Shown: positions 1-64,000, numbered from the stretch's first letter. The stretch is 64,000 nucleotides of DNA from Utricularia gibba (GCA_002189035.1 NEEC01000023.1:744001-808000), one strand, 5' to 3'. Made by a program: numbers and translations. The notes: a model not told the origin generated them from the sequence alone.

Positions 1-420
1 GAGCTTTCTTGATCCCAACTTTTCTCCCTTCCATTGTAACCACCTTATCGGTGCCTGTCGCCTTCCAGTAGCCGGATCCAGCTACTCTATTAGGCCGCGA
101 ACCATTCGGATATTTCCTGTCTCTGGGACTGAAAAAGTACCATTCCTTCTCTCCAAACAAAGCCTTATCTGCAAAAGAAGAGAATTAGAACCAGAAAACC
201 AGAACAAAAACTACCTTCAATCTGTTCCAGTACAACTAACCTGGGAGATCCCACGGATTGAACTTATACAAATCGATTTCTCCAATTATCTGTAGGGAAA
301 AATGATGCCCAGAAACCTTCCGGCACAAGTACTGGACCAAAAGCTCCTCATCCGTGGGGTAAAACCGGAACCCCGGGGCAAATGAAGCTTCGATCGTGGA
401 TCAGATTCTCTTGCAACCAT
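1..420 (-). CDS. NAC transcription factor, stress/ABA clade (ANAC019/055/072-like); 5' part only, gene runs off the window
   Basis: Exon 1 420-241 and exon 2 168-1 (GT-AG intron 240-169) translate to [15 protein letters not shown][[21 protein letters not shown]...[11 protein letters not shown]][42 protein letters not shown]. One base is missing in the G run 375-378 (probable assembly error). Not captured by the ORF track. Confidence 0.93.
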
Positions 421-1090
421 GTTCCTCTTATTCTTCACTCCTCAGGCAAGTTTACACCACTCCCAGGTTCCCCCTTCTCTTCCAGCGAAGAGGAGGAGAT
501 GGGGAATATATATATAGAGAGGAGAAGGGTGAGAAAAGTGAATAGAGGATAAGAATGGCGGCCACTTTCGGGGAAAACATTGATCATGAAATAAACGACA
601 CATAGTCTGCACTCTTCCTTTTTCTTTGGCGGTGGCGCAGCTGGTCTTATCGCAATTCCAAGGGAGCCCCTTGACGGCAGCTGGAGTCAAAAGGCGGACG
701 TCGCGTGCGTGGATTTTGTTTACATATTAAAAATAGTTTTTTAACAGAACATAATTTAAAACTGCTAGAATTATTTTTAACAAAATCCATTCTCAAATAA
801 TTTACACCTTTCAGCGGAATTTACAAATATAGTATTTATTACAAAAAATTCAATTTATGAATGAGATATGATTACGAATGAAAGTTATAAATATATTTAA
901 TAATTTAAATTGATAAAAAAAAATACAAACGATATGCAATGATAAAAAAGATTGATGAATTAATTAATTTTAAACTTTTTTATTGATAATAAAATTACTG
1001 CAATCACATTTGCACCGAGCGACTCATGACTCTACCCACCTGATTTTAGGCGAAAGTGGATAAAGTTTTGAGGAGACGCGCCCAGGAAAA

Positions 1091-1317
1091 TACCACGTGG
1101 GGAATATGCATATGAAACGTGGGAGTTCAAAGGACACGTGGAGAAGATTTGTCAAAAGCTAGAGTTTTGTCGTGTAGCGGAGCAGCTCCAATTTTCAAAA
1201 ATCCGAAATATATTTTTTCCAGAAAAAAAATCTTGTTTTTTTAAGCCTTAGCTTTCCTTCCTGGAAGAGAGACACGTGGAAAGGATTTGTCAAAAGCTAG
1301 CAGTTTTGTCGTGTAGC
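1091..1317. promoter_or_regulatory. ABRE/G-box cluster upstream of the NAC gene, including a ~46-bp direct repeat
   Basis: CACGTGG at 1094; ACGTGG near 1117; GACACGTGG...GATTTGTCAAAAGCTAG(C)AGTTTTGTCGTGTAGC at 1133-1178 and 1271-1317. These lie 0.7-0.9 kb upstream of an ABA-clade NAC ATG. Confidence 0.6.
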
Positions 1318-2307
1318 CAGACGAAATTCTAATTTAAGATCCAAATATTATTTATTTTATTTTTAGTTTTTAGAATAATATTTTTGCCCGAACCCAGGTC
1401 CTGAGAAATCGGGCGGCGGCGGCGGCTTCCAAGCTTCAGGAGTAACCGCGTATCTCCCGGCCGAGAGTTTCGTGTACGTTTCTTTTCACTAAACGATAGC
1501 TTTTGGATTATTCTCTGCTGTCCTTATCGAATTCTATGTGCCTCCCTCTCTTTTGTTTTGTCTTATTTTTCGACCGAAGTAATGGATGTGCTATTGCTAC
1601 TCTACTCTTCTCCTTAAATGGAATTGCTTGCTATTGGGATTTTTTTCCTTGTTTGAAATCGGTACTGGAACCTTTGTTTCTTCAATGGAATAGACTGAAA
1701 GATATACACTTGCAGAGCAAAGCGGTGTAGGGACTCATCGGACGAGAATTTTGAACCCTAAAGTCAGATTCTTTCTTAAAATGTTTGTCATATAGGGATC
1801 AGAAGGGTCAAGGAGCCCAGGAAAGAATTTGCTGTGACGCTTGAGGGATGGTATGCGGTTTCGATTTTTCAAGTATTTGGATCAAGTCCAGTGCATGTGT
1901 TAAAGTCTGTTCCTTTTATTTTTTTTTTTTTTTGTTGAATTCATGGTTAGCGGAATCAGTTTACCTTGAGGAAAATTCTGTGCTGTGAACAAGAAGACTT
2001 GTAGTTTCGACCATATAATGGCAATTTTATGATGCTGCTGTATGATAGAAAGTCTATTGCCGTATAAAGTTATTCCGTGAACCATGAACTGGTGTTTCTT
2101 GCATTTTGTTTCAGGGGTCTTCTTGATACTTAAGCTAAATTCTGGATATTTTTCCTCATTGCTATCTTCTATGGAGTATGAGATTGATGATGATGTAAAT
2201 GGCGAAGTAGTGGGAAGCGCCGTCTGTTAGCTGTTGATGGCGATGAGGATGATGAAGATGCATTTGTTGGAACAATTTATTGTAGAAGTTTTGCTTTTGA
2301 GACTTAG

Positions 2308-3185
2308 GCACCGAGAGGTGTAATGAATCCCTCCAAAAGGTTGGCAAACAATATGACGCGGTTGTGAATATTCAAAGAGACGAACCGCTTGTAGATCCTG
2401 AGATCACAGATGGAATCGTCAAAGCCCTTCAGGTATATTTAAGCTGCCTTAAACCGAGGATCATCAATGCGTTCTGCTATGAATAATCGAGCTTCTATTA
2501 CTGGCACATCCGAATAGGCATCTCCTGTTTAGCACTGCAGTTACTAGTTTGAAAGCTGAGGAGGGATTTGATCCCAACAGAGTAAAATGTGTGGTGGATA
2601 ATCATGCCTACGCAATATAGTTCTCCAGAGGCTCATGCTTTTCAACAAGTTGGTTCTTTGCATTTGATCACTTGTTATTCGTGATGCTTGTGGACTCCTA
2701 TACTGTGCATCATCAGATCAGGGCAAGTCAATCCTCGATTTCCTTGTTCATCTTGGGATTCAGGCACGCAATGCATGTTTTCTTGTGACATTTATGAAGG
2801 AATCAACTGCTGTCACGGCAATTATCGTGTAAGGAGCAGGGCTTCGAAGCTAAGTTTCTCCAAATCTAGTCTGAGCTGCAGCCGAGTCCACTTTAACTTG
2901 AGGAAGACCTCGAATAGCTCAAGGTCCTTGAGAATGGATACAAGATGAAGGTCTGCTCCTCTCCCAGCTCAATCACACGTCTTTGACCGATTTCTTGATT
3001 ACAGAGTCTGCACCTCCTTTCTGAGAATAGGGGAAAAGGGTAGTTTTGATGGTTAGGGTGTTGTGCTGATATTTCTTCCTGCTGCTGCTTCACAGATGAT
3101 CAAAGTCAACCATGAATCCCATGCTGTTGATGTCGCAGAAGACGTTCACAAAATAGAGAAGTACATGAAGGAAAACATGGGGTGA
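2308..3185 (+). pseudogene. KDSB: CMP-Kdo synthetase (3-deoxy-manno-octulosonate cytidylyltransferase) pseudogene, 3' exons only
   Basis: Exons translate to TERCNESLQKVGKQYDAVVNIQRDEPLVDPEITDGIVKALQ / FSTAVTSLKAEEGFDPNRVKCVVDNHAYAI*FSRG / SGQVNPRFP(fs)HLGIQ / SELQPSPL*LEEDLE*LKVLENGYKMK / MIKVNHESHAVDVAEDVHKIEKYMKENMG*. Stops at 2618-2620, 2894-2896 and 2915-2917, a frameshifting deletion of about 5 nt near 2745, and QGDEP changed to QRDEP. The N-terminal IIPAR exons were not found. Confidence 0.9.
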
Positions 3186-4241
3186 ACTTTCAACACAGTC
3201 TGCGTTCATCCCCTTCTTTCTAGCCATGCTTTCGACTTATAGCTGCTCAACTTCCGGGAAGAAACTGAAAACTGATTCGTAGGATCTTTTGCTAGGGAGT
3301 TATCAGGAGTAGAGGAAAAGGTGATTTCCCATTGGGAGTCGACATTCTCTAGACTGCAGCAAATGCTTAAGAAAAATTTAATTAATGCGTGAGCAATGAG
3401 CATGTGGGGAGGTGGGAGATGCCGCCGAACTGCATTTACGGCTGGACGGTTACACTTGCAGTGGCGTTTGCGAACCCACGACCACGCGCCGAGGAGGCGC
3501 GTGCTACTACCCATCAAGGTAGTCCTTTTTTACAACCCTGTCAATACGAATCGAGCAAATATCTTTTGATTGTGAAACAAAGAGAAATTAGGGTTGATCG
3601 TGAAATTAATTAGTGGAGATGCTGTAACTGCAAGTTTCTCTCCCGAAGCTTGAGGCCAGCACTTGGTAAAGTTGAAGGATCAAAACCCCCTGGAAGGAAA
3701 GTGAACACATCTGGTGAGAAGCTGTAAAAAAAATCTCCCCTCTTAATTTGAATCTCCTTTCCTGTCTGTTCGACTTGCCGTGCAAAGCAGTTCATTATGC
3801 TTATTGTAAAGGGAAGGGAGCGCGAACATAGAAGATCGGGATCCCTCCTACCCCTTCCGGTTTTCACCCTGTTTCTACCCGGCCAACCGTCTATGCCCTA
3901 GATCCACTCGTGTTACAAAACCTTGTCTTCAGCTTACTCGCATGCTCCATTGCTGACGTTGAGTAAAGTTAGGGATGCCCTTTTTGCTATTTGGCTGGGA
4001 TTTTCGAGTGGAAAGGTCGCTTTTTGTGACTTTCCGAAGGTGGGGTAGCCTTTGCGAAAAGTGAGCTTTTTTATACTTAACTGATTTACGGTTTTTCCAG
4101 TACGATTTGTGAATTCGGAGTTGGTTTTTGGCGTTTCTTTTCGGATGAATTGTGTACCGTTTCTTGGAACAAAAGATGGGTCAGCGGAAAGAGGCGATGT
4201 ACTTGGACATTGAGGGACTTTATTGAGAATTTTGCAGTAGA

Positions 4242-7017
4242 ATGGGTTGCGTTTGTGGTAAGCCATATGCCGTCCGCCGCAATGGCTCGGAGAGGTTATC
4301 CGAGAAAACACCATCGGAAGTGCGAATTACGAGACCAGTTTACTCGACGAGGGAGGAGCGGTATCGCCTCAAGGATCGGCTGGATTCTAGCAGCAATAAT
4401 GAAACGGTGATACTGATAAATAAACAACTGAACGCTAGGCTGCAGGAAGAAAATGCCGATAGAAAGAGGGAAAAGGCCGTGTGTTCCTCAGGTTTACGTC
4501 ATTCTGGCTTGTTTGTGGTTCCTAGAGCAGTTGAAGGGGAACAGGTTGCGGCTGGATGGCCTCCTTGGTTGGCTGCAGTGGCAGGTGATGCCATTGCAGG
4601 TTGGGTGCCTAGGAAGGCGGACTCTTTTGAGAAACTTGACAAGGTTGCTACTTTTTTAGTGTGAATCATTGAAATTCTGATCACCCATGAGGAACCCTTT
4701 TTTTTCTGCAGATTGGTCAGGGGACGTACAGCAATGTTTATCGTGCTCGGGATCTTGATCAAGGAAGGATTGTTGCTTTAAAGAAAGTAAGGTTCGATAA
4801 TCATGAGCCTGAAAGTGTACGTTTCATGGCTAGGGAAATTCATATTTTGCGACGACTGAACCATCCAAATGTAATTAAGTTGGACGGCCTTGTTACTTCA
4901 CGAATGTCATGTAGCTTGTACCTTGTTTTTGAGTACATGGAGCATGATTTGGCTGGACTTGCATCACACCCTGGGCTCAAGTTTACTGAACCTCAGGTAT
5001 CTACGCAGTTTGTATCCTGTGAAGTTAATTACTTTTGATGAGTTGGTAAGACTTGTCACGGCTTCCAATCAATTTTCATATCAGAGGCTTTCTTCCTGAT
5101 CCTTTTTGTTTCTCTTCCAGGTCAAGTGTTACATGAAGCAACTTCTACAAGGGCTTGATCATTGTCACAGTCGAGGTGTCCTCCATCGTGACATAAAAGG
5201 TTCTAATCTTCTTATTGACAACAATGGTATTCTGAAGATCGCAGACTTTGGTCTGGCTAGTTTTTATAATCCTGATCAGAGTCAGCCTCTGACAAGCCGT
5301 GTTGTGACTCTCTGGTACCGTCCCCCTGAGCTCCTCCTTGGGGCAACCCACTATGGGGCTGCCGTTGATTTGTGGAGCGCAGGCTGTATTGTTGCTGAGT
5401 TATATGCTGGCAAGCCTATCATGCCTGGAAGAACGGAGGTAGTAAATTTTTTGTAAGCTCAATCTCAACAATTGTCTGATGCTAAATCAATATCATAGTG
5501 GTTAATTCTACGTGAAGCTGTTTGCACATGCACTTTTAGGTTGAGCAGTTGCACAAAATTTTCAAACTATGTGGATCACCTTCTGAGGAGTACTGGAGAA
5601 AATCCAAGTTGTTTCATGCAACTATTTTCAAGCCCCAGCAACCTTACAAGCGCCATGTTGCTGAAATATATAAAGATTTCCCAGCTCCAGCTTTGGCTCT
5701 CGTAGAAATATTATTGTCCATAGATCCTGCTGATCGTGGATCTGCAGCTTCTGCTTTGAAAAGCGAGGTATGAAGGTTGTATGTAATTTGAAGAGAATCT
5801 GACAGGAAATTTGATTCTGCTTCTTTCTTGTAGTTCTTTACTACCTCTCCGCTTCCTTGTGAGCCTTCAAGTTTGCCCAAATATCCTCCAAGCAAGGAGC
5901 TTGATGCCAAAGTAAGAGATGAAGAAGCAAGGAGGTGAATGGCAGCACATGTGAAATTGAGTTTATCTTTCATGGTTAGTCATATTGTCGTTGTTAGGAA
6001 GATAAACTATCTGGCTGGATGAAATCTGCAGGCAAGCAGCAGCTGTAAGGAGGGGTGAAAAGTTCATCGTAGAAAACACGAGCAAAGAATCCCGTGCCGT
6101 TCCTGCACCTGATGCCAATGCTGAACTGATGCCATCAATGCAGGTCACTGGCTTCCTAGCCTTCTTGTATTCATTGTTTATCTTGCCCTCGGCCTGGTTT
6201 CTCAACTGTTGACTTCCCCTTTGGCCATACAGAAAAGACATGCTCAATGCAGCATGAAGAGCAGGAGTGAGATGTTCAATTCTCACCCTGAAGAGGTGGC
6301 ATCTGGTTTTCCGATTGATCCGCCTAGACATTCTCAGTCAGTAGAGGATGATAATGAACCCCATGGAAATACACACAAGAGGGCTTCCCATTCCGGGCCT
6401 TTGGTCAGTCGGTGTGCCTCGGCGAAAACAGGGAAGAGCACAGAAGATTCTCCCTCATCGAAGCATCTGGATGTTACGGAGTTATCAGCCATGTCTGGTT
6501 TAGTAGCATCCAGGAGGAGCATGCTATATGAAGAGCACAGAGAGAGAAGCTTTTCTCAGCTGGAAGTTCCAAAGCTTATTTCTCGGTTTCCAGGCTCTCT
6601 CAAAGAGACATCAAATACCACAATGAGGCAAAATCCAACAACCGAGTGCCAAAATGATGAAGAAAGTACTAGCAACATTGCTGTTCTTGTAAGTTATCCT
6701 TGCATTTGCGCGTTTACTGAAGTAGGAGTAGCCAAGCCTTTTGCCAACGAACTGGAATCAGTTAGCCATCACAAATATACATTGTTTGCGTGTTGTTGTG
6801 GCAGGATAAAAGACCAAAAAAGAACAAAATCCAGTACTCAGGACCTTTGCTTGCACCATCAGGCAAAGTGGATCAAATGCTCAAGGATCACGACCGGCAG
6901 GTCCAGGAGGCTGTCAGACGGGCTCGGTTAGACAAGGAGAGACTACGGAAACGGCACCAGCAGCTGGTTGTTGGGAACCAACTCTCATCGAAGACGCTGT
7001 TTATCTCAGGTCGATGA
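4242..7017 (+). CDS. CDK-like (CKL/IBS1 family) Ser/Thr protein kinase
   Basis: 8 exons: 4242-4643, 4712-4996, 5121-5438, 5540-5767, 5834-5934, 6032-6143, 6233-6688, 6805-7017. Myristoylation-type MGCVCGK start, GWPPWL, IGQGTYSNVY, HRDIKGSN, DFG, TSRVVTLWYRPPE and C-terminal YSGPL motifs. Confidence 0.95.
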
Positions 7018-8216
7018 CGGATAACTGATACCAAAGTAGGTTAACTAACACATGAAATGCAAAAGCATGCAAGCATCCACAACGTCATTCCTGATTCTTC
7101 TTCCTTCAATAATCGTTATTTTTTTCTATTTGATGGATCTATGTATAGTCCCTTGTTGCAGAGCTAAAGTAGCATGTTTTTAGGCTACTCTTGTATACTC
7201 CGTTCTAGCTCACCTTCAGTATGACATCAAACTGCGGCTCTGGGTGTGCATGAATGAAGGCCGTTCTTGTAAAGGGATCTCTCTTTTTTTTTAATCCCGA
7301 GAATTTGAGTGGTGATCTTCGACAATGCTTTGGGTAAACAGGAATCATGATCTGCAATTCAACTGGGAATTCCACAGCCAATGGAGAGATCAAGATTCCA
7401 GACACTGTTTATGCTTCAATTCCCATTATCCTCCCTTTAATGAGAATTGATTCTGTTTTGCCAATGAGATTTGAAGTCTGGATATGCTCAAGATTTGTTC
7501 TAGCTGCCAGAGAACTGGCGAATAGGAGGAGCAGTTGTGTTGGATTTGTCTTGACTCTTAATTTCTTCCGTGGAATAGGGACAAAAGGGATAATCATGAT
7601 GGTTATAAGGTGTCGGAGCAAATACAAATGTCAGCAGAGAAGTCAGACAAGGCACACCTCTCAGAGCAATCAGTCAAGCTGTCAAGTTCATCAAGTGTCC
7701 AAACCCACCCACATCCACCAGACGATTCCTCTTTGAAAATTCAAAAACAACAACACGAACCTGACACTTCTGACATCAGGTTCTCCATTTTTCAGGACAA
7801 AGGTTTAGGCAAGAAGGAGAGTGTTTAGCAGCATCATGAAATAGGCGATATAGAACAAGGGGAGAGCTTGAGGTTGAAGTCTTTAGGAAGTGGGATGAAA
7901 TGGGATCTGTCGTTGCTTCTTCTTGATGCTAATCACTTGAGGCCAAAACCTACGCCCATCATTGAAGAATCTGATGAAATGAGAAAGTTGTAAAAAAGTG
8001 AGGATTTTAGATGACCTGTATGTAGCTTTTGGATCACAACTTGAAGATTTTATCTCTGACTCGTAAGGCTCACCCTCCGACTTCAAATCAGAAGGTGAAA
8101 AAAACCAAGCTTTCTTGGATTCCCCTCGCGGTTTCCACCCTTCTTCTACAGCAGCACCAAATCAACTGCTGCCCCTTGTTGTGTGTGTTTCCTCATTCCT
8201 TGGCTTGGTTGCGAAG

Positions 8217-8858
8217 ATGGAGTCAACCCCACCAAGAATTCGAGACATAGAGCCTGCATCTTCCCCGAAGAGCAATGGCGGCACAGCCAATTGCTCCCAA
8301 TCCGCGCCGCCGATTGTGAGATCTCTGGACCAGAGTCCATACTCAACAACCTTCGTCCAAGCTGACGCCTCGAATTTTAAGCACGTCGTGCAAATGCTCA
8401 CAGGATCCTCCGATGCCACGACGAAACAGCAGCCCACAAAGGGAGGAAGCGTTCCTCCGATCAAGAGCGTCGCCCAGAAGAAACCCGGGTTCAAACTTTA
8501 CGAACGGAGGAACACGCTGAGAAAGGGGCTTATGATAAACACTTTGGGGAGCGGGTACTCGAGCAACAGTTCCAGAAGTTTCTCGCCCCGAAACCCCGAG
8601 ATCTTGTCTCCGAGTTTTCTGGATTTCCCCTCGCTGGTCATCAGCCCGGCTACTCCCCTCAACCAGGATTGCTTGAGCGGCTCTTCTGCCGTACCCTCTC
8701 CAATTCTACCCACCGAGGAGGAGAAGGCGATTGCAGCGAAGAAGTTTTATCTCCATCCTTCACCTCCGGCGACACCCGGAAATGCGATTGTGGCGCCTCA
8801 ACTTTTGCCACTATTTCCGGTTACCTCACCACGGGTTTCTGAATCGTCGTCTTCTTGA
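8217..8858 (+). CDS. VQ-motif protein, MVQ/VQ4-like clade (MPK3/6-substrate type)
   Basis: Single exon from ATG 8217. TTFVQADASNFKHVVQMLTG, KLYERR, EILSPSFLDFPSLVISPATPL, EEKAIAAKKFYLHPSP and PQLLPLFPVTSPR. Confidence 0.92.
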   Translation: MESTPPRIRDIEPASSPKSNGGTANCSQSAPPIVRSLDQSPYSTTFVQADASNFKHVVQMLTGSSDATTKQQPTKGGSVPPIKSVAQKKPGFKLYERRNTLRKGLMINTLGSGYSSNSSRSFSPRNPEILSPSFLDFPSLVISPATPLNQDCLSGSSAVPSPILPTEEEKAIAAKKFYLHPSPPATPGNAIVAPQLLPLFPVTSPRVSESSSS

Positions 8859-9767
8859 TCAGAATTGAGTTTGATTCCCTGAATTGTACACCTAATTCCT
8901 AGTTTTGTTAGTGAAATCAATTTTTAGGAATGAAATATTCTTTACGAAAAACGCTCCTTTCCTTTTCTTCACTTGAACACCATGTCAGTCAAGCAGGAGC
9001 CTTGGAGGGATACTGCAAGGCATAAAATTTGTCCACATTTCTTTACTTCCATTCTGCGCACCAAAGGGTAGTGCTTTTCTTGCAATCTGCAGATGCAGCC
9101 AGCAGCCTCAGCGCCGGTATTGGATCTTGCCATAGTTCCTTAATTTCGATGCATTCTGAGATTGCTTTTCCAAAACTTTTGCAGCTGAAACATGCTTTGT
9201 TCGTTTCTCTGATGCGTAACTTGAGTTTTCGGCTACTCAGGAAGTGTGGATCATAAAAAAACAAGTCCGAGTTTTAACAACAAAGCAAACAGGTAGGAGT
9301 ATGGAGTTCTGATGAATGTGGATGATTGAAACGTATGTGTATGAAAATGCTGCACCAGTAGGAGCAGCAGGACGGGAATCTGATCGGTGACTGTTTTCAG
9401 CGCAGCTGGTGGAATTGGCCTTCGGCTACTCTAGTGGGATCGGCCGCTGTGGTCGCGGCTCTTTCTCCGCGTGCCTTAAAAATCTCTGCTTACTCCTATA
9501 GTTTGGTGCATTTGGGAATTGTAAAATACTGCAGAAGAGCCATTTTTTTCCTATATTATAAAAATTATGTTTGTAACAATGTTGGACTGAAAACCTGTCC
9601 ATTAATTGTCATTCCATATGTGAAAATCTCAGAGGTAATCAACTGTAGTCAAAGCATGCAATCCATCAGCCAAAAACACAGTGAAGAAGAGCACTGATGA
9701 TCGGCAGGCTTGGGGATGATAAATGAAATAGGCAGGGCAGGCAGGTAATGAAGCAATCTTGAGTAGT

Positions 9768-10788
<1,021 letters not shown>

Positions 10789-11450
10789 CTACAAGCTCAA
10801 TCGGTCCCCGATACCTAATGCTGCAGGCCCTGAGAAGAAGCAAGATCCCTGCGGCGGCGCCAGAGTTCACCGACGCGAAGGAGGAAGTGTTGAATGTGGG
10901 GTAAAAGCTTCTCTGGGTCGTCTTGAACCGGTAACTCGCGTTAATCCGATTTAATTCGTTGTTAATTCTAAATTTAAGTTAAATTATTTTTTTCTTTTTT
11001 AAAAACTGAACCGAATAAATTAAAAAATAGGTCCGACCCTTTCTTTTTTGAGTGTTGATTAAATTTGAAATTAATTAATAAAAAATCCATTTAATGATTT
11101 TAGTTTGGGATCATGGTCTATATTTCTAACGTTTATTGTTAAAATATAGTGCCGTAGACAGGCAGTTTCAACAATTGGGCCCACCAGCAACACGTACATT
11201 TAATACTTGATGTGCGTAACCATGGTTAGGTGTCGTCATTTTCACCTCATGGTTAGGTATTTCTCTATCTTATCCATCTTCTTCCACTACGGCCACTTGA
11301 CACAAGTCCACGTGAATTCGCAGTAGCAGCCGTCTGCGTTCTCCAGCCTTCACTTCGTTCCCACACACGCTCTCCATTTGTGCATATTCCGGCTTTTTGA
11401 GTTCAATTGGCAGACAGAGCTAGAGCTACTGCACCTGCACCTCGATCGCC

Positions 11451-14061
11451 ATGGCTAGACGGATTCCGCCGCTATGGAGTGCCTTTCTCCTGTTAATGCT
11501 TTGTGGCGTTGCCTACGCGCGTATCCTTTCAGACCCATCTGAGCTTGTCTCAGATGGAAGGGGCTCGTCGATGCTCCGCCTCAGGGCAGCCGAGGAGACC
11601 TGTGAACAGACGTATGGCTTCTTGCCCTGCACCACTACGGCCTTGGGAAATCTATTCTTGATTATTGTATATGGATACCTCATGTTCCTCGCTGCTACTT
11701 ATCTCTCTACTGGGAGTGAGCTGTTGCTTCAGATCCTTGGACCTGGAATTGTTGGCGGTCTTTTTCTTCCCATGCTCGGAGCTCTTCCCGATGCTATGCT
11801 TATTCTCGGTAAGTATCGTTGGATACACATTGTTGATTGCTGTCTATCCCAGACTTTTGTGTGGGGTTTTGCTCTAGTTTGCAAAATTAAAGCTAATTTT
11901 GTGGTGTGTGGTAATAAAATGCTGCGTGGAATAAACTGCTTTGAACCTTGTTGTTCATTTCCGATAATGTGCTCGTTAGGAGGTTTAATCAGTACTTCAA
12001 AAGCTATTTTTCAGGGCAATATTTTCATTAGGAATTAGTAAATGGGCCTGATGTGTTTTCTGTTTTGTTTATTTTTTTATCTTTCAGTCTCAGGGTTGTC
12101 TGGAAGCACGGAGACTGCTCAAAGTCAGGTGTCTGTGGGAATGGGACTGCTTGCCGGCTCAACTGTCATGCTTCTAACTGTAATTTGGGGTAGCTGCATT
12201 CTTGTCGGAAAGTGTGATATAGAGAAGTCCATTGCCATCGACTCAAAAGACACAAAGGGATACAGTCTTACTGGTTTGCCTCTGTTATTCCTACTGTAAC
12301 AAGACCAATGCTCAATCCTGTTGTCTCTGCTTATGATATCCTTCTTTGTGAAAGTGAAAATAGTAATAATCTGAATGCAGTTCCTTCCACTGTCTAGCCA
12401 TGCTACTAAAGGTTTCTTGTGAGGCCTTTAAGATCATCCATATCCTCTCATGATCATGCAGGCTCTGGTGTCAGTACAGATATTTGGACAAGCTATGCGG
12501 GGATTATTATGGCGGTATCTGTGATTCCGTTTGTTGTAGTGCAACTTCCTCAAGTTCTCAGCATAACATCAGGAAAACATGTGGTTGTTCTGATTGCTCT
12601 CATTGTTTCAGTTTCACTCCTAATTGCCTACTGCCTATACCAGGTACTCTGGGGGGTTGGGTGTAGAGGTTTCCACATTACTTTCCTGTTCGATATTCTT
12701 GAATTTTATTTCTTGGCTCTTGGTAATTCGCTCAAATTCCATATCAAAACTAGAAAGTGTTTTGAACCTAGGAAACCGTTGAATTCTGGGAATGTTTTGC
12801 AATCTCTACCTGAGTTGCCATGCCCTGTTGATTTTTGCAGATTTTTCAGCCATGGGTGCAGACAAGGCGACTTGCTTATGCCTATCATAGGCATGTCATA
12901 ACAGGTTTCTTGAAGAAGTTGAAAGCTCGCACATTAGGGAAGATTTATTATGATGATGGGCGTCCCAATAAAGAAGTTTTACTGAAGTAAGTTTGGTATC
13001 TAGTCGGCGTGGTGATACTCTGTTCCTCCATTCTCTGTTCACCATCTTCTTGATCATAACTTGTTCTGATCATTTCTGATATGAATAGGATCTTTGATTC
13101 CATTGATTCGAATGGGGACGGGCATCTTTCACATGACGAGTTAACAGCATTCATGGCTGGAATTAAGCTTCATGAGGTAAATCTGGATGAGGATGATTCG
13201 TCGCGGAGGGTGATGACGGAATTTGATATCTCTCGAGACTCGTTGGTCAGTAGAGAAGAGTTCATTACTGGTATTGAGACATGGCTGACCCAAACCAAGC
13301 GCTCTCCTCACATTAGCACCCAGAAGCACTTGGATGATCTCCACCTGGTAAGATGTTTGGCATTTGGGTTTTTTTTTTTTTTTTTTTAGTATCTTCTTGT
13401 TACTTATCACCACACTGCATTTGAGGTAGCGAACGGAAAGAGAACACTATCTGTTAGGTGATCAAAGTGATGAAGTTGTTGAAGGTGAAGGAAAGAACAG
13501 ATGCATCTCAGTGGAAGCTGTTCTTCTGTTGTTGTTGGGAACCGCCATTGCAGCTGCATTCGCTGACCCCCTCGTCGATGCAGTTGACAACTTCTCTACC
13601 GCCACAAGCATCCCTACATTTTTCATCTCCTTCATAGCACTCCCTCTTGCCACCAACTCCAGTGAGGCAGTATCCGCCATTATATTCGCCTCAAGGAAGA
13701 AGCTAAGATCTGCGTCTTTGACATTTTCCGAGGTACGAATGCCCGCCAGCTTTCACTCCCACTTGCTAGTGTGCCCTATTTCCACCTCTGCTGACGACTT
13801 TCCCCCATTCAGCTGTATGGGGCTGTCGCCATGAACAACGTGCTATGCCTTTCGGTGTTTCTGGCCCTGGTTTACGTCAGAGGGCTGCAGTGGGACTTCT
13901 CAGCCGAAGTTGTTGTCATCTTGCTCGTGTGCATCGTAATGGGCGTCTTCGCGAGTGTCCGCACTACTTTCCCCCTGTGGACCTCCCTGCTGGCGTTCCC
14001 GCTGTACCCGGTTTCCTTGCTGCTGGTGTACGTTCTTGACTACGTCCTTGGGTGGTCCTAG
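11451..14061 (+). CDS. NCL: Na+/Ca2+ exchanger-like protein with EF-hands (NCL/EFCAX)
   Basis: Signal peptide, CEQTYGFLPC, GLFLPMLGALPDAMLIL, GMGLLAGSTVMLLT, EF-hand DSNGDGHLSHDE, LPLATNSSEAVSAI, YGAVAMNNVLCL; ends YVLGWS*. Multi-exon with GT-AG introns. Confidence 0.95.
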
Positions 14062-14293
14062 GCGCCACCCAGGCTGCCTGCTGAACTTAACCGTTGTTGT
14101 GAGTGTGGGCCCGTCCGGTCCGGTCCGTGCCCGGGATAGTATACTTTACTGACTGCTCTGCGATGGCATTGGCATGCGTTACTATTGTTATATTATATGC
14201 CTATTGCTGTCAGCCGACCAACAGGCTGTGCACTTGCCTTTGACAATGGAAGCATGGGGGCACAGCCCAATTAAGCTACCTAAAAGTTGTATA

Positions 14294-14814
14294 CAGTGTT
14301 TTAAAAATGGGTTGAACCCATTAAACCCTTTAACTATGGTTTTGGGTTCAACCGTTTTTAAAATGGGTTGAACCGGATTCATTCATTTTGAATTATATTT
14401 ATCAAAATATTAGAATATAATTATAAAATCATAATTTAGTATATCAAAATATTGAAAATATAAAAAGTAAAAATATATCTCTCAATAATTGATGCAATTA
14501 CATTAAAAGTTTTATCAAAATTATATTTATCATTTCATATCTCATTCAAATAATGTATAATTTAAATATAAATGATTATTTTCTACTATCAATATAAATA
14601 CATATATAAAAATATAATTATTAAGATTTATTTTGAAATATATATCAAATATGTATAACATATTTTATATTTATTCATAACCATTATCATAAAATAAGTA
14701 ATAAAAAATTAAAAAAATAAAAGTAACGAATACAGTTGGATCCAACCCATCAAAACATGGGTTCGAATCGAACCGGGTTCAACCATGGGTCGAACCCAGG
14801 TTTTTAAAACACTG
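14294..14814. mobile_element. Non-autonomous hAT-like MITE, about 521 bp
   Basis: Perfect 14-bp terminal inverted repeats CAGTGTTTTAAAAA (14294) and TTTTTAAAACACTG (ending 14814). Subterminal GGGTT(G/C)AACC repeats at both ends and a very AT-rich core. No clear 8-bp TSD (GTTGTATA vs GTTTTTTT). Confidence 0.75.
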
Positions 14815-14872
14815 GTTTTTTTCATTATATAAATATAAGTTATTATTTATTATTTTATATAAAATAGAGTTC

Positions 14873-14946
14873 GGTCCCGTAGCTCAGTTGGTTAGAGCGT
14901 TGGTCTTATGAGCCGAAGGTCGCGGGTTCGAGCCCCGCCGGGACCA
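14873..14946 (+). tRNA. tRNA-Ile, anticodon UAU, intronless nuclear tRNA
   Basis: GGTCCCG/CGGGACC acceptor stem, A box TAGCTCAGTTGG, anticodon loop CT-TAT-GA (14907-14909), B box GGTTCGAGCC and a downstream T run (Pol III terminator). Confidence 0.97.
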
Positions 14947-15166
14947 TTTTTTCTGTTGGTGTTAGATCGGACTCCATGTTTTTTTTTTGTCATTAATTTA
15001 TTTGATGAAGCTCGCTCGCTCGCTCGCTGATCCATAGTGGGTATTTTAGTTCCCGAAACGTCTGCATATGAATAATGTCTCCCTTATTATTCAATGCATA
15101 AGAAGCATTTAGCTGGATGCGTCAAGCACAGCATACTACAGGTTCACGTTGTGGGTAGGAGACAAG

Positions 15167-18100
15167 TCAACCAGTGTTCTGGAGTCCGGCAGCAACGCCC
15201 TTCATGGTCAGGATCAGAGTGTCCTCCAGCCCCGGAGCGTAGTCGCTTGTGGGATTCAGCTTCACCAGCTCCGCGGCCGACTTTGAGGCCTCCATGTACT
15301 CCTTGGAGATGTGAGGCCTCAACTTCACATGGTAGTTCGGGTCACGAATCCTCTTCAATGTGTAGGCTTGGCAGACGTTTAGTGTGGTGATGTGAGAGTG
15401 CCGAAGCTTCAGCTGCTGCTTCAGGCAGAGATCGCCTTCCAGGAGATCCTTGTGGCCAGCAATCTGACAGGAAAAAAAGCATTCTCATGAATGAAGGATA
15501 AGGTATCATTCACATAGTAGAGGGAGTGGAGTTGCTTCCCTACCTGGAGGAGGAGATTCTTGGTTTCCTCGTAGTTGGCTCTGAGCCGCTCACCAAACGA
15601 CCAGAGCTCTTCGGAGACAAGGAGCTTGTCGTACAGTGCGGCGATGCCGGGGTCGCCTTTGGCGAAAACCATCTCAACCAAATCGATGGTGACTCTGAAA
15701 AAGGGCCACTCGTTGTACATGTCCTGAAGCATTTGGAGGTTCTTGGGGTCCTTTTCTATGGCATACTTGAAGGCGCCACCAAAGCCCAGCCACACAGGAA
15801 GATGGAACCTTGTCTGTGTCCAGGCAAAGATCCATGGAATGGCCCTCAGTGATTCGATGCCGCCACTTGGCTTTCGCTTCGAGGGGCGACTCCCGATGTT
15901 CATTCGACCATATTCTAGTTCTGGGGTGGCCTGAGAAGATACATGAGAGAGATAAACAAGTTAGTTCTGCAGTGGACTCACTATATGTGATGATGCTATG
16001 TGGATGACTTACAAGGCGAAAATACTCCACGAAACGAGGTTCCTTGAAGACAATGGAACGATACTCCTCCGTGGCAACCACAGCAATTTCGTCCAAAAGG
16101 GCTCGCCATTCGGGTTTCGGGGAAACCGGAGGATGCATTCCATGTTCTAGAGTAGCAGCAGTGAAACGCTGCAGTGTTCTGAAGCAGAGGTGCTCCTCCC
16201 CGAATGACTGCTCGATAACTTCTCCCTGAACTGTCACACGAAGGGAACCATGGATGGTTTCTGGGGGCTGTGACAGAATAGCTAGATGGGTTGGTCCACC
16301 GCCTCTCCCGACTGTTCCACCCCTTCCATGAAACATGGTCAGCTTCACTCCATACTCTTTAGAAACTTTCACGAGCTCCTCCTGAGCCTTGTAGAGTTGC
16401 CATGCCGCAGAGAGACGACCGGCATCTTTACCAGAGTCGGAGTACCCAATCATTACTTCTTGCTTCCCATTGATACGGTTTTTGTACCAGTCGATAGAGA
16501 AAAGACGAGCAACAGCAGCAGGAGCAGCCTCGAGATCAGCAAGTTTCTCAAATAGCGGCACTACTCGTAAAGGCTTATTCACATGGCATTCACGCTGCAG
16601 GAGCTCCACAGCCAGCACATCTGAGGGGCTGTGGCCATTGAAATGATGTATGCACCAAAGCAGTCGGATGGGAGTTCTGCCAACACATGAAATGTTTCGA
16701 GAACATCCGCAATCTCTTCAGTTGTGGGAAGGTCAGGCCCGAACAATGGGCGTTTGCCACTAAGTTCTGATAGCAGCCATTCTTGCCTGCGTTCCTCAGA
16801 CCACTCCTTATAGGAACCTATTTCCAGGTATCTTGTTATAGCATCCAGAACATCAGTGTGCCTCTCTGATTCTTGCCTTATGTCGAGCCTCACGAGCGAC
16901 AGTCCAAAGGTGGACACTTGCCTTAGAAAATCAAGAAGACTACCATCAGCTATTGGTCTATCGCCACAAGCACAGAGAGACCTGTAACAAAGCTCTAGAG
17001 GTTCCAAGAGCTGTATGAACAGAAGAACAAGCTCAGCTAAGTAGGAAAAAAAAAAAATCATTCACAATATCAAATTCTTCAAACAACAAATGATTTTACC
17101 TGCTCTACACTGGTGTAAGTTGCTTCTTCAGGAATATCAGATGTCCCGTTTGCTAACAACTGGCGAGCACGCTCGCGTGTCTCATAGATCTTGTCCCGCA
17201 CATCACCAAGGATTACTCGATAAGGCTCACTTGGAGGAATGATTTTCCAAAATTCTGCAGCACAGTGGGAAATAAATGCTCTCCCTGATTCATATAGTTT
17301 GAGAAGCTTTTATGACTTACCAATAAAATGCTTTGCATCTCGCCTTGAAGACCTGTGGAGTTCATGTGCACGAATGCTGAGTTCATCACTGCAGCGCCAC
17401 ATGGACAACTGGAACAGAGAAAGGGTCAGATGGAAGCAGAAAATACAGCTGAAAACAAAAACCCCTATTGTGCTGTATACCTCAAACATGAGATCCTCTA
17501 TCTGGGAATAGTACATATTAGCAGCCATCATTCTTGCCAACAAGCATACGTCCCTGGTGACCTCAGGTGTCACTCTGGGTTACCTGTCCAGAAAAAAGGA
17601 GTCAAATACCAAAAGTTTTAGTCAAACAGCGAAGGCAATCCGTCTTGGAAAGAACACAATTAGGGGTATTGAGAAGCGCTGTCCAAGTTTTTTCAAGCAA
17701 ACAACAGCAATGAAAGATTGCCTAAAGAACTGTATACCATCACGATCTCCACCCATCCAAGAAGAGAACTGAACAAGAGGAGCGTTATATGGAATGCGCT
17801 CATTGATGCCAATATTCTTCAGTGCAGTATCTAGACGACGCAGGAATTTGGGAACCCCCTTCCATATTGTTTCATGAAAATAACTCATTCCTGCCCTCAT
17901 TTCATCTTGAGGTGTAGGAGGAGTTCTCCGGATTTCATCAGTTCGAAAAGCCGCTTGAATCTGTAAATAAGAGAAAGAAAGGCATAATGCAAGTGTTGAT
18001 GCATTTGTGGCATCTGAGACAGCCTAGAGAAGGAGGTAGCTGATAATTTACCTCTCTCTGCAAAGACTCATCAATCTCCTGCTTATCATCTGGTGTAATG

Positions 18101-19015
18101 TCTTTGGCGTACAATTGGGTCAAGCAATTTCTTATCCTAAATGAGACATAACATGACGAGTGAGAAGAGAAGAAAACAACGTGGAAGTAAAATGCATGAA
18201 ACATTTTAAAAACTCCAACCTTCCATGCTTTTGAAGCAATGATCTTCTCACAGACTGAGTAGGATGGGCTGTCAATACAAGATCCACAGTTTGATTCTTT
18301 AGTGCATCAAAAACTTGTTCAGGGGATATTTTCAAATCACCCACAAGCCTCTTGAGGGTCTCTTCAATGTCTGATTCTGTCATTGCATTGTTTTCATCTG
18401 TGTAATCGCCCTTTTTCCGTTTGTCTCGTCGACGATAAGCATTCTGTACCTCCTCAGCCAAGTTAGCCAAGCTAAGCATGTGGGAGAATGCTTTTGCAAC
18501 GACAATGGAGTCCCCAGGATCCAAACTCGTTAGAACATTTCCAAGTTCCTCCAACTTCCTGGGATCCTGCTTGCTCTCATATTCAGCCGAAAGCTCGTAG
18601 CACTCTTGGACCTTAAAGTTAACAAGTCATAGTATCACGAAAGTTACCAGCGAACCAGCACAGAATCACATGAATAAACCGCTAGACAGCTCTGGATTTA
18701 TAGGGAATGGAAGATTTATGGAGGAAAAAAACATTGAAAATCAAAGGTTTGTCTTGAAAGCTAACATAAATTCTCATAACCATCAAGATCAGATTTTCAG
18801 CACCATGATCAAAATAATGACCCCAAAAAATTGAATACTCCACTTACTGTTTCTCTAAGATCTTCTCCATGCAAATCCTGAAGAATATCAAGAAACCGAT
18901 CCAAGAGCAAGGCATCATACTCTATTAGGTGGTCATCCTCAGAAACTTTCCCAGGAACCAAAAGCCTCAACTGCGCATCAATGGATTGCATACTTTCCAG
19001 ATTCCTCGAAGCCAT
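15167..19015 (-). CDS. PPC: Plant-type phosphoenolpyruvate carboxylase
   Basis: 10 exons: 19015-18848, 18611-18220, 18136-18052, 17960-17738, 17583-17481, 17408-17321, 17254-17100, 17010-16013, 15930-15544, 15463-15167. [48 protein letters not shown] and QNTG* motifs. Two -1 indels in G runs (17577-17579, 16625-16628) are judged assembly errors. Confidence 0.97.
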
Positions 19016-20263
19016 CAAGCTCGTTTCTCTCTATCAAATCCCAGTCAAAGGACACCCCGAGGGTTAAAAAAAAAGGCCCATTTGGTCCTTAATAAAAAAC
19101 AACATCACTGGATCCACCCAATAAAACAAACAGTAGACACAGAGAGATGATCAAAACAGATACCGAGAAGCACACTCTCACAGACAGAAAAATAAAAGGG
19201 GTGGCTTGTGAAAAGGGTGTCACCTGATCCGGGCGACTGAGACTCTTCCGATCAAAAGCCGATCAGATTGTGCGGAGGACTAGAGAGGGAGACAAAGGTA
19301 CAAAGGGGGGTGGCGATAACTCCGGAGGCCAAAGCAGGAGGAGTGGGAGGTCTTCACAGGCCTAGCCTTCTAGCAGCCAACCAATATATATACACTCACT
19401 GAGTCCCCTCAGTTCTCATCGTCAGAATCCATTTGGAAAATCACATTTATCAGCTTTTGGCTGCTTCCAATTTATGCTAAACCTTGCCCTTTTTACCATC
19501 ACGACGATGGCTCACACTAACCATCCTTAAATCGTGATTAATTACCTTAATCTTCATCATTATTCAAAATCACCATGACTTCCGAATAGCCAAAGAATAA
19601 AGGAAAAGCTTAACCCACCATACACACATTGTGCCCATATTTCCAAACGTCCTGTCCAGCATCTAACCATTGACAATATTCTTTGATTAAAAATAAACAA
19701 ATGATAAAAAGTTCGGAATTATCTTAATGTACAATAAATTATTTAAATATTTCCATAAAAAAATAGATTATAAAAAATCGCATCCGCTTCGTCACATTCT
19801 TTATTAATTTCGAAATTAAGCTTTCAGATTTCCCACTAATTTCCGTATTTTGTTTTATTGTAGATATTTATTGTTTTAGAGAGTTCTGGTTGTCTACTTG
19901 TCAGCCACGGAGGTGAACCGGATTTTCCCCTCCTTCGGAGCTCCGCGGCCACGAGAATCGACATTTTTGTGGCGTTTAACGCAAGTTGCGTGGTTGGATA
20001 CGAGATCAGGGGCGTTTGTGAGGAGTTTTGGGAGTGTTCCGTCTTTTTCAGGTCGATCGAGATCTAGGGTATTCATCGGACTTGGATCCTGCCCTATATT
20101 GGCAGTGTTTCTGGATGACTTTCGTGTTCTCACATCATGTCTGCTCTTGAATGTGAGTTTTTCCAAGGGCTGTAGTGTCTGTACCTTGGATTAGGATTGG
20201 TCCCGTGAGTCGCTCCACGGTTCGCTTTAGGATCCTTTGTGGAGATTGGGTTGAGTTTACTGA

Positions 20264-22710
20264 ATGATATCTGTAGAGCGATCTTTTGAAGCGTGGGAGG
20301 AAGTTCAGAGGCATGGGTTGACTTGGCCGATAGGCTGGCACAGGGGTTCACAGACTTAATTCAGTCTCATATTACTCCTCCATCGTTTTCATGGCCGAAT
20401 TCGGCACCTAATCTGTTTGAAGTCGAGTTTCCAACCTATAATTTTATCAATAAGGATTTTGGCCTCTCTGTCGACAATACGGCCATCAGTAGCGTAACTG
20501 CTATTATTGATATTGGAAACAGGATCGGACAGGTGGGTGCTGATTTTGGTGAATGCATAAATGGTGTGGCTCAGCAGTTTTTTAGGCGAGTTCCGGTGCC
20601 TTTTCTGCATGATGAGAGCGTGGGGTTCCCCATGGCGGTGGAGACTCATAGCACGAGGTCCAATATGGGTATCTCACTTGCAGAAGATTTCAAGTCTCTC
20701 CCGGAGCACTTCAAGGATTTCAGGGTCTCTGAGGAGGGGGTTCCGCTGCTTTAGATGATTCCCCTCAGGAGGAGACATTTGGTTTAAGTGCAAAGGCCTT
20801 GAAACTTTTTGGCCGTTCCCAGGTTACGTGATGAGTACTTTTGTATAGTTACATTTTGTTTTTTCCGTTTGCATAATCAGTGAGAAAAAAAGACCTGAAG
20901 AAATGATTTTCAATGGCAATCATGCATCCATCATTTGGTAAAGAGATGCATAAAAATACTCACTGTTTTATGGATTCATAGCCAACAATTCATTTTTTTT
21001 TTAATTGTGTCTGGTTCTTGTATATATATATATATATTTTGTCTCATGAGGCGTCATTTGTTCAGTTTCCCCTTTTTTTAACATTTCAGGGCACCCTCAA
21101 CATGACATCAACATATAACAGTAGAACAGGAAGCACTGAAAGTTCTCTTGTTGCCAGAGGAGATGCATGGAGAGTAGAGGCTTCACAGGGGAGTTCAACA
21201 TCTAGAAATGAGAAACCGCCCCTGTTCCTTCTTCAGCTTGGTCCTCTACTATTTTTTCATGACTCCACACTTCTTTTGCCCGTAAATTTATCAAACCAGC
21301 ACTTTCTGTGGTATGGCTATGACAGAAAGGTATTCTGATTTCATAAGCCATCTGATTTTCCTGATATCGGAACCGTAAATGTTTACAATCGTGGATGTAT
21401 TGGGATGAGAACTTTATAACATGGTGAAAGAGCTATCAAACACAACTTTACCCGTTTTTACTACTATGCTCTGGAATAATAATATAGCTATCTATCCCTG
21501 TATTAAATCATCTTGCTCTTGGTTGTTTATGCCTTTTTGTTTTATTTTCACAGAATGGATTGCATTCTCTCTGTCCAGCCATTTGGTCAAAACACAGGAG
21601 GTGGTTGTTAATGTCAACTTTCCGTCTCAACCCTTTTGCATGTGTAAGTGCCACCGGTTTTAAGATACCCAGCTGCCTTATTTTCTTTTTGAGAACTAGT
21701 GTCTTAGAGTACCAGAGCTGTTTACAATAGGGCGGTTAAGGTAGAAGTTTTTCTCCATTCAAGGGATAGAGAGAACCTGTGCATGTTGGTGGTGAAACCA
21801 GTAGCATTTCACAATATTGTTCATTAATTTTTTTCCTTCTTTTTTCAACTTGGAAATTAATTGAAAGGCTACTAATTCTCTTCCCATGCTCTTCAGTCTT
21901 TCATGGACTTGCAGTTTCCAAATGGTCAGATTACTTATGCATCAGGTGAGGGGTTTTCAACGAGCGCCTTTATTCAGCTTTGGGGTGGTTTGCTTCAAGT
22001 ACAAGGTCAATATCCTGGAGAAATGAATTTTAGCTTCTCAATGAAGGCGGTAATTCAATTTTCGACATAACTACTGGATGTATCCATTTTTCAAAGTTGA
22101 CCCTCGATCAATTTTATTTGCTTGACACTGATCCTCGGGTTTCCCTTTTGTAGAACAAGTGGGGAACTAGAGTAACTCCAACTTTACACTGGCCTGACAG
22201 ATCATTTGCTTTAAAGTTGGAGCAAGCACTGGCCTGGCGTAGATCTGGCCTCATGATGAGGCCTTCTCTCCAATTTAGGTAACCATCTTTCATTCGAGCT
22301 GAGCATCAAAAAAGGAACTGCTGTTTACCATCTCCGCTTTATCATCATTAGCGTATGCCCAACATTTGGTGGAACCTGTCCGGGATTACAAATGGAACTC
22401 ATACACTCTCTCAAGGAGCAATTGAGCCTCATCTGCGGCTGTGCCCTTGTAGCACATCCTCGTGCATTTGCATCTGTATCTGTGAGTTGGATTTGCCGAA
22501 AATCGTAGGATTTTTTCTGGAAGATACCAAGCTGTTAATGTTTCTGGCCTTTTTGATTGTTTGCAGCTTGGAAGATCCAAGTGGAATGGGAATGTGGGGA
22601 ATGCAGGGGTAGTTGTCAAAGTTGAAACTCCGATGGGTGATTATGCCGGCAGCGGTAGCAGCAACCGGCCTTCCTTCTCCGTCCAGTTGAACAGCGGCTT
22701 TGAGTTCTGA
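20264..22710 (+). CDS. Conserved plant protein of unknown function (At1g53450/At3g14830-like, from memory); beta-strand-rich C-terminus
   Basis: MISVERSFEAWEEVQRHG[V]DLADRLAQGFT...FFRRVPVPF, later exons SSLVARGDAWRVEAS, SFMDLQFPNGQITY, NKWGTRVTP, LGRSKWNGNVGNAG...FSVQLNSGFEF*. -1 indels in G runs at 20315-20317 and 20736-20740. Confidence 0.8.
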
Positions 22711-23384
22711 GTAAACTTGATGCTCGTTTGCCTGCCTGGTAACTGTAAATGCGTGTTTTAGTGTCTACTTACAACTACCAGAAAAATGAATCTTTACTCA
22801 TTGTGATTATGCGAACAAGTTGCTACTTAGCCTTTCATGCTCAAAATAGTTTTTTTTTTTTTTTTTTCTGGAGAAATGGAATGATGTGCGCGTAGATACG
22901 TATATTTGGAGAGAAATAAATAATTAAATTCATTAATATAATTGTAAAAAAATCAGTTGAGATGTGCGCGTATATAGTTACTATCACTGCCTGTCCGAAA
23001 AGTTGGCATTCGATGCGCAACTTCTCCGCTTCCTCTCCACGCGTCCGGCGCGATAGATGCAGAATCTCTCTCGAACTCGCCTGATTGATGGTTCTGATCC
23101 GAGTATGTTCTTATTTCCTTGTGTGTTTAGGTGTTATACTTCCTCCTCATTCGATCTGATTCTCTTATTTTCTCGATTTGCACATGATACTCAACGGATC
23201 CTTGCCAATCGGTACGTTGTTTCGTTTTTTCGTGGAATAAATGAATCCGATTAAGAAGAATCTTATGAGAGCGTCTGTGGAACTGGATTTGGCAATGTTA
23301 CAGTACGCTGGCCAGCGATTTCGCTACTTTCCTTACACAGTTACACTGCTGCCATTACGTGAGTTTTTTTTTTTTTTTTTTATG

Positions 23385-23990
23385 TAAGTTTCTGGATCTG
23401 GTCTGCTGATTATGTTATAGGAGTTACTTCGTAGTTTCCCGATTTTTTCATTCTAATTTGTTTTTCGGTAGATGCAATATGTGCAATATAGGCTTGTGAT
23501 TATGTTTTTTTCCTTTTTGAACGCTTCCTCGAGTTTTCTTGGTCGCTAGTATGGATTCGTATATGGATCTGGTTTGCGAATGATATTGTAAATAGTTACC
23601 TCGTAATTTCCGCCATTTTTTCTTAAAATTTACTATGGATGCAGTCTGGACAGTTAGGCTTGTGATTATGCTTTTCGTTTTTCCCCTTGGAACGCTTCCT
23701 TAAGTCTTTCTGATCCATTCAGATGTTAGTATACGTATCTGGTATGCAGAAGATGATTAAGTAGAGACTTGTTCAGCAATTACACTACTTTCTTACATTT
23801 CCTTTCCATAGACGCAATCTGTGCCTCTCGGTTTGTGATTATGAATTTTGTTTTGAAGAGGTGGGTTTTAAGGTCATTTTTTCCTTTGTTTGAAAACAAA
23901 CACGTGTAAAGGATAGTTTCTTGATCTATTCGTGTCGAGATGGTCATGTGCAGTTAGGTAGGTGATCATGAATTTTGTTTTATGATCTAT
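23385..23990. repeat. Degenerate tandem repeat, unit about 170-180 bp, 3 copies plus a partial fourth
   Basis: Recurrent blocks GGATCTGGT...GATGCA...TAGGCTTGTGATTATG...TTGAACGCTTCCT starting near 23385, 23563 and 23735, partial near 23935. Aligned by eye. Confidence 0.6.
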
Positions 23991-25698
23991 AGAGCGTGTC
24001 GTATGTCAATGACTTTCTTAGAATGTCGCTTACGAGAGAGTGGCTAGGTTCTAATAAAAAGATGCATCCTTATGGTCGATTCTTTGAGAGCTTTACGTAA
24101 ATTCGAGGCCTATGTACGACTCTCTTGTTAGTTTTTGGGGGGCTGGATATTAAAATTTTGAAACCCCAATTGTACAAACCCAAATAAGTTTAATACATGT
24201 ACAACTTTCTTGTTAGTCTAATTTAATGTGGTCCGGGAGTCTCTGTTACTGATATGTCCAGATCACTTGGGAAGCCTAATTAAACTGGCTCAAGTTTGGA
24301 AAAACAATAATTATGTTATAATTGTAAACAATAAATATTTTATTTATTGTAAATTATAAAATAATCACTTTTTAAAAAATATTTATGGCGCACCCGTGAC
24401 CACCTACCGAGCCTCATCATGACTCGCCTTGCCACGCCCGGCCCGAATTATTATTTATAACTGTTAACAAAATTGTATTAATATTCTTGTTATTTGATTA
24501 AATGCATGGTAAACCAATTAATCAAATATAAAAAAAACGGCATCAACATGATTCTAAAAAAGGAGGAAGTTCTAGTCAAATCTTCTCGCCCGTTGTGGTA
24601 GGTTGGCTTGGGGTTGGTGCTTCCTATTTGAGCGTATGTAGAAGACCTGAAAGTTTTCTTTTGCAACCCGGCCTGGACCATGAATGCGGTGTGACTTGTG
24701 GGCTGAAAACAGTATAAACAATACAATTATTAAAAAAATACAATTTAAAAACTATAATTGAATATGAATTCAAGAAATTTATGCATTTGATAAATTAAAC
24801 TAATATAAATCCCTAATCCATTAAATGTACTATAAAATTATATAAGTATTATTTCAAATTCACTCATAAAATATAATAATGATAAACAATACATGTGTAC
24901 AATAATCAATGTTTTAAACACAAATTCAATACGTTCCAGTTTAGTCACTATTTTCTATTGAATTTTTTTTTTTGCAATATATAGAAATGTATTTATCGTA
25001 ACAACGTAAATAATAAACTTACAATCACATAAGCATTACACAGACGATCACATAAATATTACACTTATACAATAATATGAACAATAGATTTATGGAATAA
25101 CAAAAATAACATACTCATGAAGTAGCATCAATTATACATTTCTAAAATAAAAAACTTTGTAGTAACATATGTAATTCACTTCTATAATAATACACATATA
25201 CAAAACATAAATAATATGATAATAATTCAAAATTTTTTTAATGTTCTGACCAATGAATCGAAACTATATAACGGTGTTTAAATACGAACATGAACTTGTG
25301 GGTGAAAGCTAACGTTTGTTTTTTTCAGCATGCAAACCTGATATATACACCACGACTTTTGACACATATCGGCCAAACATGACTGATTCCCGCAAACTCA
25401 AATATCGACGTGAATTAATACCTGTTAAACTGCGACCTGCTGTTGGGGGACGAGAGACCGGACATTCACAATAGCGTGATGTCTCTCCATACCTGCGGAA
25501 ACTAAGAAAAAGTCATCAGCTACGAGTGTAGATCAATTTCGGTAGGCTGTTCGTACGTTTCTAAGGAGTCTCGCCAGTGGACATCAGTTAACAGAAGATC
25601 CGTTGTTGCTTGCTACCCTGACGGGATTTATCATCTGAACCAAGGCATCAAGCCAATAAATAGCATAGTGACATTCACACCGGTTCAGGGATCTGAAA

Positions 25699-25994
25699 AT
25701 GATAACATAAAACCAACTCAACTATCTTTCAAGAAGTTAGAAAAAAAATATTGTGATAAAAATCCTCAATCGTGAGATCAAGACACAACATGCGGCGTCA
25801 AATGCCTTAGAACAAATCTCAGATTGAAAACCTTGATCATAATAAAAATATTATGATAACATAAAACCAACTCAACTATCTTTCAAGAAATCAGAAAAAA
25901 AATATTACGATAAAAATCCTCAATCGTGAGATCAAGACACAACATGCGGCGTCAAATGCCTCAGAACAAATCTCAGATTGAAAACCTTGATCAT
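25699..25994. repeat. Near-identical tandem duplication, two copies of about 142 bp, period 154 bp
   Basis: ATGATAACATAAAACCAACTCAACTATCTTTCAAGAA...CAAATCTCAGATTGAAAACCTTGATCAT at 25699-25840 and 25853-25994, with only a few mismatches. Confidence 0.92.
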
Positions 25995-26804
25995 GATGCC
26001 GAAATTCCATCCAAGCAAATCAATTAATTTTTGCAATTAAGTTTCAGTTCCATCTCATAAAACCTCAGATCTCATACGCTGAATTCACCCGCTTCATTAA
26101 TGGATTCTAGGAATCAAACTAGTGGTGTAATACAACTCCACAAACTCCGATTCAAGGAACTGTAAATGGAAACGACAAAACATCTACACAGCAAATTTGA
26201 AAACACAAATGATGATACAAAATCCTCAATCCAGAGATCGAGGATGAAATACTTCATTATTCCTACAACAATCGCTCGTTAGGTCCAAATAACTCGTAGA
26301 AATTTAGATTTGACAGATCGCAATCGATACAAACTTATAGCAAATGTAAATCATCGGTTCTAGTGTAATGATTCCATCTAATAAATTGATAAACGATACT
26401 ATTTGCTCTCAGGTCTGGCTTATCGTAATCAATAGAGAGAAAGCGCTACATCCTTAAACAAACCTTCATCGATCCCGTCCGATCATTATACGCCCTAGAT
26501 CTCACCATTCCAAGGCAGCACGAACCTCTCGCAGCACCGCTAGCAAAAGACCCACAGATCTCCACGTCGTCTTCGATCCGAAAGAGGAAAACCGCCGACT
26601 AAGAGAGAAATGAATTGAAATTGTAATCTCCGTATTGGCGCGCCTGCACGAGTGAGGTATTTATGGAACATTGGGATTAAAGTTGGGACCAAATATGGAA
26701 TATTAAAACATTGGAGGTGTATACTTGGTAATTTCGTGAAATGTTAGGATCGATGCGCATATTATTATTATTATTATTTTCAGAACCCCAGTGCCTCCGG
26801 ACTC

Positions 26805-28205
26805 ATGACGGAATTCGATCCCAGCCTCCTGGTTCAGCGAATAGTCGAGTTTGTCCAAGCATCGCCTCCGACATGGCAATCCGCCATCGTCAGCAACATT
26901 CTGATCTTAATCGTGGGCGCTCCGATTTTCAAGTTGGGTCTTTCATTTTCGGGCGTTGCGGCTGCCTTTTTGCTCGGGATTCTTACTTGGCGCGCTTTTG
27001 GCTCCGCAGGGTTCATCATTTTAGCTTCCTACTTCGTGATTGTGAGTTCAAAAACTGAATCCTTATTGTTATAGGGTTTTTCCAACCTCTGATCGGGTGT
27101 TGGGTGTTTGTCATGATTGTTAAGTCTGGTTGACTTTCGGATTACGGAAATCCTGGACGCGTTGATGGTTCTGGGATTGTTGGTCAATGTACTTTTCTCA
27201 CATCAGAACCAAGATTTTTTCCTGAAATTATGTAATTTACTTATAGATGTTGTTCGTAATGAGATTGGATTTTGAAGGGTACTGGGGTGACAAAGATGAA
27301 AATGGCTCAAAAGGAGAATGAAGGAGTTGCAGAAAAAAGTAAAGGAAGGAGGGGAGCTGGAAGTGTCGTTGGATCTAGTGCTGCTGGTTGTGTATGTGCA
27401 GCCTTGAGGATAAATTGTATAGGAGGGGATGCTCTTGTGCACATTTGGGAGCTGGGGTTCATTGCGAGTTTCTGCACTAAGTTGTGTGACACTGTTTCGA
27501 GTGAGATAGGAAAGGCATTTGGCAGAAACACGTGAGTTATCTCAAGATTGTCACTTCCTAGGCTATTTTGAATAGCTCTGGCCGTGAAGTAGAATAATGA
27601 ATCAGTAACATGACTTGATGGCTGAGCAAACGAAAAGATTGATACATTTTCATTCATTGCAGCTATCTGATCACAACATTCGAGATTGTTCCTCGTGGAG
27701 CAGAAGGTGCGGTTAGCATCGAGGGAACTATTGCCGGACTTGTAGCTTCTGTAATTCTTGCATCCGTTGGCTGCTTATTTGGCCAGGTAGAGTGTGATTT
27801 TGGGGTTGTGTAGCCTCAGTGCGTAGTTGCTTGTATCACAATAGCTGCTATATATCACTGCTCAATGTAATGATTTTACAATGCAAGTCTCCAAACAGAT
27901 TGATGCTTCAGAAGCTGTTGCATGTGTGATCGCCGCGCAGCTTGCTAACTTCGTGGAGAGCATCATAGGCGCCGCCTTTCAAGAGAAAGAAGGATTCCTA
28001 TGGGTTGGTTACCATGTTGTTGTCTTGGGAGGCAGGCAATATATATCCATGCATCTTTCTGCTCTCCCCTTCCAATCAACTGTTGTTTTACATGTTTCAG
28101 CTGAACAATCACGCCGTGAATGTGATCAACATCTCCACTGGCACCATTCTGGCAATCGCAATGCAGCGGGCTGTAGCAGGGCCGTACAGTAACTCACACA
28201 CCTGA
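26805..28205 (+). CDS. VTE6: VTE6-like (DUF92/TMEM19 family) phytyl-phosphate kinase homolog, lacking an evident plastid transit peptide
   Basis: 5 exons: 26805-27041, 27278-27531, 27663-27786, 27899-28003, 28101-28205. ASPPTWQSA, AAFLLGILTWRAFG, GRRGAGSVVGSSAAG, KLCDTVSSEIGK, VPRGAEGAVSIEGT, ANFVESIIGA and LNNHAVNVINIS. Confidence 0.88.
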
Positions 28206-29132
28206 TACTGATATACAGACAGAGTAGTTCATTTATTTGACTCGTCAGGCTTTGCTTTCGTTGTCCTAGAAGGTGTAGTAGTAGGTATTGTAGCAGTGCA
28301 GCCTTTTTAAGTATTTTTTGAGTTTTTACCCAAATAAATGCATAAACAGGAAATAAACTGTTGTGATAATGTAAAATAAAATAATTGGATCGTTTTAAAT
28401 ATAGATTGAATTATTTTTTGATTTAATCATAAATTTGGATTAAATGTTTTTTATATTGGATTGAAAATATTTTTTTAAAAAATAAAAATTATTATCTAAA
28501 CAAATTAAAGGGATTGAAATAAATATTATAGAAATACAATTTCCAAACGGCCGCGGCAATGCTGTGTTCGTACTAGCAACTGGAGAGTTTGGTCGGTGCC
28601 TAGAGACGAGGCATTTCTATCTTATACTCCCGCCATTTTCAACGTCCGAGAAACTGAACCTTCCGGGGTTAGGGCTTGTGATCACACTCCAAGGGCTCTT
28701 CAATCGTCTCTGATTTGCAAGTCTTCGACTTCAATAGCGAGTAATAAAGCTTCAGTTGAGAACTTGGCATCGTGGTAAATCGTCGGAACTCTGGTTTGAA
28801 TGCCGATGAATTTTGGAGTGCTTTCTGTTCACGAGTTTGTGTTCATTTTACACTGTTTTCGAATCTGGAGAGCCAAAATCTTGTATGATTTTTTTTTTGT
28901 GAGGAATAAGATTTTATATGCTTCTTGTCTTCATTCAACTTTGCTCTTAAGCCATTTCAGGAAACCACTTGCTTTACATAAGCTTCTCTTTTTCGGGTCG
29001 TTTTTTTTTTCTAGTATAATAAAGGTGTCTGTCCTGCTTTCTTTGTTAAAATGCTTTGTTTAAACTGGAAAGTTCACTAATTAGTAGGTTAAGGCACGTG
29101 CTTCTTGGTATATATCAACTTTGAGTGCTGAG

Positions 29133-30689
29133 ATGAGATGCAATGCATGCTGGCGAGAGTTGGAAGGACGAGCCATCACCACTACGTGTGGGCATATTTT
29201 GTGTATGGAGCTTACATTAACTAAATGGTTTTCATGTCTACTTCTTCACGTTGCTGCTACTTTAGATGCTTTCCTTAACTGTGTGAAAGGCCCTGAAGAT
29301 GCCAACAAGATAATAAGCAATGATGGCTCTTGCCCCATCTGTGATCAAGTACTCTCCAAAAGGTAAAAGGTGACAACTAGCTTTGAGTTTATGACGCCAA
29401 GTGAATTGTTCACGAATGGTGGAAGCTAATTTCATTTGAATATGATTTATGCTATTTTTCTAACCAGCCTTGTGAAGGCCATCGACATCAATCCAAATGA
29501 TGAATGGATAAATGTGAGAAGACTCTCTTAGAATAATTCATTTGTCTTTTTTGTTCTCTTGAAGTTCCCTAATTTGAATGCTGTGACGATCTCTCTGTGA
29601 TTTTCTTTTAATGTATATGGCACTCATCTTGCAGATGGTCATGGCTGGAGTTTCCCCTCAGATATGTATCCTACGTTCAATTATAGAGGAACTGCCTATG
29701 ATAATTGAGATTCTGGTTGATTTTTTTTTTTTTTCCAAAGTCATGTGTTTTCTCAACTTCTCTCAGTGATGAAGAGTGCCTATAGAAGCGTATCTTTTTA
29801 CATTGGGCAAAAGGAGTTAGAGATGCAGGTTAAAATGAGCAAAGTCGTTGCACAGTACCGGCAGAAATGTGAGTCCATGCAAGAGAAATTTACAGAAAAG
29901 TTAGAGCAGGTTTACACTGCCTACCAGAAAAAGAGCAAGCAGTGCCAGATGATGGAGCAGGAGATTGAAAGCTTATCAAAAGATAAGCAGGAGCTCCAAG
30001 AAAAATTTGCAGAGAATTGCAGGTGCAATCACTTTATTTCTCCATACAGAAGGCGTTTTTGGGGATTTTTTACACTGCTCAATTGCTACCAGACAGAAGA
30101 GAAAGCTTGAGGAAATGTATGATCTGGCAAGAACTGAACTCGAACCATTCAAACGATCTGCAATTCAGCCAGTGAACCACTTCTTTCCCCAACAAGACAA
30201 CGATTTGTTCCCATCCAGAATGGATCGGAGAGAGCCAATGAGAAGAGGTAAGAGTATTCCTTCCCACAGCCGTGCTAACATGTATATTTCCTCCAAATAT
30301 ACATGTTAACCATATGTGACAGATTGGCGGGTTCTCACCCCTGTTACTCCAGGGCCGAGAGAAGACGTTTGGCCTGGGAGGCGCAACAGCCCAAGCTCGG
30401 GTTTCGACATCTCCAGCGGCTCACCTTTAAAGCAGTCTGGCATTCCAATGGACGGCACTGCAACCAGAAACCTTGCTGCTCACGCCTCTTTCGGTGTGGC
30501 CAACAGAAGTGCCACCGGAAATCCTTCACAGACATTGAGGAATCTTATTCTTTCACCAATAAAGCGACCACAACTCTCCAGAAGTCGGCCTCAACTCTTC
30601 ACGTAAGCCTCTACCCTCACAATATTCTACTTTACATGTTCCTACGATCTCCGTGTTAACAGATTCCTGTTTTGTCATTCAGCCTGTAG
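29133..30689 (+). CDS. HEI10: HEI10/CCNB1IP1 RING E3 ligase, class I crossover factor
   Basis: MRCNACWRELEGRAITTTCGHILC...CPICDQVLSK, MAGVSPQI, MKSAYRSVSFYIGQKELEMQ coiled coil, and C-terminal TLRNLILSPIKRPQ...LFTL*. Confidence 0.96.
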
Positions 30690-31578
30690 AGAGATATTGT
30701 TGAAATCGTTGCATGCCTCCACCCCTAGGAATAACGAGACTTCAAAAGCCTGCATATATTTTTTTTTAATCAGATGATTATGCTAACAAATGATGATGCT
30801 TTTTTTTCTTTCTTTTTTTTTAATTCCGTAACCGTTCATCCCACATGAGCATGAGCAGACCGAAAGATAAGGCGTGGTGGGGCAATTTGCATAGTGGATC
30901 GATTCCTTTCAGCAAGTAAACCAAACCCATGGTGGGAAATACACTCACGAGTCGACTCATACAGGACACCGCTCTTTTTGGAATTCTTTATCAATAAAAA
31001 AGTGGCAAACGCCTTGGCTGACCCGTACGGCCACCATGTCTCTCTCCCACTCTCTGTTAGTTAATAAGCCAACTCGGCTCTCTTAATTAATGGGTTGGCT
31101 AATAAGTATGCTCCTTCTAAAAGTGGGGATTACTTTTGGAAAGTGCCAAGAAAAGGATGCCCCAGACCATACATGCTCCAGGATGTGCAGAATCGAGCAC
31201 ATGCGATTGAAAATTATAATGTAGAGAAGTGGATAAATTGTTATTCTTATTTACATAATTTTTGGTATTGGTGTTGGGTCGGTCCTGGTCCTGGTCCTGG
31301 TTTCGCTAAATCACAACGATATCTCTGTGACGTTCATGTGGGCGCGCGCACACACGACGATTCACACAAATCCACGTCCTCTCTCTCTCTCCGCCCTGCG
31401 TGTCTCTATATATACATACAGACAGATACAGCGCACGCCACAGACCTCCCGAACTCGACTGCAGCTCCAAGGAAGCCACCAGTTCATCCTGCAGCATCTC
31501 GTACGGACCGATTCATCTTTCCTTCTCTGGTTGAAACCTCCGCCGCATTCCGCGCGCGGTCGCCGATCGCCCTAACAG

Positions 31579-34145
31579 GTGATTTCCTTACTGCTTTCCT
31601 TTTTTCTTTTTCGTACATCGATTGGTAAATTTCAATCCGCCGGCGGTTTTCAGTTTTCACTTCACCGTTTCCATATTTTCTATATATATATGTATATATC
31701 AAGAAAAAGGAGCGCCTCCGGATTACTCTTTTGTGGAATAAAACAAAACGAGTATAAGCATTCGTACCTCTAGGATTGTGTAGAGGAAAGGCCAAGTCCG
31801 GAAAAGGCGCCAGCGTTGGGGTCCTTTAGGAAGGAATTCGTAGTTGATCTGTGCCGTCCGTTCATTTTATGAATATAATATTCATGGTCCCAACCCAAAC
31901 AAGATGTTGTGTTTTCCGCGGTGTATTCCATTTCGCACATTCAGCATCCATCTGTGAAAAAGAAGAGTTCAGCCACCTCTGGAATCATTCCCCATTTTCA
32001 TATTTAAAAAGCATTTGGCGTGAAACTGCCTAGATTTTAGGCCAGATTGAGAATCTCGTGTCAGTTAGACTTTTTTTGTATTTTATTTTAATTTTTAAAC
32101 AATCTAACACCTTCACTTGTAGATATATTTTTTTCATGGGTTTCGATAACGGAATAGTAGATTTCAACGATGACTTTATGGATTTACTCAATAACTGAGT
32201 AGGAGGTTTGGATGATGATCTAGTGGCTTATGCAGTGACTTGATGGGTGTTTTTTTGGGTGGGGTAGATTATTCAAGTTTAAGTAGTGGTTCCATGAATT
32301 TCGATAATTTTTTTCGATGATCATTTTTTTGATTTTGATACCAGGGGTTCCAATGGGATGATGGTTCGACATAGATTATGATAGTATATGATATGATAAT
32401 AAGGTTCCCATTTTAAATTAAAGAGAAAGATAAAATTATGATTTTTTTAAAAAAAATTAAAACATTTTAAAGCTGGAGGTGCTTTTCTCTTTTCATCGCC
32501 TTCCTTTGACTTGTTATTTTTTGGGCTTAGCTTAATCTCTCTGGTAAACGTCATTAGCGAGATTGGAAAAGAATTGATCGTGTGATTAGGTTAGGGTTTG
32601 TTTTTCTGGGTGCCATCTCGTTAGTCTCAGCAAAAAGGTGGTGAGATGTTACTGTGCGGGTCGGGCCCTGCGTCTGCATTTGGAAACGGATGCAGTGCTC
32701 TGGGTCAGTTTTTGTCCACTTGTCACTGCTGTAGAAAAGAGTGGGGATCCATTTCTGGTCCCATTCCTTTTCCCATCGCCCCCACCGAATCTTTCCCTAT
32801 TCCTGCATGTCTGATTTCCTGCCTATACTTTTTCTTCCGCCCCATCAAAAGTAAGAAGGAGAAAAAACTACCGGTAGTGGTGCGGGTACCGAAGAAGATG
32901 CGCATTTTAGAAAAAGCTGATTTGTTGTACACCACTTGCAGTGCGGATTGGGTCAGAGTTGGGTCACAGGGTGAAGGGGGATGCATCTGCCAGTGATGGA
33001 TGGATGTACTCGGGTAGAGAATTCTGACTCGGGTTTGGTTCCGGGTCGGAAAGCAACCCGACCATAGAGTCGGTCTCTTTTAGTTTAGGACTATGGTTTT
33101 ATTGGGACATGCCACCCCGGTTGCTGAGTTTGATTCGACAGCGGCATATATAGGAAGCAATTAGGATGATATCTCAGAGCACGGCTGTCGGTTTAGGCGA
33201 ATCGACCTGCGGGCACGTGTCTCTTTCATGGCCATAATAGAGTAGAGCAGGATGGGAATCCATTATTTATTATCCCTGCGTCATCTCGATATTCTATTAC
33301 AGCCGTCGTCCTCCATCCATGTCGTTACTGAGGGGAGTGTTGTGTTGATCGGCGGGAATGGAAGTCAGGTTCACGGCTACTCTATGGCAGGCGCAACCGA
33401 AGACTCATAATCGTCTTTATACTGCCCAAGTTGGTAGAAAAAAAAATTGAGAATTTCCCAAAGGTGTTTCGGTTGATTTATCCCCCTTATCACGTCATGG
33501 GGCTAACTTGTATCCCAAATGCCGAGCCTTGTTTGGAGCTGGGTAAAACCCTGGTGCCATATCGCTTGATGATGTCGATTCACAGTTGGAATTTTGACTA
33601 GAAGTAGATGATGAGCGTTTCAAGGATCAATCAGTGCCCACTGTCTCTCCGGTAGATCTGATATGATGTCCCTTTGTTATTTCTGTGGTACGTGTACCAA
33701 GGAGTTTGCTTTATATTGTTTTGCTAAACTTTTCGCTCGGAAGCTTTCGTTTTGGGGCTTCTTCTGCATGGGTCTGCTCCCGGGGCTCGTTGCCATGGTG
33801 TCAGCTTATTACTATGAGATCTTTTGTTTTGCATTGGCGCTGACGTACCCTCTTTTTCCGATTCGCTCGCTGTGGACATTAAGCCTGGTGTTGATTCCAT
33901 CAGCAGAGGTGCCTGGGGTTGATTAGGACCACCTCAAAAATTATGTGGATGGATTTATCACTTTGACAACAAGTCCTTAGCTCTCTGTTCTAATGTGTAT
34001 GTAGAATAAAGCTAATATACTACAATAACTTAAATCTTTTATTGTTTTTCGGATGACATTGTGTGATCAAAAGATGTCTATACTTTTTCTGTTTCACTTC
34101 TAATTTTTACCAATAAAAATGCAGGATTTTGCCAATAAAGTTCAG
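31579..34145 (+). other. About 2.6-kb 5'-UTR intron of TPS1 (leader exon about 31430-31578)
   Basis: TATA-like CTATATATA near 31406, an ATG-free pyrimidine-rich leader, donor AG|GTGATT at 31579, and acceptor TTCAG at 34145 (or TGCAG about 20 nt earlier) just before ATG 34185. Confidence 0.65.
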
Positions 34146-34184
34146 CTTCGTCAAAAGCCGTTGGGGAGATCTTAATCTGGCCAC

Positions 34185-37100
34185 ATGCCTGGGAACAAGT
34201 ACAATGAGGATTCGAAGGTCCCCAATACTCGAGTAGGGAGACTCCTGAGAGAGAGGGAGCTCAGAAGAAGCAACAGGGTTCATTCTTTCCTTGACGGCAA
34301 TGATGGAAATAGAGGCATTGAGATCCCTGACCATGATGTGCCAAATAACTCCATTGTAGAACGGTATTTAGAAGGAGCTGTTCAAGCCCTCAGTGAAGGG
34401 TGGGAAAGACCTGATGTTAGGCCTGTACGACAAAGATTGCTAGTGGTGGCGAACAGACTTCCTGTGTCAGCTGTAAGACGAGGTGAAGATTCATGGTCCT
34501 TGGAGATAAGTGCTGGTGGTCTTGTGAGTGCGCTTCTTGGTAAGCATTAGGGTCTTTCAGTTCCTTCCTTCATTGATGTGGTGTCTGTGTGGCAATCAAG
34601 ATTGACAGAATCTCCTTTTGCGAGCTCTTTCCCTCCAAAAGAGGTTTTAATCTAGTTACAATAAACATAAAGAGACTTCATATATGTAGGATTTTTTTAT
34701 TAGAGTTGCTACTTGATGCTTGTTACACTCTGTGTTAGGTGTTAAGGAGTTTGAGGCACGGTGGATAGGCTGGGCAGGGGTAAATGTCCCAGATGAAGCT
34801 GGGCAAAGGTCACTCACTAGAGCTCTAGCTGAGAAAGTAAGTGTCGAATCCCTCTACCTTTATTTTGAATCTCTTTGTTTTTTCCACAAGTTCTTAGATG
34901 AGTGCCTTTTTTTTTCTGTAGAGATGCATTCCTGTCTTCCTTGATGAAGAGATTGTCCATCAGTACTACAACGGCTACTGCAACAATATACTTTGGCCTC
35001 TGTTTCATTATCTTGGGCTTCCACAAGAAGACCGTCTTGCAACTACCAGGAGTTTCCAGTCACAATTTACTGCTTACAAAAAGGCAAATCAAATGTTTGC
35101 TGATGTTGTTAATAAACATTATGAAGAAGGTGATGTTGTTTGGTGTCATGACTACCACCTAATGTTCCTCCCAAGTGTCTAAAAGATTGCAATAGCAAGA
35201 TGAAGGTGGGTTGGTTTCTGCATACCCCATTTCCATCTTCAGAAATTCACCGTACACTACCTTCTCGCTCTGAGCTATTACGAGCTGTTCTAGCTGCAGA
35301 TTTGGTTGGGTAATTTTTCTTGAACTTCTGACTATTTTTATCTTGAATTTCATGTGTGCCTATCTTCTGGTAAGGTGCATGTCTCATTCTACATGAATGT
35401 TGATTACAATTTTTCTGATAACAGTTTCCACACGTATGACTATGCAAGACATTTTGTGAGTGCTTGTACCCGTATTCTTGGACTCGAGGGTACCCCTGAA
35501 GGAGTAGAAGATCAAGGGCGGTTAACACGTGTGGCGGCAGTATGCTTGCATGATCTTTCTTCCTACAAATGACTCAGTTACTGGTCATCATCTTGTTAGT
35601 ATGAGTTTCTTCTTATGACATCTTTTCATTTGTGTTCTACAGTTCCCAATAGGAATTGACTCCGAGAGGTTCATCCGAGCTGTTGAAGTCGAACATGTAC
35701 AAAGACGCATCAGAGAATTAAAAGAAAGATTTGCTGGAAGAAAGGTTTTTCCCCGTTGTATATAATGCTAGTGCCCTCAATTCCTCATGTAAATTACTGG
35801 CATACAAAACCTTTTGCATCTGCCACTTAAGATTGTTTTGCATTTTCAGGTAATGCTTGGTGTTGATCGGCTTGATATGATCAAGGGAATCCCCCAGAAG
35901 ATACTAGCGTTTGAAAAATTTTTGGAGGAAAACCCGCAATGGCATGATAAGGTTGTGTTGCTGCAAATTGCTGTGCCGACAAGAACTGATGTTCCTGAAT
36001 GTATGATCTATTGATAGGCTCTACCATTCGTTGAAGCATCAGTCATATTATGCACCTTGAAACTTACCTATTTCTGGTGTGTGATGCTTGAAGATCAAAA
36101 GCTTACAAGCCAGGTTCATGAAATTGTTGGAAGGATTAACGGGAGATTTGGAACTCTCACCGCTGTTCCTATTCATCATCTGGTATTGATCTTTCTCAAC
36201 AATTTTGGATTCAAGTACTTGAAAGGTTGCTTTTTGGGATCCAGATGCATCATCTTTAGGTCTCCGTGTTTGTATGCAGGATCGCTCACTTGATTTCCAT
36301 GACTTGTGTGCCCTCTACTCTGTGACCGGTAAGGAGTGTTTGTTGGTACATTTCTATACATAGTGTCCGCCTTGGCAATAGAAACACTTACCACTGCTGA
36401 GAAATGATAATGTAGAATTGTCACTTTTTAAATGAACCGATTGTGTGGTCTCAACTTGCCGTTTCTGGTGTTGTTTCCCATAAAACAGCTACTTGTGAAA
36501 AATTATTGCCGTGATGATAAACTGATCGTTCACAGCTCGAACCCAATCGCATGTCCTATATTCTCTTGTCGAGCTTTGAAACTCACTCAATTTGATACCT
36601 GAGTACACTTACTGAGCATCTGCTTATCTTTTCCCTAGATGTTGCACTTGTTACTTCTCTACGAGATGGGATGAACCTCGTCAGCTATGAGTTTGTGGCT
36701 TGTCAAGACTCCAAGAAAGGGGTTCTCATCCTCAGTGAAGTATATGCGTTATCTCTTTCTATTAGCTCCATTCCGCACTTAGTGATACATCTAAGAATGC
36801 CAACTTCTTTTTCCACCAGTGGTGGACTCTTCTGAATCATATTAGACGATCGCTGTGGTAAATGCAGTTTGCTGGAGCAGCACAGTCTCTAGGAGCTGGC
36901 GCAATTCTTGTGAATCCATGGAACATCACGGAGGTTGCTGCTGCAATAGGCCAAGCTTTGAAGATGCCTGCTGATGAAAGAGAGAAACGACATAGGCATA
37001 ACTTTGAGCATGTGACGACACATACTGCCCAGCAATGGGCAGAGTTCTTTGTAAGGTGTGTCCCCATATGGCAGAGTTCATAACTGAATTTTCCCTCCAT

Positions 37101-38755
37101 GTTCCCTGTGATCCTTGAGCTGTTTTTACTCACTTGCAAGTGTTTCTGGATGTTCATGCAGTGAGCTGAATGATACTGTTATCGAAGCTCAGCAGAGGAT
37201 CAGGAAGGTTCCACCCCAAATCGTGATCAGTGATGCCATCAGACGTTATCAGGAGTCCAGCAACCGGTTACTTATACTGGTAAGCACCGTCTTTCTTCTC
37301 ATATGCCACAGCAAATCTGAACGCACTGTCCGTTTATGCAGGGTTTTAATGGCACGCTGACTGCACCAGTTGATACTCCAGGAAGACGTGGAGATCAGAT
37401 CAAAGAAATGGAACTTAAATTACACCCTGACTTGAAAGGGCCACTGACCATGCTTTGCAATGACCCGAATACTACAGTTGTGGTTCTTAGTGGAAGCCCT
37501 CGAACAGTCCTTGATGATGTACGTGCATGTTTCCGTTATGGCGCTCGCTGCTCACAACATCCCTTGCTAATTGATCGCTTTAGCAGAACTTCGGTGAATA
37601 CAACATGTGGTTGGCAGCTGAGAACGGCATGTTCCTGAGGTGCACCAAAGGGGTGTGGATGACGACAATGCCCGAGCACCTGAACATGGACTGGGTTGAC
37701 AGTGTAAAGGTACGAGGCATACTGTCAGGCTCTGCACCTCATGTTTCTCTATATGAATCCCACCTCACCAGGGTCCGCCAACCATTTCAGCATGTGTTCG
37801 AATATTTCACTGAAAGAACTCCAAGATCCCATTTCGAGCATCGTGAAACTTCGCTCTTGTGGAGCTACAAGTATGCAGGTATCATCATCATTTCCCGTTT
37901 TCGAATGTGGATAGAAGGGGATCCGAAAATGAGATGACCATTCTTGGTTGATACACACACAGATGTCGAATTCGGAAGGTTACAAGCTAGAGACATGCTG
38001 CAGCATCTCTGGACCGGCCCCATATCCAACTCCTCTGTCGATGTTGTTCAAGGTAGCCGTTCTGTTGAGGTCCGCGCTGTGGGGGTCACGAAGGTAACCA
38101 GCCAACCCTCCACTAGCTCCCTACACAGTCTGTGTTGGATGCATATCCTTACACTGTCTCTCACAGGGAGCAGCGATCGATAGAATACTAGGAGAGATCG
38201 TCCACGGCAAAGCCATCGGCACACCCATAGACTACGTCCTATGCATCGGGCACTTCCTTGGAAAGGTATGCCTGGCCTATCCATGCTTCTGGGTACCCTG
38301 TTTGCCTTGTGTCTTCATTATGTGGAGGTTTGAGGCAGTGCATGATTCAGGACGAGGATGTGTATACGTTTTTCGAGCCAGAGCTCCCTCCGGAGTCACT
38401 GGGTCTATCAAGAACCAAAGGGGGGGCGGATGCGATCAAGGTTTCCTCCCTGGACAAGAGGGTGTCTCCAAAGATCCCCACCGGGAGAACCAGCCCCAAG
38501 CCTCCCAGCAAATACCACCAAAACCACCACTTCATGAACTCGAACTCGGACAAGAAGTCGAACGCGGGGAGCGGCAAACGAGTGTCACCGGAGAGCACAT
38601 CTTGGAACGTTCTGGATCTGAAGAAGGAGAACTACTTCTCCTGCGCCGTCGGCCGCACACGGACCAACGCCAGGTATCTCCTCAACTCCCCAGATGATGT
38701 CGTAGCGTTTTTGAAGGAGTTGGCTGAAGCTTCGTCCACGTCCGCCTCCACTTAG
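34185..38755 (+). CDS. TPS1: Class I trehalose-6-phosphate synthase
   Basis: MPGNKYN...[14 protein letters not shown]-terminal extension, [62 protein letters not shown] and a C-terminal TPP-like domain. One -1 indel in the C run 35170-35172. Confidence 0.97.
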
Positions 38756-38984
38756 CGCCGCCGCATCCGGCTGCCTTCATCCACAAGCTCTACTAAGCAA
38801 GTCAGTGCTGCTGGGAAGGAGCGGGCCAGTTCATCATGCCTTGCTGATACACCACGCCTTGCCTTGTTAGATGTAAAAACAACCTTCTTCGGGACGACAG
38901 ATGGTTCCAGTTCGTAATGTCATTAGTGTCGACAGCTCGTCAGGCGAAGCAGCTGAGCTCCTTTTCTAAAACTAGCCCATTCTT

Positions 38985-39015
38985 TGGGCCCATTATTAGC
39001 CCCAATTAGCCCAAG
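38985..39015. promoter_or_regulatory. Site II (TGGGCY/GCCCA) element cluster in the very short TPS1-cpSRP43 spacer
   Basis: TTTGGGCCCATTATTAGCCCAATTAGCCCAAG immediately upstream of the cpSRP43 start. Site II elements are TCP-binding motifs common in organellar-protein promoters. Confidence 0.5.
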
Positions 39016-39055
39016 TGTGGCTCTTCAGTTTGGGTCGGGAAACAGCCCATCGCTG

Positions 39056-40255
39056 ATGGCAATCTTGTTTGGATATGGTTTCTTATCCCCCGCCGGGCTC
39101 CCGCAAACAGCAAAGCTCTCGCGGATTTCCCGACCATCTCTTGTGGACATTCCGATGATCGCCGTAGCACGCGTCGCATTGACTGGGCTAGCAGCCATCG
39201 CGGCGCGTGGAGCTTCTTCGACTATCGGCATCCCGCCGGCGGCACAATCCTACCTACGTTACTCCATCAGAACTCCGGGTTTTTCCCTCAGCGCCACCCT
39301 GGGCCAAACCGAGACAGCTCCGGCGCCGCAGCGATATGAGTTCGCGGACTATGATAAGGACGAAACGTACGGAGAAGTGAACCGGATCATCGGGAGCAGA
39401 GCGACCGATGATGGGCGAGGGATGGAGTATCTGTTAGAGTGGAAGGATGAGCACGCGCCGACGTGGGTTCCGTCGCAGTACATAGCGAACGATGTCGTCG
39501 CGGAGTACGAGACCCCCTGGTGGACCGCCGTCAAGAAAGGCGATGACGCCGCTCTAAAGCAGATGATCGAATCCGACGACGGCAGAGACGTGGACGCCGT
39601 CGATGAGGAGGGCCGCACTGCCCTACTCTTCGTCGCCGGCCTCGGCTCCGAGCAGTGCGTCACACTCCTTGCGGAGGCAGGGGCCGACGTCAATCACCGC
39701 GAGAAGAGCGGCGGCCTGACTTCCCTGCACATGGCTGCAGGATACGTGAAACCAGAGATCGCAGACCTGCTGATAAAATTCGATGCAGATCCGGAAATTG
39801 CAGACGCGCGGGGACGAACGTCGTTGGAATTGGCGAAGGAGATCCTGATGGCGACGCCGCAGCTGCAATTCGCGAGGAGAATGGTGCTGGAGAGGGTGAT
39901 AAGAGTTATAGAATCGGAGATCTACGAGTTCGGGGTGGTAGAACAGATAATGGAGAGGAGAGGAAAAGGCGCAAACATGGAATATCTAGTGAAGTGGAAG
40001 GACGGCGGGCCGAACGAGTGGGTGAAGGCAGCGGCGGTGGCGGAGGATCTGATTAGGGATTTCGAAGCGGGGTTGGAGTACGCGGTGGCGGAGGCGGTTT
40101 TGGAGCGGCGGAATGCGGCGGAGAAGGGGAAAACGGAGTACCTAGTGAAATGGGCGGACATGACGGAGCCGACGTGGGAGCCAGAGGAAAACGTGGATCC
40201 CCAGATGATTAGCTCCTTCCTTCACCACGCCCCAAAACTAGAACATGAACCTTAA
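39056..40255 (+). CDS. CAO: Chloroplast signal recognition particle 43 kDa protein (cpSRP43)
   Basis: Single exon from ATG 39056. Transit peptide, chromodomain 1 ([11 protein letters not shown]...EYLLEWKD), ankyrin repeats ([23 protein letters not shown]) and chromodomains 2 and 3 ([17 protein letters not shown]). Confidence 0.96.
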
Positions 40256-40296
40256 TTTTGGGGTTGTCTTCGAAAGACAATTAATTCAACTGGTCT

Positions 40297-41080
40297 TCAT
40301 TCTTGCCGAAAGGAAGAGGTGTTTGTTGCCTCCCAAACAGCGTCGATCCTGCAAAGAACACACACCACAATTTCAGTGCAAACAAGGGAGAAAACCTGAA
40401 CAGGGGGAGACCTGTCTGTGTTGGTGTGTGATACAGCAACACAAACTGTTCTTTCGTTCGGGTCCAAACGGCTCCTCGCGTAGTAATCCTGAAGAAGCTG
40501 TTCTTCCGAGAGGGACTGTGTACCTGCCGGAGAACAACATACCAGGCCATGATTGGAAAGACACCACCACCCACTGTAACCTCCTCTCATTAAATATTCT
40601 CAAAAACACATCCAAATACAGATGAAATAGGAGCCCATCACAAACTTGAAGAGCTGAATTTGCACGCTTTGTGAAAAACAAAAAAAAAAAAAAAAGTTTC
40701 GCTGGATGGGATGGATACTAGCCTTCGCAGTGCTTCTTCCAGGTCATTGCTGTTGTTGATACTAGGGATTCCCTTCAGCGGCCACCAAGATAAGAACTTG
40801 GAAATGGAAAATGAAGATTGCTGAGAGCCGGTTCCTGGTAGTGGTAGCATAGGCTCGAAACGCTGGTCATGGCTGAAGGAAATGCGACGGGATGAAATGG
40901 GAGGCATCCCAGAGCCGAATGAGATGAAGAACTTGGTAGTGCAATCCAATGGAATCCAGAAATTTGAAAGCAATCTTATGGATGATGCAGACCCAAGGGG
41001 GCCCAAAGTCCCTTTCCGTGGAAGAGACGAACACCCTTGGTAGTGAAGTTCTTAGCTTTTGCGCCGATCATCGCAGACAT
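40297..41080 (-). other. Unidentified, possibly degenerate, spliced coding-like sequence
   Basis: ATG 41080. The frame continues only if one base is added to the G run 40997-41001. Putative exons 41080-40719, 40523-40396 and 40348-40297 are phase-compatible, but the last intron is only 47 nt and I recognise no domain. Confidence 0.25.
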
Positions 41081-41273
41081 GGCGTCAAATTATGACTTAG
41101 GAGCCACCAAGATAAGAACTTGGAAATGGGAAATGAAGATTGCTGAGGTCCGATTATGACTGTAAATCCCTGAGAATGTGTAATAGAACTAGGGTTTCGT
41201 GGGAGGGAGAAAGAGATGATTTCTCATATTAATGGGGTTTACCTGTATACTCTTTTCAACAGGTAAATTACTG

Positions 41274-42390
41274 ATGCTTCGCGCTCCCTTCTCGGCAACC
41301 AATCAGGCCATCCGCCGCACCCTCAGTCACGGCCGTTTGATTTCTTCCACCGCACATCTGAGTGATTCATGGATCCAGAAGATGAAGGGGATGATAACTG
41401 GCAAGAAACCTGCCGCCGCCGAGCAAACCGAGTCTTTCACACTTCTCCGTGAGCAGACCTTCCTCCCAGCCCTTATCTCCCATCAATGGCTGTTTTTTGA
41501 TCGCTTGAAGAATCGCAGGGTTTGCGGAGGAGATGGGTAAGGCTAGAAAATTGGGACAATTGAAGCAGTTCGTGATCGGGAGGGGCAGTGAGGCCACTTT
41601 TAAGGATGCTTTCGAGAAGCAGGAGGCAATCGTACGATACCTGGGTGGGTTTGATCCGAGTGGCGAGGTACTTGCCTTCTTTCCCTTTCCCCCACATTTT
41701 TAGCGAACAGATTAGAGTTGTCTTGAAAGGAATGTGCTTTCTGGTGTCTTTAGACGACCCAGATGCTTCGATTTGGCCGCGTGTTCTTCCTGTCTGTAGC
41801 AAGCATTGTGACTCTGCTCTAGATACATGCTGATGAACTTGAAGGGCTGAAATCCCTTATGTGTTCACCTTCTGTTGTTTCCATGTCTCAGGCCATCCAG
41901 CCTAGCCATAAGGTGGAGGCAGCCAAGCACTGCAATTGCACGATACTAGATGTTGAAAATGCCTTGTCGAAATTCACATGGGCGAAAGAAGCTCATAAGA
42001 AGATTGAAAAACTTAAAGCGGAAGGCAAACCAATGCCGAAGACCTTGTCCGAGGTATTCCTCAATCCTTCTCAGGACCTGTGTTGCTGTCAGAATGATGC
42101 ATAAGGTAGACTTTCTGAAGGTCACCTTCTGGTTTGATTTGCAGGTTCAGAAGATGATGGGATCTTCTCCCTTGGATCTTGCAAGGTCCAACTTGGCCAA
42201 GAGTGGGCAAATAAGCCGGAATGCTCCATGTCCCTGTGGTTCAAAAAAGTTATACAAGAGGTAATTCATTGTGTTCTTGATGTGAAGCTAGTGCTACACA
42301 CAGATGGACACAAATTCATCTTTTCCACAAGGCTTAACGCGTTGAAGGTGGTGTCTTTCATTCAGGTGCTGTGGGAAGGATCAGAAGTAG
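41274..42390 (+). CDS. SEC-C motif protein with a mitochondrial-type presequence
   Basis: MLRAPFSATNQAIRRTLSHGRL..SWIQKMKG, FAEEMGKARKLG, KHCNCTILDVENALSKFTWAKEA, MMGSSPLDLARSNLAKSGQISRNAPCPCGSKKLYKRCCG. Telo-box AAACCCTAG on the minus strand near 41170. Confidence 0.88.
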
Positions 42391-43313
42391 CTGAGAAGCT
42401 ACGGCATTTTGTTCTTTAACATCCAAAGAGCATGAACCGAGTAATTTCTTCATTTCCTGCTTTGTACTCCTAGAAATTATATGATCCTCCCCTGAAATGG
42501 ATTCTAGCCCACCAGGTGTCTGGCATTCATCGGCTTATACTCCTCTGTGTATAAGTATACAGTTCACATGATGATACCCTAAAATCCTACGATGAGCCAA
42601 GAACAACATTGTACGGAGACTCATTTACGCATGGAATGGGAGATATACCAGCTCCCTTCATTGGAGCACGAGTTCATAGTGATGCTGCTGCCATTCAGGT
42701 TGTTGAGGCCCGCAGATGTGGATAAGTCTTTTGTGGTTGCTGTCCAGTCATCGTTCCATAGACTAGATTGGAAGAAAACAGGAAATCCTGATCTTCCTGT
42801 TTAGCCCAAGACCTCGGATTTCCCTATGAACTTTTACAAAAACAACTGCTCTGATCTTCCTCCGCTAAAACCCCCCTGATGGTAATGAAGGAGGCAACGC
42901 ATCTCTCATCCTTTGTTGCCGGTCACCTGCAACGGAAACGCATGAGGGGCTGGGAATTGAATAAAAAAACGTGCAGCTGTTTCCCGATAAAACAAAATGC
43001 GAGGAAGTTAGGTGACTCCGGTGGGCCGGGACATGCAGGGTTGGAGGATGCTGCCTGGTCAGCATCCAACCGTCCCTGATGTGTTCGTTCCTAGTCCAGT
43101 CAGATATGGCTGCGCACGTGCCCTGGACTCTGCTTCCTCCGGCCTTCCCATTCCTTGACTCCCAGACTTCTCCAACCCACGGTAACTGCTACGCGCCGCC
43201 GCTATATTACTTTTCTATTCATCTGTGTGGATGTATATATATACACACGCGCACACACACGTACCCTTCCTTGAGCAATTCCCAATTCCCCTGCATCAAG
43301 AATCTAAACCAAA

Positions 43314-43706
43314 ATGGCTACTTCGCGATCGGTGGCGAAGAGGAAGACCAACGATCCTCTGAAGGTGGTGTATATATCGAGCCCGATGAAGGTCAAAACG
43401 AGCGCTTCCAATTTCAGATCCCTGGTTCAGCAACTCACCGGCAAGAACTCGGATATTTCGCAGTACATGGATTCAAACGCCGCCCCATCCGAGACCTTCC
43501 ACGATTTCGACGCCTCCATCGATTCCTCCAGTCCGCAAACCTACTCCTACTCGGCGCCGCCGATGCCAATCGGAACGGGGATGATGATGATGCCGCCGGC
43601 GAAAGCAGCAGCCTTCGCGCCTGAAATGAAGGACCAACTGGATCCGCACACCTTCTACCCCCAGTCTCCGTATGATGCGACTCGTGGAAGTTACCTAAGT
43701 TACTGA
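43314..43706 (+). CDS. VQ-motif protein, SIB1/SIB2-like
   Basis: Single exon of 130 aa with KVVYISSPMKVKTSASNFRSLVQQLTG. Confidence 0.9.
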   Translation: MATSRSVAKRKTNDPLKVVYISSPMKVKTSASNFRSLVQQLTGKNSDISQYMDSNAAPSETFHDFDASIDSSSPQTYSYSAPPMPIGTGMMMMPPAKAAAFAPEMKDQLDPHTFYPQSPYDATRGSYLSY

Positions 43707-43946
43707 TACGCACGCCGGGGCACCTTGGCGTTCTCGAGATTTTTTCTCTGCCCTCCTTTCGGCTCTGTAAATCCTCTCCTGTTCGTTGTTTAGGAGTATT
43801 TCTTTCAAAGAAAATAAATACGCTGAATTTATACATGTAATGGTCAACGGCTAAACCCATCACGCCGATTCTTGGTTCTTGTCTAGCACAGAGAGCATCT
43901 TCTTCCATATCACCAGCATGTGGCGAGGTGGCGTGTGGTTCACTCT

Positions 43947-45796
43947 TCACTGTGTGAGAGGCAGACATTCGAGCTCAATCTCCAGCACTCCCCTCTCCAC
44001 ATTCTGCAGCTTGATGGAGATGTCTTGTTTCACCCTCCCATCTTCCCAACTGATGACCCCATCGACTACCAGCGCATTCTCCTTGCTTGCTTTCCACGTC
44101 CCCAGATGCGTCGCCTCGCTTACGGCGGAGCTCTCCGATGCCTTGGCAGCCGACAGCAGCGGCTGGATGTCGATCTCTGCATCCCCCATGAAATCGTCCG
44201 TCGAGAACGTGTCCTTGTCGTACACCAACTGCCAACACACACACACACATGAATGGTGGTTTGTATGCTGCACTTGCTTCTCCAGTGAGAAATTTACCAG
44301 CTTGAGAGGAGGCACGTTTTCAGGAATGGAGAGCATTATGCATTCGTTCCACACAGGGTTGAGGTTGTTCTTGATGACCCTCGTCTTCATGGACTGCAAC
44401 AACAACCCAAAGAAACGCACTTGATTTGTGAATTCGGAACGCAGCTTAAGAGGCTGTTACCTGGTTTCCGAGCGACAGGATGACGTAGGGGTCGCTCGTC
44501 ACCATGTCCCTCACTGCTAGATTCGTACCTCTGACGATGTTTACCTTGATCAACCCCACAAACTCAACCATGCCTGCCTGAAGATCAGGAGCATGAGGAG
44601 GAGGAGGAGGAGGATTCATGTGTCACTAGTGATTCGCCGTCAACTTCCAAATATTCTGAAGCAGGGGGAGAGACATTTACCATTGAGTTGCATTTCTTGG
44701 TCAGCTTGTGGTCTGCTTTCTTCCAGCTATTGCGGAAGGCGTGCCCCTTTCCTCCGGATCCACGATGGCCTGCTCGCTTCGAGGTGTTGCCAGAAGAGAC
44801 TGATGGTGGAAAGGGGCAAGCCAAATGTAGATCCATATTCATGAACTGTTGTGTCTCATACTTTCTCCTGAACAATGGAAAGGATCATTGAGAAGAAGCC
44901 ATTGGTACCACCCCATTGCACAGCAGTCATACCTGATGAAATCGCTTCGTTCTTCTGCTGATGAATCAGGCTTTGGTTTTCTGTAGTTATCCGGGAGGTG
45001 TGCTTCATACTTGGCATTTACATTAACATTTCCACCCATTTCCATTAACGCCTCCACTTGCTCGTCGGTCCACTCATCCAGTTTCACTGATAGCACCTGT
45101 TGGTGAAACTTCAGATATGAGAGCAGCTTAAGATCAAATCATGGAGTTTCAGAAGATGATCCCACCTTCGATATGTGCACACCAAGGCTCCTATGCACTC
45201 CTGAGCATTTGATACAAATAAAAGCTCCGAAGGTCAACGTTCTGTCCCAGAAAAATCACAAGGACAGAAGAATCATCAGAGAAATGTCTCAGATTTCAGG
45301 ACAGCATCAGGGAAAGAGGAATCAGGGCCTTTAAAAGAGATGAAATCTGGGCCTTACACCCACTTAGGATCGGGAGATCCACAGTCAGCGCAGAACTTGT
45401 TTCCAGCTTCGGTTGATATACTCTCTAGCCTCCCTCGTGGATCTGAATCATTGAACATCGACACCATTGTAAATGACAAACATCAGTTCGTTTTTGAGTC
45501 TTGGTCGTTATACCAAATCAAGCGTGCTACTACTCACTGGAAGAGGAGGAATCTTTACATTCCCTGGCTGAGTTCTCCAACCGAAAGAGGTCATAGAGGC
45601 AGAGACCTGATGATTGAGATGGCCAGTGTTGACTGAGCAACAGTATATCATGTTCATGTGAGCTTGAGATGGACTAACTACCAAAGGTGTGCCATCATAA
45701 TGCACTTCAGAAGCCACAAATGACAGCGCCAAGAACGGATAATCTAAACATACCCGGGCAATCTTTGGTATCTGAATTTCCTTCTTGATTCGACAT
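43947..45796 (-). CDS. AGD11: ARF-GAP with C2 domain (AGD11-like)
   Basis: Short exons 45796-45754 and 45606-45538, then [49 protein letters not shown], and a C2 domain ([31 protein letters not shown]) ending [10 protein letters not shown]. Confidence 0.92.
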
Positions 45797-46469
45797 TTTT
45801 TTGATCCGAAATTCAAGACCCAACTCCAGAAACCTCCCCTATGATCTCAAAGAAACCACATGTTCAACTCTCTTCTGCATTATACAGGTATAATGAGTCA
45901 CACCCAAAAACATGAAATTGATCAATCAACCGAGAATATTACAGTGGATGATTCTTACATGATGAAGAGCCACGGTAACAAATATCGTCCCCCAAGAGGA
46001 AATGCAGGTCCTTCAATCATATCATCATCAGCACGTTCGCCAAACGCAATCCAATAAATTCATACGGCATTTGGGTCAAGGATGTACGCAAAGCGAATGG
46101 CCGTGATGATTGTTGATGCTCTCTTCAGAGCAGAGGCGCCTTAATTCCTCTTCCTGATGCTGACAAGAGAAAGAAACAAGCCAAGGGTGACAACAAGAGG
46201 ATCATCAATTGCAGGGAGAAAGTTATCCATGTTGGGGAGCCATTTTCTTCTGGCCGTTGGCCATCACCCCCAACAAAAAACGAAGGAAAGAGAAAGAAAG
46301 GATCTTTATAATATAAACATGTTTTTTATATGCTATGAAATTCCACCTCGGATTCACTTGACCATCGGACCTCACTCTCAGATCGGAGGTTCAGACAAAT
46401 CCGAACTCCTCATTTTTTACGAACAGCTTCAAACCAAAACCTCCGGAGATAAGATACATACCTGAAACC

Positions 46470-46911
46470 ATGGCAACCGCACCATCGCCATCGCTCCCCC
46501 TGCAGATGTTTAATACGGCACTCCCTGTCGGGCATCCCAGCAACCTATTTCTCCTGAAAACGGCGCCGTTCGCGAGGAACCCCATTGTCCGGACTTGTTG
46601 TTCTCGGCGGCCGGAGAGCCGTGAATCAGGCCAGGAAAATGGCTCAATGGGTTTACAGGTGGGCTTCCTTTCAAGTTTCAACCTCTACCAGTTTTCACAA
46701 TCACATCATTTGATTTTTTGGGCAGGAAGATTTGATGTACCTGGTGAAATTGGGAGCAGGCTCCGTTGTAGGCGCGGCGGCAATAAAATATGGAAGCGTA
46801 ATTTTCCCAGAAGTCACACGCCCAAATCTCGCCCAGGCCGTGTTAATGATTTCAGTTCCAGTTCTTGTTTCTGTATTGCTTTTGGCCAGGCAGAGCCGTG
46901 GGGTGGAATGA
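46470..46911 (+). CDS. Small plastid-targeted membrane protein of unknown function (two hydrophobic segments)
   Basis: Exons 46470-46658 and 46726-46911 splice in frame: transit-peptide-like N-terminus, then EDLMYLVKLGAGSVVGAAAIKYGSVIFPEVTRPNLAQAVLMISVPVLVSVLLLARQSRGVE*. Confidence 0.75.
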
Positions 46912-47109
46912 GAAAGCAAGACAAGCGCTTTTGCTTGATTAAGTTGCCATTACAACATATGACCGGATTCTTATTTCTGTATGTTTAAAACTAAGGAACG
47001 GAGCGAGCACAGATCGATATGCTGTCTTTCTTTCTCAAAACAGACAAGGAGAGGTTGCCCAGGCAGCCCTTGAGAGTAGATGTGCATAGTAGTGTTGTGC
47101 GTTAGGGTG

Positions 47110-48060
47110 TCACCGCTGCTCCTTCCAAATCCGACCGGTTACCCGGAGTTTCAAATCTTCCGTTACGAGGCCATCGAAACTATCACGCACCTTCCTGTGG
47201 CTATCTATAATGCAACTTCCAGGCTCCAGCTATAGTTTTTGGCTTCATTATCGTCTCCCATAAAATGCAGAAACGTATGTTGACAGGGGCCATCCCCAGC
47301 TGAAATGCTTCGAAGTGCAGCAGACAGAATTGCTGACCAAGGCGGGTGAAGACCTGAGAATGGATTACTGAAAGGGGGGAGATGGTCGACTCTTCATTGA
47401 ACCTAAATGTGGATGCATGAACCAGAGTTGTCTGTGTACCGTGAACAGCCATGTGGCGTTTTTAACTTCTCCTGATCACAAAATAGTCAGATTGTGAGCT
47501 CTACATTTCTCCTGATCACAAAATGTTGTTTTCACGACATTCATTTTAATCACATTCCCAGAAGACTCGATCGCTCGAAAGATAATATAAATGGCCGATC
47601 CATACATGAACAAAATGAGCTGCATGTAAGCTTTCGGGTCTTGGATCTAGTTCTAGGTCCCAGCTTTAATATTTTGAATAAAAAGAGCAACGCAGACTTG
47701 ATAATCACAAGAGTTCTACATAAAGGCAACTAGATTAACAAGAGGGAAAACACTACACATAACAGAAACACAAAGAGGGAGCCTCCAGGCTCTAGATAAC
47801 CCAAAAAACAGCCTCCTTCTCTCTGGAGGGTGGTTGTTCTTATACATCTCGATTGGACTCGAGTCTTGTCTTTCTGTTGTAGAGAATGGGCTGGGTCCAC
47901 TTGATTAAGTCCATAACACTGCACCTGTCCTGATGAATGGAGGGATACATAGCATTCGGGCAGACTAGGCAACCAAGCAACTCAAGCATCGAAATCGCTG
48001 CATTAGGCTTTAAGGTGCTTTCAACAGAAACATTAAGATTTTCCACCTGATCGAGCAAGA
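47110..48060 (-). pseudogene. SINAT: SINA/SINAT E3 ligase pseudogene
   Basis: Remnants TLKPNAAISMLELLGCLVCPNAMYPSIHQ (broken RING), NATWLFT|VFTRLGQQFCLLHFEAFQLGMAPV, FMGDDNEAKNYSWSLEV, RDSHRKVRDSFDGL and LKLRVTGRIWKEQR*. Frameshifts, lost Cys ligands and internal deletions. Confidence 0.88.
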
Positions 48061-49695
48061 CCTCTCTTTGAGGCGTATCAGTGATCAGTGATCTCTTTTT
48101 TTCATATTACAGATTTTCTCAAGTCATCAAAAAAGCAACCCCCACCTGACACTACAGGAATGAACAACAAGACCAGCACGTTCTATTCGATATTAGCTTG
48201 TAAAAACAGTAGATCCTTAACTGCAAATGTGAACCAACGACATCGCCCCCAGCCAGAGAGTAAAGTTAAGCACTTCATTCACAGGCATGGAATACCGCAG
48301 ATACTCAATCAAGATAAAGAACTGAAAGAAAACGAAAAATCTGACAAAACAATCTCCACCGGGCAATAAATCAGGTATATGCCACCAGAACGAAAAAATT
48401 AGATTTTCAGGTTTCCGACAACCCCATGCTACAACTACTACGGAAGATAAAACAAAATCAGCATCAAAGCCCACAATTGGCTACAATTTGAATCATATGC
48501 ATCAGACGAACCACCAAAGAGAAGCGCACACCAACCTGATTAAGCAATCCTACGAAGCCAAAGACCCAGATTGCAAACGAGTATACCAGAAAGCCAACAA
48601 TCTCAGGTTCAACTCGAGAAATCAGTACTCCCACGAACTCAATGAGGTAAAATGTTTAGCAGGATTTGCTAATCCATTCATATAAGAGTCCCCGAAAAGG
48701 TTGAGCCTTCAGTCTGTCTCCGTGTTACCCTGTTAATAAATGGGGCCGTGAAGAAACTGAAAACAAAGATGATTGACAGCTGTTTGTCAAGAAAAAAAAA
48801 TCTTGAGAAAATGGATTCAAGTTGAAAGAAACGGCGGAGAGAAGGCGCATGATGGCAGCGAAAAGGAGGACCAGCCGTGGGTAGGTCTCGGTTAGGATCG
48901 GTGAGTCATGACCGTCGATCAATCCAACTCACGACTTCACCCTTCCAGATTTCAAACAACGGTCGGAAACAAAATGGAGAATTTCAATACCCATCGTGAT
49001 TATCTGGCTACAAAACAAATTGCTTAGGAATCACTCTTTTCCTAAGACAGATGTGAACAGCCAATCATTTCAATCATGTGTTCCATTTACTCGGCTCACC
49101 AACTACAAGAAGTTGCAATAACTCAAGTTCTTTGTCGAATGATCCTCAACGTGGTAGGATCCTCGGATTACGAATGCATTACATGGGAGGAGTGCAACGA
49201 ATCAAAGACTTGAGTCTTGACAAATGCACATTGTTGCATCTGAGTTAACATGTTTAGTTCCACTCACGTTGCTCTCACCCAACTGCAAAGAAGTAAAAGA
49301 TGTCACGCCACATCTATCTGCGCTAGGTTCTGTATCCCCTTTCTGGTGATATCTGTAAAGCTCTTTCATTTCTCCGACCTTCCTCTTTTTGGTTGCTGCA
49401 GTTCCAAAACGGCGTCCGAAGAGAACTCTTGGGCCACGATCTGAGCCAAATCCAGATCGATTTGGGGGGTCAGGCCAGTCACAAACCCTAGGTTCATAAA
49501 GCTACTCTTGTTCTATCTCTATTTCCCCCTTTATTCTTCGAGATCTGATTAGATGCATTCCAAGAAGACGTCAATGGAGGGCATTATCGATTTCGCCGTT
49601 TCATTGGCTGCTATGCGTGTCGTATGATACTCAGCGACGCACTGTGTAGGTGGGTTATATATTTTGTTTGGATAGAAAAGAGGAAAAGCGACAAC

Positions 49696-51919
49696 ATGGA
49701 TAGGGTATTTTCGGTGGACGAAATGGCTGACCCGTACTGGTCGTCTCACGCGCCCCCCAATCGCCTCCGCGAGAAAGCTGACTCGGATCAGCAATCCGTA
49801 TCCGCCGCTGCGCCGTCGTCGTCGTCCACGAAGGATCTGCGGATCAGTCGCAGCCCGTCTGAATGGGCGTTACAGAAGTTCCTTCAGGAGGTCGCGTTAC
49901 CTGGTCGCGACAGTGGCGTCCCAGAAGGCGACGATAACGCTGACATAAAAGGGCATCATGAGGTTCAGAAGGACGATCAGTCTCGGCAGATCGTCCCCCA
50001 CCGAGTATTCCCACTGATTCAGAAGCATATCAGGCCTTCCTCAAAAGTCGACTTGATTTGGCCTGCGCTGCTGTCGCTATGAACTGGGTGGGTTCTTTTC
50101 TTTCTATTGTACAGTGGGTTTAGAGTTAAATAGGGATTTACTGTTTCTTCGTTCAGCATACCCCAACTGCATCATGTGATGATTCACGGACTTGTGAATT
50201 CACATGGTAATCTCTTAAAAGTGTAGCTGATTCATCAGGGCCGTGTGACTATGGTTTGGGATTCACGCTTATTTGCACATATTGCCTGTCTTAGTTTGGC
50301 CAAAAAGCGTTCCCTTTTTTTTCCAGGCAACCAACCCCAAGCCTCCAGAGTCTGTTCCAGCAGCATCAGAAGGTGGCTCCCAAGCATCAAATTCATCAAA
50401 TATTAAAGGTGATTGGACTAATCGTATGAATTAAGTTTACCCGTTTTCCCATTTTCTACGTATGTAAATTCTACAGCTTTAATTCGTAGAAAAGCTGTTC
50501 ACATTTAGCGCATATCTGTTGCTTATTTACTTCTCTTACGCCCCAACAGAGTTGTTATTCTTTGTGTTAGTAAATCAGTATCACTGGATTCTGTGTAAAG
50601 GAGTTGTTTCTGGAGTAGAAGGTTCTTCTTATTTGATGAGTGTCAATAATGAATGATAATAGTTGCCACTCGTGTGGTCCAGGGGTAGATTCCCTAACAA
50701 TCTTAATCGTGCTTTCTATTCAGCAAGCGAATGGGAAACCATGAAGTCACAGGATAGGGACTCTGCACAGCCTCTTGGTACGCCGCTCGCACCAGCAGCA
50801 TCCAGGAAATCTGGGGCTCAAGTGCGATCAACAACAAGTGGGTCATCTGGAGAGCTGTCTGATTATGATGAAGCTGATGGCGAAACTGAGGATACCCAAA
50901 ATCAGGACCCTGCAGATGCGAAACGTATGAGAAGGTATTTTCAAAATGCAGTGTGGCTGCTATAACTTTTACTGATTAACATCTCGAATTCATGGTGTCG
51001 CCTACTGACGTCTGCTCTTCAATTAGAAACTCTCTTTACCAGGCTTACTTTCAAACCTTGTCCAGTATTCAGTTTCTATTACAATGCAGAATGCTTTCAA
51101 ATAGAGAGTCAGCTCGACGTTCAAGAAGGAGAAAACAGGCGCATTTGACTGAGCTTGAGACACAGGTATGTGGCAAGCAATTTTATCCTTTTTCTGTTTA
51201 ACCTCCAAAGCAACTTCTTTGTTAAGTATTTGCTTCCATATTTCTAGGTCTCGCAATTAAGAGGTGAAAATTCTTCTCTACTGAAGCGCCTTACTGACAT
51301 AAGCCAGAAATATAATGAGGCAGCTGTTGACAATCGAGTCCTGAAAGCTGATGTTGAAACTCTGAGAGCCAAAGTAAGCTGACCAGTAATATCCATCCAT
51401 CATCAATTTTTTCTGTGCTAAAAACCAGGCTTTCATGTTGATGGCTTTGCAATTTCAGCTTCATTCTCCATACGAAAAGAGAACTCAAACTTATAACTGT
51501 GTTTTGGATATATGATGAAAGCAATTCTTATGATGGTCATGTCGTTGTAACAGGTGAAAATGGCTGAGGAATCTGTTAAAAGAGTTACCGGACTGAACCC
51601 TCTGTTCCAGGCCATGTCTGAAATGACCACAGTGGAGATACCATCTTTCATCGGCAGTCCTGATGCATCAGCTGAAGCTTCTGTGCCATTGCAAGAGGAA
51701 CCAAATCAGCGATGCTATCAGACCTCCACCAGCGGCCATATGATGGACCGCAGACCTCAAAGCAGCTTCGTAGATAGCATCTCAGCCGAAAGCCAGCCTC
51801 AAAAGGCAGCTCCAGGAGCTGGGGTCTCCAAGATGGGAGGAAATGGTTCATTACCGAGAGTAGCCAGCTTGGAGCACCTAACAAAGCGCATCCGTGAAGG
51901 CGCAGGTGGAAAGAAGTAG
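49696..51919 (+). CDS. Group C bZIP transcription factor (bZIP63/CPRF2-like)
   Basis: [109 protein letters not shown] and [13 protein letters not shown]. One -1 indel in the C run 49995-49999. Confidence 0.94.
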
Positions 51920-52730
51920 GGTCGGGTCCGGTTATTATGTAAGATCTAGTGCCTTCTGTGCCCCCTGCCTGATGCATTCTTAGCCTTCAGGCAAGATTTG
52001 TTGCAGCAGCTGCTGCTGGCACAGACATTCCAGACAATAGACTTCGTTAACTTTTCCTACCTCGGTCGTCGGCTGTTAGGGGAGCAGTACCCCAACAAAA
52101 AAAGAAGGCAATAATAGCCCAAGGCTGTATAGGCCCACGAAGCGTTACCATATTAATTACCACGAAAACCAAGAGAGCGCTGCTGTTCTGAAGTTTTCCC
52201 TCGCTCGCGTTTACTGGAGTCGTGGCTGTGCTTTTTGACGGTCGCCCTCGCTCTGCAACTGGAACTGCTTCCGTGGTGATTATCGTGAGGTGATTTCGCG
52301 GCCCCCTTTCACTTCATTTTCTCCTTCCTCCCTGCGAAATCTGTTGGCCCTTTTCAAAGTTCTCTGGGAAATTTCACTTCCCGTCCCGTCCCCATCAATT
52401 AGATTTCTAGTCATGAGACTGGGTTATGTTTTGTGGTTTCTACTTGTCCCGGTCGAAGGATGAAGTCCAATTTTGATTGATTCGTGATTGTAATCAACCT
52501 TGCAGCATGTTTCCGTTCCCGAAACCCATGTTCACACTTGCAAACGAAAATGAGAAACAGACTTCAAGCATCATGTTTGCCTCAAAGTCTCTCTCGGATT
52601 TTCTTTTGCAAGTGTGATCGTGTTTTTACACAGGAAATGCATCTTCTTGCTAACACAAAAACTGAATTCTCACGTACCCGAAAATTGGTTTCCCTCGCTA
52701 TCTTTTCATCAGGTTTTCGGCAAGCGGGTG

Positions 52731-53186
52731 ATGGATAGCAAGGGGCGTGCGGATAGATTCAAGAAGTATGATGCAGAATATAAGCAATACTTGATGGCCA
52801 AATACTTCTCAGATAAAACACTTTATGGAGGTAGAGTGAACCATGTCTCTCTCCTTCATGTTGTAACAAGCAACTAAAAAATGCCATCCTTCACAGGCAA
52901 CATCTATGATGTGAAGATGACTATAGATGGGCAAACTATTTCTGCTGGAAGGTAACAGAAAATACCACCTTTTCTTCAATCTGCGTGAGCAGATGGAAAA
53001 AGATTGTATTTTTTTCACTGGTGTGTTGTTGGTTTGTGTAGATTTCCTCCATTTCAGTCGTTTGTTGATCCAGCTGCTTTTTATGAGCTTATCAAGAAGG
53101 ACTCCATTGAAAGTGAAAGCCCCACTGCGACAACAACAACCACCGGTCCTCCAAGCGATATTAAACCTGGAGCCCAAGGAAACTGA
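52731..53186 (+). CDS. Small plant protein of unknown function (about 99 aa)
   Basis: Three phase-consistent exons (52731-52830, 52897-52951, 53042-53186): MDSKGRADRFKKYDAEYKQYLMAKYFSDKTLYGGNIYDVKMTIDGQTISAGRFPPFQSFVDPAAFY... Confidence 0.75.
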
Positions 53187-53501
53187 GATCTGAGATGTGA
53201 TATGTGAGGGAGAGCCCTCAAGAATGTTACTTGTTGCTTGTGGAAGGATGCTAGTTAAGGGAATGAGAGGAGAACAAAAGCTTTGAGAAGGATTTGTTAT
53301 TTAAAACTGTAAACGGGAAGAGTGGTGGACCATCATCCTTCAATGATCTGAAATCAGTATACAGAAGCAAACGACGAAGGTTTGGATGGGGTCTGATCCG
53401 GTCAACAGAAGAAAAACCATCTAGATCCAAAAGCCCAGAACCAGCAAGCATTACGTAAAAAAAGCAGACAATTGCAAGACTCACAGGCGCCGCCGGCGAA
53501 G

Positions 53502-53891
53502 TCAGGCACTTGATTCGACCGTGTGGCCTTTCTCCTTGTCTTTCCGTTTCATGGCTGCTTTTCTCACGATCGGAGATCGACCGATCATAGTAGCATCGAA
53601 CTCCAAGCGGCGCATCCGTCGTCTCCTCCTGATCGTCACGCGCCGCTGAATATATGGCACGCCGATGACTGATCCGGCAGTCACCTGGTGGATCGCTTTC
53701 ACCAGCAGATCAAGGCCCGGACATCGATGAGAAACCTCCTGTGCGGCGGTCGATGGGAAAAATTGGCGAGAAGTGGATGAATCTTGAGACGACGCGAATG
53801 AATGAGGCGCCGTCACCGACGAGGACTCGGACGAGGATAGCAATGGCGGAGATGACGAGCTCCCCAGCGACTCTCTATCGCGTATCCTCAT
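53502..53891 (-). CDS. Small Ser-rich/basic protein of unknown function
   Basis: 129-aa ORF containing the block GLDLLVKAIHQVTAGSVIGVPYIQRRV followed by an Arg-rich NLS-like stretch. Function not recognised. Confidence 0.6.
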   Translation of the reverse strand: MRIRDRESLGSSSSPPLLSSSESSSVTAPHSFASSQDSSTSRQFFPSTAAQEVSHRCPGLDLLVKAIHQVTAGSVIGVPYIQRRVTIRRRRRMRRLEFDATMIGRSPIVRKAAMKRKDKEKGHTVESSA

Positions 53892-54223
53892 CGCCGGAGG
53901 AAACCGTGAAATTGGAATTCAGACTTTCGCTGGATCCCCTGCTCAGAAAAAGCCCCACCTTTCACGCGGAATCCCTGTGGGTAGGGGTTTTATACCGACG
54001 GTCACTGCCAAACAAACCGGCTGACTGAGTGATTACTTTTGTTCTGTTGCAGAATTATCATTTTTCTCTTGCCGACAGAGAAACAAACAAAGCGGCCATC
54101 TGAGAAGTCCTCCACTAGGAAGGTGCATTGAGCTTCAGGCAAAGCTTTAGGCTTCCGACAAAGATAAACTGCTGAAACACAAGTTTTCAGTGCTCAGGAA
54201 CTGTCACAGCACATTTCTTTCAG

Positions 54224-55491
54224 CTAAGAGGAGGCATTTGGGCAGGGAGACTCATTTTGTCCCTTGCTCTTTGAGCCAGGAGGGCAAGCTTTTGTTCCTC
54301 TGGCAGTTCCTCCTGTGCTACGCCGATGAGTTGCTCTTGCTGCCATCTCCGATGGAGGAGGCGGTTTCATGGGTGCATCACTGCAGCTCTTCCGACGGCT
54401 GAGATTCGGTGATTTCGCACGAGTAACTGGTATCTGCAAAACAGGCGTCCTTTTATGCCGCGAGAAAGTCTGGATGCCTTTGTAGCCCCTCTTCTCTTCC
54501 ATTACCTTTTTAAGCTCAACTTTTGCAGGAGGACCTTCGTGATAAAAACTTGGGACTGGATTTGCTTTGTAGCTCATGTTCTTTCTCATCAGTTTCAGAG
54601 CCGCTTCTTCTTCTTCCTGGTTACACTCCAAAAGTAACAAAAGCAGTTTCAACCGGTGAAGAAACGAAGCTAAACTTCTAAGGCTACCTTAACTCTAGCT
54701 TCGTATTCAAGCTTCTCCCTTTCCAGGGCCCTGTGTTTCTCCTCCAGCTTCGAGTAAAACTAGTCACCAAAATGGCTCAAGGGCTTTAACGATGATAAAT
54801 GGTGATGGTAACAGATGTTCGTCACAGAAATGTACCTCCTTGCGCCTTTGCAGACGATCCACACAAGTAAACCTGGGGGCGACTGGAACAGTGATTTTAG
54901 CAGTGCGCAAAGAAGTAGCAGTGCTGAATCGGTAAGGGCAATCAAACTGTGACAACGTTAGCAATGAAAGGACATGGATTGCAAGAAAGAGATGCAGATT
55001 AGGGAAGGATACGAGGCAGCCAGTGACCAATACTCATTTTCATCACGGCCGCTTTTACTGTTACTACTGGGAAGGTGATGCTTCCTCTCAGCTACATGGA
55101 ACTCTGGCTGAGGCAACTTCGGAACAAAATTCAAGGTTAAGGGGGGCAAAGAGTACAGGCATATGGTGCACTTTGTATTTGATGTTTCATACACGGAATT
55201 TCGAGCAACCCAAAAAGAAAGGTAATAACACGCAAAATACTTCTTACATTCACTGACCTCCAACTTTTTATCTGGCTCAGGAGATTGTGAATCAGTGCAT
55301 CTGGGGAAGGATTCCAACTTCTTTTCTTGGGGCACAGAAGGGGATACGGATTCAACAGGAGAGCTTAACTTCATCTCGTTCAAGCTCTGAACCTCAGCCC
55401 CAATTATCCTCTCCTCTGGCTCATGGTTACAGATTGTTCTTCCTACCGCCGCGTCCTGCTTCTGTCTGCATCCATCATCGTCCTCTCCCAT
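54224..55491 (-). CDS. WDL: TPX2-domain microtubule-associated protein, WVD2-like
   Basis: ITVPVAPRFTCVDRLQRRKE|FYSKLEEKHRALE...|EEEEAALKLMRKNMSYKANPVPSFYHEGPPAKVELKK|IPVTRAKSPNL (KLEEK motif). Confidence 0.9.
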
Positions 55492-57395
55492 TTGCCTGCA
55501 GGAAAAGATATCCAGAACGAACTGTTCTAAAGGAGGTATACATTTCCAGCAACAGGAGCATGAAAACTATTCTACGCAATTCATGGGTATATCATTGAGA
55601 AGCTGAATTCAAATGCCTCATCTGGAACGAGCGTACGCATACACAAAGCTGGCCTTGATCGAATTCTCGACCGAAATTCTGAAAAAAGGATGAAAAGTCC
55701 ACCCCAACACTAGCAAAATAGCAACTTCATCACCCTTGCCAGCAAAGCTCCAAACTTTTCAGCTAAAAGAAACACAAACGCAATGGAGAAGTTGAAATAA
55801 CCAGAAACCGTGACACCCCGCCGGCCCAACTGTTGAGAGGGAGATTACCCAGAAAAAAAAAACAGCATGCAAATCGAGCCAAACAACAAAAGACAATGCA
55901 TGAAAATGAAATAAAAAAAAAAGAAAAGGTTTACGTTCCATCTAGAGATAGGATTGAAAACAACGAGACAAAATCAATAAAGGAAGAAAGCCGCCGTACT
56001 GGGCCTCGCTTCCTCCCCGCGGTCTCCGATGAGAGTGACAAAATCCCCCAGTGGATACGGCCCCCCACAACCTTCAACGCCACACCTGCAACAAAACGTG
56101 AGCCCGGCTCCCTTCTCTTCAGCAATTGGTTAGCCAGGAATTAATGTGTTGGAAACTTTCTTCTCCAAAGCAATTACTCAATATTCTCTCATCCCAATCA
56201 CTCTGTTTAAAAAGAAAGCTCCTTTTTTGCGCAACAAATTCAGTTCACACCCCACAATTCAACTCCTAAACGACGGCTCCCTTTTCGAAGTCGTCCTCTG
56301 CATGCGTTCTCACAGTCCGTCTCCATTTGACATTGCATTGATTGAATAACTTACCCGTAAAATCATCCAAAATTAATAACGAGATTCCTCCACAAGAAAG
56401 GGATTCACCGATCGCCATTACATCCTCGTCACTGATGCACTGTTCATAAGAGCGATGGTCACGTGATCGTTCCGACATAAATATTACTCAATAACAAAAA
56501 AAAGATCAGCAATTTAGAAAAAAAAAAAGAATTTTGTTCTTCTTACCATCGGCATTGGCAAGGAATGGTAGCTTCTGGTTGCTGTTGCCGATTGGTAGTC
56601 GCCGTTTCCTCCCTTCGTTTACCAAGATAACACATGCGTCTCCTGGAAGTTGGATGTCGCGGCCTGAGGAGTTAGTTCTTCCTAAACGGTTTTCCTGCCT
56701 GGTCTCGGCTCCAAGATCCCGAGTGCAATAGAGTCGTGGCTTCTCGCTCAGTCTCGATTCCAGGACGATGTGAGTGCAAATCATTCATTATCTTTTTCAC
56801 CCTGTTGGGTGACGCCTGATTTAATCCTTCTTAAAAAAATGTGTGACTTCATGCTTTTGCGGGTTAGTGCAGCGATATCCATCTGGTCACTTTTTTCAGA
56901 TTTTTTTTATTTGGATTCTTTTTTGAGTTTCAGAAAATCAATCCAATGACACTGTGCTGGGGTGGGATGATGGGTGATTCTCTCTATCACAGGGGATGAT
57001 TATCATTCCCATGTATTTTCGGATCCAAATCGCATTCTGATTATCAAGATTCGCATTCATAAGATTGGGGTCAAACTGAAATATGTAATTGTTTTGCTTT
57101 AAGTTGATGTTATGCCAACTGCAATCTTTTTGCTTGCTTGATGACGAGCCCTTAACTTGCAGACACAGTACTCTGCGTAGTGCTTACTGACTGTAGGCCA
57201 TCTATAGCAATCTTCTCTAGTGCTTTTTTCCGGCCCCTCCCTTGTGATCATCATTTGATGACAATTTATTTATTAGTGACATTATTATATTGACTATCGA
57301 AGCTTTTGAGATTCATTCTTGAGAATGGGTGAAATCTTTCCTTAATAGTTGTTTCCCTTGCTCCATGTATCCTTTTTTTTTTTTTCAGAAATGCA

Positions 57396-60300
57396 ATGGC
57401 TGAAGCTGATCAGAAAGATCCTGATCTGGAAACTGATCTTGAAAATACATATCATCCTGAGAATGAATATGCCATTGAACGTGAAATCAAGCATGGGGAT
57501 GCTACTGAAGAAGATAAGCGTGTCTTGGATGATGAAGTTTTAGAGAGCTTTCTTCCTGATGAAGTACCAAACTATACTGATGAACCAATTGGTGGAATTG
57601 GCGAGAAATGGCCAGGGTGGCCTGGAGAGAGCGTGTTCAGGATGCTGGTTCCTGCACAAAAGGTTGGTAGTATAATTGGACGTAAAGGAGAGTATATTAA
57701 GAAAATATGCGAAGAGACAAGATCTCGAATTAAAATTCTTGATGGTCCACCAGGAGCAAGGGAAAGAGCTGTAAGTAAAGCATATCACACTGTACACCAC
57801 AATAGCTATATCCTATTTTCCAGTGTTACAATAATTTTGCACTATGTTCTTGAGGCCAGCCTTATTTATTTCAGGAGCACTTGTTCTATTTGGTTTTGCA
57901 TGTTATTTTTCCCAGCATGGGCATGTCTTGTTGGTTCTGCATGAACTTGCGAATCTCTTTATTTCTTTGGTTAATATTGGTGGCTAACTTCTATTCTGCT
58001 CTTGCATGTTGGAATCTGTTTCTATGGAATATTTGTATCTTTGAACTTACGCTCTAACTATAAATTAACGTGTTGAAACACCTTGTTTTCGATCATTTCC
58101 AGAAGAATGTGCATATTCATGCAAATATTTAGGTGCTTAAATATGTAACCTTTTTATTCGCAACAGTTATCCCTTCTAGTCTTGTTTTCCCCTACATGGC
58201 ATGCCAGAAAGTTCGAAGCATAGAGCTAAAACCAAGCTTTATAGGTAATAGCGTAAAAGTTGAATTTTACATATTAATTTATTTCTTCACACCGTATTGT
58301 AACATAATAAAATTTTCAGGGTAAAGGAATGTAACTCTAGTAATGTGCGAGGTAACTGAATATATGAAACCGGATGAATCTACATCAACCACTATGCGAA
58401 CAAGATTATGTAGTTTAAGAAGGAGATTATGCATTTATTTGAAGTTTGACATCTCTCGTTTTTTTCGGTTGGGGATGGTGATCAACTCGGTTGGCTGGAA
58501 AGAATAACTTCTGAAAGAAGTCTAAAATCAATGCTGTGTCTCCATTTAATAGGATTCTAAGAAAGTATAATATGAAATTGCAGGTTTGCAGCATAGCATC
58601 TAAAGACCATGGGATGATTCTCATGGATGTAGAGTTTCAAATAGATCTGGACTGAAGGTTGGCGATTTACTAGGTTCTAGCTCTCCCCACTCCCAAATCT
58701 TCTGTATTGATGCTTGATTTGAAGGTCACTTGAGATTCTGCAAGGAAGTAGTAAATATGGCAGATAAAATGCCTTTTTTCTCCACTAATTGGAAACACTA
58801 GAACCCGAGGCTGAAGTAAAATTCCACCAATTCGTCACATAGTCTTGACAAAGAAACTACTTATAGAGTTATTGTACTCAATCCAGTTGCCATGCAGATT
58901 ACTATAGAAAATAACATCTGTAATTGAATGAGAATCTCCGTATATATTTTGAACTAACGGCTGATACATTGCATCAAATGAACTAATTCAGATTGTTTGG
59001 TAGGCATGCACTGTTTGATACAATATGAATCTGAAATCTGATTTTTGGGAAACTGGTTAATTTTTGGATATCCCCAGTTCTGATCTCGAAAGTTTCTATG
59101 GTTGCAGTAGTTTATAATTCTTTCTACTGTCATTCATGTTTTCTGATATCAAACTTCTGTGGTAGGTTATGGTTTCTGCCAAGGAGGAACTTGATCTTCC
59201 TCTCCCTCCTGCTATTGATGGTCTCCTCAAGGTTCATAGGCGAGTTGTGGAAGGCCTTGAAAATGAGTCTTCCCTTCCTCTTCCGAGTGCTGGAGTCAAG
59301 GAATCGACTAGATTGCTTGTGCCAGGGGCACAAGCCGGAAGTCTGATTGGGAAGCAAGGAGCTACGGTTAAATCCATTCAAGATGAATCTAACAGCATTG
59401 TTAGGGTTTTGGGATCAGGTTTCTATCTCTCCAGTTTTTTTGGTTTATACCCTCCTTTTGAACTCCCTGCTTTAAGTGTCTGCCCGTTCACTCAAGTTGA
59501 AACACCTATTTGTAAATATGCTGATGAGTGTCATGAACTCTTCAATTTTTTTTTTACCAATTCTGTTATTACTGTCGGTTCACTGTTTCCTAGCCTATGT
59601 TTCGACATTTCATCCATCGCTACAGTCAAAATTTATGTTGTGGAACCCCTGGTTCCTCTGTTCAATCCTGATGTTTGTTATATATTTTTGAAAGATGATA
59701 GTTTCTTCATCAATTTTTATCGTTTTTCCTCCGTATTAGGATATATATCATATGAACTGGTTGATTTTTCCAACATGGTTGATTGTTTGTTGTGTTGATT
59801 GCAGAAGAGCTCCCGGTTTTTGCTCTTCCAGATGATAGAATTGTAGAGATAGTGGGCGAGCCAGCTAGCATCCATAAGGCCGTTGAATTAATTGCTTCTC
59901 ATTTGAGAAAGTTTTTACTTGATCGTAGTGTTATATCATTTATAGAAATGTTGGTGAGTACTGAAAATCCATGACAATGGCGATGTGATGATATAATCTG
60001 ATTTTGGATCTTTTCATATTATTGTAGATGCAAACACCAAATTCTCATGTGGATAGTATGCCCACTGCCCAGCCATGGGGCTTGCCTAATCAGTCCTTCC
60101 CTCCAAACCCACCTGGAGGTCCTGGATATGGTGCTAGTCCACATTTCCTGCATCCTTCTCGGCCATATGATAGCTATTGCCCCCCTGTCGATGTGCCTCC
60201 AGAGAAACAACCTCATCAAGGCATATCTGCATATGGAAGAGAGACCCAAATACCAGTGCATTCATCCATTGGCCCACCAGCGCCATCAGTAATCACGCAG

Positions 60301-61006
60301 GTTGGGAATTTCATGTTTAAACTTAACTTAAAACGTTTAAGATCGTTCAAAATTGGTGCTGTTGCTACTTCAAATATAAGCATCATCCAGTATGTTGAGC
60401 CTAAGGTGACCTTTCAAAGGGGATTTTTTTTTTTTTTCTGTATTGATAGTTATTTGAAGGCGTCTCTGTGTTTGCTATGGTAAGAGGAGACCGTGCATGT
60501 CCTGGTTTGGTTTAACGTTTTTTTTTAAAAAAAAAACTGCAGACCACACAGCAGTTGCAAATCCCATTGTCCTATGCTGATGCTGTAATTGGTACTCAAG
60601 GTGCAAGCATAAGCTACATTCGGAGGGTTAGTGGTGCTACTGTTTCAATACAAGAAACAAGGGGAGTTCCTAGCGAGATGACAGTGGAGATCAGTGGAAC
60701 TGCTTCTCAAGTCCAAACTGCACAGCAGCTGATTCAGGTAACGAAATCCAAAACATTGATTTGGTTCTGTTTCCATTTCTTGTACTTTTCTAACTAAGAT
60801 GTTGACATTTCATCTTAAACCTCGAGCAGAATTTCATGGCAGAGGCTGCTGGTGCAGCTCCAGCACAGGTTGCTTCGTCCGGTGATCAGCAGGGGTACAG
60901 CACTTATGAAGCTGCTCATAGCTCCCTGTATATGTCCCAACCTCCATCTTCTAATATTTCTGGTCAACCTGGAGGATACGGCTCTGGGTATGGCTACATG
61001 AGCTAG
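57396..61006 (+). CDS. FLK: Triple-KH-domain RNA-binding protein FLOWERING LOCUS K-like
   Basis: [29 protein letters not shown] (KH1), [18 protein letters not shown] (KH2), [23 protein letters not shown] (KH3); stop TAG 61004-61006. Intron 1 is 57771-59165. Confidence 0.93.
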
Positions 61007-61299
61007 TTCTGCTATGAACACCATATTTGTATTGCGACAGGTGAGTTGGGGGGAGGCTGTTTAACAGGCCATGACTGCTCGGTCTCCCTGAAACCCATCC
61101 TTTACACAATTTTTTTTCTATATCTCTGTGATAAAACACCATTTCTAAATATCCAAACAGAAGACTTGTGAGGAATGGCCCTTCTGGGTTTACTCTTATG
61201 CTTCTTTGTGCGTATACACAACGTAAAAAATATACAGTTGCCAAGTACAAAAATGCTGCTAGCTGCTACCTCATTGATGAAATTGAAAAGAAAGACTAT

Positions 61300-64000
61300 C
61301 TATCTTGGAATTCGCTCCATCTCTGTTTGGGCAGAATTCGGGCTATTAAACTTTTCAGATTCTCTTGCTACCTGAATGTCAGTTGGCCAGTAACTTTGCA
61401 CCACAGCTTTTACAATGAACCGAGGGAGAAGTGCTCCCACGATGATCCCAAGCAAACAAATCCAGAATAATGGTGTCCCAGCAACATGAAAGAATGCCCT
61501 GCAAGGTCAAGGTTATTGGTAAAAAAACTCAGTTGCCCTCTTGCCTGTGCTCTTAGTTCATGATATGCAAACTTACCAGTAGCCAGAGAGAAAGGGTAAG
61601 CAATCAACGACCATGACACAGATGAAAGTTGCAACAATTGATCCCCAGATCGAGGCATGCACTATCCAGTTCCATCTCAACACATCCATGGCTAGATGTA
61701 AGTTGACAACCAAGACAATTGCAATGATCCAAAGATCTCCGATGCTTGATACGTCGATCTCGGTAGCCCAGTAAACTGGAATTGCTGCAAAATATATGGC
61801 CACACTTTGCCATAAGGTGTCCAGCATTGTTAACCAGAATAACTTTCCATTGTAGCTCTCGTTTCTCTGGCCAGCTCCATAGAGCTGTGGATGTTTTAGG
61901 AGGGTTCTTCTTGCTAGATCTTTATCCAGTGTTCCGACGATTATTGTAGGCAATGATGTATAAATTACTGAATAAAACATGCCGCTCCAATCTGTGATTG
62001 CAGTGGTTACACCAAAAGCCACATATGGCATGTACCTGAAGAGGATCACCACACAGACTTAGGAACAGTGCTCAGAAAACTAACTTCAATTGGTAAATGG
62101 AAACTCAAGATGGATGCTCACCAAAACAAGACTAGAACATAAACTGCATTTCTGTAAAAGTTATAGAGTAACATGTATGCCATGCGCTGATAATTCCAGT
62201 GTCCATGTACCAGCAACAGTGGCACCAAAAATCGGAATTGAGCCATAGCAAAGTCTGATGCCATGACAGCCTGCCTTCCTTCTTGTCCACTGATTCCAAT
62301 GCCAACATCAGCCTTTTGAATCATTGAAACATCATTTGCACCTGAGATCAAATAAAAGTGAATCGGTTTCCAAATAGCAATTCGGATTAAGTTGTCAATG
62401 TAAAGATGCATACCGTCTCCAATGGCAAGAGTCATATCAGCAGTTCTTTTTTTAACCAGGGCGACAATTCCTGCTTTCTGCAGTGGAGCCACACGGCAGC
62501 ATAACACCACTGCACATTTGGTGGCTAACTCAAAAAGCTGCAGTAAAGATCAAAACACGTGAAGTTCTGCCCTTCTTTCCTCCATCATAGGTGGAGAGAA
62601 CAAACAGATCAGCACATTACCTTCACCTCAAGTTCTGTGTCAAGAATATGAACAAGGCTTGTTCCATCAATGATTAATGCAAAGTCATTGCTAGTTTCGG
62701 TATCAGGAGCATTACTCGGTACCCTCTCTAGTATAAGCAGCAAAGAGTCTTCTATGAGCTTTCTACATGACTCCTTTGAGTTACTGTTTATCAATATCTG
62801 AATCATTTGTCTAGTCAACAGCCTAGAAGAAAACCCAATGGAAATCGCTGTTTCTTGTTTGTCACCTGTTAAAACCCACACTTTTATAGCAGCCATCCTG
62901 AGGGACTCGATCGCCTCCGGAACGCCTTGCTGCAACTTGTCCTCAATACCAGATGCACCTAATATGCTAGGATGATTTTCTATATTGTTGGCTACACTTT
63001 TTAGCAAAGCTGCACGCCCCAGTAAGGCTGAGGTTGCTGATTCATAAGATGACTGCCACTCCTCAAACTCCGGCAAACTCAATTCCCTCTTACCAATTAC
63101 AAGGGTGCGCAGGCCCTTTGAGGAGTAAGCATGAATATGATCCTTAGTGGCGTTCAAAATGTCCATGTTGGAGGAGGTATCCGCCACACTGAACATTGAT
63201 ACATCAGCTCCCTTAATGAACACTTTCACAGTCCCATCAGGGCATCCTAAAACGACTGACATCCTCTTCCGGTTACTATCGAACTCGTGCATACCTAGAA
63301 CATTGAACCTGTATGGATCAGTGGTAAGTATGACTAGAAGATCAGTTCTAGCAAAACTCCCCTCTAAAGATAGAAATAAAACTTTCATTCACCTCTTCCT
63401 GTTACCCTGAATGTCAATCTGTATGTAACCTGAAGTACGCTCCACAAGCATAAAACCATAGGTGGCGGCTGCATACACCAAAGCCTGCTCATCAGGAGAC
63501 TCCCCCTGATATTCTATTAATCTGAGTTCTGGGACAGATGTGCCAACACTTACAGGCACAATTGTGTTACAAGCAGCCAACGCTAGAAAAAAGTCGTGAA
63601 CATGTCTGCCTTCTGTGCTATCTGATCTTGATAGTACGAGAAGTCTCTGATCAACTTTTACAGTCACCTTTGGCTTGAGCACAACCCCATCAACTACAAC
63701 CAATAAAAAAAACTCTGGGTGAATACATCTTCGGAAATATACAAAAACAGGGGAAGAAGAACAATGATGCATAATGGTTTACCTTCAACGGAGTACCCTG
63801 TAGCGAAATCTTCAATACTCGCTTCTCCATTGTTGTAATCTATTCCTCCAATGGATGCACATTGAAACTCCATCTTGTTCTCGGTCAACGTACCAGTTTT
63901 ATCAGAGAACACATATTTTATCTGTCCCAAATCTTCATTTATGTTCAAGGCCCTACACTGAAACCTTGAGTTGGTGGATTCATCAAACATACTCTTATCT
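61300..64000 (-). CDS. ALA1: P4-type phospholipid flippase ALA1-like; 3' part, 5' end outside the window
   Basis: [13 protein letters not shown] phosphorylation motif, [61 protein letters not shown] and C-terminal TM helices; stop 61300-61302. Confidence 0.95.

Follow-up and report, generated by a model that had tools for sequence, protein, structure and literature searches.

A transcribed PEPC gene of the bladderwort Utricularia gibba with six changed residues beside the inhibitor site and possibly weakened malate/aspartate feedback

Main finding

The window analysed here, a stretch of 64,000 nucleotides of Utricularia gibba DNA, contains on its minus strand (15167..19015) a plant-type PEPC gene that is intact, transcribed and not a pseudogene. 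In a 13-residue stretch adjoining the inhibitor pocket its product carries six substitutions, a combination that is unique among everything that we retrieved. As far as the compared proteins go, the new elements are that the replacement of Arg884 by Gln (R884Q) and the disappearance of the basic P-3 residue ahead of the N-terminal regulatory serine are common to bladderwort and Genlisea, that the five other changes are specific to bladderwort, and that one of these, Y891H, falls at a site invariant in our panel. By analogy with Arg-to-Gly mutagenesis, we lean, with considerable reserve, towards a working anaplerotic PEPC in which inhibition by malate and aspartate is weakened or retuned.

Structure and integrity of the gene

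The gene is read, with all its exons on the minus strand, from an ATG at 19015-19013 to a TGA stop at 15169-15167 and comprises 10 exons. Exon 1 (18848..19015) encodes the N-terminal regulatory motif LESMQS(11)IDAQLR, exon 2 (18220..18611) holds His172 of the catalytic TAHPT motif, and the 3' end of exon 4 (17738..17960) encodes WMGGDRD-G. Exon 8 (16013..17010) carries the motif that ends at residue 628, the GRGGTVGR641GG loop and Q673, exon 9 (15544..15930) contributes Lys829 (15660-15658) and the C3-type Ala774 (15825-15823), and exon 10 (15167..15463 including the stop, with the coding part at 15463-15170) supplies the C-terminal 98 residues, which end in QN963TG. All nine introns are of the GT..AG type and are removed in the RNA contigs X1 and X8, which covers exons 3 (18052..18136), 6 (17321..17408) and 7 (17100..17254) as well; in X1 (3,236 nt) all nine are spliced out and there are 0 mismatches in any exon. 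All five exon pieces that were scanned matched Pfam PF00311 (PEPcase), with E values from 6e-15 to 3e-94 over profile positions 28-919, and the spliced protein, which has 965 residues after restoration of two read-supported bases, shares 88-92% identity with the plant-type PEPCs of Lamiales.

The coding sequence in the window is interrupted by two 1-bp frame breaks, both inside C-runs, on which the preliminary description was silent and both of which were resolved by the reads. In exon 5 (17481..17583) the C-run at 17579-17577 is short by one C, which breaks GNPRV, and in exon 8 the run at 16628-16625 is likewise one C short, which breaks APSD. Frame and splicing were checked by comparing the assemblies of two RNA and two DNA runs over window positions 15100-19100. 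An extra base behind 16624 was present in all four assemblies, an extra base behind 17576 was present in the DNA contig X5, and across the exon 4/5 joint the sequence in the RNA contigs X1 and X8 is gat ggt aac ccc aga. Because the reads carry the missing bases, both frame breaks are homopolymer assembly errors rather than mutations; a third error of the homopolymer type lies at 19054, in the 5' leader. Furthermore, since X1 is fully spliced and free of mismatches, transcription and correct splicing of the gene are established, and the unusual stretch is verified independently of the assembly. The two frame breaks in the coding sequence might have pointed to a decaying pseudogene or to an assembly or sequencing artefact, but the missing Cs are present in the read sets, the 965 codons are open, the mRNA is fully spliced, the motif recurs in 15 runs and the ratio of synonymous to non-synonymous differences described below is 21:3; we rejected this explanation, to which we accord practically no likelihood.

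The spliced protein, with the two read-supported bases included, has all catalytic PEPC motifs intact, the regulatory serine near its N-terminus (S11-IDAQLR, codon at 18985-18983 in exon 1) and the C-terminal tetrapeptide QNTG (the protein ends in ...AAGLQNTG), and it is a plant-type PEPC by every criterion except the acid-base pair that normally precedes the serine. This pair is lost: the sequence reads E-S-M-Q-S, so that P-3 is Ser (codon at 18994-18992, exon 1) where Lys or Arg is usual. P-3 is Lys or Arg in 170 of the 172 full-length plant PEPCs of our panel and Thr in Genlisea, the local context being EKMAS in the usual case, ETMQS in Genlisea and ESMQS in bladderwort. Phosphorylation of the N-terminal serine normally lowers the malate sensitivity of PEPC, and one may hypothesize that the missing basic residue at P-3 would be in keeping with an enzyme less dependent on this phospho-switch. 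The protein does not belong to the C4-type PEPCs, since both residues typical of that type are missing: position 774 (780 in maize) is Ala instead of the hallmark Ser, and position 884 is Gln instead of Gly. The class of desensitised PEPCs is defined by a raised IC50 or Ki for malate and aspartate; the bladderwort protein shows the feature that stands proxy for this in the sequence, the lost Arg884 clamp.

Altered stretch adjoining the inhibitor pocket

The stretch in question spans residues 879-891 (15392..15430, minus strand, exon 10) and contains P879L, Y880C, R884Q, R886K, D889H and Y891H, with R888 kept. The respective codons lie at 15430-15428 (L879), 15427-15425 (C880), 15415-15413 (Gln884, CAG), 15409-15407 (K886), 15403-15401 (R888), 15400-15398 (H889) and 15394-15392 (H891), and two histidines and one cysteine are thereby newly introduced within 12 residues. 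The residue numbers are the gene's own and are equal to the Flaveria trinervia numbering in the 879-891 region. The exon 10 translation aligns end to end with the solved Arabidopsis PPC1 and PPC3 chains, and this alignment bears out to the nucleotide the six substitutions in 13 residues that the preliminary description had reported; its assignment of the CAG codon at 15415-15413 to Gln in place of Arg884 agrees with the Flaveria trinervia codon numbering. Equally correct were its statements that the equivalents of the inhibitor ligands R641, K829, R888 and N964 are retained and that the C4 residue Ser774 is absent: the inhibitor-site residues R641, Q673, K829, R888 and N963 (=N964) are all kept, and residue 774 is Ala within WIFAWTQ, the C3-type state.

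The read confirmation for which the preliminary description had called was obtained from several sources. Both the RNA contig X1 and the DNA contig X6 show 0 differences from exon 10, and all eight words sampled from the 120 nt around the motif were recovered from 15 runs belonging to six studies dated 2011-2024. The combination of six changes was absent from about 190 full-length proteins, 120 C-terminal fragments and 56 motif-readable metagenome loci. The closest of the 120 C-terminal fragments are only 84-87% identical, and a metagenome scan that yielded 80 plant PEPC loci revealed no close relative, R884 and Y891 being kept in 56 of the 56 loci in which the motif could be read.

Distribution of the individual residues

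A survey of 188 full-length plant PEPCs, mainly from terrestrial species, showed how rare each residue is. Position 884 is other than Arg in nine of the 188, with Gln in Genlisea, Sarracenia, Datura, Cuscuta and two Olea copies, Tyr in Henckelia, Met in Iris and Ser in one wheat isoform. Given that Sarracenia, Datura, Cuscuta and Olea are C3 plants, Gln884 is neither a mark of C4 or CAM metabolism nor unique to bladderwort. Leu879 together with His880 marks an entire clade of paralogs in ordinary Lamiales (Salvia, Sesamum, Rehmannia), Cys880 occurs also in Tarenaya and Solanum, Lys886 is common across the panel, and His889 is present in Iris, Apium and Papaver. At position 891 every one of the 188 proteins has Tyr. 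The concern, voiced in the preliminary description, that the same residues might be widespread in ordinary C3 relatives is thus borne out in part, in that single changes recur but the combination does not.

Outside the bladderwort gene, the only named species in which His891 was encountered are the seagrass Zostera marina (KMZ58048.1) and the water lily Victoria cruziana (CAN6484011.1), whose PEPCs carry Lys886 along with it (KQRLKLRDAHITT); two unnamed fragments also have His891, one of them near-identical to the Victoria sequence. All three named carriers are aquatic, an observation made post hoc with a panel that holds no other submerged species. In a quick tree the Zostera and Victoria proteins form a weakly supported pair (SH-aLRT 81), and His891 might have had one origin in them or two.

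Phylogeny and order of the changes

The closest protein is Genlisea aurea M569_05291 (P0321), which is 92.3% identical to the bladderwort PEPC and groups with it as sister (SH-aLRT 98) inside Lamiales. Judging from sequence, the bladderwort gene is the ortholog of M569_05291, within a Lamiales clade that normally has Pro-Tyr at 879-880. The Genlisea contig gave no synteny signal outside the PEPC gene. Contigs L001-L009 were considered as close relatives and rejected, their DNA identity being only 74-79% with no synteny.

Because Genlisea has Gln884 encoded by the same CAG codon, R884Q predates the Genlisea/Utricularia split, and because Genlisea keeps P879, Y880, R886, D889 and Y891, the other five changes came later. 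When substitutions were apportioned by parsimony, with Castilleja and Erythranthe as outgroups, 17 derived substitutions proved to be common to Genlisea and bladderwort (Gln884, the lost basic P-3 and 15 others), while 26 were specific to Genlisea and 28 to bladderwort; none of the former and five of the latter lie within residues 879-891. A clustering scan of the 28 lineage-specific changes gave p=0.005 with uniform weights and p=0.025 when sites were weighted by their variability, and five changes in the conserved 879-891 stretch arose in 0 of 100,000 weighted trials. On a tree of 177 proteins, the total numbers of changes at the six sites are 3, 10, 7, 14, 10 and 2, five of these changes being on the bladderwort terminal branch.

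The preliminary description had proposed that a feedback-tolerant PEPC evolved independently on a C3-type backbone. Its observation is confirmed and its interpretation is partly supported: the clamp is lost, residue 774 is Ala and the gene is constrained, but the changes did not arise as one event, and the loss of the clamp is older than was held.

Selection on the gene

The runs X8 (RNA) and X5 (DNA) carry a variant that is about 1.4% diverged from the window and has intron indels; because these runs show the variant only, it seems to come from a different accession and not from a paralog. The exonic differences listed for it number 24, made up of 21 synonymous and three conservative non-synonymous ones (D941E, N550K and E454D), with 0 differences inside 15392-15430. 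Comparison with Genlisea and Castilleja gives an omega of about 0.02, at synonymous sites that are saturated (pS 0.70-0.76), a saturation between genera that precludes a formal test of positive selection. The terminal branch has a length of 0.059 in the tree, compared with a median of 0.046. The 21:3 ratio, the omega value and this ordinary terminal branch exclude gene-wide relaxation, and PEPC is under strong purifying selection. The objections that the preliminary description had itself named, namely lack of expression and relaxed selection, and that of an artefact, are accordingly removed by the spliced mRNA, the 21:3 ratio, the omega of about 0.02 and the reads.

Likely effect on feedback inhibition

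Arg884 supplies the inhibitor with an additional hydrogen bond and has the role of a clamp (PMC3586729). In the Flaveria enzyme, R884G raises the malate IC50 about 3-fold and G884R reverses the effect (PMC3586729), and with the exchange R886G the Ki(malate) of Arabidopsis PPC1 climbs from 0.37 mM to 8.15 mM, that is, 22-fold (PMC13646687). Arabidopsis R886 hydrogen-bonds the malate ligand Q675 and places a positive charge near malate, Arg886/887 of PPC1/PPC3 also helps to form a citrate/malate site that lies 9.5 A away from the canonical pocket, and malate release from roots is up to three times as high in desensitised PPC1 variants (PMC13646687). A literature search for Gln at PEPC position 884/886/890 found no PEPC report, and the mention of Gln in some C4 grasses in the preliminary description was accordingly not borne out by the papers searched. 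Gln removes the positive charge, so that a reduced affinity for the inhibitor appears most probable. Catalysis would be unchanged, since none of the catalytic motifs and none of the direct ligands (R641, K829, R888 and N963) has been lost.

In the course of events that we envisage, a first step before the split of Genlisea and Utricularia replaced Arg884 by Gln and removed the basic P-3 residue of the phospho-serine switch, two losses that may be connected. In a second step, confined to the bladderwort branch, P879L, Y880C, R886K, D889H and Y891H followed, with strong purifying selection maintained over the remainder of the protein; these five could have weakened the inhibited state further, made it dependent on pH or compensated for the earlier loss. 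The outcome would be a higher Ki for malate and aspartate, possibly one that varies with pH through the two new histidines. As a geometric guess, Y880, R884, R888 and Y891 may lie on one helical face; the AlphaFold2 model of the Genlisea ortholog (mean pLDDT 49.7, and <50 across 874-965) is too poor to place the six residues.

Several considerations count against weakened inhibition. Gln can still donate a hydrogen bond, retention of the direct inhibitor ligands suggests that inhibitor binding is still selected, D889H, by which a negative charge next to R888 disappears, could make up for the charge lost at 884, and C3 plants as unremarkable as Datura and Olea also carry Q884. Regulation might have stayed near the normal C3 state, the changes being the product of near-neutral or compensated drift in which D889H and others are tolerated or compensate for R884Q. 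That each of the six changes is found singly in other plants, that the direct ligands are kept and that saturated synonymous sites yield no formal evidence of positive selection would agree with such drift. Genlisea, however, with the same Q884, gained no further change in the stretch over the time in which bladderwort gained five, Tyr891 is otherwise invariant in the panel, clustering in so conserved a stretch is improbable under site-weighted chance, and exchange of Arg for Gly at the 884-equivalent shifts Ki or IC50 3- to 22-fold (PMC3586729, PMC13646687); we hold drift to be rather unlikely, if well worth bearing in mind.

The changes could also be tied to the bladderwort way of life, with a desensitised PEPC serving malate or other organic-acid output to the traps or a C4/CAM-like refixation under water. 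In favour of such an adaptation one may cite the up to threefold malate release by deregulated AtPPC1 variants (PMC13646687), the C4 cycle that submerged Hydrilla runs on an Ala774 PEPC (PMC13331804) and the co-inheritance of the P-3 change and R884Q in the Genlisea and Utricularia clade; the export of up to 25% of primary production into the traps of Utricularia (PMC6297986) is context and no evidence for a role there. A literature search tying Utricularia to PEPC-based carbon concentration found nothing, and Q884 is present also in non-carnivorous, non-aquatic plants, which makes this adaptation, the reading offered in the preliminary description, improbable; nothing was found that links this PEPC to CAM, a carbon-concentrating mechanism or traps. 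Equally doubtful is a convergent retuning under water, in which Utricularia, Zostera and Victoria would have acquired His891 and Lys886 independently, in bladderwort on top of the loss of Arg884 and of the base used in kinase recognition, giving a weak or pH-gated malate/aspartate feedback suited to submerged tissue or traps. A change of effector specificity, for example loss of the second citrate/malate anion site or pH gating by histidines, would draw on the membership of the same arginine in the second anion site of Arabidopsis, 9.5 A from the pocket (PMC13646687), and on the gain of two histidines and a cysteine within 12 residues; this suggestion is purely inferential and the structural model is unreliable (pLDDT 49.7), and we deem it most improbable. 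Weakened or retuned inhibition of a working C3-type enzyme is the reading to which we return.

Significance

To our knowledge, a switch of PEPC between C3 and C4 behaviour by a single residue has been demonstrated for only two residues, and Arg884 is one of them. The bladderwort PEPC is a natural, selection-tested variant on a C3 backbone in which the clamp is lost, five neighbours are changed and the context of the phospho-switch is altered, and deregulated C3 PEPCs are being pursued as a means to higher organic-acid output and more carbon fixation in crop plants (PMC13646687). The canonical Lamiales, Genlisea and bladderwort enzymes form a ready series on which to gauge how much retuning of the inhibitor site catalysis tolerates. 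The bladderwort variant would also be the first molecular hint as to how anaplerotic carbon flow is regulated in the Genlisea/Utricularia lineage. If, on the other hand, the enzyme is inhibited normally, Arg884 would be less decisive outside Flaveria, maize and Arabidopsis than has been assumed.

Comparison with known systems

The nearest counterpart is Genlisea aurea M569_05291, which shares with bladderwort Gln884 (CAG), the absence of a basic P-3 residue and 15 other derived residues but represents the first step only. The Zostera and Victoria PEPCs are similar in having His891 with Lys886 and differ in that they belong to distant lineages and keep Arg884, P879, Y880 and D889. We know of no C4 cycle in Utricularia. 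The PEPC of the aquatic Hydrilla verticillata, Hvpepc4, has Ala774 like that of bladderwort, yet serves a C4-type cycle (PMC13331804). In the C4 PEPCs of Flaveria trinervia and maize (R884G/R890G) the Arg clamp is replaced and the four direct ligands are kept, as in bladderwort (PMC3586729), but these enzymes combine Gly884 with Ser774, whereas the bladderwort protein has Gln884, Ala774 and five neighbouring changes. Pitaya HuPPC2, with Val884, offers another natural residue that is neither Arg nor Gly (PMC7569800), although it comes from a CAM cactus, belongs to another isoform type (934 aa) and has no cluster of neighbouring changes. Arabidopsis PPC1 R886G and the alr variants (A651V, G678S and T778I) show that a C3 anaplerotic PEPC can be desensitised near the pocket, with more malate output in planta (PMC13646687); these are induced or engineered single changes, and the alr positions are unchanged in bladderwort (A649, G676 and T776). 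By analogy, then, the bladderwort PEPC would functionally most resemble the desensitised C3 PEPCs, such as AtPPC1 R886G, and the natural variants in which residue 884 is neither Arg nor Gly.

Comparison with all public reads revealed three 1-bp homopolymer deletions in the assembly (window 17577-17579, 16625-16628 and 19054), two of which lie in the coding sequence of the plant-type PEPC gene. Gene models derived from this assembly would consequently be split or 'pseudogenised' by these two errors. When the region 15100-19100 was compared with assemblies of an RNA run (X8) and a DNA run (X5), a variant approximately 1.4% diverged from the window was detected, with intron indels and with Lys instead of Asn at residue 550. 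Some runs assigned to the same organism contain this variant alone, and it probably represents a distinct accession or a cryptic lineage.

Beyond the inhibitor site, the gene carries three further lineage-specific changes at positions where conservation across the panel of full-length plant PEPCs is at least 98%, namely K151I (window about 18329-18327), R335S (about 17374-17372) and A622S (about 16363-16361), the last near the monoubiquitination site Lys628. The context of the regulatory Ser11 is altered as well: the residue three positions upstream (P-3; codon 8, window 18992-18994), which is Lys or Arg in 170 of the 172 other plant PEPCs, is Ser in U. gibba and Thr in the Genlisea aurea ortholog (L010), so that the basic residue is gone in both, and this loss was inherited together with R884Q. 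ARAGORN identified a tRNA-Ile gene with the anticodon TAT on the forward strand (window 14873-14946), opposite in orientation to the PEPC gene and lying some 220 bp beyond its stop codon in the downstream direction.

Several of the inhibitor-site residues recur in other plants. Within Lamiales, PEPCs from Salvia, Rehmannia and Sesamum (P0313, P0314, P0318, P0266 and P0299; loci L003 and L004) form a sister clade of paralogs that has Leu879-His880 in place of Pro-Tyr; because these residues belong to the sister clade, P879L of the U. gibba gene is a parallel change. Gln884 has a wider distribution, with four or more additional C3 lineages carrying it, those of Sarracenia purpurea (P0268), Datura (P0324), Cuscuta (P0329, where it occurs alongside Lys886) and Olea (P0356 and P0357); among these plants, Sarracenia is carnivorous and Cuscuta is a parasite. 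Among the sequences compared, His891 is present outside the U. gibba gene only in Zostera marina (P0383), Victoria cruziana (P0235 and P0385) and two protein fragments (P0043 and P0086), and in the Zostera and Victoria enzymes it is accompanied by Lys886. All the named carriers of His891 share, as a post hoc observation, an aquatic habit, and the presence of this residue in aquatic plants may reflect convergence.
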